A DNA stretch of 63,337 nt, filler included, from Octopus bimaculoides (lineage: Eukaryota): NCBI RefSeq assembly GCF_001194135.2. It is 8 parts of 8 records of this genome, joined end to end, with 100 filler letters (N's around TTAATTAATTAA, not from the genome) between each part and the next. Parts side by side here need not be neighbours in the genome. Positions count along the whole stretch, not along the records: positions 31,843 to 51,419 come from NC_069006.1; 7 more parts are not named here. One strand, written 5' to 3'. Shown in pieces: positions 1 to 63,337 of this stretch; position 1 is the first letter of the stretch; each line of letters starts with the position of its first letter. The notes beneath the pieces are model-generated. The model did no database searches. It was not told where the DNA came from and saw only the letters and a list, made by a program, of their open reading frames with translations. The position numbers and the translations under genes are program-made.

Positions 1-288
1 ATATATATAGATATATACACATACACACACACACATATATGGAGCGAGTGTGTGACAGAGAGTGTATGTGTGTGTACATGTGTGGGAAGGAAAGATGGTA
101 TCCTCATATCTAGACAGATTTATATGAAGACAAGTGGAATCTCGGAAAATAAGCGAGAAAATACAATCTACTTCACAGTCACTAATAATGATTCACATTG
201 AATAAAATGCGAAATATTCCACTTTAATGCGCTACACATATACACAGACAAATGCATATACATGCTTACTATATATATATATATATAT

Positions 289-337
<49 letters not shown>

Positions 338-1356
338 CATATATATATCAAAATAAGCAACAAGTGTATCCAGAAGTGATGCAGTACGATCGTTTCACGC
401 AACTCCATCTAATTGAACAATGCAACCATTACATCAATTTAAATGCAGAGCAATCCTCAGCTGCACAAAGACATAGAATTTAATTATATTAAGACTGATG
501 GACACGACACATTAGTATAATTTTACTTAAAATTCCAAGATGTTAAGGAGATAGACAAAGAACATGCTGCCTTCACTTCAGCTTAGAAGCGAATAAGGTA
601 TCCGGAAGAAAGACTTGTTACAGATTTTGCTTGTCAATGTTTTATGGGGTCAGTTTTAATTTATAGACTAGTTTTATCAAACCCTTGTATATCTAAGGCC
701 GAGATAACAAGGGGCAGTGTCTGTTAGGCGTAGGGCTGAAGGAGCCAACAGAAATCATAGTGGGTTTGTCATAAAAAAAAAATCAAGATTTATTAGAAGC
801 AATATCATGAGATTTGGTAATGGAAAAACTTAAATCAAGATGTTAGCTGACAATTAAGGGGGCTGGCCACTAGCAGACCAGTGATAATGAAACAGGGGAA
901 ATCTTATTTTTACTAGAGTTAAATATTTTAAAAATTATTGCTATATTGTATAAAGTTAAAGTTTTGGGTTATTCAGAGGATTATTAAGAAGAATATTATA
1001 ACAAAAGGATAAAAAGTTTTTTGAATACGTTTGAGTATATGCCAAACTTTTACCACAATAGAGGGAGGAAAATAAATTATCTAGAAATAGCTTAATATTT
1101 ATACATATTATATACTTACATACTAATTTATCAGATGGTATCTGTGAATATTGATCAATTGGTATATACTGGCATTCAATAAAGGAGTACTGAGGTAAAA
1201 GAGCATGCTAACTATATATTAATTGAATTATAATCTAAGCAGTTTATTATAAGTAGTGGATATACCAGTATTGTTTTATATAAGCTAAGTAGGAATTTAT
1301 AGAGGTAACACAATTTGATTTATTTTATAAATAAATGACAAAAAAAAGAATATTAA

Positions 1357-1372
1357 TAATAATAATAACAGC

Positions 1373-1403
<31 letters not shown>

Positions 1404-1405
1404 GC

Positions 1406-1468
<63 letters not shown>

Positions 1469-1490
1469 GATAATAATAATAATAATAATG
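1357..1490. repeat. Compound (AAT)n/(AAC)n microsatellite
   Basis: Directly visible trinucleotide array; explains the poly-Leu ORF 1297..1542. Confidence 0.98.
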
Positions 1491-1890
1491 AACACCAAAA
1501 TAGAAAACGCATGAAAAGAAAAACTATACGGTCAGTTTGCAAGAGATTTGAACGTGAAGACAGATACAGAGGACCGGTGGCTATGAATGAGGAGGTGTGA
1601 CCTGAAGATTGGGGCAGAAGTACTCATATACGCAGCTCAAGAACAAGCGTTAGGGATCAACAATATGGCAAGAATGATCCACTGGAAACTCAGTGGAAAT
1701 CACGGCCTACAAAGAGCAAAGACGTGGTATGAGTAAACCTCAGAAGGAGTCACTGAGAATGAGAACTGCAAAATCTTGTGAAATGCAATGATCCAATGCG
1801 TTCACCAGACTAGACATCAGATGTCGGATATAGTTGTGATGAATAAAATAAAGAAAGAACATGCATGACAATCGTCATAGCATGTCTTTG
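1490..1890 (+). mobile_element. R4/Dong-clade non-LTR retrotransposon fragment (C-terminal region with restriction-like endonuclease), decayed
   Basis: Manual translation KLYGQFARDLNVKTDTEDRWL*MRRCDLKIGAEVLIYAAQEQALGIN...MIHWKLS...WYE*...ENENCKIL*...DIVV matches the R4/Dong pattern LHGQF..WL..G.LK.ETE.LI.AAQEQAL.TN..IHW..WY.H..EN..KILWD..PDIVV; several stops. Confidence 0.8.
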
Positions 1891-1893
1891 TGC

Positions 1894-1953
<60 letters not shown>

Positions 1954-2960
1954 NNNNNNNNNNNNNNNNNNNNNNNNNNNNNNNNNNNNNNNNNNNNNNN
2001 NNNNNNNNNNNNNNNNNNNNNNNNNNNNNNNNNNNNNNNNNNNNNNNNNNNNNNNNNNNNNNNNNNNNNNNNNNNNNNNNNNNNNNNNNNNNNNNNNNNN
2101 NNNNNNNNNNNNNNNNNNNNNNNNNNNNNNNNNNNNNNNNNNNNNNNNNNNNNNNNNNNNNNNNNNNNNNNNNNNNNNNNNNNNNNNNNNNNNNNNNNNN
2201 NNNNNNNNNNNNNNNNNNNNNNNNNNNNNNNNNNNNNNNNNNNNNNNNNNNNNNNNNNNNNNNNNNNNNNNNNNNNNNNNNNNNNNNNNNNNNNNNNNNN
2301 NNNNNNNNNNNNNNNNNNNNNNNNNNNNNNNNNNNNNNNNNNNNNNNNNNNNNNNNNNNNNNNNNNNNNNNNNNNNNNNNNNNNNNNNNNNNNNNNNNNN
2401 NNNNNNNNNNNNNNNNNNNNNNNNNNNNNNNNNNNNNNNNNNNNNNNNNNNNNNNNNNNNNNNNNNNNNNNNNNNNNNNNNNNNNNNNNNNNNNNNNNNN
2501 NNNNNNNNNNNNNNNNNNNNNNNNNNNNNNNNNNNNNNNNNNNNNNNNNNNNNNNNNNNNNNNNNNNNNNNNNNNNNNNNNNNNNNNNNNNNNNNNNNNN
2601 NNNNNNNNNNNNNNNNNNNNNNNNNNNNNNNNNNNNNNNNNNNNNNNNNNNNNNNNNNNNNNNNNNNNNNNNNNNNNNNNNNNNNNNNNNNNNNNNNNNN
2701 NNNNNNNNNNNNNNNNNNNNNNNNNNNNNNNNNNNNNNNNNNNNNNNNNNNNNNNNNNNNNNNNNNNNNNNNNNNNNNNNNNNNNNNNNNNNNNNNNNNN
2801 NNNNNNNNNNNNNNNNNNNNNNNNNNNNNNNNNNNNNNNNNNNNNNNNNNNNNNNNNNNNNNNNTATATATATATATACATATGTATAAATATACATATA
2901 TATAGATATATTATTTATTACATATTACATGTATACATCCATAAATATACACACACATAT

Positions 2961-3376
2961 AGGTGCCGGCGTGGGTGTGTGGTGAGAATCTTGCTTCTCA
3001 ACCACATGGTTCCGGATAGTTTCCCAGCATGACACCTTGGTCTTACCAGTAGATGTGGTAGACGGAAGCTGAAAGTAGAAGCCTGTCCTGTATATATATA
3101 TATATATATTCTTTTACTGGCTTCAGCGAGAGACTGGGGCCATGCTGGAAAACAACACGCACGCGCACTCACACACACAGATATACATATCAATGCCTGT
3201 ACGTCTTTGTGTCTGTGTTTATCACCCACCACCATTTCACAACCAGTGTTGGCGTGTTTACGTCCCCGTAACTTAGCAATTCCCCAAAAGCTGCCATAGG
3301 ATAAGTACCAGGCTTTTAAAATAAAATACCGGATTCGTTCATTCATCTAAAAATTCAAGGCCGTATCACAGCATGC
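2961..3376 (+). mobile_element. tRNA-derived SINE, family A, containing an inverted tail fragment at ~3108-3150
   Basis: Head gtgggtgtgtggtgagaatcttgcttctcaaccacatggttccgg and body ggtagacggaagctgaaag..gtgtttacgtccccgtaacttagc are shared with copies at ~40008 and ~50543. Confidence 0.85.
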
Positions 3377-4187
3377 ACNNNNNNNNNNNNNNNNNNNNNN
3401 NNNNNNNNNNNNNNNNNNNNNNNNNNNNNNNNNNNNNNNNNNNNNNNNNNNNNNNNNNNNNNNNNNNNNNNNNNNNNNNNNNNNNNNNNNNNNNNNNNNN
3501 NNNNNNNNNNNNNNNNNNNNNNNNNNNNNNNNNNNNNNNNNNNNNNNNNNNNNNNNNNNNNNNNNNNNNNNNNNNNNNNNNNNNNNNNNNNNNNNNNNNN
3601 NNNNNNNNNNNNNNNNNNNNNNNNNNNNNNNNNNNNNNNNNNNNNNNNNNNNNNNNNNNNNNNNNNNNNNNNNNNNNNNNNNNNNNNNNNNNNNNNNNNN
3701 NNNNNNNNNNNNNNNNACACACACAAACACACACACACACACACACACACACAGCGGATTTTTACGTACATAGACACGGTGTCAATAAAGATTAATAAGT
3801 CTTAAAATTGAACGAATCCAAAGCCCAAGACGTTGGATGAAGGTGAGGTAGAAAGACAGGTAACGGTTAAGAATGAGAAGACTTTCAGCATGAGAGCGTA
3901 ATTGTGTGTGTGTGTGTGTGTATGTGTTTGTGTGTCCGTGTCCATGTGTGTCTATGTGTGTGCTTCCGTTATTTTGATCAGGCGCAACATTTTTGTATTA
4001 AGAAATCGTGAAGTATAAGACTACATTGAAACGGAACGGTTTACAGTGTTACTCGAAAAAACGATGTAAGGGAGATAATCCAACAATTAAATGTATGGTT
4101 TTATCTCCCTTATACTTTACTAAAAACAGTAACGGGATTTGTGAAATACATTTACCCATATAACACATATAAAGATAAACGAGTGTT

Positions 4188-4219
<32 letters not shown>

Positions 4220-5399
4220 CACCACCCTTTTCTCTCTGTGAGTGCTTGTGCAGGCACGGGCGTACACGCGTGTTTCAGTGAGAGAAGTGTGTAGGGAATG
4301 AGAGAAGTAGGCAGTTTCTATGGGATTTGTTTACTATACTTGCATGGTCAGTGACATTGCATATCAACTATNNNNNNNNNNNNNNNNNNNNNNNNNNNNN
4401 NNNNNNNNNNNNNNNNNNNNNNNNNNNNNNNNNNNNNNNNNNNNNNNNNNNNNNNNNNNNNNNNNNNNNNNNNNNNNNNNNNNNNNNNNNNNNNNNNNNN
4501 NNNNNNNNNNNNNNNNNNNNNNNNNNNNNNNNNNNNNNNNNNNNNNNNNNNNNNNNNNNNNNNNNNNNNNNNNNNNNNNNNNNNNNNNNNNNNNNNNNNN
4601 NNNNNNNNNNNNNNNNNNNNNNNNNNNNNNNNNNNNNNNNNNNNNNNNNNNNNNNNNNNNNNNNNNNNNNNNNNNNNNNNNNNNNNNNNNNNNNNNNNNN
4701 NNNNNNNNNNNNNNNNNNNNNNNNNNNNNNNNNNNNNNNNNNNNNNNNNNNNNNNNNNNNNNNNNNNNNNNNNNNNNNNNNNNNNNNNNNNNNNNNNNNN
4801 NNNNNNNNNNNNNNNNNNNNNNNNNNNNNNNNNNNNNNNNNNNNNNNNNNNNNNNNNNNNNNNNNNNNNNNNNNNNNNNNNNNNNNNNNNNNNNNNNNNN
4901 NNNNNNNNNNNNNNNNNNNNNNNNNNNNNNNNNNNNNNNNNNNNNNNNNNNNNNNNNNNNNNNNNNNNNNNNNNNNNNNNNNNNNNNNNNNNNNNNNNNN
5001 NNNNNNNNNNNNNNNNNNNNNNNNNNNNNNNNNNNNNNNNNNNNNNNNNNNNNNNNNNNNNNNNNNNNNNNNNNNNNNNNNNNNNNNNNNNNNNNNNNNN
5101 NNNNNNNNNNNNNNNNNNNNNNNNNNNNNNNNNNNNNNNNNNNNNNNNNNNNNNNNNNNNNNNNNNNNNNNNCACACACACACACACACACACGCATAAA
5201 TACGAAGCTTTAATTTAAGAAATCTTCAAATACGTTTTAATAGTTTCGTAAGGAGAGATTGCAGCAGCCATGGCTCTCATGACAATCCCTCATGACCGGA
5301 GGGAAGGAGGCAGAGGAAGGCAAGTATTTTGGAACGGGAGTCCACTCCCGAAAACTTGCAACCAAGTAGTCTTCTCTACGAAACGCACCCAAGGTGCCC

Positions 5400-5530
5400 T
5401 TTCATCTTTTTAAACAGGACGGGAGATGAAGAAGGCCACGACAGGATTTGAATTCAGAAGCGAAAGAATCTGAACAAATAATGCAAGACATTCAGTCCGA
5501 GTTTCTTACACTTCTACCATTCCACTGCTT
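5400..5530 (-). mobile_element. SINE family B fragment
   Basis: ggatttgaattcagaagcg..aataatgcaagacatt resembles the family B copies at 37.5 and 46.9 kb. Confidence 0.55.
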
Positions 5531-6239
5531 TCGATTTGATTTGTACTTTTTTATAGATCCTGAAATAGTATGTGGCAAATTTGACCTTGTTTTATACGAA
5601 TTATTGTTTTGAAACTAATTATTTATTTATTTATTCATGTATTTATTTATTTATCTATTTATTTATTTATTTATTTAGTTAGTTAGTTAGTTTGTTCGTT
5701 TGTTTATTAATTAGTTAGTCATGGATTTTTGCAGCAAAATTCATCTCAACCGTAAGGACTCTTCTTGCATAGGCTTTTATGAACAGTGGTTGAAGCGATA
5801 AGCTTTGAGCTTGAGTGCCCGACAAAAGTGAGTAGCTTTGGAGAGAAATACCTTTCAGTAAACTATCTACATTATAAAACATTACCTCAAAAGAAAATAT
5901 TGTATGATACCGACATTAGAATATATTACGAAGAGTTGTCAAGTTGAAAGGGATACAAGATTTATCCTAGCTTTCGTTATTTTCTGTCTAATCGAGATTT
6001 GTAACCCAATTTATCTACTTCGAATNNNNNNNNNNNNNNNNNNNNNNNNNNNNNNNNNNNNNNNNNNNNNNNNNNNNNNNNNNNNNNNNNNNNNNNNNNN
6101 NNNNNNNNNNNNNNNNNNNNNNNNNNNNNNNNNNNNNNNNNNNNNNNNNNNNNNNNNNNNNNNNNNNNNNNNNNNNNNNNNNNNNNNNNNNNNNNNNNNN
6201 NNNNNNNNNNNNNNNNNNNNTGTGTGTGTGTGTGTATAA

Positions 6240-6731
6240 TACACATTAAATACAGGAAATTACCAACGAGTGAAAAATACATAATCAAATAACGAGAGAC
6301 AAGTACGGGATAAAATACTAAACGAAGTCTAACTCCTCCTCGGTTGTTGACTTTTATTACTCCCGATTTCGAGCATTTAACGACAGCAACATCCAGAAAT
6401 TTTTAAAATATAAAATTCGTGCTGAGTTAGGGGTTCGAATGAATAAACAACAATAGAGTGGACGTACCGGAAAATAAAGAGGATTATAGAAAGATGGAAA
6501 GAAGGAAAAAAAAACAGAATGTGTAGTCTCAGAAATTATATATAAATGTAAGTACTTACTGTGGACAAGGGTGCGTGGCGTTCGATTATAAATAAATTTA
6601 AAAAATACACATTAATTACAGGATTTCACCAACAAGTGTAAAATACGTAAACACATAACGTGAGACAAGTACGGGACAAAATACGAAAATAAATCTAACT
6701 CCTCTTCGGTTGTCGACTGCTTATTACTCCC
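6240..6731. repeat. Two ~125-bp direct repeats (6240-6364 and 6606-6731), possibly a Penelope/LTR-type terminal repeat remnant
   Basis: tacacatta..acagga..accaac..gagacaagtacggga.aaaatac..tctaactcctc.tcggttgt.gact..ttattactccc occurs twice, 366 bp apart. Confidence 0.75.
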
Positions 6732-7883
6732 TGTATGTATGTATGTATGTATGTAAATACGATTCGGGTAAAAAAATATATATAGAATGCTATGCAAAGC
6801 TCTTTCACAGTTATTCCCTATCTGATGTCATCATACAATGGAAATGCGCCTATTACTGGATATACATAAGCAATATCGCGGTATCCGTTGAGCTTATATC
6901 AATGGATACCTTACAGAAAATAGAATGAACGACATTCTTTACTTAAAATCATTACAAATGCTCCTACACCTTTTTACACATGTAGTTCATTGGTGAGATG
7001 TTGCGTGATCATTATCATACACCCAAGGTGTAAAATCCACCTCCTCAGGATTTTGTTTAAATAAGTCTTTCGTCAGATCATCTCTTCATTTCACTCAGTG
7101 AAACAACCCAAAGTTGTTGATATTTAGACTCGTGTTCGTGCGGCCAGTGATGAAAAGTATTCCAAGTGTTTCCAATCCGTCATTTTAAAGACATAACGTA
7201 TAAATAACTACACCGGTGAACAGCAACTAACAGAAGGAACAGAATACAAAGATGAACCCATTCCGTTAGTCATTTTTCTCTCCAGAATCCTTAAGTTTTC
7301 GTTGAGAGTTGGGCGAATGAAATAAAATTATTCATGTCTGTATTTTGTATTTTACATTAATGAACATAAACATCGTTCATCATTATTTGGAATTTTCCTT
7401 TCTAGCATACATAGTTATAATCTTGATGATTACTAATTTGTTTTCTAGATGCTTGGATTTGATTAATAGAACATTTTTCTGTGTTATTTCTAATAGGTCA
7501 TACGATAAAAACGGGAATTCTGGTGATTCCTAATTACTCCAGAATTAGAAACATATTTATATCATGAATTACACAATTGAAAGATTATTGCATATTTAGT
7601 ATACAAGGAATTCATATAGAACTTGTAATTTCAACCCACAAACAGTAGAATTAACATAGTTACAAAATGCAATTATTATCGACATAAGCTGATTGTTGAT
7701 TAGCTAAATTAGTTTCGGGATTTGCCCAACAATAAACAAGTTATATATATTTTCGATGTGGAAATGTGTGCATGTGTGTGAGCAACTATGTGTATGTTTA
7801 TGTATCTGTGTATGTGATGAGTGCGTATGTATTTATGCATGTATGTGTCTGTGTATGTATGTGGAAACATGCACATATATATT

Positions 7884-7949
<66 letters not shown>

Positions 7950-8063
7950 AAAGTATGGGGGTTTAGTTTACAGGTGATCTAAACGATTAGGTACACAAGG
8001 TAAGTGCTGTAACGGATTACTGGGGCTCCAAGGTTATAGTCGAGACGGTAGTTATGGAACCAT

Positions 8064-8171
8064 TATTCTTTTATTCTTTTACTTGTTTCAGTCATTTGAC
8101 TACTGCCATGCTGGAGCACCGCCTTTAGTGGTTGGTAAGCAAGCTACTTACCACACAATCAGTCCTGCGCC
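8064..8171 (-). mobile_element. Internally deleted SINE family A (head fused to tail)
   Basis: Minus strand reads ggcgcaggactgattgtgtggtaagtagcttgcttaccaaccac joined directly to taaaggcggtgctccagcatggcagtagtcaaatgactgaaacaagtaaaagaat. Confidence 0.85.
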
Positions 8172-8186
8172 TATTGCAGATTTCTT

Positions 8187-8507
8187 ATGCAGCAGATATA
8201 TAATAGTTAAACAGGACGTCAAACATTAAGGCAAGGCAAATATCTCAAGTTATATACAATATTATTATATGAAGAAATTCAAAATCTTACAACTGATTCT
8301 GGGATATCCTCGAGTATGAGATATTCCGATATTTGTCTCTGATAATGCAATATCTCATACTCGGAGATATCTCAGAAACAGCTGTAACATTTTGAATTTC
8401 TTCGTATAATAATATTGTATATGACTTGAGATATTTGCCTTGCCTCAATGTTTGACGTATTATTTATCTATTATATATATATATATTATAGTATATTACC
8501 GCTGCAT
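8187..8507. mobile_element. Fold-back/MITE-like long inverted repeat (~140-bp arms, ~25-bp spacer)
   Basis: Left arm acgtcaaacattaaggcaaggcaaatatctcaagttatatacaatattattatatgaagaaattcaaaat..gagtatgagatatt is matched by the reverse complement of the right arm with few mismatches. Confidence 0.9.
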
Positions 8508-10059
8508 ATCAAGTACCTACAAATACCAGGTACATACAAATCATTAGTCTTTACATACTAGTTCTAGCAATGCGTTTAAAATGTTAATTGGTATATTCAA
8601 TTACGTAACACTGCTGTATACGGAGCTTATGTATGCAATGTGTTCGGAGGCGAGAATGAGTTAGATCGGTTCTGATGAAAGGGCAAAATAATCCCGAACT
8701 ATGGCACATACAGTCATTACCTATTTTTGACTTCGATTTCATTGTTTGTTTATATATCTGACATCTCGATACGAAACGCTGTAGCAAAGATCAGTGCTGG
8801 CTATAATTTCTATGGAATATCTGTTGAAATAACATTAACAAAATAACTTAAAAAGCACTTCTATGATTAACGTGTTCCGATCGTAGCCATCACTTCGATT
8901 TTTCAAGTACTGTGTATCTCGGACTACATTATTCAATTTGTTACCTGTGTGAAATAATAACGCGTGATGTATGGCCTATGTTTCAAGCAAATTGAGTGAC
9001 TTCGAATTGGCTCCATCTTTGGCTCGAAGTTTCGGAGATTTTAAGGAATGACTTGGCATAGAACATCAAATTAACGCCAACTAAATATTATATGCATATT
9101 CAATGTGTTGTAGCGAGTTCGTCATCATGCTATATTAAATATGAACTATATTATATATGTGCCAGTAATACTTAGATGAGACTTTGTAACACCAACCAAC
9201 ATTTTACATGCAATAGAAAGCGTAAAGAATACCGGAAAATGGAGAAGACGAAATAATTGTAATTATCATTTAAAGCGAATTTATCTCACTCTCACTGCTA
9301 TACTCAGTAGGAATTACATGCGCATTAAGATATTTTATCACTCACTACTAATTAAATAATGGGCTTCTCTGTCAAGTAGAATGTTAATCTGAACAGTTAT
9401 GTACAGCTAATCTTAATCTACTACCAGAGTTAATTCACCCATTTGGCCCATGTGTGACTTTAGCAAGCTCATTGTTTCGAGAACATAATTTTGCTTCTAT
9501 TCTTTGATGTATTTGGTTACAGCACTTGACCTTCTTAGTTTACCTCCTATCGAGACTAATTTTATTTTCATATTTACACATCGATATAATAACGTATCAC
9601 TATTAAGGGTAGTTTATAGCTCTACGATGCATCATAGATGTCCTTGGAATTATCAGAGGAAAACCATTTCAATGGGCGCTCGTAATTGGGTTTAGGTTGA
9701 AGGAAAGAATGAAATATGGGAAAATTAATATTCTTTTATAGAAAGCATTCGGCTTATACTGGAATTCAGACTCTCCTCATTAGAAATAGAAACACTATCA
9801 AAAGATCCAATCACAGATAGCTCACCACCGTATATAAACTCGATGCATAAAAGTAAATTGGGTTCTTTTTGCATGGACAAGGAATATATAGAGTATATGA
9901 AACAGAAAAATTGTGGTTGTGTTAATAATGCTTTTATCAAACTCGGATTTCAGTTTGGAATCAGAATAGCAAGCCAAGTGTTAGGATTACTGAAACTTCA
10001 TGTTGCATTTCACGTAATGAGTGCAAATAAATGTAAAACATACCGTAAATATATTTATT

Positions 10060-11050
10060 CATTCAAAATGTAATCGTCAACGTTAGCAATAATGTTTTTC
10101 CACCTCGAAATCATTTTTCTGATACCGCGTCAAAAAATCAATCAGGTCCTTTACGTGAGTAAAATATTTGGAGTGTTATTTCAACACCTTCTCTACTTCT
10201 GAATATTTTTTTACCACAATTAAAGAATTGAAATTAGCTGAATAAATTGAAATCTGATAGTACTATGTATGGTGAGCAGGGAGAATGGGGAAGAGCTGCT
10301 TCCCAGCCTAAAGAATTGATCTTTTCTTGGGTTATCTTCTCTGAATGTGGTCTGATATTAATTGTTGCCGGATGACTCCCTTTCTGTTGACTTAATCCAG
10401 CCGTTTATTATTTTTTTTGCACAAAATTTGATCGACACCTTCAAGCCGTTGACAAACTTCTGCTCTGATGAGCTTCCCGTGTTCTAATAGTTTGAACTGA
10501 ATAATACCAATTGTATTCCACCAAACGTACAGTCAAATCTGCCGTGGGTGTTGGAACTATATTTTTATTTGGGATAATCACCGCTTTTTACGTTTATTGA
10601 TGTTAATGACTATCTATTTCTCATCACCGCTTACAATTAGATTTAAAAAAAGATGTTTTTTCATTCCTGATTTGCAAATAGTTGTAAATTGTTAAACGCA
10701 CTGCTCATGAGGTACCCATTTGCCTTCTCTATACACTTCTTCAATCTGCTTAAGATGAATATAGCACAGGTAATAAATCCCCGATACTTTCACGCGGATA
10801 CTCTTGTAGTATGACTTCTGAATATTTGCTTGGAAAGACGACATTACATTTCAGCACACCTCATCAGCTTCTAAACTTCTAATTACTTTCTCAACTTCTA
10901 ATTACTTTCTCAACTTCTAATTACATTGCCTTAGACTAGTTGCTTTTCAACATCTGAAGCGTATAGGTCATGTCTTCCTCAAGCTGAGTAGTAACAAAGC
11001 ATTTCAACAGTCGTATCTTGAATCACATATTCTGCTCATAAAATACGAGA
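10060..11050 (-). mobile_element. Decayed mariner transposase
   Basis: Minus-strand motifs GKWVPHE (~10705-10724), IVSGDEK*I (cf. IVTGDEKWI), NIRPHSEKITQEKI (cf. DNARPH), GWEAALPHSPCSPYIVLSDF (cf. HPPYSPDLAPSDF) and RWKNIIAN near the end; many stops and frameshifts. Confidence 0.85.
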
Positions 11051-11150
11051 TTGGCTTTATCGTTCTGGTGTCGATAAAAGTTGATTTGTCTTTCATCCGT
11101 TTGAGATCGATAAAATAAAGAACCAGTCAATCACTGAGTGTACCATAAAC
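11045..11150 (+). mobile_element. SINE family B fragment
   Basis: gttgatttgtctttcatccgtttgagatcgataaaataaagaaccagtc resembles the 47.7-kb copy. Confidence 0.6.
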
Positions 11151-13699
11151 GATCATAACCTCTAACGAAATGTGTGGTATCTTATCAAAATTATAAATCA
11201 ATACCTAACAATGTCATGTTATGCAAGTTTTACGTTAAAAATCATTAAACATCGTTCTACAAAGTGAATGAGTAAGCTTTTAAAAAAACATCATAAAATA
11301 CAGCTGGCTACTGCGATTCTCAAGTCTGATATTTTATAATTATCTATGACTAAAAGGTGAAGTCCCAGTGGGAGCCTCTTTATAGTCGCTCAGTGTTCCA
11401 GTATTTGTAGCTAAATATCCTTCAAATAATACTTAATCTTTAAAATAAACGAGAAAGAAGTCCGCAATAAATGATGCGGTCCTCAAAGTAACGCCTAAGA
11501 TTAAGAAGAGATGATAACATTCTATCAGGTCGTTCTAGTCATAGCTGACTTAGGCGTATACAATAACAACATTTACGCAAAAGTCTCTCTCTTTCTCTCT
11601 CTCCCCTCCTCTAGCGCTCTTTCATTTTTCTCTATGTAAGGTAAATCATTGTTTTCATTCAAGAGACATCCATGTATATAGTTCGGTCTATTAGGTTTTC
11701 ATCGTCATTGTGTAGCCATCTCAGCCATACTTTTAATCTTTAAATGTGAAGTACTCCCTCTAATATTCTTTTGTTGAACATTGAATCAATGGGACAACAT
11801 TGAAATCGTTAGGTCCATCACTTTCCAGTTCATACACCATGACACATAAAACTACACAACTTAATTATGCCACTCCCCACACATCTATGTTATACATTAA
11901 TAAATACTATTATTAAAGTGCCATAGAAATTAACGCTAAGTCGTTACGCAGTGTGCATTTACCAACAATAAATGATAAAATAAAGCATCATACTATTGAT
12001 TTCTATGTCAAACACAAGGATGCGTATCTGAGACTTACAAGAATGGATTAAAACGAACCAAATGCTTATATACGTACATACATTACGCCGACATATGTAT
12101 ATATACATACAGTATGCAAATGAGGTGGAAATCTCTCAACAAACATCAGGTGATTGAAACAATAAATGAGAAAAATGTTGTATATCGCATTTCGGTCAGC
12201 TGGTATGTCAGTTGTTTCACCAGTTTTCACCTGTTTTGTGTTTACGTAACAATTTCTCCATAAAGTAAGGATCTAACTTAGGAGAGTAATATGCACTGTC
12301 ATACAGCATGCAATCAAACTTCAGCAGCTATGCACCCAAGAAATTCTGACGAAAATATTTTGTTTTTAAGAAGAGGCGGAACATAGAAACTCCAGATCAA
12401 CTGAAGCTTATAAAATCGCATAAAGTGGATAACTGCATAAAGAAAAAAAAAATCTGAGGAAAAAAAAAAACTGAGAAAATACATAAAAAGGATATTGTTT
12501 CTACTTTATTTGCATCACATTCGGAGGAAGTAACTGATCACGACCTTCTAATTTGGAAAGCACTGAACAATCAAAACATCAATGAAAATAAAGAAATCAA
12601 ATGGCGGAAGTGAGCTTAAAAGAATTTGGGTGGCATATTTCCTGAGTGTAAAAAGGTCAACTAATTAATAACTGATATCGGAAATAATAACAATTTGCGA
12701 TCAGTTTAAAGCATGATAACGAATGTTTCAATTTGAAATGTGATCTATTGAATTTTTTAATCTGTTCTGTGTTGTACGACACGCCGGCCCATTTACACTA
12801 ACATTTCTAGTTTATGATTCCTGCCGATGTTTCTGTTTTTTTTTTCTTTGATAACATTCCAGAAACAAAAGTTATTCATTACTCACACAACTCTTCTGTA
12901 TTTTTCGGAAGAAAGAGACACAACGAGAGATTTCCTCTTACTTTGAAACTCTCAACCAGACACATAACCGATTCTGAAAGAGGGAAACAGAATGGAGGGA
13001 CAGAAAAGGGTGAAAGAAGTTGACTTCAGAAATCGATTGGTACTTTATATATCAACAACTATATGCTCCAGGTTCGATCAGACTTGAGCTAATGTTTGTG
13101 CTATAGCATAAGTAGGCTGAAACTGAGATCGTCACTGTTCGTTGGCCTTTGACTTGATTTGCTGTTCGATTTTGTACCACCACCCCCAGGCATTTATTGC
13201 TTTTAGCGTAGTTTACTCTGCTGCAAATTTTTATGCCAATTCTTTCGTTTGGCTATAAATTTCTTTCACTCTCCTATAAACCATGTAACACAGAAAATGG
13301 TCATCAGCGTAATCTTCTCAATAAGCCATTAACATGGGAAATAGCAGATTCTCTGTAATTGTTTCTTACTAACCATTGCAGAATTCACATTTTCTACATT
13401 GGCTCTTGTTTCAACATATTTCGCTTTAAGTACATTTTAAATACAATCTGGAATGCCCTGCATAGCAAAATTTATATCGGACTTCGCTAAATCTTGGATA
13501 AATCTCATTATTCAGAATAAAGCCAAATAATATCAACTTAGCTGGTGCTATGGCGTAGTAGGCTCGGCAGAATAGTAGACACATTCCATGAGGTATGCAT
13601 TTATTTTGCTTTATAATTCCGAAATCTGGCAGGGTCAACTTTTCGCGGGGCTTCATAACTTTCCCCTATATATGTGTAGTCAGCGGTATTAACTCTTAA

Positions 13700-13990
13700 A
13701 CATTGTGAAAATAAGTGAGGAAGCTGACGACTCTGAAGCCCATCAGACTTGCTGAGAGTTTAGTATGCATGATTATTGGAACCTCATTCGGGTCTCTGTA
13801 TAACCATGTGTCATTCCTTTTCTTTACTTTTTGGTCCTGGTCGAAGTTTTCGCGTCGGAGGAAAACCGAAACATTCCAGCCTCTCGTTGTTTTAACTCGT
13901 TGGATCCCAGTGAGGAGCCTGCGGGTAAAACGCATAGTCATGTGTTTATGAAGCGAACTTCTTAACTACCTGGAAAAACCTAATAATGTT
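13700..13990 (-). mobile_element. Tc1/mariner DD37D (maT-like) transposase fragment
   Basis: ORF 13696..13941 contains ENFDQDQKVKKRNDTWLYRDPNEVPIIMHTKLSASLMGFRVVS, matching the maT pattern EKNFDQDQKVNRRNDRWL..DP.EVP.VMHTKFPASVMVLGVVS. Confidence 0.8.
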
Positions 13991-16672
13991 TTCATTTTTT
14001 ACCTCTAATTCCATCACTCTTTTTAGTTTTACTGACTCATAGGAAATAATTAATTAACATTGTTAATTCTATCTTCACTATTATGTTCACAGAAATGTTT
14101 TTCTCATAAAGTGACAAGAAAAGAAAAAGAAAAAATATTGTATTTCCTCTTTAGACCCAGTCGGATCCTTTTCAAACTTTTTCATTCACGAGCAGTCACT
14201 CGGCCGAGTAAACATTTGAGTAGGTCCTACGCCTCTAAGTTACAGCTCAGGACCATTTTGAGGGTAATTATTACAAGATAATAACAAAACACACGCTAGT
14301 GATACACTTCAATGAGTGGTTACAACTGCAATTTCACCTTGCAGCCATTATTTATTACCCTAATGACGTGTGCACATTATAGTGAAGTTCTTTTGATCAT
14401 GTACCCAGTTTAGCGGAGATGACAACAAGAAAAAATGTCAGTTTTGTTTTATTGGCTGATAGTTACTAAAATATTTTCAGTCAGCTATTATTGTAGCTTT
14501 ATATTTGTACATTTTTCTACCATCATAAATGTGACCTGCTATAATGCTGGTATTTAAAAAAATTTTTTATATGCAATAGAAGAAACAGACAATTCTAAAG
14601 ATACAAATACAAAAGAGATGTAAAAAAGAATAACAACTCAAACGTCAGACACCAACGATTTAACAATGAAAATAATTCAATATTAAATTGAAAGCTCTTT
14701 CAATTTTTTTTTTTTTTTTTTTTTGTAGAGCACATATTGATATATACAAGGAAAGGTTTGACATTGATTTTACAGTTTCGGCTTACTAGCTACGAACTGA
14801 GCGAAAGTTTCTTTGCTCTTACAGATTTTATGTTTTTGACAGTATCTTCCTACGATAGGTGGAGTAATGTAAATGAAAATTAAGTGCCGTGTTGGCAGAC
14901 AAGTGAAGTAGTTGTGTGTAGGAAAGGGTTGTGGAAAGGAACAAGAAAATGAATGTGTTTGTAGGATGTCGATGATGTATTTAATATTAATGAACGCCTG
15001 TCAAATGAGATGTAAGGCCTGCAATGAGATTAGATGTTACATCTTGAAATGAATATAGATAATTGACTGCGTGATTGTTAAGAATAAGCATGAACAACAA
15101 CAAATATGGTTAATTACTCAGTGATCATATTTTAAAAATAATTTCGCTACGTATGTGGGACAATGTATGACAAATTCGAATTTTCATTACATTGTTTCAA
15201 ATTTTGACACACGGCAAGCAATTTAAAAGGAAAGGTTTTAGCCGATTACATCGACCTTAGCGCTCATGTGGTTCATATTTTATCGATCGCGAAAGGATCG
15301 CGGTGGTATATGAAATTATAAGGTTCAAAACAGGACGATATATCACTAGGTTTCCATGCAGATGACGTCCGTGACTATTTGAATTTAGGGATTTGATTTT
15401 TCCTACTCGGGTTGCAGTATTGTAACCATATTTAATGATTCTCTTCTTAGTACTAAAGTGAGTACAATGAAGTCTATGATTCCAAATATTAGTCATTGTC
15501 ATAATGTTCATCGCTTCCCATTGCGTTGATATTTCAAGCTGGATCATGTATGCTCTTTATCTAAAATGTTTATTTGCTATATATCTGACACGAGCTGTTG
15601 TTTAACAATCATTAATTCTGCTTCTTAGAGTTACTCATTTATTTTTGTCGCGTTCATTTAACGATTTCATGGAGAGCCACGACTACTTAGCTCAAAGGAA
15701 ATGAGATTCTACAACGAATAGGCTTCTACTGAAATAATGATAAAAAAAAAGAAGAAAAACATTGCCAACTAAAAGGAAATGAAAATCCAACAATCGGAAA
15801 TTGAAACCGGCTCGCATGCACAGTTTAGTGAGATCTATTTCATAATCGTCGCAACACGATAACACCTTATATGTTACATTAGCGCAGTAATATCGATGAT
15901 AAAATAAAGTGCTAGTGTACGTAATTGTAATGGTTGCCATGTTGTCAGTATTATCAGTTGTACTAATTCTATTCAATATGGATATTTCATTCAAGTGCAA
16001 TGAAAACGCTTCACCTCTCAAATTTATTGATGTATGTGCCGCCTCATTAATTTCTCAGGAGTCCCATCTGCTTTACATATCGATCTTGAATATCAACGTA
16101 CAATTTAAGTACGCATTTGGTGGTAACACCATATGCATCATAAACAAACACACGAACATTCAGAGATATATTACTAATCATAAAGTACTAAGTTATAACT
16201 AATCCAAACCAAAAGAGACAATATTATTGTCCAGAGACCCTCGCATTGCACTAAGCTTTAGTAAATGTGTGACACTGATCTTTTTGAAACCCATAATGTG
16301 TGTGTGTGTGTGTCTGTGTGTGGTGCCTACCTCTCTTTGATTCTTTAAATGTGCTGGCCCCCTGATAATTAATCGATATTAATTAATATATTAATATATG
16401 ACTAATTACCAGATCTTATAATAATATTTACCNNNNNNNNNNNNNNNNNNNNNNNNNNNNNNNNNNNNNNNNNNNNNNNNNNNNNNNNNNNNNNNNNNNT
16501 ATATATATATATCTGTGTGTGTGTGTGTGTGTGTGTGCGTGTGTGTGAGTGTGTGTGTATATGTATATATAGATAGATGTTTGGAGAGAGATATGTGTAT
16601 ACATATATAGACATACATACATGAATACATACATATATACGTGCATACATACATACATAATACATACACACT

Positions 16673-16708
<36 letters not shown>

Positions 16709-16897
16709 TATATGGAGTGAAAATTTTGGATGCTCACACATACATACAACATACATACACAGATGAATATACATGTGTGTGTGTGGGTGTGTGCATAAAT
16801 ACACGTACACACCTTAATATGTACGTGCATATAAATGCATATACATGTGTGTGTGTATGTGTATATATATATATACATATTTTTACTATATCATTGC

Positions 16898-16898
<1 letters not shown>

Positions 16899-16958
<60 letters not shown>
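16899..16958. repeat. (GTA)n microsatellite
   Basis: Directly visible. Confidence 0.98.
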
Positions 16959-16959
<1 letters not shown>

Positions 16960-17221
16960 TGGGAGATAACAGCATGTGAGGTCAAACAGGAAACGCCCTC
17001 CCGTTAACTACTTGTTTCTCGGAAGTTTTCATTGTTTTTTACCCTTCTGTTTGAAAATGGGCCATTTTTCCCGAAGTCATTTAAGATCATTAGATAACCT
17101 ATGCAAATAAATAAAAATAATTTTTCTATTTCTTTGCATTTATAAAGATTTTCGCTGATAATTATTTCAGTGACCCATATGACAATGCTTCAAACGGTTT
17201 GCACAAATTTTTGATATATAA

Positions 17222-17262
<41 letters not shown>

Positions 17263-17690
17263 NNNNNNNNNNNNNNNNNNNNNNNNNNNNNNNNNNNNNN
17301 NNNNNNNNNNNNNNNNNNNNNNNNNNNNNNNNNNNNNNNNNNNNNNNNNNNNNNNNNNNNNNNNNNNNNNNNNNNNNNNNNNNNNNNNNNNNNNNNNNNN
17401 NNNNNNNNNNNNNNNNNNNNNNNNNNNNNNNNNNNNNNNNNNNNNNNNNNNNNNNNNNNNNNNNNNNNNNNNNNNNNNNNNNNNNNNNNNNNNNNNNNNN
17501 NNNNNNNNNNNNNNNNNNNNNNNNNNNNNNNNNNNNNNNNNNNNNNNNNNNNNNNNNNNNNNNNNNNNNNNNNNNNNNNNNNNNNNNNNNNNNNNNNATA
17601 TATATATATATATATATATAATACAATTTTATAAAATATTTTATACCTACAAGTTAATCCATGACAAAAAGTGAATAATAAATGTAAGTA

Positions 17691-17950
17691 ATAATCAGCA
17701 ACTATTCAAGAACAATTGAGTGTGTTCGCAGCCAGTGCAAAAGTTCCTAATGCATACCTGGTTTTCATATTGCACTCTCCTCATCCCAAGCGCTTACATT
17801 TAGAAATAAAATAGTTATAATCAGCAATATACTGCAACTGCTCAGGAACAACTGAGCGTTCGCAGCCAGTGCCAAAATTGCTAATGCATACCTGGCTTTG
17901 ATACTGCACTCTCCTCATCCCAAGCAGTTGCTTTTGAAAATAAAATGGGA
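17691..17950. repeat. Two-unit ~127-bp tandem duplication next to the Helitron relic
   Basis: ataatcagcaa..caagaacaa.tgag..gttcgcagccagtgc.aaa.tt.ctaatgcatacctgg.ttt.ata.tgcactctcctcatcccaagc occurs twice. Confidence 0.85.
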
Positions 17951-18129
17951 ATAGAATATGTACTTATTGAAACTCATCTTTAAATTGCTTGTTTTAAATA
18001 ATTAATCCGCAAATCTCCATATAACAAATAAATATTACAATATGTATTTACTGAACATGTACAATTTAATCTTGATGTATAATAGGTATATACAGGGAGG
18101 TTTTTTCATTTAGGCAACTTCAGTATATA

Positions 18130-19350
18130 CAACATTTCTAGTTAGTTTCTGTATATCATGATGGTCCCGGCGTCTTGGATTTGAATTGTAATTGAGGAAC
18201 TCATTTTGGTCAACATAAATTCTTATCGTGAGTGAAACTGCATTTGATAAGTAAATGCCACACTTAGACAGTTTCTGTCTCTGGCTTTTGTTTATGGAAA
18301 TTGCAAAAAGCCGGTCTTATTGGAAATTAGCGTCTTTGTAATGTCAGCCAGAAACCATTAAACTAATCCGAGGAATCAGAACAATTTGTCCCACATCAAC
18401 TCCAGTCAATTTTTTTGCAGTTATTAGATTGTTATCTGAAGTTACAATTTTATACTTTGTGCCACCACAATGATCTTTTTGTGATCAAGATTTCTGAGTA
18501 ACATTCTTGGTGCCTCAATTTTTAATTTAATCTCATGCGGAGGTAGACCACTGATGTTTATCGAATTTAAAAACTCTGGTTGATACTATACTGCTTGGCC
18601 TTCGTCTCTCACAGAATCGATACTCTTCATTAAATCTGGAATCTTTTCCATTAACGTGTTATTTCAACGATCGACATCCTCGGTCTTAGTAGACAATATT
18701 GCTATTGATGACATCCATGTTTCACTTTGGTAATTAATGCGAAGTTCGTTATAGACAAAATTGATCCATTCCTGTTGGATGCAGTAGTCATATTTTCGAG
18801 AAGCTCAATAGTATCCTCATATGGAACATTTTAAATAGCAAGAATTCTTCCTTCTCCTAATTGAAGAAGCCATTGAGAATGCTGACTTAATTTGTCATGT
18901 GATGAGAAGTCATTATCATTTAAACAGTTAAACAATGTTGCTACAGAACGCAATGTTTCATGCATGAGTTCTCTAATGTTGGTCGCTGTGCTCTTCAAAC
19001 AGCAGGAAGAATTTGACGGAAATCACCACTAAGAACTAAAAGTTTTCCACCGAACGATAAATCGTTATTCATGATATCTTTGGGGATGCGATCTAGAGAC
19101 TCGAGAATGTGACAATGACTAATTGGAGCTTCGTCCCATACAAGAACAAATGAGCTTCTAACTTCGCTCTTCATTTCCCATGAAACGCTATGTATACTTG
19201 AAAGTAAAAATATAATATTTGTTAAAGTCCATCGAAATTTGAAAGTTATGAACGAGGAAACTACTTCAGGCGAATTCCAAGAATCCTAACTGTATCGATG
19301 GCTAACCAGGGAACATCTTAACACTTTGGCTTTCATGCGGAATCTTGTTG
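18130..19350 (-). mobile_element. Helitron PIF1-family helicase relic
   Basis: Minus-strand WDEAPISHCHILESLDRIPKDIMNNDLSFGGKLLVLSGDFRQILPAV, PEFLNSINISGLPPHEIKLKIEAPRMLLRNLD and FPIRPAFAISINKSQRQKLSKCGIYL are diagnostic PIF1/Helitron motifs; frame broken. Confidence 0.92.
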
Positions 19351-19399
19351 TGAATGTTTATGTGCAATAAATTAGTTATATTTCTATAACGCAAAAAAT

Positions 19400-19536
19400 A
19401 TTTAACATTATTTATGCAATTCCTAATTAATTATAAAACCATAATAGGATTTTTAAGCATCTAATTGCTGTGAGGGTCTATCCAAGTAAAATAGAAATGA
19501 AAGGGTTTCATTGGTAAAAACGGTTGAGAAACACTG
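19400..19536. mobile_element. Single end of a hAT (Charlie-like) non-autonomous element
   Basis: Ends ggttgagaaacactg (reverse complement CAGTGTTTCTCAACC); partner TIR not found. Confidence 0.45.
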
Positions 19537-21047
19537 TTTTAAATGGATGCTCGAACTACGAAAAAGTGGCAGCGACATCTCCCTCAAATTACACTCTACC
19601 GTATTATAAAGAATGTCACTTTGGAAAATGTAATACCAGATTTACAATATCCAAAAGAAGGACAGAATAGTCATAACGAGGAAGCCTTAAAAAATAGGAC
19701 TACTCACTCACACTTCTTTGGAGCTACACAATAAAACGAACTGGTCCCTACAGAAAAAAAAATACAAACACAAAACTGAAAATACAGAAGATTTCGATGA
19801 AGAAATAAGCAAATGCTCCAATAAGCTACTCAGTCACAATATACATCTTCCATATCGTAACATCTCGTTACAAGTGACAGGGGATTTGTGTACAACAGAC
19901 CATTAGAATCTCCCTAAATGATTCCAGAGTTTGTCAAACATTACTGATGGAAAACAATTTCCTGAGCAATGTAATTGTTATGTACATGAATAAATCACGA
20001 TTTACTGTTCTCCTATATCGCTACCATATATGTTGTGCGAAATTAATTTGGATAATTTCACATAAACTTTAATATAACTGGTAAGAATATGTAAAGGTGA
20101 TAGAGAGTTGGACAGTGGTCAGGTGTCTCAGAAAGCTGTTCGAACAATAATTGTTTCCATTTGCAATAGATTTGTATACTATTACAATTAAGAAAGCAAT
20201 TTTAACAATAGCACATTCTTCTTTTAATACAAAAGTCTACTTAGTCCAGGCTGATAGCAGTAAATGTGCTAACAAAGGCAGGTCTTTTTGTAAAATTTGG
20301 AAAACATTTCTTTCAAGTCGTAGCATTAATGCTTATATAAGTGAAATTTAATGTAAACATCTTGCAAGTCATTTACCTAAAACTAAATACAAGGACTTTT
20401 ATGGGAAAGAATATTTCATGACTTTCTTGTCAACCGTTCCTGAAGAATGACTTATATTGGAGTCCACCTATTAGAATAGCATGCTGCAAATAATACAGAT
20501 TTCTAAAATAGTTATACGTCTCCCAAATTTGGGAAAGGGTTTTTCGATTAAACCAAAAATGCTATTAAACTGATACTTATGTTAATGACTTGAGATGGAT
20601 GAAACGTTACGATGACTTCGGATAGACTGGAACTTAATGCATAAAGAGTTGTTACTAAATATAGCAAGGCGTCCAGTCCATTAAGATACTCTAAACGCTT
20701 CTGTCAATCTAGTTCCAACTTACTTAAGCGAACATTTATTTCTGGCTCCATCACAATTCTAAATATTCTAAAGAATAGTATATTTCAATAAATGTATCTC
20801 AACCCTTATTTACAACTCTATTGAAAGAGTTTTAATGTAAGGCAATGTCGGTCATGTAAGATGAGGTGCTTAAATAGTTCAATTCATGTTTGTTGATAGT
20901 CTATCAATGCTCACCATAGAAATTAGGTTGCGTGTCTTAATAAAGACTGATATTATACAAATTCGTTGTACATTTAGAATTTAGCTGTCAGCAAAAAGGA
21001 GACAGGATTACATCAAATAGAGAGGGGAGAATAAATAAATACGCGCA

Positions 21048-21078
<31 letters not shown>

Positions 21079-21222
21079 NNNNNNNNNNNNNNNNNNNNNN
21101 NNNNNNNNNNNNNNNNNNNNNNTTAATTAATTAANNNNNNNNNNNNNNNNNNNNNNNNNNNNNNNNNNNNNNNNNNNNCCCCACACACACACACACATAT
21201 ATATATATATACATATACATAT

Positions 21223-21589
21223 ACGACGAGCTTCTTTCAGCTTCTCTACTAACACTCTGCAGGATTTGGTCGACCCGGGTCTGTAGTAGAAGATACTATC
21301 CCAAAGTACCACGCAGGCATACTGAACCCAGAACCACAGTCACCTTCTATTTTTTCATCTTTTACTCGTTTCAGTCACCGAACGACGCTCATCACGAGAC
21401 TCTTTGAAAGTATTTTAGTGGAACAAATCGCCCCAGCACTTATTTTTAAAGTCTGCTGCTCATTGTTTCTTTTGCGGAACCTCTACGTTACAAGGATGGA
21501 AACGAAGCGACATCGATTGTCAAACAGTGACGGAAGACAAACGCAAGCACACACACACACACATATACACATACATGCACATGCACATG

Positions 21590-21623
<34 letters not shown>

Positions 21624-21665
21624 CGGCGAATTTCTTTCAGTTACGTCTACCATGTCCACTCAGCG
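21223..21665 (-). mobile_element. Two adjacent decayed SINE family A copies
   Basis: acgacgagcttctttcagcttc..gtagtagaagatact..gaacccagaaccac and ttttactcgtttcagtc..cggcgaatttctttcagttacgtctacca. Confidence 0.75.
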
Positions 21666-21689
21666 TTAGATTATTAACACGATGTGGAG

Positions 21690-21975
21690 AATATGCCACC
21701 GACATTGACCACAATTCATTTAAGGTTGGGACAACCTTTCAATACAACCCCTACACAACTCAGACTCACAACACTTAAACACATTGCAACACAATGACTG
21801 TTCCCCTACAGGCACTCCTCTCTTTAATATTATCCCAAAACAATTCAAAGGAAAAGATCTCATAACCTTCAAATGATATCTGGACAAATACTTTCGAGGA
21901 ACCAGACAAACTACCGATAACTGGATAGATCTCAGTCAACAACAACTCTCTATTTGAATGGTGCAATGTATGGTA
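21690..21975 (+). mobile_element. 3' end of a CR1/L2-type LINE ORF2
   Basis: LFNIIPKQFKGKDLITFK*YLDKYFEEPDKLPITG*ISVNNNSLFEW matches the LINE C-terminal pattern LFN.LP..FK..LD.FL..PD.P...NSL..W. Confidence 0.7.
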
Positions 21976-22039
21976 GCACAAAGCTCGACTTCAAAAATGA
22001 TTCATTAGATTCTTACTAGGTGCTTATAAATTATATATA

Positions 22040-22040
22040 T

Positions 22041-22084
<44 letters not shown>

Positions 22085-22138
22085 CTACATGCATGCATGC
22101 ATACATACATACATACATACATGCATGCATACATACAT

Positions 22139-22185
<47 letters not shown>
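22040..22185. repeat. Compound tetranucleotide microsatellite (AGAT)n/(ACAT)n/(AGAC)n
   Basis: Directly visible. Confidence 0.97.
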
Positions 22186-22267
22186 AATGTACATACTTAT
22201 TTTTTCTTTCGATTCTTCAAAGTGTAATGGTTATATACCATCTTCCCATTTCTTTACACAGTGATTT

Positions 22268-22790
22268 GCATTTTCATTGAAACCTGCAAGGTCTTGTGTG
22301 CTGCGGAGTTGGTTAGTAGAAGGCAGACAGAGACGTTCTCGGTCGTAAGATCTGCTTTTTAACATTCACCGTTGGTTGGCCCCAACGTCCCGTTTTCGTT
22401 CTCAAGTGTTTAAGTGTCTTCCACAGAGTCCATAGTACTTCTGAGTCAAAGGGGAGGGTTTCAACAGAAGGGGAGGATTCCCATGTGAAGCGGAGGAAAG
22501 TTGTCCTCAATCTTTTCTATCCAGAGCTTCAGTTTATTTCTTTCCAAGACTCTGTTAAGAGCTGGAGACGTCTGAGGAAGCTTTTTCCTGGTTTCAGTCT
22601 CCATAGAGGGTTGACATTCATCACCGGTAGACTGTGTTATCTCGATTCGACTGGACACATTTCGCCTAAAATCAGCTGGGCAATCCCAGCGAAGAGGTGC
22701 AGGGTGTTTGTGCGGTGGATTTCGTGCAACCAGTTAGCAGTTGAGTAGCTCGTCGTTGCCAGGCAATTTTCACGATAGAACGCCTTTATT
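22268..22790 (-). mobile_element. Vingi/Ingi-like LINE, C-terminal fragment
   Basis: Minus-strand TNTLHLFAG..RLKPGKSFL..ETLPFDSEVLWTLWKTLKHLRTKTGR..TQDLAGFNENA resembles the Vingi/Ingi ORF end (RLKSRKSF..W..LNRLRTG.GR). Confidence 0.6.
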
Positions 22791-22869
22791 TCAATTTTTT
22801 TATTCAATGTCAGACAATTTCTCCCTCGACTGATCAGGCCTTTGAATCAGGACGGATTTCTACATCATT

Positions 22870-23230
22870 TGGTCCAACTTATAATGTCTCGATTAACAAA
22901 TAATTCGTTTTCCTTTTGGTGCATAGACGTAAAGATTTTTCTTACTTCCTACTCTCCAAAATCCAACGTAAAGCTGACCATGGGTGAATCATGGGTGAAT
23001 TCAATGTGTAACAGGTAACCGAAAATGTCTGTTCATGCGATTTGTTGATGATCATGGCAAAACTGAAACTCACTGGAAATTGAAGTCGTTTGAATCGAAA
23101 TGGGACATCGTCACTTGAGTCTATGCGAAGAGGGCCCTTGTACGCTCATCATCTAATCGATGCATGCTATACTCGGATGTCTCCTGAGCTCGCTGCTGGA
23201 TGTTTTGTGAGTGTCTTTCGACTTTGTCAC
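22870..23230 (-). mobile_element. Second Helitron helicase C-terminal fragment
   Basis: RIDSSDDVPFRFKRLQFPVSFSFAMIINKSHEQTF and FTHGQLYVG match PIF1 motifs QFPVRLAFAMTINKSQGQT and FSHGQLYVA. Confidence 0.88.
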
Positions 23231-24001
23231 TCTTATGAAATTCCTTACACACATGCATACACACACACTGACACACATACAGACATACACATAATCACAC
23301 ACACACACACGCGCACACACACATAATCACCATGAAATATACACATATACAGAGAAGTTGTGAGCTATAGAGAGAGGTAAGATTACAATGAGGAAAGCGT
23401 AAAAGACAGAGAAAGAGAGAAATAAACAGAGAGAGAGAGAGCTTTGCATAGACAGATACGCGCGTCTCCTGTGACTGACTTCGATTACATGTCATATCAA
23501 GAGAAAGAGGGGGAGCAGCATGCGTTTAGAGATATACATATACAGAGACAGAGTGGGAGAGAGAGTGTGTGTGGTTAATATATATAGAGACAGGGCAAAA
23601 CGTAAAAAATAGAGATAGATAAAGAGAGGCAGTTAGACAGGCAGTTACAAAATGCAAAACACACACACATACACAAACACACACATGCGCGCATACACAC
23701 ACATACACACACACACAACCATACATACACTCAAGTAATCATGAGTTTAAGATGGCGGCTTTTAGAGACATTCAATGACGGCGATCTGGAAGCTGAGTTA
23801 TTTCTCGTAGAAATTTTCATTTTTTGATTGCTAATAACCAAGAACCTTTTACTTGAGACACAGACTTCGAAAACCAAACCCGTTTCTCTGTAGGAGCCTT
23901 TCGGTGGCATACATATACACATACAGACATACACTCTCATTTGTATAGTGTATGAATGTATATATATATATATCAAATTACACTCATACATATATATAAA
24001 T

Positions 24002-24289
<288 letters not shown>

Positions 24290-24439
24290 CGCTGCCGTCT
24301 GTCGCTGGTAGGTGTAAGACTGGTCTGTCTATTTAATACACTCGACATTCGTCCAATTCAATTACTTCCTGTTGTTGTTCTTGTCGTTATTGCTGTTACA
24401 TTTTTTGCTGCACTATCAAACATTGTATTGCGAACGCAC

Positions 24440-24479
<40 letters not shown>

Positions 24480-25126
24480 GTGTGTGTGTGTGTGTGTATG
24501 CGTGTCTATGTGTGTCTCATGACCTGTGTAGATATATGTGCATATATTTATAGCTAGACAGATTGGTAAATAGATAGATATACACTCATATGTAAATACA
24601 CATATACGTGTGTCAATATGTGTGTCTGTCTCTGTGTGTGCGTGTGTCTGTGTGTGTGTCTGTGTGTGTGTATGTGTGTGTCTATGCATATATGTATGCA
24701 TTTATGTATGTAGGTCTGTATGTATGTGTATCGAGATANNNNNNNNNNNNNNNNNNNNNNNNNNNNNNNNNNNNNNNNNNNNNNNNNNNNNNNNNNNNNN
24801 NNNNNNNNNNNNNNNNNNNNNNNNNNNNNNNNNNNNNNNNNNNNNNNNNNNNNNNNNNNNNNNNNNNNNNNNNNNNNNNNNNNNNNNNNNNNNNNNNNNN
24901 NNNNNNNNNNNNNNNNNNNNNNNNNNNNNNNNNNNNNNNNNNNNNNNNNNNNNNNNNNNNNNNNNNNNNNNNNNNNNNNNNNNNNNNNNNNNNNNNNNNN
25001 NNNNNNNNNNNNNNNNNNNNNNNNNNNNNNNNNNNNNNNNNNNNNNNNNNNNNNNNNNNNNNNNNNNNNNNNNNNNNNNNNNNNNNNNNNNNNNNNNNNN
25101 NNNNNNNNNNNNNNNNNNNNNNNNNN

Positions 25127-25157
<31 letters not shown>

Positions 25158-25479
25158 TATACATAAATATATATATATACATATACATACATATACATAT
25201 CACACACACACACACACACGCACACACACACGCACATCAATGTATGCATGGCTGTCTTTGTGCGTCTGTTAAGTTTGTGTATGATTCGTGTCTATTCCTG
25301 TGTGTTTGTTGTTTTGTTGCGATTATTTCGTTTGTACGAAGTGTTTAGTTCTTTTTATACTCTCATACAACAGGTTCGTAAAAATCTCTTTCCCCTCGTT
25401 GACGCAATATGGTTGCAATTGGCACTCAAATCTTCTTTTCGTTAAACTGCCAAGCGTCCATTCAACTTGTCAAGTCACC

Positions 25480-25525
25480 ATCACTCCCGCACCGTCAATA
25501 CGCAGTCGGCCGCCATCTTGTTTAG
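25480..25525 (-). promoter_or_regulatory. YY1-type motif AAGATGGCGG (25510-25519) in a small CpG-containing patch
   Basis: Motif visible in sequence; promoter function is inference only. Confidence 0.3.
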
Positions 25526-25907
25526 TTGCTTTTATTTCTGCTTATATTTATTCTACGTTACTTTTGGGGGTTTTCTTGGAATTTTTTTGTTGTTATTTCT
25601 CTTTATTTTCTCTTTTCTTTCATATGGGTTGGTTAGTTCCTTTTTCTTTGGTTTTGTTGTTATTTTAGTTTCTTTGCTTTGTTTTTGTTTTTGTTTCTTT
25701 TTTGTTTTATTTTTGTTTTTGTTTTTTTTGTTTGTTTTTTACTGCTACTGTTGTTGTTATTACTGTTGTTGTTACTTTTAATATTGACTGCTTGCTGCGG
25801 TTTGCTAACTGAGTGTTACTATAACTACTATTATTATTGTTACTGTTTTCTTTCTTTTCTTTGCCGTCGTTGACATATAAATATTACTATAATTTCAGTT
25901 TTTAATG

Positions 25908-25946
<39 letters not shown>

Positions 25947-26122
25947 TGTGATTATTATTGTTACCATCATTATTGTTGTTATTATTATTATTATCATCAT
26001 CATCATCATTATCATCATCATCATTCAGTGCTAATATTAATTTTGCTATGATTAAGCGGAGTTTTTTTATAGAGAGAGCATTATACGCCTACAAGTATTA
26101 TCATTGCTAGAATAGAAATTAC

Positions 26123-26168
<46 letters not shown>

Positions 26169-26256
26169 TGTTGTTGTTGTTGTTGTTGTTGTTGCCAGCT
26201 GAAGTTATTCTTGTAGATGTGGGGTCAGCACTAAATCATTTGATTTCATTTTCACA

Positions 26257-26302
<46 letters not shown>

Positions 26303-26457
26303 CATATATATATATGCATACATGTGTGTGTGCGTGTGTATGTATGTGTGTGGGTATATATACACGTACATACATGCATACATACATACGTACATACATA
26401 TATACATGTATATATGTATATATGCATATGCATGTGTGTTTGTGTGTGTATTTAGTA

Positions 26458-26520
<63 letters not shown>

Positions 26521-27059
26521 GAGAGAGATTTTGGCCAAAAGACTGTGTAGCCTCAATTTATACCTTTGTATTTTCTATACTTTTTAATTTGTCTTATTAA
26601 TTTGGTTTGTTGACTTTTTGCTGGTTCCTTTGCTGTAGTTGTGGCTATTGTTATTGTTGTTGTTGTTGTTGTTGCTGCTGCTGCTGCTCCTATTGTCCTT
26701 GTTGTTGTTGCTATCATTCTTGTCGCCGCTGCTGCTGTGTTGATGCTATGTTTATAGTTGCTAGAGATTCTGTCGTTGATCTTGCAGTTGTTACTTTTTG
26801 TTCGCTTGTTATAATTTCTTTGGCGGAGTTGGGGTAGGATTTTTGGTTTGTTTTGTATTGTTGTTTTTTTTTTTTTACCGTTGTTGTTTTTTTTTTTTTT
26901 CTTTGCTTATGTTTGGTGAGGGTGGTATTGGCGTGTGATTTTTGCGGAAGAAAAATGGTATAAGAGAAGCAAACAGATAAAAGATAAAATGCGCCAAAAA
27001 AATACTACACACATAAAAAAATAAGTCAACAACTATAGTAAAAAAAAGAATCCTAAACG

Positions 27060-27110
27060 AATGAACAATCGCCATTTTGTCGCAAGAATTAACTGACGTC
27101 AATATTCTAC
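27060..27110 (-). promoter_or_regulatory. Candidate internal promoter: CRE TGACGTCA (27094-27101) followed by YY1-type AAAATGGCG (27078-27070)
   Basis: Two canonical motifs 15 nt apart, oriented with the minus strand; donor-like caacg|gtaaaa about 190 nt downstream (~26877). Confidence 0.4.
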
Positions 27111-27224
27111 AGACTATGGAAACGACAGGGTTTTGGAATATCTTTAGTCAATGGTGTCTTGCTAAGCATTGATTAATATCCAGCGCACTTTTTCGATAAC
27201 TAACTTGGAACACACAAAGACGTA

Positions 27225-27311
27225 GAAGAAGAAGAAGAAGAAGAAGAAGAAGAAGAAGAAGAAGAAGAAGAAGAAGAAGAAGAAGAAGAAGAAGAAGAAG
27301 AAGAAGAAGAA
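27225..27311. repeat. (AGA)n microsatellite running into a gap
   Basis: Directly visible. Confidence 0.98.
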
Positions 27312-27891
27312 NNNNNNNNNNNNNNNNNNNNNNNNNNNNNNNNNNNNNNNNNNNNNNNNNNNNNNNNNNNNNNNNNNNNNNNNNNNNNNNNNNNNNNNNN
27401 NNNNNNNNNNNNNNNNNNNNNNNNNNNNNNNNNNNNNNNNNNNNNNNNNNNNNNNNNNNNNNNNNNNNNNNNNNNNNNNNNNNNNNNNNNNNNNNNNNNN
27501 NNNNNNNNNNNNNNNNNNNNNNNNNNNNNNNNNNNNNNNNNNNNNNNNNNNNNNNNNNNNNNNNNNNNNNNNNNNNNNNNNNNNNNNNNNNNNNNNNNNN
27601 NNNNNNNNNNNNNNNNNNNNNNNNNNNNNNNNNNNNNNNNNNNNNNNNNNNNNNNNNNNNNNNNNNNNNNNNNNNNNNNNNNNNNNNNNNNNNNNNNNNN
27701 NNNNNNNNNNNNNNNNNNNNNNNNNNNNNNNNNNNNNNNNNNNNNNNNNNNNNNNNNNNNNNNNNNNNNNNNNNNNNNNNNNNNNNNNNNNNNNNNNNNN
27801 NNNNNNNNNNNNNNNNNNNNNNNNNNNNNNNNNNNNNNNNNNNNNNTGTGTGTGTGTGTGTGTGTGTGTGTTTATGTGTATTTATGTATGA

Positions 27892-27924
<33 letters not shown>

Positions 27925-28189
27925 ATTAGTTTGAAAGTAAATGGCAAAGTAAAATATGCTCCATTATTTGACCATAGATAAATAAAAGACAAAGACGACC
28001 ATGGCGTGAATTTAATTAATGTAAAGGGGCGCAACTCAAAGCATTTTCATTGTTCTACCATCTATTTTAACCAATCTTTGATATTATTTGTCTTTAAATT
28101 AATGGTGTATTACCGTATATAGATACCGGTCTTGAAGACATAAGACATGCTATTTCTTTGAATGCTGTTGTTGCTGCCAATTCCGCTCT

Positions 28190-28390
28190 TGTTGATATTT
28201 AGCCACATATCAACTTTATTCAGCTAGGTCTAAGATCAAAGTCATTCCAGGTTCGATTTTCCGTATATCAAGGACTACATTATCAATGTATTCTTCGGTT
28301 TTTGTTTGTTTTAGAGTTAGGAGATTAGACAGAAGGATAACAGACTCCCTCGTTGGATCGTTTACAACATGGCATGTTTTCTAATCAGTT
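28190..28390 (-). mobile_element. SINE family E ((CAA)n-tailed) remnant
   Basis: gttgatatttagccac..taagatcaaagtcattccagg..ggactacattatcaatgt resembles the reverse complement of the copy at 40.7-41.1 kb. Confidence 0.55.
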
Positions 28391-28559
28391 TGATCTTCTA
28401 GGTTTTCTACACATAATAACCCGGAAACGTGAAATATTATTCACAAGATGAGTTGTTTGTAGCAAAATAAAGCACTCTGCCTCGATATTTTCAACGCCGT
28501 AAAAGAAAAATCTATATCTGGTTACTATCATGTGACGTGTACAAATTTTCGGTAAAAAA

Positions 28560-28950
28560 TATGCGGACCCTCGCAGCGACGCCCACGCAGCGGCACCCTC
28601 CAACTCGACGGATCATCGGGTAGTCATCTCGAATGGCCATCAGTGAAAGCTTTATTGCACCAACAGTTTTAGGTCCAATAAGGCTTGCACAGCACCTCAC
28701 AGACCCTCTGCACCCTAACATTATCCAGAGACAAACTAGGGCAAAATATTCAGTGCCAATATTGATCGCAAGCTCAGGAATGTGGAAGCGCCATGATCTC
28801 AAGTGCAAGCAAAATATCCCAAAAATTCCAATGCCACTTCCCGCATATATGAAAATGACCTCTTCCTCGAGACATGCTTTTCCAAAAGCTAAGGGATACC
28901 TCACCCCCCAGTGGTCTTCCAGCACACTGGACACCAACCCGTAATTTTTG
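28560..28950 (+). pseudogene. Degenerate C2H2 zinc-finger-like relic, possibly the 5' ORF region of an R2-superfamily retrotransposon
   Basis: GC-rich island; frameshifted reading gives HQ*KLYCTNSFRSN/RLAQHLTDPLHP, IQCQY/DRKLRNVEAP*SQVQAKYP and YENDLFLETCFSKS*GIPH; no TGEKP linkers. Confidence 0.35.
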
Positions 28951-29338
28951 CTGTTGCTAGATAGTCGTTTGAACTACACTAGGTTCATCCATGTTTTTGA
29001 TGGGTCTTGCTTTTAGTCCTGTTGGGTTTCTGGCGACTCTTCTCACCAGATAAATCTAGTGGGGATACTAGTTTAGTTACCGAAAACGCTTGTCGCCTTG
29101 CAACAATCCCAGAAGCTGTTTTTGGTACCAAGGAACGTAACTCTTAACTCAACCCCTTGCTAATTCATTTCCTCATCTTAAAGAGCAGTCACTATAACTA
29201 CCCTCTCTGAAGAGCGCAAGGTTACATAATCAAGTTGTTATCAAACACCTAGTTGAACCACTGGTGCGAAACCGATTCGTAAGGTCGATAGTAATGGATA
29301 TATAATTCTTTACACTTCGATTAATATAGATAGATTAA

Positions 29339-29339
<1 letters not shown>

Positions 29340-29390
<51 letters not shown>

Positions 29391-29392
29391 GC

Positions 29393-29439
<47 letters not shown>

Positions 29440-29440
29440 G
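29340..29440. repeat. (AGAC)n/(AGAT)n microsatellite
   Basis: Directly visible. Confidence 0.97.
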
Positions 29441-29449
29441 AAACTTATT

Positions 29450-29846
29450 TGTAAGGCCGGAACAATGCGGGACGGTACAAAATAAACTATAAAAGGAAAA
29501 AAGTTAAAGTTTTAGCTTGTATCTCTATTTTCCGGGGTTATAACTTCTTCAGGACATTTGGTCTATCACAGAGTGACCAATGATTTCGCATCCATAAAGC
29601 GCTTAGCCATGAAGGCTGGTCCTACTCTAATAACCGTGGGCTATTACCTCACGTTATATGTCCGCAGTCATTACAGTCCGACGAGCTGTCTGTTAGGATC
29701 AACGCTTTATGGATGCAAAGCTATTGGTCACTCTATAACCGGACATATAATCACTCCCAAACCAGTTAAGAATCCCATCCTTGAAGGATCGATGATAGAT
29801 GGGTCGAAACAATTGTAATGATTAATAAACATTCTCGTATCTTTCA
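29450..29846 (+). mobile_element. Candidate solo LTR (~397 bp)
   Basis: Starts TGTAAG and ends CTTTCA (5/6 inverted match), internal tataaaag, AATAAA 17 nt before the end; no clean TSD. Confidence 0.35.
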
Positions 29847-31629
29847 TTGCTGAGTAACATTTCAAAAGATTCTTGATGCCATCCTTGTAGTCCATTGCCT
29901 TTTGTTGCCCAAGAAATTCTCACAGATCCAATTGAAAGCATTCCAGGCAGGCAATACCAGTTCATCCAGTGTTGTCTTGAAGTTGAGATTTTTGAGTACT
30001 TCTCTAATTTTGGGTCCGATAAAGATATTTTCTTTCGACTTCGCCTGTGTGACTTTGGGAAACTTTTCTCTGGCATTTCTCTTTCCTAGTGTCTTTACAA
30101 ACTGTTTCATCAATCTAAGCTTTATGTCCAAAGGAGGCAATAGGACATTACATGGATCTACAAGAAGTGTATTCTTGACGCTAAGACAGTCCTGGCTGGT
30201 ATGGTGTTCTTGTTTGATTCTGAATAATAGTCACTTTCCCGACAATCCCATAGACACAAGAAGCAAGAAACATTCCAATGACTTCTTAAATTTCCACATA
30301 TTTTCCATGAGTATCTTTCATAGGCAATGGCATGAAGTAAAAGTTCCATATTCTCATATGATTCATGAAGATGAATGGAGTGTGCAATAGAAATGCAGGG
30401 CTGAAAATTACCATTATGGAGACGTACATCTTTTAAATTTCGTTTTCAAGAGTCAATAAACAAACGCCACTCTGCAGGATCAGGAGTTTGTGATAAACAT
30501 TCGAAAAGTCTATCGAAAAGCAAAGCAGGCCTTCAACAGAAAAACATGTTTGTAGAACCACATTTCTCTACCGAAAATAAGTTATACGAATACCGAGTTC
30601 TAGCAGATATTTCTCCTTCAGTCTTGATGCCAACTGTTCTGCTTTATCTTTTGAGACAGGTCTCTGACAAGGTCATTCAGTTCAGCTTGGAAAATTTTCT
30701 GAAGTTCAAAGCTATCGTCATCACCGACGTAATCTTCCTCGGCAGCACTATCGTGACAGTCAGCATCATCATCTGATGTTTCAGTACCATCATCTGGTGG
30801 AACTAAAATTGGCAGACGTTCATTGTGAGACACAGGTCTCATTGCAGAATCCAAATAAGGATGCACAATTTTGTGTTTATTCTTCATAGAAAACCCTGAG
30901 ACATTTACTTTGCAAAAATAACGGTCATTAAAATGGTCTTTCGGCTCCCTCCACATCATTGGAATGGCAAAAGGCATGGTCTAATTATTATTATTGAACC
31001 AGTCACGTAAGCCATTTGAGAAAGCTGAGCAGATAAAATGTGGTGCCCATAACTTGTTCTGATCTCCAAGAGGACAGTCAAAGTATAGTTTATAAATCTT
31101 CTTGATCTCTGGTGTTGTACGTTTTTGAGCTTTCACAATAATTTATTTCACAATAAATTGTCCACAGACATAACAAAACACTTCAGGACGATTTCTGCAC
31201 TGTCTTGACATTCTTAACATTGTAAAACAAGTAAGGAAATAGATACAAACGGTTATAATTATATTGAATTTGAGATGATGAAATATTTCATCAGACCAAT
31301 TATAACTGGACAGTTTGAGATGTTGAAATACCTACTTCATCAGACAAAATTTGATTAGTTAATTTAAGATGAAATATTGCATCTAAACTATGCAGCAATG
31401 AATAATGTAGTCTATTTTACAAGTATGTTTCCATGATGTAAATGAAATACATGCATACACGTCATTAATTGGAATTTCTATATAATGCCTGAGCTAAAAC
31501 CAAAAAACTTTCTCATCTTGAAAACTGTACGTGATGTCAAAAAATTAATTGTATATTTGAAATCAGTATTAAAAACTATACTAAGTACACCTTGACATAT
31601 GCTTGATAAAAAATACTTGTTGAGCAGTG
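29847..31629 (-). mobile_element. Chapaev3-like (CMC superfamily) DNA transposon, 3'-truncated, transposase pseudogene
   Basis: CACTG terminus at 31629 flanked by TTA. Minus-strand reading from 31211: MSRQCRNRPEVFCYVCGQF..YKLYFDCPLGDQNKLWAPHFIC..MPFAIPMMWREPKDHFNDRYFC..SAMRPVSH..QAELNDLVRDL..DPAEWRLFIDS*KRNLK..LHNGN..WKICGNL..CFLCLWD..LPPLDIKLRLMKQFVK..KENIFIGPKIR..FLGNKR; stops and frameshifts. Confidence 0.85.
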
Positions 31630-31929
31630 TAATCAACAATATTTAGGTTCAATTTTCCCAGGATTTGCAAAGACGATTATATGTATCTTTCACTTTTTGT
31701 CTCTCTCCAAGTACACACACACACATACACACACACATATGTNNNNNNNNNNNNNNNNNNNNNNNNNNNNNNNNNNNNNNNNNNNNTTAATTAATTAANN
31801 NNNNNNNNNNNNNNNNNNNNNNNNNNNNNNNNNNNNNNNNNNCCCTACAGAAATGACTACAGTCATTTCCTTCCAGAAAGGCGACACACGAGGGAGAGAG
31901 AGAAATTTTGAAAGCCTACCTTTTGTACC

Positions 31930-32170
31930 CCCCAGCCCATAAAATGTCTTTTCGTCCAACATCTTTTGGTCCGGCGTCCTTCTGTCTGGTGATTTTTTTT
32001 TTGTCCAATGACAAATCCTATCAATAAAAATTCTCAAAGGTCATTTTATTTCGATGTCCACCTTTTCTAAAGAGTTTACTTAGGTTTGGACAGAAAAAAA
32101 CAAAAAAAAAACGTGGATGAAAGGGTCATTAGACAAAGTGACATTGGACAAAACGTCAGGTCGCGGTGAC
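31930..32170. mobile_element. MITE-like remnant with inverted subterminal motifs
   Basis: Left side ttttcgtccaa/ttttggtcc/ttttgtccaatgac is mirrored by tcattagacaaa/cattggacaaaacgtc on the right. Confidence 0.45.
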
Positions 32171-32622
32171 TGACAGGGTCAACAAAAACAACAACAAAGG
32201 CAAAAACAAACCGTCTCTGATGGGTTCCACAAGCAACAGAGGCAAGTTGAATCCATTATCTTGTCTAAGGAACACAGCACAATGGCTATAGCAAAGTTTG
32301 AACTCCTTCCCCCATGGTTTACAAGTCCAACAGTTTGATAGCGGAGGGGGTCACATGAAGCAATCAATATGAAGCCATACAACGACGGTGACAAAGGTAA
32401 ATATAAGCCAAAAGCACAACAAATCTTCCTGATTTACAAAACAAATTAAAATAGAGACAGCAGGTGGGTAGGTGGGAGTGCATGTGAGTTGTAACTGGGC
32501 AAGTGTTGGTTTGACTGTGTAGGTGTGTGTGTGTGATATGCACATAATATAGACATTCATATACACACAGGGTGTATATGATTTTAATTGTATGTATTTA
32601 CATACACATATATCTGTGTGCA

Positions 32623-32663
<41 letters not shown>

Positions 32664-32794
32664 AAGTATATATGCACACAAAAACATCAACAATCACTTT
32701 GTGTATGTGTGTGTGTCTATGTATGGATATGTGTATATATATAGATATATATATATATGAAAATATATGTGAGTGTGTGTATGTATGTATACAT

Positions 32795-32864
<70 letters not shown>

Positions 32865-34009
32865 CATACTTCAAGTGAGTGAATAGGTTTGAAGGAACAA
32901 AAAGCAGAGGAGTGGGTGGGTGGAGTTGGTTTCAGAACTAATTCTAGAAATCAATTCAAATGAAGGTCACACAACAACAACAGCAGCAACCACCACCACC
33001 ACCACCATCGTCACAACTACAGTTGCTGGATTAGCATTTTAAAAATATCTTGTGCTATAAAAAGCTGAAAGGGAGAAGCGATAAAGTGAAAATTGTAAGT
33101 AATCATCGAAAGGAATCCTTAATGGACAGCAGATGCAGAAATGCGCGCACGTCTAATCATCAAGTTGCACATATCATTTCAGGTGGATTGTTTTGCCAGA
33201 TCGACTTTCAATGGAGAGACTCAGATAAAATTAGACGCATGAATGGAGCAGTTGAGAAGCTGGAAGCTAAACTGCATGCGTAGGATGTTGTACTGCTAAC
33301 TACATGGCCCCCATGTTTGTATGTGTGCGTGTGTGTGTCTGTGTGTATATACATAGAGAAACACATTCACAAACACACACACATATATACACATACATAA
33401 ATATACATACGTATGTGTATAAATATCCATATATATACATACATAAATACACATGCATGTGTGTATATATATTTATACACATATATATTCATGCATACAT
33501 AAAGCCATACACACATGTGACTGAGTGTGTGTGTGTGTGTTTGTATATGTGTGGATAGATAGATAGATAGATATCGTGAGATAAAGTTACACACACACAT
33601 GTATATGTATGCATACATAGGCATATATTTATCTTTATCTGTTTTTACATCCATTTTTCCATACCATCATGGGTTAGACAGAAATTCATTTTACAACCAG
33701 ATGCTCCTCCGCTCACCAACCCTTAACCAGTCTTTTAAGTAAAGCATCTCATATTCTGCCTGCCTTCAAAAGCACAGGGTGAAGGACATATCACTTGTAG
33801 GCAATATGATCACCACTGCACAGATGGTGCCAGACATGCAGAATGTCGACATTCACTTCATCACCCCTCACTACCCACCACACAACATTGGGTGGCTCAA
33901 GACAATAGAAAGACACCCGGAGTGAGGTATAGTTGAGGTAAATCGTAGTGTATATATATGTGTAAAGGTGCATGGCTTAGTAGTGCCAGTTATATAAATA
34001 TCTGTGTGT

Positions 34010-34275
34010 GTGTGTGAATGTTTCCTTGTGTTCACATTGTGAGTTTCTTTTGTAAACGAATATCACCATCATACAAGCAGTGTTGCTCATATTCAGTCTT
34101 CCACGGAAACATGTCTGGCCGTTGAGCTGTTCTTGTTCAAAGAGCTAGGGGAAATATCAATTTGGTTGGAACCAGATGAGGGTTGACGACCTGCAGAGTC
34201 TCTGGCTGTACAAAACCTGCCTCAGTGAAATTTTGTCTGATCCATGCAAGCATGGAAAAGCAGACATTGTGATGA
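34010..34275 (+). mobile_element. SINE/LINE-tail family D with (GAT)n tail
   Basis: Ends catgcaagcatggaaaagcagacattgtgatgatg, the reverse complement of the ends of copies at 38.5 and 38.7 kb. Confidence 0.7.
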
Positions 34276-34819
34276 TGAGGAGGAGGAGGAGGAAATATTA
34301 AATAGCAACATTCTTTACAGTGAAATATGGTGTGTTGTTTTTATACCCGCAGCCCTGGCCATGTGATAGACAAACGAGAGGGCCAGTATATAATTATCGT
34401 GTCGTATAATTAACTGAAATAACGGTACACATGAACCGAACAAATATGACGTGTGAATTCAAACAACAGTACAGTAAATTACAGTAATTACACTACGAAT
34501 AATAATAATAATAAATAATAATAACAATAATAATAATAATGTGTGTGTGAGAAAGAGACACAGAGTCCATTCAGATTTAACATGGAAACAAAGACACCAA
34601 TATGCTCAATTATCAGAAATCAATATGATTGCCGAAATTCTATCAGGAAACACAAATATATATTTGTTGTCCAGTATATAAAAGTATCAAAGCTTTGCTC
34701 CGTCGTCTTGGCAGAAATTTCTAGACTAACAGCCAAAGGTTAAAGATATAACTATCTCTTGACCATCATCGAAAGGGCTTTTACGCTGCTGTTTGACCTG
34801 CTGGATATAACAGCCAATT

Positions 34820-35030
34820 TGAACTCAGAACATAAAGTCGGACCCAGTATGCTAACAATTCTGCCAGCTTACCGCCTTAGTAGTAGTAGTAGTAGTAGTA
34901 GTAGTAACCCCATCTACTATAGGCACAAGGTATGAAATAATGGGGGAGGGGTAGTTGATTACATTGACCCCCACCAATGAGATTTGTTTTATTTGCCACA
35001 AGGGCAAGAGATGAGTGGCACAGTACAAAG
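34820..35030 (-). mobile_element. SINE family B fragments around a (TAG)n repeat
   Basis: tttgaactcagaac..tgctaacaattctgccagcttaccgcc and ataggcacaagg..gttgattacattgacccc. Confidence 0.75.
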
Positions 35031-35268
35031 ACAGACTTAAAAGAATGGGTATTTACATAGAATGGCAGAATATGATACAAGAAAAAAAGAATTTTAATGC
35101 AAGTATACATGTTGTGCAATATATACAAAAGAAATGAAGGCTACATCAGTTAACAACAACACCGACAACAATGGAATAGGCTCTGTAAATGTTTCGAAAT
35201 CAGGCGTTCGGCCCCGTTTCTTAACCTTGAACAATTTGTATGCATGTCTGTTTGTCTTTCCCACTTAC

Positions 35269-35334
35269 AAGATCTGTTGGCCATTCTTTTGTCATGTTTT
35301 TCAGAGGGAGAAAGAGAGAAGTTTCGTGTAACTC
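35269..35334 (-). CDS. Weak candidate 66-nt phase 1-1 cassette exon (RVTRNFSLSPSEKHDKRMANRS)
   Basis: ctgcaag acceptor, gtaagt donor, open and in phase with the RERE exon 530 nt upstream; no homology support. Confidence 0.22.
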
Positions 35335-35864
35335 CTTGCAGTTCATAAGTAAACAAACAACAACGCAGAGTTGTGCCAACAAGTATGCACATTACATATG
35401 CATCAGTGTACATACACACACAGTGTGTATGTATAGATATGCGTATGTACTTATACATAAATATATGTATGAGTGTCTATATAAATATACAGACACAAAC
35501 ACACACATTTGTACACATAGATACATACATTTATGTATGTGTTTCCCTATATACATACATATATATATATATATATAAATATATACGGAAAAACATAAAA
35601 TAGATAAACGAAAAAGCAAAACATGAATTAATATTAAAAAAAAAAACAGTAAGCCAGAGACAAAGGCAGAGTGTTTGTGTTTACGAAGTAAAGTGATATG
35701 GATGTTTACTTAAAACAAAAAAGAAAAGAGAGAGAGGGAAACGGGCAACAGACGGTTGATGAACGTGATGAAGAGGGGGAGGAGGGGGGGTGAGACACAT
35801 GTAAATGAAAATGCGAAAACAAGAAGAAAGAGCAACAACAATGGCAACAGCTAGAGACACTTAC

Positions 35865-35970
35865 TGGTTTCTGTGTGTCGATCTTGCACAAGGTATTGAT
35901 AAACGTTGTAGGGTACTTCAGATGGACGATAATACCATTTCACATTCACCACCAGAGTATCGCGTTTGGT
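35865..35970 (-). CDS. RERE: RERE/Atrophin-2 (arginine-glutamic acid dipeptide repeats protein) internal exon, BAH domain
   Basis: Long polypyrimidine tract plus ttcaag acceptor, gtaagt donor, 106 nt (phase 0 to 1). Encodes [35 protein letters not shown] versus remembered human RERE [35 protein letters not shown]. Confidence 0.92.
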
Positions 35971-36157
35971 CTTGAAACACAAGATGAGGAGGAGGGGGAG
36001 GAAGAAAAAATGAAAAGAAAAGAAAAGAAAGGTTTGTTAGACTGGCAATATTACAAACATTAAGCAATCATCAACATCATCATCAACAACAATATCAACA
36101 TCATCATCAACATCAGCATCATCGACACTATCATCATCCTCATCAGTTTATGCTCAG

Positions 36158-36264
36158 CTTTTGTCTTTTACTTGTTAAAGTCATTAGACTGCGATCATGC
36201 TGGAGCACCACTGCCTTCGAGAATTCTTTTAGTCGAATGAATCGACCCCAGTTCTTATTCTTTC
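36158..36264 (-). mobile_element. SINE family A 3' tail
   Basis: cttttacttgtt..gtcattagactgcgatcatgctggagcacc..atcgaccccag. Confidence 0.8.
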
Positions 36265-36275
36265 TACAGCTGAAT

Positions 36276-36293
36276 GGGTCCATATATGGACCC
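36276..36293. promoter_or_regulatory. Perfect 18-bp palindrome containing a CArG box (CCATATATGG)
   Basis: gggtccatatatggaccc visible; CC(A/T)6GG is the SRF consensus. Confidence 0.4.
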
Positions 36294-37384
36294 ACCAGGG
36301 CCAAATGAACCCCACAGTGTATCACAAGGTTAAGCAATTAAGGTTTTAGATGCAAATTCCAGCAATTAATGTCTTGGATTTTCTTTTATCGCTGGAGAGA
36401 GAGACAGAGACAAAGATAGACAAACGGAAAAGAGAGAGACATAGATAGACAAACGGAAAAGAGAGAGAGGTGGAGGTAGCTAGGTAAACCTTGTGGAAGA
36501 AAAAAATTTCTTTGCTTTATATTTTTTTGGTTATTGTAAGCCTCAGGTTCCCCTCCCCCCCATACACACACATGCCCTAACTCCAGATTGTTAAAAGTCT
36601 GCAAGTGAGAGGGGTAAAATGCGTGAAAAGAAACTGATTGGTGATATATTATTACAGACTTGCAAGGAAATAGGAAAAAAAAAGGAGGAGAATTGTTTAT
36701 ATTAGAAATATTTTGTTGCGGCAGGTAAGAATAAGTTTTACTGCTGCAGAAACCCCTGGAAAGGTGCAGGTGAAGACGGAGTAGCGGTGGGAGGGGGGAA
36801 GTTGATTCTGCTAGAGTACAGCACACCGGTCTGCTTTTTTTCTTTTTCTCTTCCTCTCTGGAAGTGCAAAATCATCAATCAANNNNNNNNNNNNNNNNNN
36901 NNNNNNNNNNNNNNNNNNNNNNNNNNNNNNNNNNNNNNNNNNNNNNNNNNNNNNNNNNNNNNNNNNNNNNNNNNNNNNNNNNNNNNNNNNNNNNNNNNNN
37001 NNNNNNNNNNNNNNNNNNNNNNNNNNNNNNNNNNNNNNNNNNNNNNNNNNNNNNNNNNNNNNNNNNNNNNNNNNNNNNNNNNNNNNNNNNNNNNNNNNNN
37101 NNNNNNNNNNNNNNNNNNNNNNNNNNNNNNNNNNNNNNNNNNNNNNNNNNNNNNNNNNNNNNNNNNNNNNNNNNNNNNNNNNNNNNNNNNNNNNNNNNNN
37201 NNNNNNNNNNNNNNNNNNNNNNNNNNNNNNNNNNNNNNNNNNNNNNNNNNNNNNNNNNNNNNNNNNNNNNNNNNNNNNNNNNNNNNNNNNNNNNNNNNNN
37301 NNNNNNNNNNNNNNNNNCCACCACCAGTACTGCTGCTGCTGCCTGGCACTCTGTCACTTATGACAAGTGTTTCAACTGATTCAA

Positions 37385-37832
37385 TCAACAAAACAGTATG
37401 CACACAAAATTAATGTGAAAGTGGCTGAGCACTCCACAGACTCACTCTGAGAGAGATTCAGCACAATCCAGTGTGTGAAAGGCCTCAAAAGGATGAAAGG
37501 TAAAGTAGACCTCGGCTGAATTTGAACTCAGAATGTAGCGACGGGCGAAATACTGCTAAGCATTTCGTCTGGCATGCTAACGACTCTGCCAGCTTGCTGG
37601 CTTAATAATGATAATAATAATGGTTTCAAATTCTGCCACAAGGGCAGCAGTCTTGAGGGGTGGGGATAGTTGATCACATCGACCCCAGTACTTCCCTGGT
37701 GGTACTTAATTTTTCAGCCCTGAATGGATGAAAGGCAAAATCGACCGTGGCGGAATTTGAACTCAGAATAGGAAAGATGGTCGAAATACCAATAAGCACT
37801 CTGCCCGGGATGCTAACGCTTCTGCCAGCCTG
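37385..37832 (-). mobile_element. SINE cluster: fragment of another family plus two tandem family B copies
   Basis: gtggctgagcactccacagac; gaatttgaactcagaat..gctaacgactctgccagct occurs twice. Confidence 0.8.
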
Positions 37833-38454
37833 CTGTGTGTGTCTGTGTGTCTACTGGGTATATCTAATCTACACTGGATGTGTTAAATAGACACACACGA
37901 CTTTCACCAGCAACGATAAAGACGAAGATGGGAAATGGAAGATATTGGGAGAGATAAGTAGGGGGGAGAGGGGTGGGGGGCAGAGTCAAGAAGAGATTAA
38001 GAGAAAGATTGCNNNNNNNNNNNNNNNNNNNNNNNNNNNNNNNNNNNNNNNNNNNNNNNNNNNNNNNNNNNNNNNNNTAAAAAAAAAAAATAAAAGCTAA
38101 ACCCAACATTTTAAATAATGAAGAGAAGAAGAGAGATAAGATGATGATGATGATGATGATGATGAAAGGAGAACAACAACGACAGCAACATCATCACAGA
38201 AGCAAAGATATCTTAGAGCAAGGATTATGGCAGATTATCACCAAAGACTGGGTATTTGCATTACAGCCTTAATTACATCTCTTAAATACCTCAACAGTTT
38301 TACCTTTCGTTACAAATATGGAACGAATGGGAGAAGTTCAAGAAACATTTCATGGAAGTGCTTTGGCATTACTGTCTTTTTTTCCCCCTTTTTTAATTAC
38401 AAAGAAGCATCAAACCAACGATGGAGATTCTGCATTGGCAAGCTTTAACTGATT

Positions 38455-38912
38455 CCATCATCATCATCATCATCATCATTTAATGTCTGCTTTCCATGCT
38501 GGCATGAGTCGGACAATCTGACAGAAACTGGTCAGGACGGGAGCTGCAGGATCCATTGTGTGCTTTTGGTAGGTTTTCTATGGCCAAATGCCCTTCTTAA
38601 TGTTAACCACTTTACAAAGTGAACTGGGTGCCTTTTACGGGGCTTACTTCCAAAACCAGATACATGCACCGAAATGACTTTTGAGTAATTGTTTAAAACA
38701 ATGACCTGAATCATCACCATCACCATCATCATCATCGTTTAACGTCCGTCTCCCATGCGGGTATGGGTGGGACGGTACCACAAAAGCCAACCAGGCTGGA
38801 GACTGCACCGGACTTCTGTGTCTGTTTTGGCAGGGTTTTTACAGCTGGATGCCCTTCCTAACACCAATCACTCAGCAGAGTGGACTTGGTGCCTTTTACG
38901 TGGCACAAGCAC
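38455..38912 (-). mobile_element. Two family D SINE/LINE-tail copies with (CAT)n ends
   Basis: catcatcatttaatgtctgctttccatgctggcatg and catcatcgtttaacgtccgtctcccatgcgggtatggg..ggatgcccttcctaac. Confidence 0.8.
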
Positions 38913-40007
38913 AATATCTGATTTTGATTAGAAGACTAAGATTCGTCTGCTGTCTTATATATGGCACCTATCCCAGTTTGACTGAAGAAAAATTTCACAT
39001 GTGTGAAGCCAGCAACTTCTAGATTGTGTTTTAATGGTTATCATGGAATCGACTATCTTATGCACTTACACCGGTTTTAAAAGTCGGCTCCTCATATACG
39101 GTGTCACAGACATTAGAAGACATCAGTAGCTTTCTTTAAGAGAAAGTCCCAGGTTAGTGTGGTGGATAAAGTAGAATAGTTGATGATGATAGTGAGGATG
39201 GTGGCGGTGGTGGTGATTGCAGCAATGGCGATGGTGGTGGAGACGGCGCAAGTGTGGTGGTGGTGGTGGTGGCGGCAGTGCTGATGCAAGACTTCAGTGA
39301 GAGCTCTACAATCATCTTTATTATATACCATTGTTTTATATATATATATATAGAAAGAGAGAGAGAGAGAGGGAGAAAATAGGGTGTATGGATGGATGGG
39401 TGGAGGTATGATTGATGGTAATTTCACGCTGACCCTTCTGACCCCTACCCCCCATCCCTAAAAATATGCATAATAGATTAACGCCTGGGATGACAGGGCA
39501 AAGCTACCGAAATTACTGTCAGATGACGGTGAAAATGGCCAATTAAATTAACCTGCCCTATAATTTCTCTCCCCTGGCAGCAAAAACAGTTCTTTAAGCG
39601 GGAAGAAGGGGGGTGAACTGTACGGAGGTGGGAGGTATGTCGAGAGAGAGGGGGGAGGGGGAGAGATAAAAGGGAATGAAGCAAGTGAGAGAAAATTAAG
39701 AAGGAGCTGAAAAATAAAGAAGAAAATATCAGAGTAGAGAGAGAGAGAGAGAGAGAGACTGTGTGTGTGTGATTGAGAGAGGGGAGAGGGGGATAGAAAA
39801 AGGGAGAGAAGGAGGTGAGATAAAATTAGAAAGGAGCTTAAAGAAAAAAGAACAAAAAGATCAGAGAGAGGGTGAGAGAGAAAGAGAGATGTTGTGATGT
39901 GATCAATGTGTATCCAGTAGCAGCAGGGTCAGAGAGATATTGAGGAGGGGGTAACAGACCCCCCCCTCCCCGGAAGGAAAAGTCAGCAATAAATACTCAG
40001 AACACAG

Positions 40008-40530
40008 CTGCGGGCATGGCTGTGTGGTAAGAAGTCCGCTTCCCAGCCACATGGCTTTGGGTTCAGTCCCACTGCATGGTACCTTGCGAAAGTACCTTCT
40101 ACTATAGCTTCCGGCCAACCCAAAGCCTTGTCAGTAGATTTGGTAGATGGAAACTGAAAGAAGCCTGTCGTTTAGATCAGTGCTCCACAACCAGTGTACC
40201 ATGGCACACTGGTGTGTCATGGCACAATGCTAGGTGTGCTGCAGTGTAACCTGAATATAATTTCTACCTTATACTTTTAATTTATATTTTTAGTTCAGAC
40301 ATGCGGTCGAATTTTCAAAAACAATATAAGTGTACAAGTAAAAAAAAGCTTGTGGAGCACTGGTGTGTGTGTGTGTGTTGTGTTAGACAACCAGTATTAG
40401 TTTGTTCACATCGCCATAACTTAGTGGTTCAGCAAAAGAGACCGATAGACTTAAAATACAACTGAAACTTCTTCCAGGCGGTGCTCCAGCATGGCCGCAG
40501 TCCAACAAGTGAAACAAAGTAAAAAGGTAA
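40008..40530 (+). mobile_element. Near full-length SINE family A interrupted by a hAT MITE
   Basis: Head ggcatggctgtgtggtaagaagtccgcttcccagccacatgg..gggttcagtcccactg; tail ggcggtgctccagcatggccgcagtc..gaaacaaagtaaaa. Confidence 0.9.
40178..40362. mobile_element. 185-bp hAT (Charlie-like) MITE nested in the SINE
   Basis: Perfect 13-bp TIRs cagtgctccacaa (40178-40190) and ttgtggagcactg (40350-40362); left flank gtttagat resembles the Charlie nTCTAGAn target. Confidence 0.85.
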
Positions 40531-40729
40531 AAATAACATATCTAAGGGGAAACTTCTTTTCTCTCCAAGACAGAACAGAGACTGCTTTACATAGTCGTGT
40601 GCACTTCGGGGTATATAATGTTTAGTTATTCAAATAGAGATGGAAGAGAAAGTACCAACAGAAAAGACGTTTTGTGTTCATTATAAACAGGAAAGATCTC
40701 AAAATAAAACCTCATCATTAAAAGAAAAG

Positions 40730-41070
40730 GAAGGACACACTGCGTGATGTATTCTTAGATACATTGTGGTCGAAGATGAGAGGAAGTTAAGGCTAGAATG
40801 ATTTTGATCAATCAGAACTGGCCTCAAGTTAAACAGCAAGCAAACAAGAGAACTGGGTGATCAGCGTTGCTAGAAGTAGCAGCCAGATTCTACTTAAAAC
40901 AGACAGTCTTCTTCTAATAAATGAAGAACACACAAGATAACATACAGCTAGAAGATGGGTGATAAAGTGTTTAATATACTGCTAGAAGATGGGATGGTCA
41001 AAGACGAAATGACTTTATATATTAAGACTGCTTTTAATCAGAATTAATCGAGGGCTAAAAACAACAACAA
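40730..41070 (+). mobile_element. SINE family E with (CAA)n tail
   Basis: gctagaagtagcagccagatt..gatgggatggtcaaag..gagggctaaaaacaacaacaa. Confidence 0.6.
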
Positions 41071-42574
41071 GGAAAAAACGTATTAAGTTGAAAAGCATTT
41101 ATGGAGATCCAACTGCTTTGTTTTAATAAAACGGATTTAGTGAAAGATTGACAAAATATGAGCACTTGCAGCTGCTGGTGCTGTTAGCTGAGACAGTCAG
41201 AAGTGAGGCCGAGTTAAATTGAAACACCTCAGGTGCCGGTCTCTTTAGAAAAGAGAGAGAGACAAGGCAGGGAGAGAGAGGAGAGGCAGTGATTAAATTT
41301 TAATGTCGTCGTCGTCTCCTCTTCTCTCTCTCTGTGTCAGCCACAGTCCTGTAAGGGAGGCAACTCTAGATTCTTACTGCCTCAACTTTTTTAATTTATT
41401 TCAAAATTTAATTTTCTTGCTTTAAAATGTTTAATTGAAAAAGAAAAAAAACTTTTTTTTTTTCGGAGTTTCCCAAAATAAAACGCTTACATAAAGTAGA
41501 AAGGAACAACGGCAGTGTGGAGGAAGGCAGGCAGGCAGGAGGGGGTGGTGGGGATTAAATAAACATTTTATGGACTACAGAAAAAAGAAAAAACGAAAAC
41601 TACGATTCTTATTTATAATCCGTTGTTGTTGTTGTTGTTGAGCAAGATTAGTTGAGCCGATATTTGTGGTTAAATCTGGAGAATGTGTTCAAGAGATAAA
41701 GGAAATATATAGACTTGCTGGAGTTGTTTGTATGGCTGACAAAGTTGGAGAGGACGACGACGACGAGAAACCACCACCAACGCCATCGAACAGAATAAAT
41801 ATATATATAGTGAGAGAGAGAGAGAGAGAGAGATCCAAAGAAAAGCAGATAGAAATGACATTAGGACGTGGTTTGGCATCTTGTATTTATCAGAACTTGA
41901 TGGCGCTTTGACGGATATTTCTAGGGACGTCTATGAAAATACCTACAATTTGAACTACACACACACACACACACACACATATATACTTACACGTGTACAT
42001 CCATTCATTATATATATAAACACATGTTCCCACCCTTATATATATGTATATACACACACATGTACATACATGTTCTCATTCATATATATGTACACACCAC
42101 ACGTTCGCCGATCGCCGGCCATCCATGCCGTCTTCCTTTAAGAAAAAAAACAAAAACAACAGCAACAACAACATTAGATAACGTAACTAAATGCCTATTT
42201 ATTTACTGGCTCAGCTCTAAAACACTATTTGAATCTACACAATAAAGACACGAGGCTAAGCAGGAGAACGTACGTAGCGAAGAAGATGACGACGGAGACG
42301 ATGGCGATGAAACAAATAGATAAATAAATAAAAAATTAGTGTTATCACAACAGCAAAAATACCAGAGATGTTATAATAGGCATTAGCCTGTGTTATCTTT
42401 GCATCCACCGCCACCAGTACCGCCATCCACCCGGCCACCCCACCAGTTTATCTTAAGGAAAACACAAACAGCAGAAACAAAATTAGCTTTCCTCGGTGTC
42501 TAAACTGGCTTTCTATTATAGTCAGCTGTTATCTTAGGTTTGAGTTAAAAGTCTATCAGTTCTGTTTGCAAAAC

Positions 42575-42618
<44 letters not shown>

Positions 42619-45389
42619 GCATTGCACACAGCCAGAGAGAGAGAGAGAGAGAGAAAAAGAAAATGGAGACCAGATACTCAGGGTACTTATACACCACAAG
42701 CATTGAGAGGCAGCGGGGTACCTTAAAGAAAGAAAAACAGGGTAAGAAGCCCAATGCCTTGTTCTATTGGAGCTAACTAAGTGCTAATCCAGAAACTGGT
42801 ATCCAGAAATGTTCTTGAAACTGTACAAAAAGAACCCAGTTAATCAGACAATGCAAAGAAAATGGTATGGAATTCCAGAAATTGAAAGGATTCCGTGAAT
42901 AAACAAATCTTTGAGAGAGGAAAGAGATTCAATACAGCAACTTTTCGTCTGTTGTGTGATTCTACATGCTGAGAGGAAACAGATGATGGTATGTAGTGCA
43001 AAACGGCAGCAAAGCTACAAGACTGCTTGTTCTTAAAGAGCCTAATATCTCATCCAAGTCTTCCAATATAACTGAAGGTGGTTTTCCGTTCTTAGATGTC
43101 CAGAGTGAAGACTAGAGGCTACATAACTGCAGAGAACTAATCATGGCTTTGGGCAAAAACTTTACATTCTCTTCGTTGTTTAACATGTTTTTAACTACAA
43201 CTTAATCAGGGATGACTGGGACTAAACAACTCTTATACAAAACAGCCAAGAGTGGAACTCGTATATGGCCACATGAGATGCTAGAAATAGCAGACTCTGC
43301 CTATGAAACTCTACTCACAAGTGATCCCACGTTAACCTTCAGGCCTATGGAGGAAGACACATTGGTAATGTGCCACGGAATACGATCCATCCAGTTTGGG
43401 GAGCCCTGTGGTTGATATGCAATGTTAACCACACAGCTACGTCTGGCCCCGTCTCTCTTGCTTCTGACAGAGCAAGGAGCTGTCAGAATAAACGGCACAG
43501 TACTCTTACAATTAGTACCATTCTGTGAGACTTGGCAACTCTGCTACACTCCCTCCCTCCCTCCCTCTCAGCCCTCACAGCTGCAGGAAACTGTTCTGTC
43601 AACATCTGTTATGCCATTTAATTACTCTGGGAACTACTTTTATACACTCACACATACACACACACGTGTGCACGCAAACATATATTATACACACCACACA
43701 CACATACATAATTTATACACATGCATATATATTACATACACACACAGTTCCTTAGAAACCCAGGAAAAATTTCTAAGTACAAAACCATTACAATATATAT
43801 AAGAGTTTGATGCACACGTGTAGCTAGGCATACGTATACTATAAATACATCTACATCTACAAACACATGTGTTTATATACATCTACATATACACACACAG
43901 ATACATAAAACCAGATATGTATATGGGTGTATGTGTGTGTACACGAAGCAGACATTTGGTCATCCAGTGTGGTAAACAGATCTCGTTTTCTACACCGGAT
44001 TACAATATTTTGCGGGTATTTTGTTTAAAAAAAAAACATAAAATAATTAAAACTACCTCATGCCTAAATACTTCTCTCCCTGTATATATATACATATATA
44101 TATATATCTACAACAGAAACAACAACAGTAACAACAACAGCAACAGCAGAACTGAGGGTTTTAAAGTGGCATATGTAATGTAATTAATTATGGAAACGAA
44201 CCTTTATAAATTAAATTAGCAGACGATAAATGAAACGAGAGTCGGAACTCAAATGTGGGAATGTCGGCTTTTGCTTTTGTGAATGAAATGTAGGAGGCTG
44301 ATGGAATTNNNNNNNNNNNNNNNNNNNNNNNNNNNNNNNNNNNNNNNNNNNNNNNNNNNNNNNNNNNNNNNNNNNNNNNNNNNNNNNNNNNNNNNNNNNN
44401 NNNNNNNNNNNNNNNNNNNNNNNNNNNNNNNNNNNNNNNNNNNNNNNNNNNNNNNNNNNNNNNNNNNNNNNNNNNNNNNNNNNNNNNNNNNNNNNNNNNN
44501 NNNNNNNNNNNNNNNNNNNNNNNNNNNNNNNNNNNNNNNNNNNNNNNNNNNNNNNNNNNNNNNNNNNNNNNNNNNNNNNNNNNNNNNNNNNNNNNNNNNN
44601 NNNNNNNNNNNNNNNNNNNNNNNNNNNNNNNNNNNNNNNNNNNNNNNNNNNNNNNNNNNNNNNNNNNNNNNNNNNNNNNNNNNNNNNNNNNNNNNNNNNN
44701 NNNNNNNNNNNNNNNNNNNNNNNNNNNNNNNNNNNNNNNNNNNNNNNNNNNNNNNNNNNNNNNNNNNNNNNNNNNNNNNNNNNNNNNNNNNNNNNNNNNN
44801 NNNNNNNNNNNNNNNNNNNNNNNNNNNNNNNNNNNNNNNNNNNNNNNNNNNNNNNNNNNNNNNNNNNNNNNNNNNNNNNNNNNNNNNNNNNNNNNNNNNN
44901 NNNNNNNNNNNNNNNNNNNNNNNNNNNNNNNNNNNNNNNNNNNNNNNNNNNNNNNNNNNNNNNNNNNNNNNNNNNNNNNNNNNNNNNNNNNNNNNNNNNN
45001 NNNNNNNNNNNNNNNNNNNNNNNNNNNNNNNNNNNNNNNNNNNNNNNNNNNNNNNNNNNNNNNNNNNNNNNNNNNNNNNNNNNNNNNNNNNNNNNNNNNN
45101 NNNNNNNNNNNNNNNNNNNNNNNNNNNNNNNNNNNNNNNNNNNNNNNNNNNNNNNNNNNNNNNNNNNNNNNNNNNNNNNNNNNNNNNNNNNNNNNNNNNN
45201 NNNNNNNNNNNNNNNNNNNNNNNNNNNNNNNNNNNNNNNNNNNNNNNNNNNNNNNNNNCCTTTTACAAGCTTCACTGAATTTTCAATTTTTTCTCCTTAA
45301 TTCTAGCTACCGCCCCCCCTCTCCACTCACCATCCCACTGATTCTCTCCCTCCATCTCCCTCTTTTTCCTATGAGGTTACTACTGACTT

Positions 45390-45548
45390 GTATGAGCTTC
45401 CATACTTCACTCTTAATGACCATGGGATTGCACCTAGAAAATTCCCCTCCGAGGCACAAGTCTGGACAAGGTTGTTCATGGAAGACAACACAAAGCCCGG
45501 TCCAAGAATCTAACAATTGTGAACCAGATGCTCTTAACCACTGAGCCA
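45390..45548 (-). mobile_element. SINE family C, partial
   Basis: aatgaccatgggattgcacctagaaaattcccctccgaggcacaagtc..cttaaccactgagccat. Confidence 0.85.
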
Positions 45549-45896
45549 TACACACACTCAGCTACAGATGAAGTCACAAGGAAAAAAAAAACACAGCTAA
45601 ATGATGCAGTCACAGACAGATTCAAAAACACAAATACACACACACATATATACATACACACCCTTACATATACACAGGGCAATAGAAAGCCAGTTCATAT
45701 GTCTATATGCAGACATATAATGAGAACCCCCCACACACACACACAGCAATATAAAACAAGTCATGTCACACGTACACATGAGCAATGAGAACAACAAATA
45801 CGCACACACGCACACAGACACACATAGACACAACGGATACTGATTCTTTCCTAAACACATACAAGACAAGCCACATCCACTCTCACAAATAACAGT

Positions 45897-45942
<46 letters not shown>

Positions 45943-46329
45943 GCAGGCAGCCATGGAAAAGTGAACAGGAAGCTATCAATGTGAATAACTTCATTAGATA
46001 AAACAGCATTTAATAATAACAAGGCAGCCATTTGTATTGAGAGAGAGAGAGAGAGAGGATGATTAAAGGCGATAATGTCGCCAGCATCACCACCACCACC
46101 ACAGAACAATTAGCAGATTGTGGCGTCCATGGGAGCGCTTCGACTTGGACTGACCACACGAGGGACAATGGAACAACAAAACTCTAGCAATCACCATAGA
46201 GAATTGTTTTAACAAACAAGCAAGCAAGCAACTAGCAGCAGCCGTGCTACCTGGCCATTTGGTCTGGGAGACATAGCAAGGCAAAACTCCCTCCGAATTA
46301 CTCTAGACTCAAACAGAAAGAAAAGAAAG

Positions 46330-46640
46330 AAACCCTTTTGGTCATGAATGACCATGGGATTGCATCTAGAAAGTTCCTTTCCTAGGCAAAAGTCCGGGCA
46401 AGGTTGCTTATGGAAGACCAGTAGACGCCCTTGCATACCAGCCTCCCCTCCTCTCCACACCATCGATGTTATCCAAGGGAAAGGCAAAGGGGCCGATACA
46501 GCTTGGCACCAGAGACATCGCAACTCATTTCTACAACTGAGTGAACTGGAGCAATGTGAAAATAAAGTGTCTTGCTCAAGAACACAACACACAGCCTGGT
46601 CCAGGAATCAATTGCACTCTAACCACTGAGCCATGTGTTT
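46330..46640 (-). mobile_element. SINE family C, near full length
   Basis: gtcatgaatgaccatgggattgc..gagtgaactggagcaa.gtgaaataaagtgtcttgctcaagaacacaacacacagcc..ctaaccactgagccatg (tRNA-like head). Confidence 0.9.
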
Positions 46641-46829
46641 TCACTTCAAAGTACAATAAAGTACATGTTGGATTTTGGATTGGATTGGATTGTCCATGTT
46701 CAGTCCACTGCAGGACAAAGGCCTCAGCATCTTCTCTCGCCCAACCATGGTCTGATGTGGGCCATGAATTTGATCTTGAGATTTTATTCGTATAATGAGG
46801 CTCAACAGGGCTTGGCAGCTGGGTGTAGT

Positions 46830-47015
46830 TTTGTTTATACTCAAGAGTAGTTAAGTGGATTCCATCGACCCCAGTGCTCAACTGGTACTTATTTTATCAA
46901 CCGTGAAAGGATGACAGGCAAAATTGATTTTGGCGGAATTTGAACCCAGAACATAGAGACATACAAAATATCATGAAGCATTACACCTGGCTTGTTAACA
47001 ATTCTGCCAGCTCAC
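46830..47015 (-). mobile_element. SINE family B
   Basis: atcgaccccagtgctcaactggtacttatttt..ggaatttgaacccagaac..aattctgccagctcaccacc. Confidence 0.88.
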
Positions 47016-47624
47016 CACCCACCTAAAGGATATATAAACACAAGAAAATGGGATGGTCAAAGTTGGGATGTCTTTGAACATAATTCTACTGAATCAAAGA
47101 CCATCTGATTGGGAAGAAAGCTTCTTCTCCAAACCATATTTTCACAGGAAGCAGCTCAAGTTTGGCATTAGCACTATTAATAAAACAACAAACATGCACA
47201 CACACACGCACAAGGAAATTGTTGGCAGTGAATTTGTTGCTTCACCACAGACTGGCATTCTTGGACTGTCGGGGAAGCCATTCCACAGTAGAACTTCAAA
47301 ATAAATCGGTCGACCTTTCCTTTGTAAAAATAAATTTTATATTCTCCGCTTAAATTCTTTGAGTGATCCTTCAGTTAATGTTTCTATGGCTGACTGCACA
47401 CAACAAACATTATTTTTTTAAAAACCCACACTGTGTGTGTGTGTGTGTGTTTTATAGACATGTAAAGGAAGTGGGTATCTGATTTTTGTGCAGTCATACA
47501 ATACCTGTATGACCTTTGGATACATTTGAACGGCAGAACACAAGAATCCAGGAATAAATCAAAGTGGAGGCAGACATTTGACCGTGAATATTATTGTTGC
47601 TGTTGTTGTTGTTGTTGTTGTTAT

Positions 47625-47845
47625 TTAAGGCAATGAGCTGACAGAATTGTTAGCATCCTGGGCAAAATGTTCTGCACATTCTCATCCGTCTTTATGTTCT
47701 GAGTTCAAACCCCGCTGAGGTCGACTTTGCCTTTCATCCTTTCAGGATCGATAAAATAAGTACCAGTTGAAGACTGGGGTCAATGTAATCAATTCATCCC
47801 TACCGCCCCCACAAGCTGCCCTTGTGGCAAAATTTGAAACCATTA
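47625..47845 (+). mobile_element. SINE family B
   Basis: ggcaatgagctgacagaattgttagc..ctgagttcaaacccgctgaggtcgactttgcctttcatcc..gtaccagttgaagactggggtc. Confidence 0.9.
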
Positions 47846-48294
47846 TTATTATTGTTGTTGTAATGGCTTCTCTCTTCCTTTCTACTTCTCGCTCGATGCA
47901 CCTTCAATGAGCCACAGCAAAACTTGTGATTATTCAATAAATGGCACCGGAGAAATGGTAAACATAACATTTGAAGAAGCTGACAGAAGAAAGGTAGAAT
48001 TTTTTTTTCAAAGACAGCTATGAAGAGGCAGATTGGCCCCTCCCATTCCATGAAACGACACTGGCACATTAACCAAGTTAAAGACTTGTCAGTTATATAA
48101 CAGCAAAGGTGACTTATGTCTTTGAGAATTTCCTGGCAAAGTGAATTTATGGAAAATTCTAAGTTTTTTTTTCTTTTACTTCAAAAATTTTCCTCATTGA
48201 TTTCTTTTTTTTTTATTATTATTTCCTATTCTGTTTTGATTTTTCAATTCCACATATTCTTGCCATGTGACAGAGAAACCCCAGTGACACTTAC

Positions 48295-48345
48295 TCGGTG
48301 CCCTGAGAAACTGTCCATGTTGCCAAGCGCTGTGAGCGCCATGCT
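48295..48345 (-). CDS. Candidate 51-nt RERE exon (SMALTALGNMDSFSGHR, phase 0-0), cassette or alternative-start exon
   Basis: Acceptor tgtcttcctcttcacag, ctaac branch-like motif ~50 nt upstream, donor gtaagt; AGCATGG gives a strong Kozak context; joins in frame to the BAH exon at 35970. Assignment to RERE is inferred from strand, position and phase. Confidence 0.55.
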
Positions 48346-49076
48346 CTGTGAAGAGGAAGACAATCTTTTGTGACAGCAACGATGGAGAATGCGACGTTAG
48401 ATTATCTCAAAAATCTTTGAAGCTTCTCCACCAACTCCAAGAACAACAAACGGAAGAAGCAGACCAATAAATAAATAATAAAGCTTTCAGGAATTTACTA
48501 CTTTTTTTTTTTCTTTCTTCTCCCCGTTCTTCGATTCTTAAGCTAAGTAGAAAACCAGGAAATACACAGATAGCCGCCACTTTCTAACAAAAGTGAACGC
48601 CAACAGAACATTCTGCATCATTTCTAGAGATTTTCTTTGATTTTTGGTGAAATCATTTCATATTTTGTCTAGATATATATTTTCACACACACACACACAC
48701 ACACAAATCTGCTAATATAAACACATATATACTAACAGACATGCAAATTCAACACACACACACACATAGATGTTGGCAAACACATACCAACACACACACA
48801 CACATAGATGTTGGCAAACACATACCAACACACTAATACGTATATGCACACACACACACATATATATATATAATCTACCCTGTGTATGTGTGAGTATGTA
48901 GGCATGTGTATATGCATGTATGTATAAATGCAGGTACACACACAGCACACAATTAATTAAACACAACCAACAAGACATTACACAAAGATTTCCATAAGAA
49001 CCATATCCTCTATATATGCGACAGCCTCTATATACACACATATATACACACACACACGTGTATATATATATATATA

Positions 49077-49115
<39 letters not shown>

Positions 49116-49789
49116 CCAATAGTAAAGTTTAAAACCTTTTCCCCCTCAAGNNNNNNNNNNGAATTTATAATCAGATTTTTTCTTCTGCAGTTTTCACAAA
49201 ATAGAAATGGTAAAAAGATAAAAAAAAAAACAAAAAAAAGGCACACACACACATTCGCACACAAAAAAAACCCCCCAAAAAAAAGAGAAGGAAAGAAAAA
49301 GAAATTTATTATATTAGATGATTTCTGTGCAGCTCACAATGTTTTACTCTTTAGAAATGACGTTAATTTAGCAATGTGGCGAAGAAGAAGAAGAAGAAGA
49401 AGAAGAAGAAGAAGAAGAAGAAGAAGGGGGAGAAGAAGAAGGGAGACAGGTACGAAGAGATAAATAAAACCATTCTCTTCCGTACTACATCAGTAACAAA
49501 ATAGATTCTTGCAAGATTACAATTGAATAAAACACATCATTTTACAATAAGGAGGAGGAAATTGGAGAAGCAAAAGACATTTTTAGCAGTAAAAATACAA
49601 CATGGCTTGATGGAATTACAAGCATAAATGTCTCTCTCCCTCCCCCCTCTCTCTCTCTGCTTTTGCTTTGATATAACCCGAGGAAACACATTCAGATATA
49701 TTCAAAAGATGATGTATGGCAAAGCACAGAATCTGCTTGTGTTGTTGTTGTTGTCGTCATAATAATCACTGCCACAGTGGTCGTTGTTG

Positions 49790-49842
<53 letters not shown>

Positions 49843-50542
49843 CGAAACACAATTTTGATACGTGGTTGGTTATGAAAGAGTTGGAAATATTTCAAATGTT
49901 ATATAGCATGTAGGGAAAAGGTGGGGGGGGGGGAAGCAGGGAGAGAAAGAAATCAGATCACCTGAGGTAGAGGAAACTGTGTGTTTTATGCCCCCCCACA
50001 CACACACAGACACACATACACATGTACATACTCATGCACAAACACACATACACACACACGCACGCATAAAGCTATCAAATTTAACTGGTTATAAATCTAT
50101 AAAGTACAGAACACAGAGGACAAACAGACAGACCAATAAAATAAAAAAGCAAACAAACAAAACAGGATTTCTCTCCTCCCACCACTACCACTGCCAACAC
50201 TAATCCGATTGGTGAATGGTTACAATAGTCAACGACCTCCATCACTTCAGTTAAACCTGCACCAGAAATATTTCACACAGCCAGGAAATGAATGAGGAAC
50301 ACACAAATATCGTCTACAGATGTCGGCATGCGACAACAAGAACAACATGAACAATTCAGTGTGAGTTCTGCAATGGTGCACAGCGATTGCACTTGGAGCT
50401 GTGTACTGCAAGAAGGTTTCTAGGTGCTCTGAGGAGAATTAAAGATTTAAATTAAGGCTTTCAGGAACCCACGCAAATGGATAATCCCCGAGAGTCTCAA
50501 AGATTAATCCATTTCTGCAGGATTTCTTCATATGTGAACATA

Positions 50543-50709
50543 GGCGTAGGCGTAGTCATGTGGGAAAGAGTTTGCTTCCCAACCACACGATTCCAAGTTC
50601 AATTGCACTGTGTGGCACCTTGGGTAAGTGTCTTCTACTATAGCTTCGGCCAATCAAGGCCTTGTGAGTGGATTTGGTAGATGGAAACTGAAAGAAGCCC
50701 ATCATGTGT

Positions 50710-50757
<48 letters not shown>

Positions 50758-50850
50758 GTGTGAATACATGGCCTAGTGGTTAGGGTGTTACACTCAGGAT
50801 TGCAAGATAATAGTTTCAATTCTCAGACCAGTAGGCACATTGTGTTGGAG
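50543..50850 (+). mobile_element. SINE family A 5' part plus a second tRNA-like SINE head
   Basis: ggcgtaggcgtagtcatgtgggaaagagtttgcttcccaaccac..ggaaactgaaagaagccc; catggcctagtggttagggtg. Confidence 0.8.
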
Positions 50851-53047
50851 GGTCTCCTCATCCACAGATGTTCAAGACAAGAACCCTCAATCACCCCTCT
50901 CCCTCCGCCATCAGCCAAAATTCTGTGACAAAGATAGTGCTCCCTGCTGCGCCTTAGATAGAATTGGTTAAACTTTCTCAACCATTGAAAGAACATCAAT
51001 GAATTTCAACTTCTCTTTCTGCCATGTTTCATGCGATTTCTTCATGTTTTACTAGAGTCAAAACGTTGTGAAGCCATAGAAAGATTTAAAAATATTTGAC
51101 ATTAATCTTTTTGGTTCAGGAAAAACAACAAAAAGAAAAAAGAAAAAAGAAAAAGAAAAAATCTAAAAAGCAAAAATGAAAAATCAATCCAAGAAAACCA
51201 AACAAATAAAGAAATCATTTTTAAATCTGAGAATTTCATTTTCCTTTCTTTTTTAATCTTTATTAAATTCTAAATTTGACTTCAGGATTTAATCGAGAGC
51301 AAGATAAAGCTTAACATCACCTTTCTAGATTGTTCATTGATGTGACTGTAGTCACATTAACAATATACATCAATCTAAATATACTTGTATGTATGTACAT
51401 ATATATATATATATATATANNNNNNNNNNNNNNNNNNNNNNNNNNNNNNNNNNNNNNNNNNNNTTAATTAATTAANNNNNNNNNNNNNNNNNNNNNNNNN
51501 NNNNNNNNNNNNNNNNNNNTGTTTGTCTGTTTACTTGTGTGCGTGTGTCTGTGTGTGCAAGCACGCATATCATTCAGTATGTTATTCTATCTTCAATTTC
51601 TGCACGGTTACAAAGAGGAGATCTCTCTTATAGTTATTAAATATGTCTTCGCTGTTTAATTGCCGTATGCATTCCCTCAAGCGTATGTCAATGAACATTA
51701 CATAATGAAATACACAAAAACGTCTCAGGTGTTGCTAGGTGATATTAGGTTGCTCACCTTCATTATGTAGATATATTTCCATATAAAGGTATTCGGTTAT
51801 TTCTATTTCAAAAAAAAAAAAAAAATGATGAATCGACGAAAATTGGTCTTTGTTATATATATACAAAGATATTCAAACACCCGCTGAGTACACACTTAAA
51901 TGGAAACACACACACGTACACATATACACGTATGTGCATATAAGTATATGTACGTACACATATATATATATATAAATACATATATATATATATCCATATA
52001 TACATACATACACATATATATATATATGTATATATGTACATATATGAATATATACATATATATTCTAGTTGTTTGTATCATGTTCTTTTTTGTCTTTGTT
52101 GCCGTAAACATTCGCTAAATTTCTTACAAAAAATTGTAATGCTCTTAGCTAAGACTTTTTGGAGGGGCAATCATTTCGAACTGTCTCAAGTGTAACTCCC
52201 CAAAAATGTAATGAGTCGGGTATACTTGATTGATGAACGAAGTCCACGAATGACTCCGCTTTTTTCCCTGTTCTTCTAATTGTTGATTCTCCTGTTCGCC
52301 TTCGTATCGTTTACCTGTCGGAATGTCTTATTGTCTTATATANNNNNNNNNNNNNNNNNNNNNNNNNNNNNNNNNNNNNNNNNNNNNNNNNNNNNNNNNN
52401 NNNNNNNNNNNNNNNNNNNNNNNNNNNNNNNNNNNNNNNNNNNNNNNNNNNNNNNNNNNNNNNNNNNNNNNNNNNNNNNNNNNNNNNNNNNNNNNNNNNN
52501 NNNNNNNNNNNNNNNNNNNNNNNNNNNNNNNNNNNNNNNNNNNNNNNNNNNNNNNNNNNNNNNNNNNNNNNNNNNNNNNNNNNNNNNNNNNNNNNNNNNN
52601 NNNNNNNNNNNNNNNNNNNNNNNNNNNNNNNNNNNNNNNNNNNNNNNNNNNNNNNNNNNNNNNNNNNNNNNNNNNNNNNNNNNNNNNNNNNNNNNNNNNN
52701 NNNNNNNNNNNNNNNNNNNNNNNNNNNNNNNNNNNNNNNNNNNNNNNNNNNNNNNNNNNNNNNNNNNNNNNNNNNNNNNNNNNNNNNNNNNNNNNNNNNN
52801 NNNNNNNNNNNNNNNNNNNNNNNNNNNNNNNNNNNNNNNNNNNNNNNNNNNNNNNNNNNNNNNNNNNNNNNNNNNNNNNNNNNNNNNNNNNNNNNNNNNN
52901 NNNNNNNNNNNNNNNNNNNNNNNNNNNNNNNNNNNNNNNNNNNNNNNNNNNNNNNNNNNNNNNNNNNNNNNNNNNNNNNNNNNNNNNNNNNNNNNNNNNN
53001 NNNNNNNNNNNNNNNNNNNNNNNNNNNNNNNNNNNNNNNNNNNNNNN

Positions 53048-53078
<31 letters not shown>

Positions 53079-53317
53079 GTGCCTGTGTGAATGTGTTGGT
53101 TGTTGTGTGTGACTGTGCATGCGTATGTGTGTGTGTGCCTCTGTGTGTGTATATGTATGAGTTTGCAAGTAAATTGTGAAAGCCCTTGTTGTCCTTCTTA
53201 CTGCATATGCAATTATCCGCACCGTAGGTGCAGTGATGTCGTCTATATGTGCATATATGCAATTGGATTAAGAAATCAAAATACAAATGCTCACACTTAT
53301 GTGCTTATTAGTATATA

Positions 53318-53348
<31 letters not shown>

Positions 53349-53925
53349 NNNNNNNNNNNNNNNNNNNNNNNNNNNNNNNNNNNNNNNNNNNNTTAATTAA
53401 TTAANNNNNNNNNNNNNNNNNNNNNNNNNNNNNNNNNNNNNNNNNNNNTATATATATATATGTATGTATGCATGTGTGTGTGTGTGTATATGTATGTACA
53501 TAAATATGCATAGAGATATGTACATGCACAGATTTGTCTGCCGTTGGCCGTATAAACACAAGCAAGCAAACAAACACGCACGCACGCACGCATGCATACA
53601 CATACAGCTATGAATATCTTCACGTATGTATTATATGTGTGTATATATGTATGCATGCATGTATGTATGTATTATATGTATGCGCCTATGTATGTATGTA
53701 CGCGTGAATGTATTTATGCATGCATGTATGTATGTATGTGTGCATTTATGTGTGTATATGTGCATGTTTGTATGTATGAATGTATCTATCTATCTATCTA
53801 TCTATCTATCTACATTTCCATACATACATGCATGCAAACTCAGATAGATATTGGTGGAAAGGTTAAGTTCACAATAGTGACACACCAGGTTCAATCCTAA
53901 TGCTTGGCATATTGCGGAATCCTTT

Positions 53926-53995
<70 letters not shown>

Positions 53996-54202
53996 TATAT
54001 ATATATATATATATATATTTCAAACATAAATTGAAAAGAGAACACAAGGGATATCGTAGTGTTGTATACCGGAGCTTACACTTATCAAGTATTACCGCTA
54101 AACTTACAGTACGCGGAGTTCTTTACTAATATTGTTAGCCTGGTGTATTAAGAGAGTTTATAAAGTATTTCCCGGATTGATAATCCCTAACCAATAACTT
54201 TG

Positions 54203-54240
<38 letters not shown>

Positions 54241-54600
54241 GTATGTTGCTTAATATCGGACGAGAAAGGAGTGTCCAGTACAAGTCATAGAGGCTATCGT
54301 TTCATCTGATGATCGCAGTGGCGTGAAACTCGACTCGCAAAGCAATCTCTCGGCTTCAATCTTAATGAAGACACACACACACACACACATACACACACAC
54401 ACACAGAGTAAACATTACATATTAATCATTCCTATCGGATCAAATATTTCTTACTCACGTGGCCAAATACCTTTTGTTAAAGTTGTCAATGACTATTGTT
54501 TTAACAATTGACATCGTTGTCGTCGCTTTCATCTCAATTAGCTTTTCTTTCCCTCCTTCTCATTCATTCATTCATTCTCAATCTTCTCTCTCTCTCTCTC

Positions 54601-54632
<32 letters not shown>

Positions 54633-54970
54633 CCTCTCTCTCTCTCTCTCTCCCTCTCTCTCTCTCATACTTTTATTGTCACTTTTATAAAAGCCAAAAT
54701 ATAATTAACTTCTCTTTTTCTCTCCCCCTCTCCTCTACAAGTTTGCCTGTTTGCTCTGTATCTCTGTATATTTATGTATATACACATACATACACACACA
54801 CACATATATTCTGTCATAAATACATACATACACACACACATACATACATACATACAGGCATACATATTTATATACGCAAATACACATTGTGTACATACTC
54901 ATATGTATACTTTGTACATCCGTACACACACACTTATATTGTCGTGTCCGGAGAGAGTCATACTGCATTA

Positions 54971-55041
<71 letters not shown>

Positions 55042-55050
55042 ACCATCTAT
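53926..55050. repeat. Microsatellite cluster: (CA)n, (TA)n, (CT)n, (ATCT)n
   Basis: Directly visible; source of ORF 54774..55595. Confidence 0.9.
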
Positions 55051-56110
55051 CTATACGTACACACAAACATACATACATACATACATACATATGCATATAT
55101 ACAAAAAATGCTTATGCATTTACATACACACACACACATATATTTACTTATATTGAAAAATATACCTACCTACTTACATACAAATACACACATACATATA
55201 TATATATGCGTGTGTGTGTGTATATATGTATGGCTATGTATGTATATACACACATACATGCTTATAGCAGTACACACGTATTCTCAGACATACATACACC
55301 ACCCCCTCTGAACCCCACAAGCATAAATAGACACAGACACACACGACAACCAGTCATAGCATTCAGATTCACACACACGCACCTCCACTCCCACACCCGG
55401 AACATACTCAAGAATTCAATATTAAATTTCAATCGGTTCACATTTCCAATGTGTTTTTTCTTATTTATTTATATTCTTCTTATTACTGTTGATATTTTAC
55501 TAAATGTTGATTTTAATATTATTGAAATTCTTATTCTTAACAATCTGCAAAAAATTGCCCAAACGCAGCAAAAATATAAACCAAGGTTAAATTAGAAAAG
55601 TAAGATTTCCTTCAGCGGGTTGAAGGCGGAGGAGAGGTTCTTGCCGTTGTGAGGGGTGAGGGCCATTTGGATTGGGTTGAGGGAAAAAAAAAAGGAGATT
55701 GTTCATTGTAATTAATTAAATCATTTTGGTCTCGCCTCGAGCTTTCGAAACTCACAGCTTCGTCGGAAGCCAGCGCATGGCATATCTATGGATGCTCCAC
55801 TTGTTATTAGCGTTTCTATTGATTTGATATCATTGAAGGAACTGGTCGCCTGCTGAGGTTGGGGTGGGGGGTGGGGGAATAAGGAGATGACGGTGGATGT
55901 CAGGTTTCAACAGAAACATCACCATCATCATCATCATCGTCGTCATCATCATCATCATCAGTAGTCGAAGTAGTAGTAGTGGTAGTAGCAGCTGCTGTTG
56001 CATTTTCTATGTGAGCAACAACAACAACAATAACAAGAAATATAACAACAGGTTGGTTGAATCTTATGGAAACCTTGGAAAATGCACACCGTTGCATTCT
56101 TGTACACTCA

Positions 56111-56177
<67 letters not shown>

Positions 56178-56277
56178 NNNNNNNNNNNNNNNNNNNNNNN
56201 NNNNNNNNNNNNNNNNNNNNNTTAATTAATTAANNNNNNNNNNNNNNNNNNNNNNNNNNNNNNNNNNNNNNNNNNNN

Positions 56278-56337
<60 letters not shown>

Positions 56338-56344
56338 TGGTAAA

Positions 56345-56650
56345 TACCACCCCTTCGGTCATGAATGTTCATGGGATTGCACCTAAAAAGTTACCCTCCG
56401 AAGCACATGTCCGAGCAAGGTTGTTTGTAGGAGACCAGCAGTTGCCCATGCATACCAGCGTCCCCACTCAACGCCACTGATGTTATCCAAGGAAAAGGCA
56501 AAGACTTGGTACCAGTGACGTCACCACTCGTTTCTACAATTGGGTGAACTGGAGCAACGTGAAACAAAGTATCTTACTTACATAACACACAGCTCGGTCT
56601 GAGAATCGAACTCATAGCCTCATGATAGTGAGCCCCACGCTCTAACCATA
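56345..56650 (-). mobile_element. SINE family C
   Basis: cccttcggtcatgaatgttcatgggattgcacc..gtgaactggagcaacgtgaaac..gagccccacgctctaacca. Confidence 0.88.
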
Positions 56651-57302
56651 TATAAACATATGCACGTATATGTATATATATAGTAATATAAAGTTGTAAA
56701 GTATATTTGTTTCAAATTTTGACACAAAGTCTAACAATTGTAAACTACATTAAAGATTATATTTTCTTGGTCCAAATACAATTTGATATATAACTTGATT
56801 GGAGCGGTCAGATCTTCTATAATAATACTCCTGTGTTTTTTTCCGTCACAACATATGAATGAGAAGGGAAGGGGTGATAGATGAGGAAGGAAGGAAGGAA
56901 GGAAGGAAGGGGTGATGGCAAACTGGTAGTGGGATAATTGAAATTCTACGGTGAAAAAAATCAAACAGCGTTTCGACTCTGTGTGAGTATATGTGTGTAT
57001 ATAAAAGGGAGGTATGTGAATGTTTGTGTGCGTGTATGTATATGTGTGTGTGTGTGTTTGTGTGTTTATGTGTGTGTGTGTGTGCAATGGAAGTGGGATG
57101 GTGAACATTAAAAATCAAAATCAAACTGTTTCAACACTGTGTGAGTATATGTGTGTATGAGTGTGCGTGTACTAGGGAAAGTATGTGAACGTTTATAAGT
57201 GTGAACTAGCGTTCTTTCAGTAACAAACGAGATACAACCACGAGATAACGTTGAGAAGTGCATAAATTTGAAGTACCATCCATATTCTATCTTTTGTCCT
57301 TA

Positions 57303-57359
57303 TTCATATATAAAATACTACAATTAACCGTCATTTTTGACGGCACTGTGTCAGCTAGT
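57303..57359 (+). mobile_element. Helitron 3' terminus or minimal non-autonomous Helitron
   Basis: Hairpin ccgtca-tttt-tgacgg (57328-57343), 11-nt spacer, then CTAG|T (57355-57359); tcatatataaaa just upstream resembles a Helitron 5' end. Confidence 0.55.
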
Positions 57360-57889
57360 ATGTTTTTAATAGCGAAAGCTAACCATTTACTCTGAGTTTC
57401 ACTGGGCTGTCTACAACTTTGGGGTAGACAAAACGTTTGCAGTTCGTATAAGTATGGGTTGACTTTAGATGTGTCTACAAAGGTAAAGGGATGAATATCA
57501 TTCAATACTAAACATTGTATTTGAAAGTTATTGTTAAGGTGTGTGTATGTATGGGGAGAAGGAGACACACGTGTTTCTCTTCTATTTGTACAGCACTATC
57601 TTGTGTCATATTTGAAATTTTTAGAGGAGGCTAAACTTTGAGGAATGTTGCTTGTTCTTGTTCCAAAGGCGTATTTCTATTATTATTGTGTTCTGATGTA
57701 TATATTTAAGGTGACAGTGTTCCAGTGTTCCATTGAATCATATGTTTGTATTTAAGGTGACAGTGTTCCAGTGAATCGAGAAAGATAAACTGAGAAAGAA
57801 AAAAAGTAAAGAAATAGAAAATGAAAATGTAAGATCTAATTTTTGTAAATGTGTAAATATGTGGATATATGAATTAATACCATTAATGA

Positions 57890-58125
57890 AGGTGCATGGC
57901 TCAGTGATTAGAGAGTTCGATTCCTGGACTGGGCTTTGTGTTGCAACATCACTGGTGCCAAGCTGTATCAGCATTTGCCTTTCTCTTGGATAACATCGGT
58001 GGCGTGGAGAGGGGAGGCTGGTATGCATGGGCGACTGCTGGTCTTCTGCAAACCCGGACTTGTGCCTCGGAGGGTAACTTTCTAGGTGCAATCCCCTGGT
58101 CATTCATGACCGAAAGAGGGTCGTT
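57890..58125 (+). mobile_element. SINE family C, internally deleted
   Basis: ggtgcatggctcagtgattagagagttcgattcctggac..cactggtgccaagctgtatc..ggtcattcatgaccgaaagagggtc. Confidence 0.88.
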
Positions 58126-58609
58126 ACCTTTACTTTATACTAATACATAATGTACAAATTTGAAGAACTCTAACTTCAGTTTATTAATTGCATAAATATA
58201 ATTATCCATCCTCTGTACTGATGATAATTTATAAATATGAAACGTGTGTATAGATGATGATTAAAAAAGAATATAAACACTTTGCCCAGGTACAGTATCA
58301 GATGAATATCTTGAAATGTATTTGAACCGATATACTATGCTTTGTATTAAACATTGAAGAATTTCCTCTTTCGTTAGAGGAAAGACATCTGAGCTACTTT
58401 TCCAGCAGACGGAAAGGAAAGGGGGAAAAAAAAAACATAACCGAGTGAATGGTACCAAGTACAGGTAAATCGCTGGATTTCCAGGAACCCGACCTAATTC
58501 AGCCCCTCTTCATTACTAAAGATATAAGTATTAAGACTGACATATTCATACATACATACATACATACATACATACATAAATACATGTACATCAACATATG
58601 TGTGTGTAA

Positions 58610-58725
58610 CTATTATCGTCGTCATCATCATCATAATCATCATCGTCATCATCATCATAATCATCATCATCATCATCATCATCATAATCATCATCATCAT
58701 CATCATCATAATCATCATCGTCATC
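58610..58725. repeat. (CAT)n microsatellite
   Basis: Directly visible; source of the poly-His/poly-Met ORFs. Confidence 0.97.
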
Positions 58726-59490
58726 ATTAAACAAACACAGACGTTGTTCAAGAGCGTATAGAGTTTCGTTCTAAAGCACTTATCAAACTCCTCCAATATT
58801 CTTAACTAATAAAAGATTACATGTACACAGCTTTGCGTATTAAATTCTCTTTCTCCTGTTTGTAAAACCAAACGTGTGTGTATGTGTGTATCAAATGATA
58901 TATAAGTGCAGTTAATACGAAGAGACACTTGAAAATAAAGCCTAGCTACATAAAGAAATACATATATAATATTCTTTCTCTGAACACAATCCTGTTTCTA
59001 ACAGCCAGACATTCACAAAAGTGTATAAACATGTGATGCTTTCGTCAGAAGACTACAAAGTGAGACGTATGAATGTGATTATTGCCACGCTTTGTATAAA
59101 CATTCTCATAGACTCTCTTCTTTGAACGTCTGACTGCTAGAAACTGTGTCCGGCGATAGTTTATGTATATATTTCAATAAATAGCCTCACTTTATTTCTA
59201 AGTATCTCATCATTTCAGCTACATTTATATATATATGCATATAATGACATATGTGTGTGTGTATATATATATATATNNNNNNNNNNNNNNNNNNNNNNNN
59301 NNNNNNNNNNNNNNNNNNNNTTAATTAATTAANNNNNNNNNNNNNNNNNNNNNNNNNNNNNNNNNNNNNNNNNNNNTATATATATATCTGTGTGTGTATG
59401 TGTGTGTGTATATATACGCATATATACATATATGTATACACACATGCATTTACACGCACGCATATATATATGCATATATATGTGTGTATA

Positions 59491-59540
<50 letters not shown>

Positions 59541-59938
59541 AAGGCATGTACATACAAGCATATGCATTCATATATGTATACATACATACGTACACACACA
59601 TGCACACACGCACAAAAACATCAATGTAAATACACATGCACACACACACACATATATATCCAGAGAAAGAGACACTCTTATTGATACCGCCATCATGTTT
59701 ATGTGCTGACAAATACGTGAGTGCGCATGCACACTTGTGTAAACGTATGTGCGTATATATCTAACTGTGTGTGTGTGTGTGTGTGTGAGTGTGCGGATGT
59801 TTCTGTGCATCTATGATTATGTATGCAAAATATCCGAGAAAGTGGCACACACATGCATTGTTATATCCAAATATACAAATATAGACATTTCCAGTTATCT
59901 AGAGGCACACATATACTGCTAGTCATATACACACATGA

Positions 59939-59972
<34 letters not shown>

Positions 59973-60851
59973 NNNNNNNNNNNNNNNNNNNNNNNNNNNN
60001 NNNNNNNNNNNNNNNNNNNNNNNNNNNNNNNNNNNNNNNNNNNNNNNNNNNNNNNNNNNNNNNNNNNNNNNNNNNNNNNNNNNNNNNNNNNNNNNNNNNN
60101 NNNNNNNNNNNNNNNNNNNNNNNNNNNNNNNNNNNNNNNNNNNNNNNNNNNNNNNNNNNNNNNNNNNNNNNNNNNNNNNNNNNNNNNNNNNNNNNNNNNN
60201 NNNNNNNNNNNNNNNNNNNNNNNNNNNNNNNNNNNNNNNNNNNNNNNNNNNNNNNNNNNNNNNNNNNNNNNNNNNNNNNNNNNNNNNNNNNNNNNNNNNN
60301 NNNNNNNNNNNNNNNNNNNNNNNNNNNNNNNNNNNNNNNNNNNNNNNNNNNNNNNNNNNNNNNNNNNNNNNNNNNNNNNNNNNNNNNNNNNNNNNNNNNN
60401 NNNNNNNNNNNNNNNNNNNNNNNNNNNNNNNNNNNNNNNNNNNNNNNNNNNNNNNNNNNNNNNNNNNNNNNNNNNNNNNNNNNNNNNNNNNNNNNNNNNN
60501 NNNNNNNNNNNNNNNNNNNNNNNNNNNNNNNNNNNNNNNNNNNNNNNNNNNNNNNNNNNNNNNNNNNNNNNNNNNNNNNNNNNNNNNNNNNNNNNNNNNN
60601 NNNNNNNNNNNNNNNNNNNNNNNNNNNNNNNNNNNNNNNNNNNNNNNNNNNNNNNNNNNNNNNNNNNNNNNNNNNNNNNNNNNNNNNNNNNNNNNNNNNN
60701 NNNNNNNNNNNNNNNNNNNNNNNNNNNNNNNNNNNNNNNNNNNNNNNNNNNNNNNNNNNNNNNNNNNNNNNNNNNNNNNNNNNNNNNNNNNNNNNNNNNN
60801 NNNNNNNNNNNNNNNNNNNNNNNNNNNNNNNNNNNNNNNNNNNNNNNNNNN

Positions 60852-60906
<55 letters not shown>

Positions 60907-62500
60907 TAAGTATATATATATACGCATATATACAAACAAATATGAAATATTTATAAAATATATATAATATATATACAAATTCATAAACACATACACATTA
61001 TATATATATATAACTGTGTATGTATATATATATATATATACACACACATATATACACACACGCACACTCATTAGACACACATACACGTTAAACATATAGA
61101 CCAAGAGATAGAAAGAGAGATAGTGGCATAGATACAAGAACATTTATGCACTCATATAAAGATGTATATCTGCATACACTCCTACTTAAATTCACACACA
61201 CACACAAACATAAACACTCACAGACACACACACACACATACACGAACGCATGAACAATCCGCACGCACGCACGCAGACACACGTACGCGCGCACATCACA
61301 TGTGCGCACGCGCACATATACAGCTAACCAAGAAATATATGCATATACACACACATCAAATAATTATGAAATGTCTAAATTAACTTAATAAATCTGTAAT
61401 TGGAAGAAAAAAAAATTTGAATGGGAAAAAAATAAAACAAAAATCAACGGAAGCGAAGAACTCTTTCTCTTTCACACACTCTGATTACACACACACACAC
61501 ACAAANNNNNNNNNNNNNNNNNNNNNNNNNNNNNNNNNNNNNNNNNNNNTTAATTAATTAANNNNNNNNNNNNNNNNNNNNNNNNNNNNNNNNNNNNNNN
61601 NNNNNGATCTACTTAATCAGTTCTGAATTACAACAAATTACAACAGTAGGGTAGGGATGTTTTCACTCAAAGTTCAATGCTCCTGAGTTTTACTCTGAGA
61701 CAGACCTGTGATCTAAACCGAGGCTATTTAAAGTAACGAGATTATAATTTTTCTAGCTTCAAAAGTGCTTTTAAATATTGTAAGATTGAAAATACTGTAG
61801 AGGATTCAGTACAGAGAGTAATATCCTAGATGTGATTGTGAATGCTCTCTGTAAAGTTAGATCAAAATAATACGGAGAAATAGACAGAACCCCTTCTGGA
61901 TAATATCTACTTAAAGAAACATGGTTAATTCCAGTCTCGGTTAGCTTTTACTTTCAACATTTTTGGCCAATGAAATGAATAAGAGCGAAAGATATATTGG
62001 TTTCGAATCATTGAATTGAACCTTATCTAATCAAGTAATTTCAAATACAAAACAAAATAAAGATAATAAGTGTGTGTGTGTGTGTGTGNNNNNNNNNNNN
62101 NNNNNNNNNNNNNNNNNNNNNNNNNNNNNNNNNNNNNAGAGAGAGAGAGAGAGAGAGAGAGAGCGAACAAGAGTGGGAGCAAGAGAGGAGAGAAAAAGAA
62201 CATGTGTGTAAGATATAAAGTTTGAGACAGAAAACCAGAAAGCCATTATACNNNNNNNNNNAAGATATAAAGTTTGAGACAGAAAACCAGAAAGCCATTA
62301 TACATACCCCAGGCCAAAATGGAACTCTTCCTAAAAGACGCCTGATATGTTTTGAATTCAACAACCACACTTAGATAGACATAGAAAGCTTCAACACTCA
62401 TCCACATGACAGATGNNNNNNNNNNNNNNNNNNNNNNNNNNNNNNNNNNNNNNNNNNNNNNNNNNNNNNNNNNNNNNNNNNNNNNNNNNNNNNNNNNNNN

Positions 62501-62535
<35 letters not shown>

Positions 62536-63337
62536 CAACAACAGCGACAAGAGGTTAACGATTTCTAAGAGTGATACATGGTCTTCAATTGATATTGTTT
62601 TGCAGGTGTGCAAGACGTTTTACAAAATACAATTTGACGAGCTCAGAAGTGATCACTTATTACTTGATATTACTGATAAAAAAATATGTCATGAAACTTT
62701 TTGATAACAGAGCATTGGGTAAATAGAAGGCTGCAAANNNNNNNNNNNNNNNNNNNNNNNNNNNNNNNNNNNNNNNNNNNNNNNNNNNNNNNNNNNNNNN
62801 NNNNNNNNNNNNNNNNNNNNNNNNNNNNNNNNNNNNNNNNNNNNNNNNNNNNNNNNNNNNNNNNNNNNNNNNNNNNNNNNNNNNNNNNNNNNNNNNNNNN
62901 NNNNNNNNNNNNNNNNNNNNNNNNNNNNNNNNNNNNNNNNNNNNNNNNNNNNNNNNNNNNNNNNNNNNNNNNNNNNNNNNNNNNNNNNNNNNNNNNACAA
63001 GCTTACTAAAACCTTTGAACTCATTAAATCCCATAGGTTTCTGAAATATCGAAACAACAAATATTATTTCATTTATTGAACCAAACTCTAAAAAATCACT
63101 TAATGCATAAATAATAACTACGACTGTGTGTNNNNNNNNNNAATCACTTAATGCATAAATAATAACTACGACTGTGTGTGTTGGTGGCTGGCTCAGTTAG
63201 AAAATAAAGGATATCTTAAAATCAATAGATATTTTATTTGTATAATCAGGCTATAATCTAGTAGCTCTGCGTCGGCAAGACTTAAAAATATAGAAAAAGT
63301 ATAAGGCGTACAGAAAACTTGCCGTAAGGAGTGGAAT

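Follow-up and report, generated by a model that had tools for sequence, protein, structure and literature searches.

A 51-nt exon-like segment in a BAH-domain intron of Octopus bimaculoides RERE is probably an unused intronic look-alike

The window analyzed was a stretch of 63,337 nt of Octopus bimaculoides DNA joined from eight parts of assembly GCF_001194135.2. The piece described here covers positions 31,843 to 51,419 of this window (NC_069006.1). A tblastn search with human RERE identified a single RERE exon in the piece, the BAH-domain exon listed in Table 1. This exon matched residues 176-210 of XP_052832900.1 (P0003, O. bimaculoides) at 35/35 positions and was 69% identical to the human RERE query. 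XP_052832900.1 contains Pfam BAH (PF01426), ELM2 (PF01448), GATA (PF00320) and Atrophin-1 (PF03154) domains, with a weak SANT-type match (PF00249, Myb_DNA-binding). No Pfam match was obtained for the short peptides, the BAH exon included, which by itself is too short. The PDB search gave only a weak match of the WYYRP motif to the plant BAH proteins SHL and EBS. The host is assigned as an Octopus RERE (atrophin-2-like) gene and the exon as its second BAH-domain exon. The RERE protein is a corepressor with a link to neurodevelopment. The gene encoding XP_052832900.1 spans ~216 kb, and RERE gene ranges spanned 216-222 kb. The exon encoding ...CTIQNFRI was absent from the piece, so the host intron is longer than 15.4 kb.

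Several SINE-like interspersed repeat families were present in this intron, with 72-80% identical copies in both orientations, at 37488-37835, 46854-47014 and 47625-47852, at 40023-40165 and 50559-50699, and at 38456-38643 and 38715-38904. Long microsatellites of the TG/CA, TA and GA types were located at 32500-33650, 35390-35620, 41950-42100, 42560-42680, 43600-43950, 48680-49110, 49980-50070 and 50700-50770. The microsatellites gave sub-threshold Rfam matches to mir-297, mir-466 and mir-3149 as well as mechanical ORFs of the YIYIYI and CVCVCV kind. They are not miRNA genes.

Table 1. Features of the RERE intron and of the exon-like segment (positions along the window)
Feature	Position	Strand	Description
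Genuine RERE BAH-domain exon	35970..35865	minus	106 nt, 35 codons + 1 nt; ttcaag before, gtaagtgt after
Candidate 51-nt open segment	48345..48295	minus	17 codons, no stop, reads SMALTALGNMDSFSGHR
Acceptor-like site	48360..48346	minus	11-base pyrimidine run tcttcctcttc (48360..48350), then acAG (AG 48347..48346)
Donor-like GTAAGT	48294..48289	minus	context CGA/gtaagtgt; directly 3' of the candidate
Branch-like ctaac	48400..48396	minus	A ~52 nt upstream of the candidate start
Intervening AG	48366..48365 (about -21/-20)	minus	between ctaac and the proposed acceptor
UGC trinucleotide	48378..48376 (-33..-31)	minus	upstream of the pyrimidine tract
Assembly gaps (N runs)	36883-37317, 38013-38077, 44309-45258, 49151-49160		1,460 N in total; the first three lie between the candidate and the BAH exon

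Deep in this intron lies a 51-nt segment that had been proposed as an exon splicing into, or starting within, the RERE BAH domain. The features on which the original prediction was built, namely ctaac, the pyrimidine tract with its CAG, 17 open codons, GTAAGT, AGCATGG and UGC, were all found in place on the minus strand. The AG between ctaac and the acceptor had been overlooked. The codons of the segment read, 5' to 3', AGC ATG GCG CTC ACA GCG CTT GGC AAC ATG GAC AGT TTC TCA GGG CAC CGA. Its 5' end, as an upstream-exon junction would enter it, is AGCATGGCG / AGCATGGCGCTCACAG. The first ATG has an A at -3 and a G at +4. Bases 48294..48287 on the minus strand are GTAAGTGT, and the intronic octamer gtaagtgt is common to the candidate donor and the genuine BAH-exon donor. 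A hypothetical splice from the candidate to the BAH exon would read ...TCAGGGCACCGA/ACCAAACGCGAT...

Branch points usually lie 18-40 nt upstream of the acceptor, and the ctaac is farther upstream than that. If it served as the branch, the AG at -21/-20 would be met before the proposed acceptor; splicing there would lengthen the segment by 20 nt and shift it out of frame. The nearer gtcAc, at about -26, is a more plausible branch candidate.

XP_052832900.1 reads FRI/TKRD at the exon junction and the BAH exon opens with ACC after AG, so the acceptor of this exon is in phase 0. With this phase and a length of 51 nt, insertion of the candidate would keep the frame. The predicted 0-0 phase, in frame with the BAH exon, is borne out by this junction and by the 35-residue identity. 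The distance between the two, given earlier as 12.3 kb, was measured as 12,325 nt; as 1,450 N of assembly gaps fall in this interval, the true distance is uncertain.

Splice sites were scored with a crude PWM. With hand-set frequencies in place of MaxEntScan or octopus-trained models, so that ranks are indicative only, the candidate acceptor scored 12.1 bits (rank 3 of the 880 AGs on the minus strand) and the candidate donor 7.0 bits (rank 21 of the 1,254 GTs). The corresponding scores of the genuine BAH exon were 4.7 and 7.1 bits. By summed score the candidate was second best among all AG...GT pairs of 21-300 nt, and at its own thresholds it was the only such pair on either strand. Pairs with an acceptor at least as good as that of the BAH exon and a donor of at least 5 bits numbered 98 on the minus strand and 87 on the plus strand, of which eight and three, respectively, were open in phase 0-0. 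Another high-scoring pair was found nearby on the same strand at 47979..47804. An equally good open pair in phase 0-0 occurred in 3.7% of 300 simulated 18-kb strands (third-order Markov; expectation 0.04), under thresholds chosen after the candidate had been seen. Scaled to the ~216-kb gene, splice score and frame by themselves lead one to expect ~0.5 such pairs. For a single intron the pattern is unusual and better than a typical chance match, yet it was picked post hoc.

The candidate has a GC content of 59%, compared to 36% in its flanks, and contains three CpG. Around the segment the GC peak spans no more than ~150 nt; of the 51-nt windows within the piece, just 2.2% are as GC-rich. The CpG observed/expected ratio at the site was ~0.71 against 0.44 overall; other windows reach up to 1.5, so the value is unexceptional. 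The nearest interspersed repeat copy ends ~440 bp away and does not cover the candidate.

A non-coding RNA or repeat origin of the site was considered and rejected. No Rfam family matched there, the listed matches all being sub-threshold and on microsatellites. No tRNA was predicted at the site, and no second copy of it was found within the piece.

The segment was missing from both octopus proteins that a phmmer search returned, O. bimaculoides XP_052832900.1 and O. vulgaris CAI9741342.1 (P0002), each of which reads ...CTIQNFRI/TKRDTLVV... across the junction. This search, run exhaustively against 1.84 billion cluster representatives, yielded 137 matches, none of which aligned to the 17 residues. 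All 137 were anchored essentially on the BAH-exon part of the query, and the few longer alignments involved the matched protein's own translated polypyrimidine tract or unrelated N-termini. None of the 5-6-residue words of the candidate peptide occurred in the 263 relatives retrieved. Exact look-up in a collection of 15 billion proteins was negative for four hypothetical isoforms, two with the cassette included and two started at the ATG, and likewise for the genomic read-through ORF. An 85-aa ORF on the opposite strand over the site was also not on record. Degenerate back-translation of the candidate peptide gave 0 matches in JGI metagenome contigs.

A word-index protein search, on an index of poor recall, returned no candidates for the 52-aa peptide of candidate plus BAH exon. 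Chimeric queries of 184 and 431 aa found no cephalopod sequence with an insert in the same index, which missed P0003 itself. P0003 stands alone in its 90% cluster and is the collection's product for that gene. Of each gene's products the collection retains the longest one; an otherwise identical isoform with the insert would be 17 residues longer and fall in the same cluster, so the presence of P0003 without the insert counts for a pseudo-exon. Among the invertebrate RERE proteins retrieved, the junction was direct, FR[LRI]/[ST]K[RK]D, with one carrying a 6-residue extension. None of the papers found in a literature search dealt with cephalopod isoforms of the RERE BAH domain, and RERE is not mentioned in a 2026 preprint on tissue-specific exon quantification in O. 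bimaculoides, as far as its main text goes.

One invertebrate RERE-like model, P0001 (237 aa), carries two tandem copies of the segment NCVYIENKRPENPYFICGIKHFRLTKRDTLVTDIKWYFRFSEVPFSVYTLLVQDRTTEN, probably because the two BAH exons were duplicated in assembly or annotation. P0001 had the top phmmer score, with two matched stretches, because of this tandem.

The original prediction had noted an unrelated 42-residue insert (VHNSQ..GPVG) at the FKL/SKRD junction of human RERE, and an insert of this kind was indeed seen in mammalian proteins. It reads VHNSQACCRSP[TPA]PALCDPPACSLPVA[SA]QPPQHLSEAGRGPVG and lies between FKL and SKRD in the RERE of pig (P0210), toothed whales (P0161) and hamster (P0054), conserved at ~40 of its 42 positions. 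It may be encoded by a separate phase 0-0 exon, as the original prediction states for human RERE. In the AlphaFold model of the native octopus protein, the junction I175/T176 falls between a strand (165-175) and a turn (176-180, TKRDT) that is followed by a second strand (181-187), with a local pLDDT of ~83-94. In the pig model the 42-aa insert forms a low-confidence loop (pLDDT ~30) between the equivalent strands, 122-133 and 179-187. By these predicted structures, an insertion at the beta-hairpin turn is structurally tolerable, which removes an objection and lends no positive support to the octopus segment.

Non-conserved inserts of 14-58 residues were observed at FKL/SKRD in many fish, bird and lamprey RERE models (P0073, P0089, P0157-P0169, P0183-P0190, P0196, P0200 and P0214). 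Nearly all of them start with V or VS, the translation of GTAAGT, and many end in ...LQ or ...FQ, the translation of a pyrimidine tract plus CAG. These ends suggest that they are annotation artefacts, with exon boundaries pushed into the intron by projection of a mammal-like protein. A direct FKL/SKRD junction was present in skate (P0142) and tit (P0060). Other vertebrate models start within the intron before the SKRD exon (P0140, P0141 and P0139), among them Notothenia P0140 with MEKMGKPE/SKRD; a turkey model has MPLDLLFQ/SKRD. The turkey start MPLDLLFQ looks like a translated 3' splice site.

The best explanation of the segment, with a probability of roughly 65%, is that it is an intronic pseudo-exon, an unused look-alike. 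Here "unused" refers to annotated and deposited products, and gene models are weak on tissue-restricted exons, which often go unannotated. Splice-like signals are present and the annotated products skip the segment, which lies inside the intron, on the sense strand, between splice-site-like flanks. Chance would have brought a GC-rich stretch, short, open and in frame, together with a strong acceptor-like site and a consensus GTAAGT. The spliceosome would normally join the ...CTIQNFRI exon straight to TKRD..., the candidate leaving with the intron, and no tissue would be expected to include the segment appreciably. Exon-like pairs are common in the piece, as the counts and the simulation show, which counts for a pseudo-exon. 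Pseudo-exons are estimated to be about ten-fold more numerous than real exons in long pre-mRNAs (PMC1935003).

Several observations weigh against a pseudo-exon. Both the acceptor and the summed score of the pair rank near the top of the intron. The segment stands out in GC from its flanks and belongs to none of the interspersed repeats seen in the piece. A GC contrast of this kind between exon and intron is expected in low-GC genomes with long introns. As the frame is kept, a transcript that includes the segment would escape nonsense-mediated decay. Mammals also carry their conserved insert at the hairpin turn where the segment would be inserted. Absence from gene models has weak weight, and the protein index had poor recall.

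It is unlikely, though the leading rival, that the segment is a real cassette exon, used at a low level or in particular tissues, that inserts 17 residues in the BAH hairpin turn as a lineage-specific parallel of the mammalian insert. Its splice sites are consensus-like, its length is a multiple of three and its phase is open, so that strong signals go together with a kept frame and with a chance expectation of ~4% for this intron. The narrow GC peak and the position of the junction between strand and turn, where pLDDT is locally ~94, are also consistent with a cassette, as are the conservation of the mammalian insert across pig, whales and hamster and its modeled place as a loop at the same point between the same two strands. 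Against a cassette, the segment was found in none of the gene models or deposited proteins looked at, and its peptide resembles neither the mammalian insert nor anything else. An AG intervenes between ctaac and the acceptor, and prior odds favour pseudo-exons (PMC1935003). Most of the apparent vertebrate inserts at the junction look like annotation artefacts and not precedents.

A shade more doubtful is the bolder proposal that octopods independently gained a 17-residue cassette at the hairpin of the mammalian insert, as convergent tuning of the BAH domain in a RERE corepressor and possibly with neural restriction.

That the segment is spliced, only not as coding RERE, is very unlikely. It would then belong to a nested or non-coding transcript that is unannotated, or be a transient intermediate in stepwise removal of the intron. 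Such a role would suit the length and repeat content of the intron, the strength of the splice-like signals and the presence of more high-scoring pairs nearby on the same strand, such as 47979..47804. No Rfam family, tRNA or repeat was found at the site, though, and no evidence for any other transcript was seen. The segment opens with AGCATG, so that no 5' splice site would be rebuilt on its joining to the upstream exon, making classical recursive splicing unlikely.

The least probable reading, and a very remote one, is an alternative first coding exon, in which transcription would start upstream of 48345 and the ATG of AGCATGG would give MALTALGNMDSFSGHR-TKRD..., a product lacking the first BAH strands. 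The A at -3 and G at +4, the fit of donor and frame to the BAH exon, and the vertebrate models that begin in this intron and splice to SKRD (such as the Notothenia one) favour it, but these models are largely ab initio predictions or fragments, chance often places an ATG within 51 nt, the strong acceptor that is present would be superfluous in a first exon, the upstream 300 nt has 30-36% GC and a CpG observed/expected ratio of ~0.7-1.0 with no CpG-island-like region, exact look-up of the hypothetical products in the protein collection was negative, and a product without roughly strands 127-175 would, by the AlphaFold model, probably form no BAH domain.

Should the segment prove to be a used exon, one loop of the RERE BAH domain would have received an insertion twice independently, which would mark this loop as a recurrent place for isoform-level regulation, here in a cephalopod. 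As a pseudo-exon it is a caution: in a ~216-kb gene with AT-rich, repeat-rich introns, about 0.5 in-frame exon look-alikes of such quality are to be expected by splice-site score and reading frame only, and to take one as an isoform would require junction reads or conservation across species.

The candidate can be compared to three known systems. The mammalian 42-residue insert occupies the identical protein junction and is flanked by the same pair of beta-strands; a disordered loop is predicted for it, and the candidate would likewise extend the hairpin turn. The mammalian insert is conserved and present in deposited proteins, in contrast to the octopus 17-mer, which no protein contains and which has no sequence in common with it.

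SRRM3/SRRM4-dependent neural microexons are the second system. The candidate is likewise short, frame-preserving and placed in a structured domain of a neurodevelopmental regulator, with a UGC upstream of the tract. Neural microexons are usually limited to <=27 nt, and at 51 nt the candidate is longer than that, so the suggestion of a microexon-sized cassette is weak. The suggested loose resemblance to Srrm-type enhancers is weak as well: the UGC is present, but with a chance of ~40% for one UGC in ~40 nt, it carries no statistical weight.

The third system is the intronic pseudo-exons of long metazoan introns. Like them, the candidate lies deep in an intron, is exon-sized, has consensus-like 3' and 5' sites and is absent from annotated products. 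It differs in being open and in frame and in having splice scores and a GC contrast that rank high for the intron.
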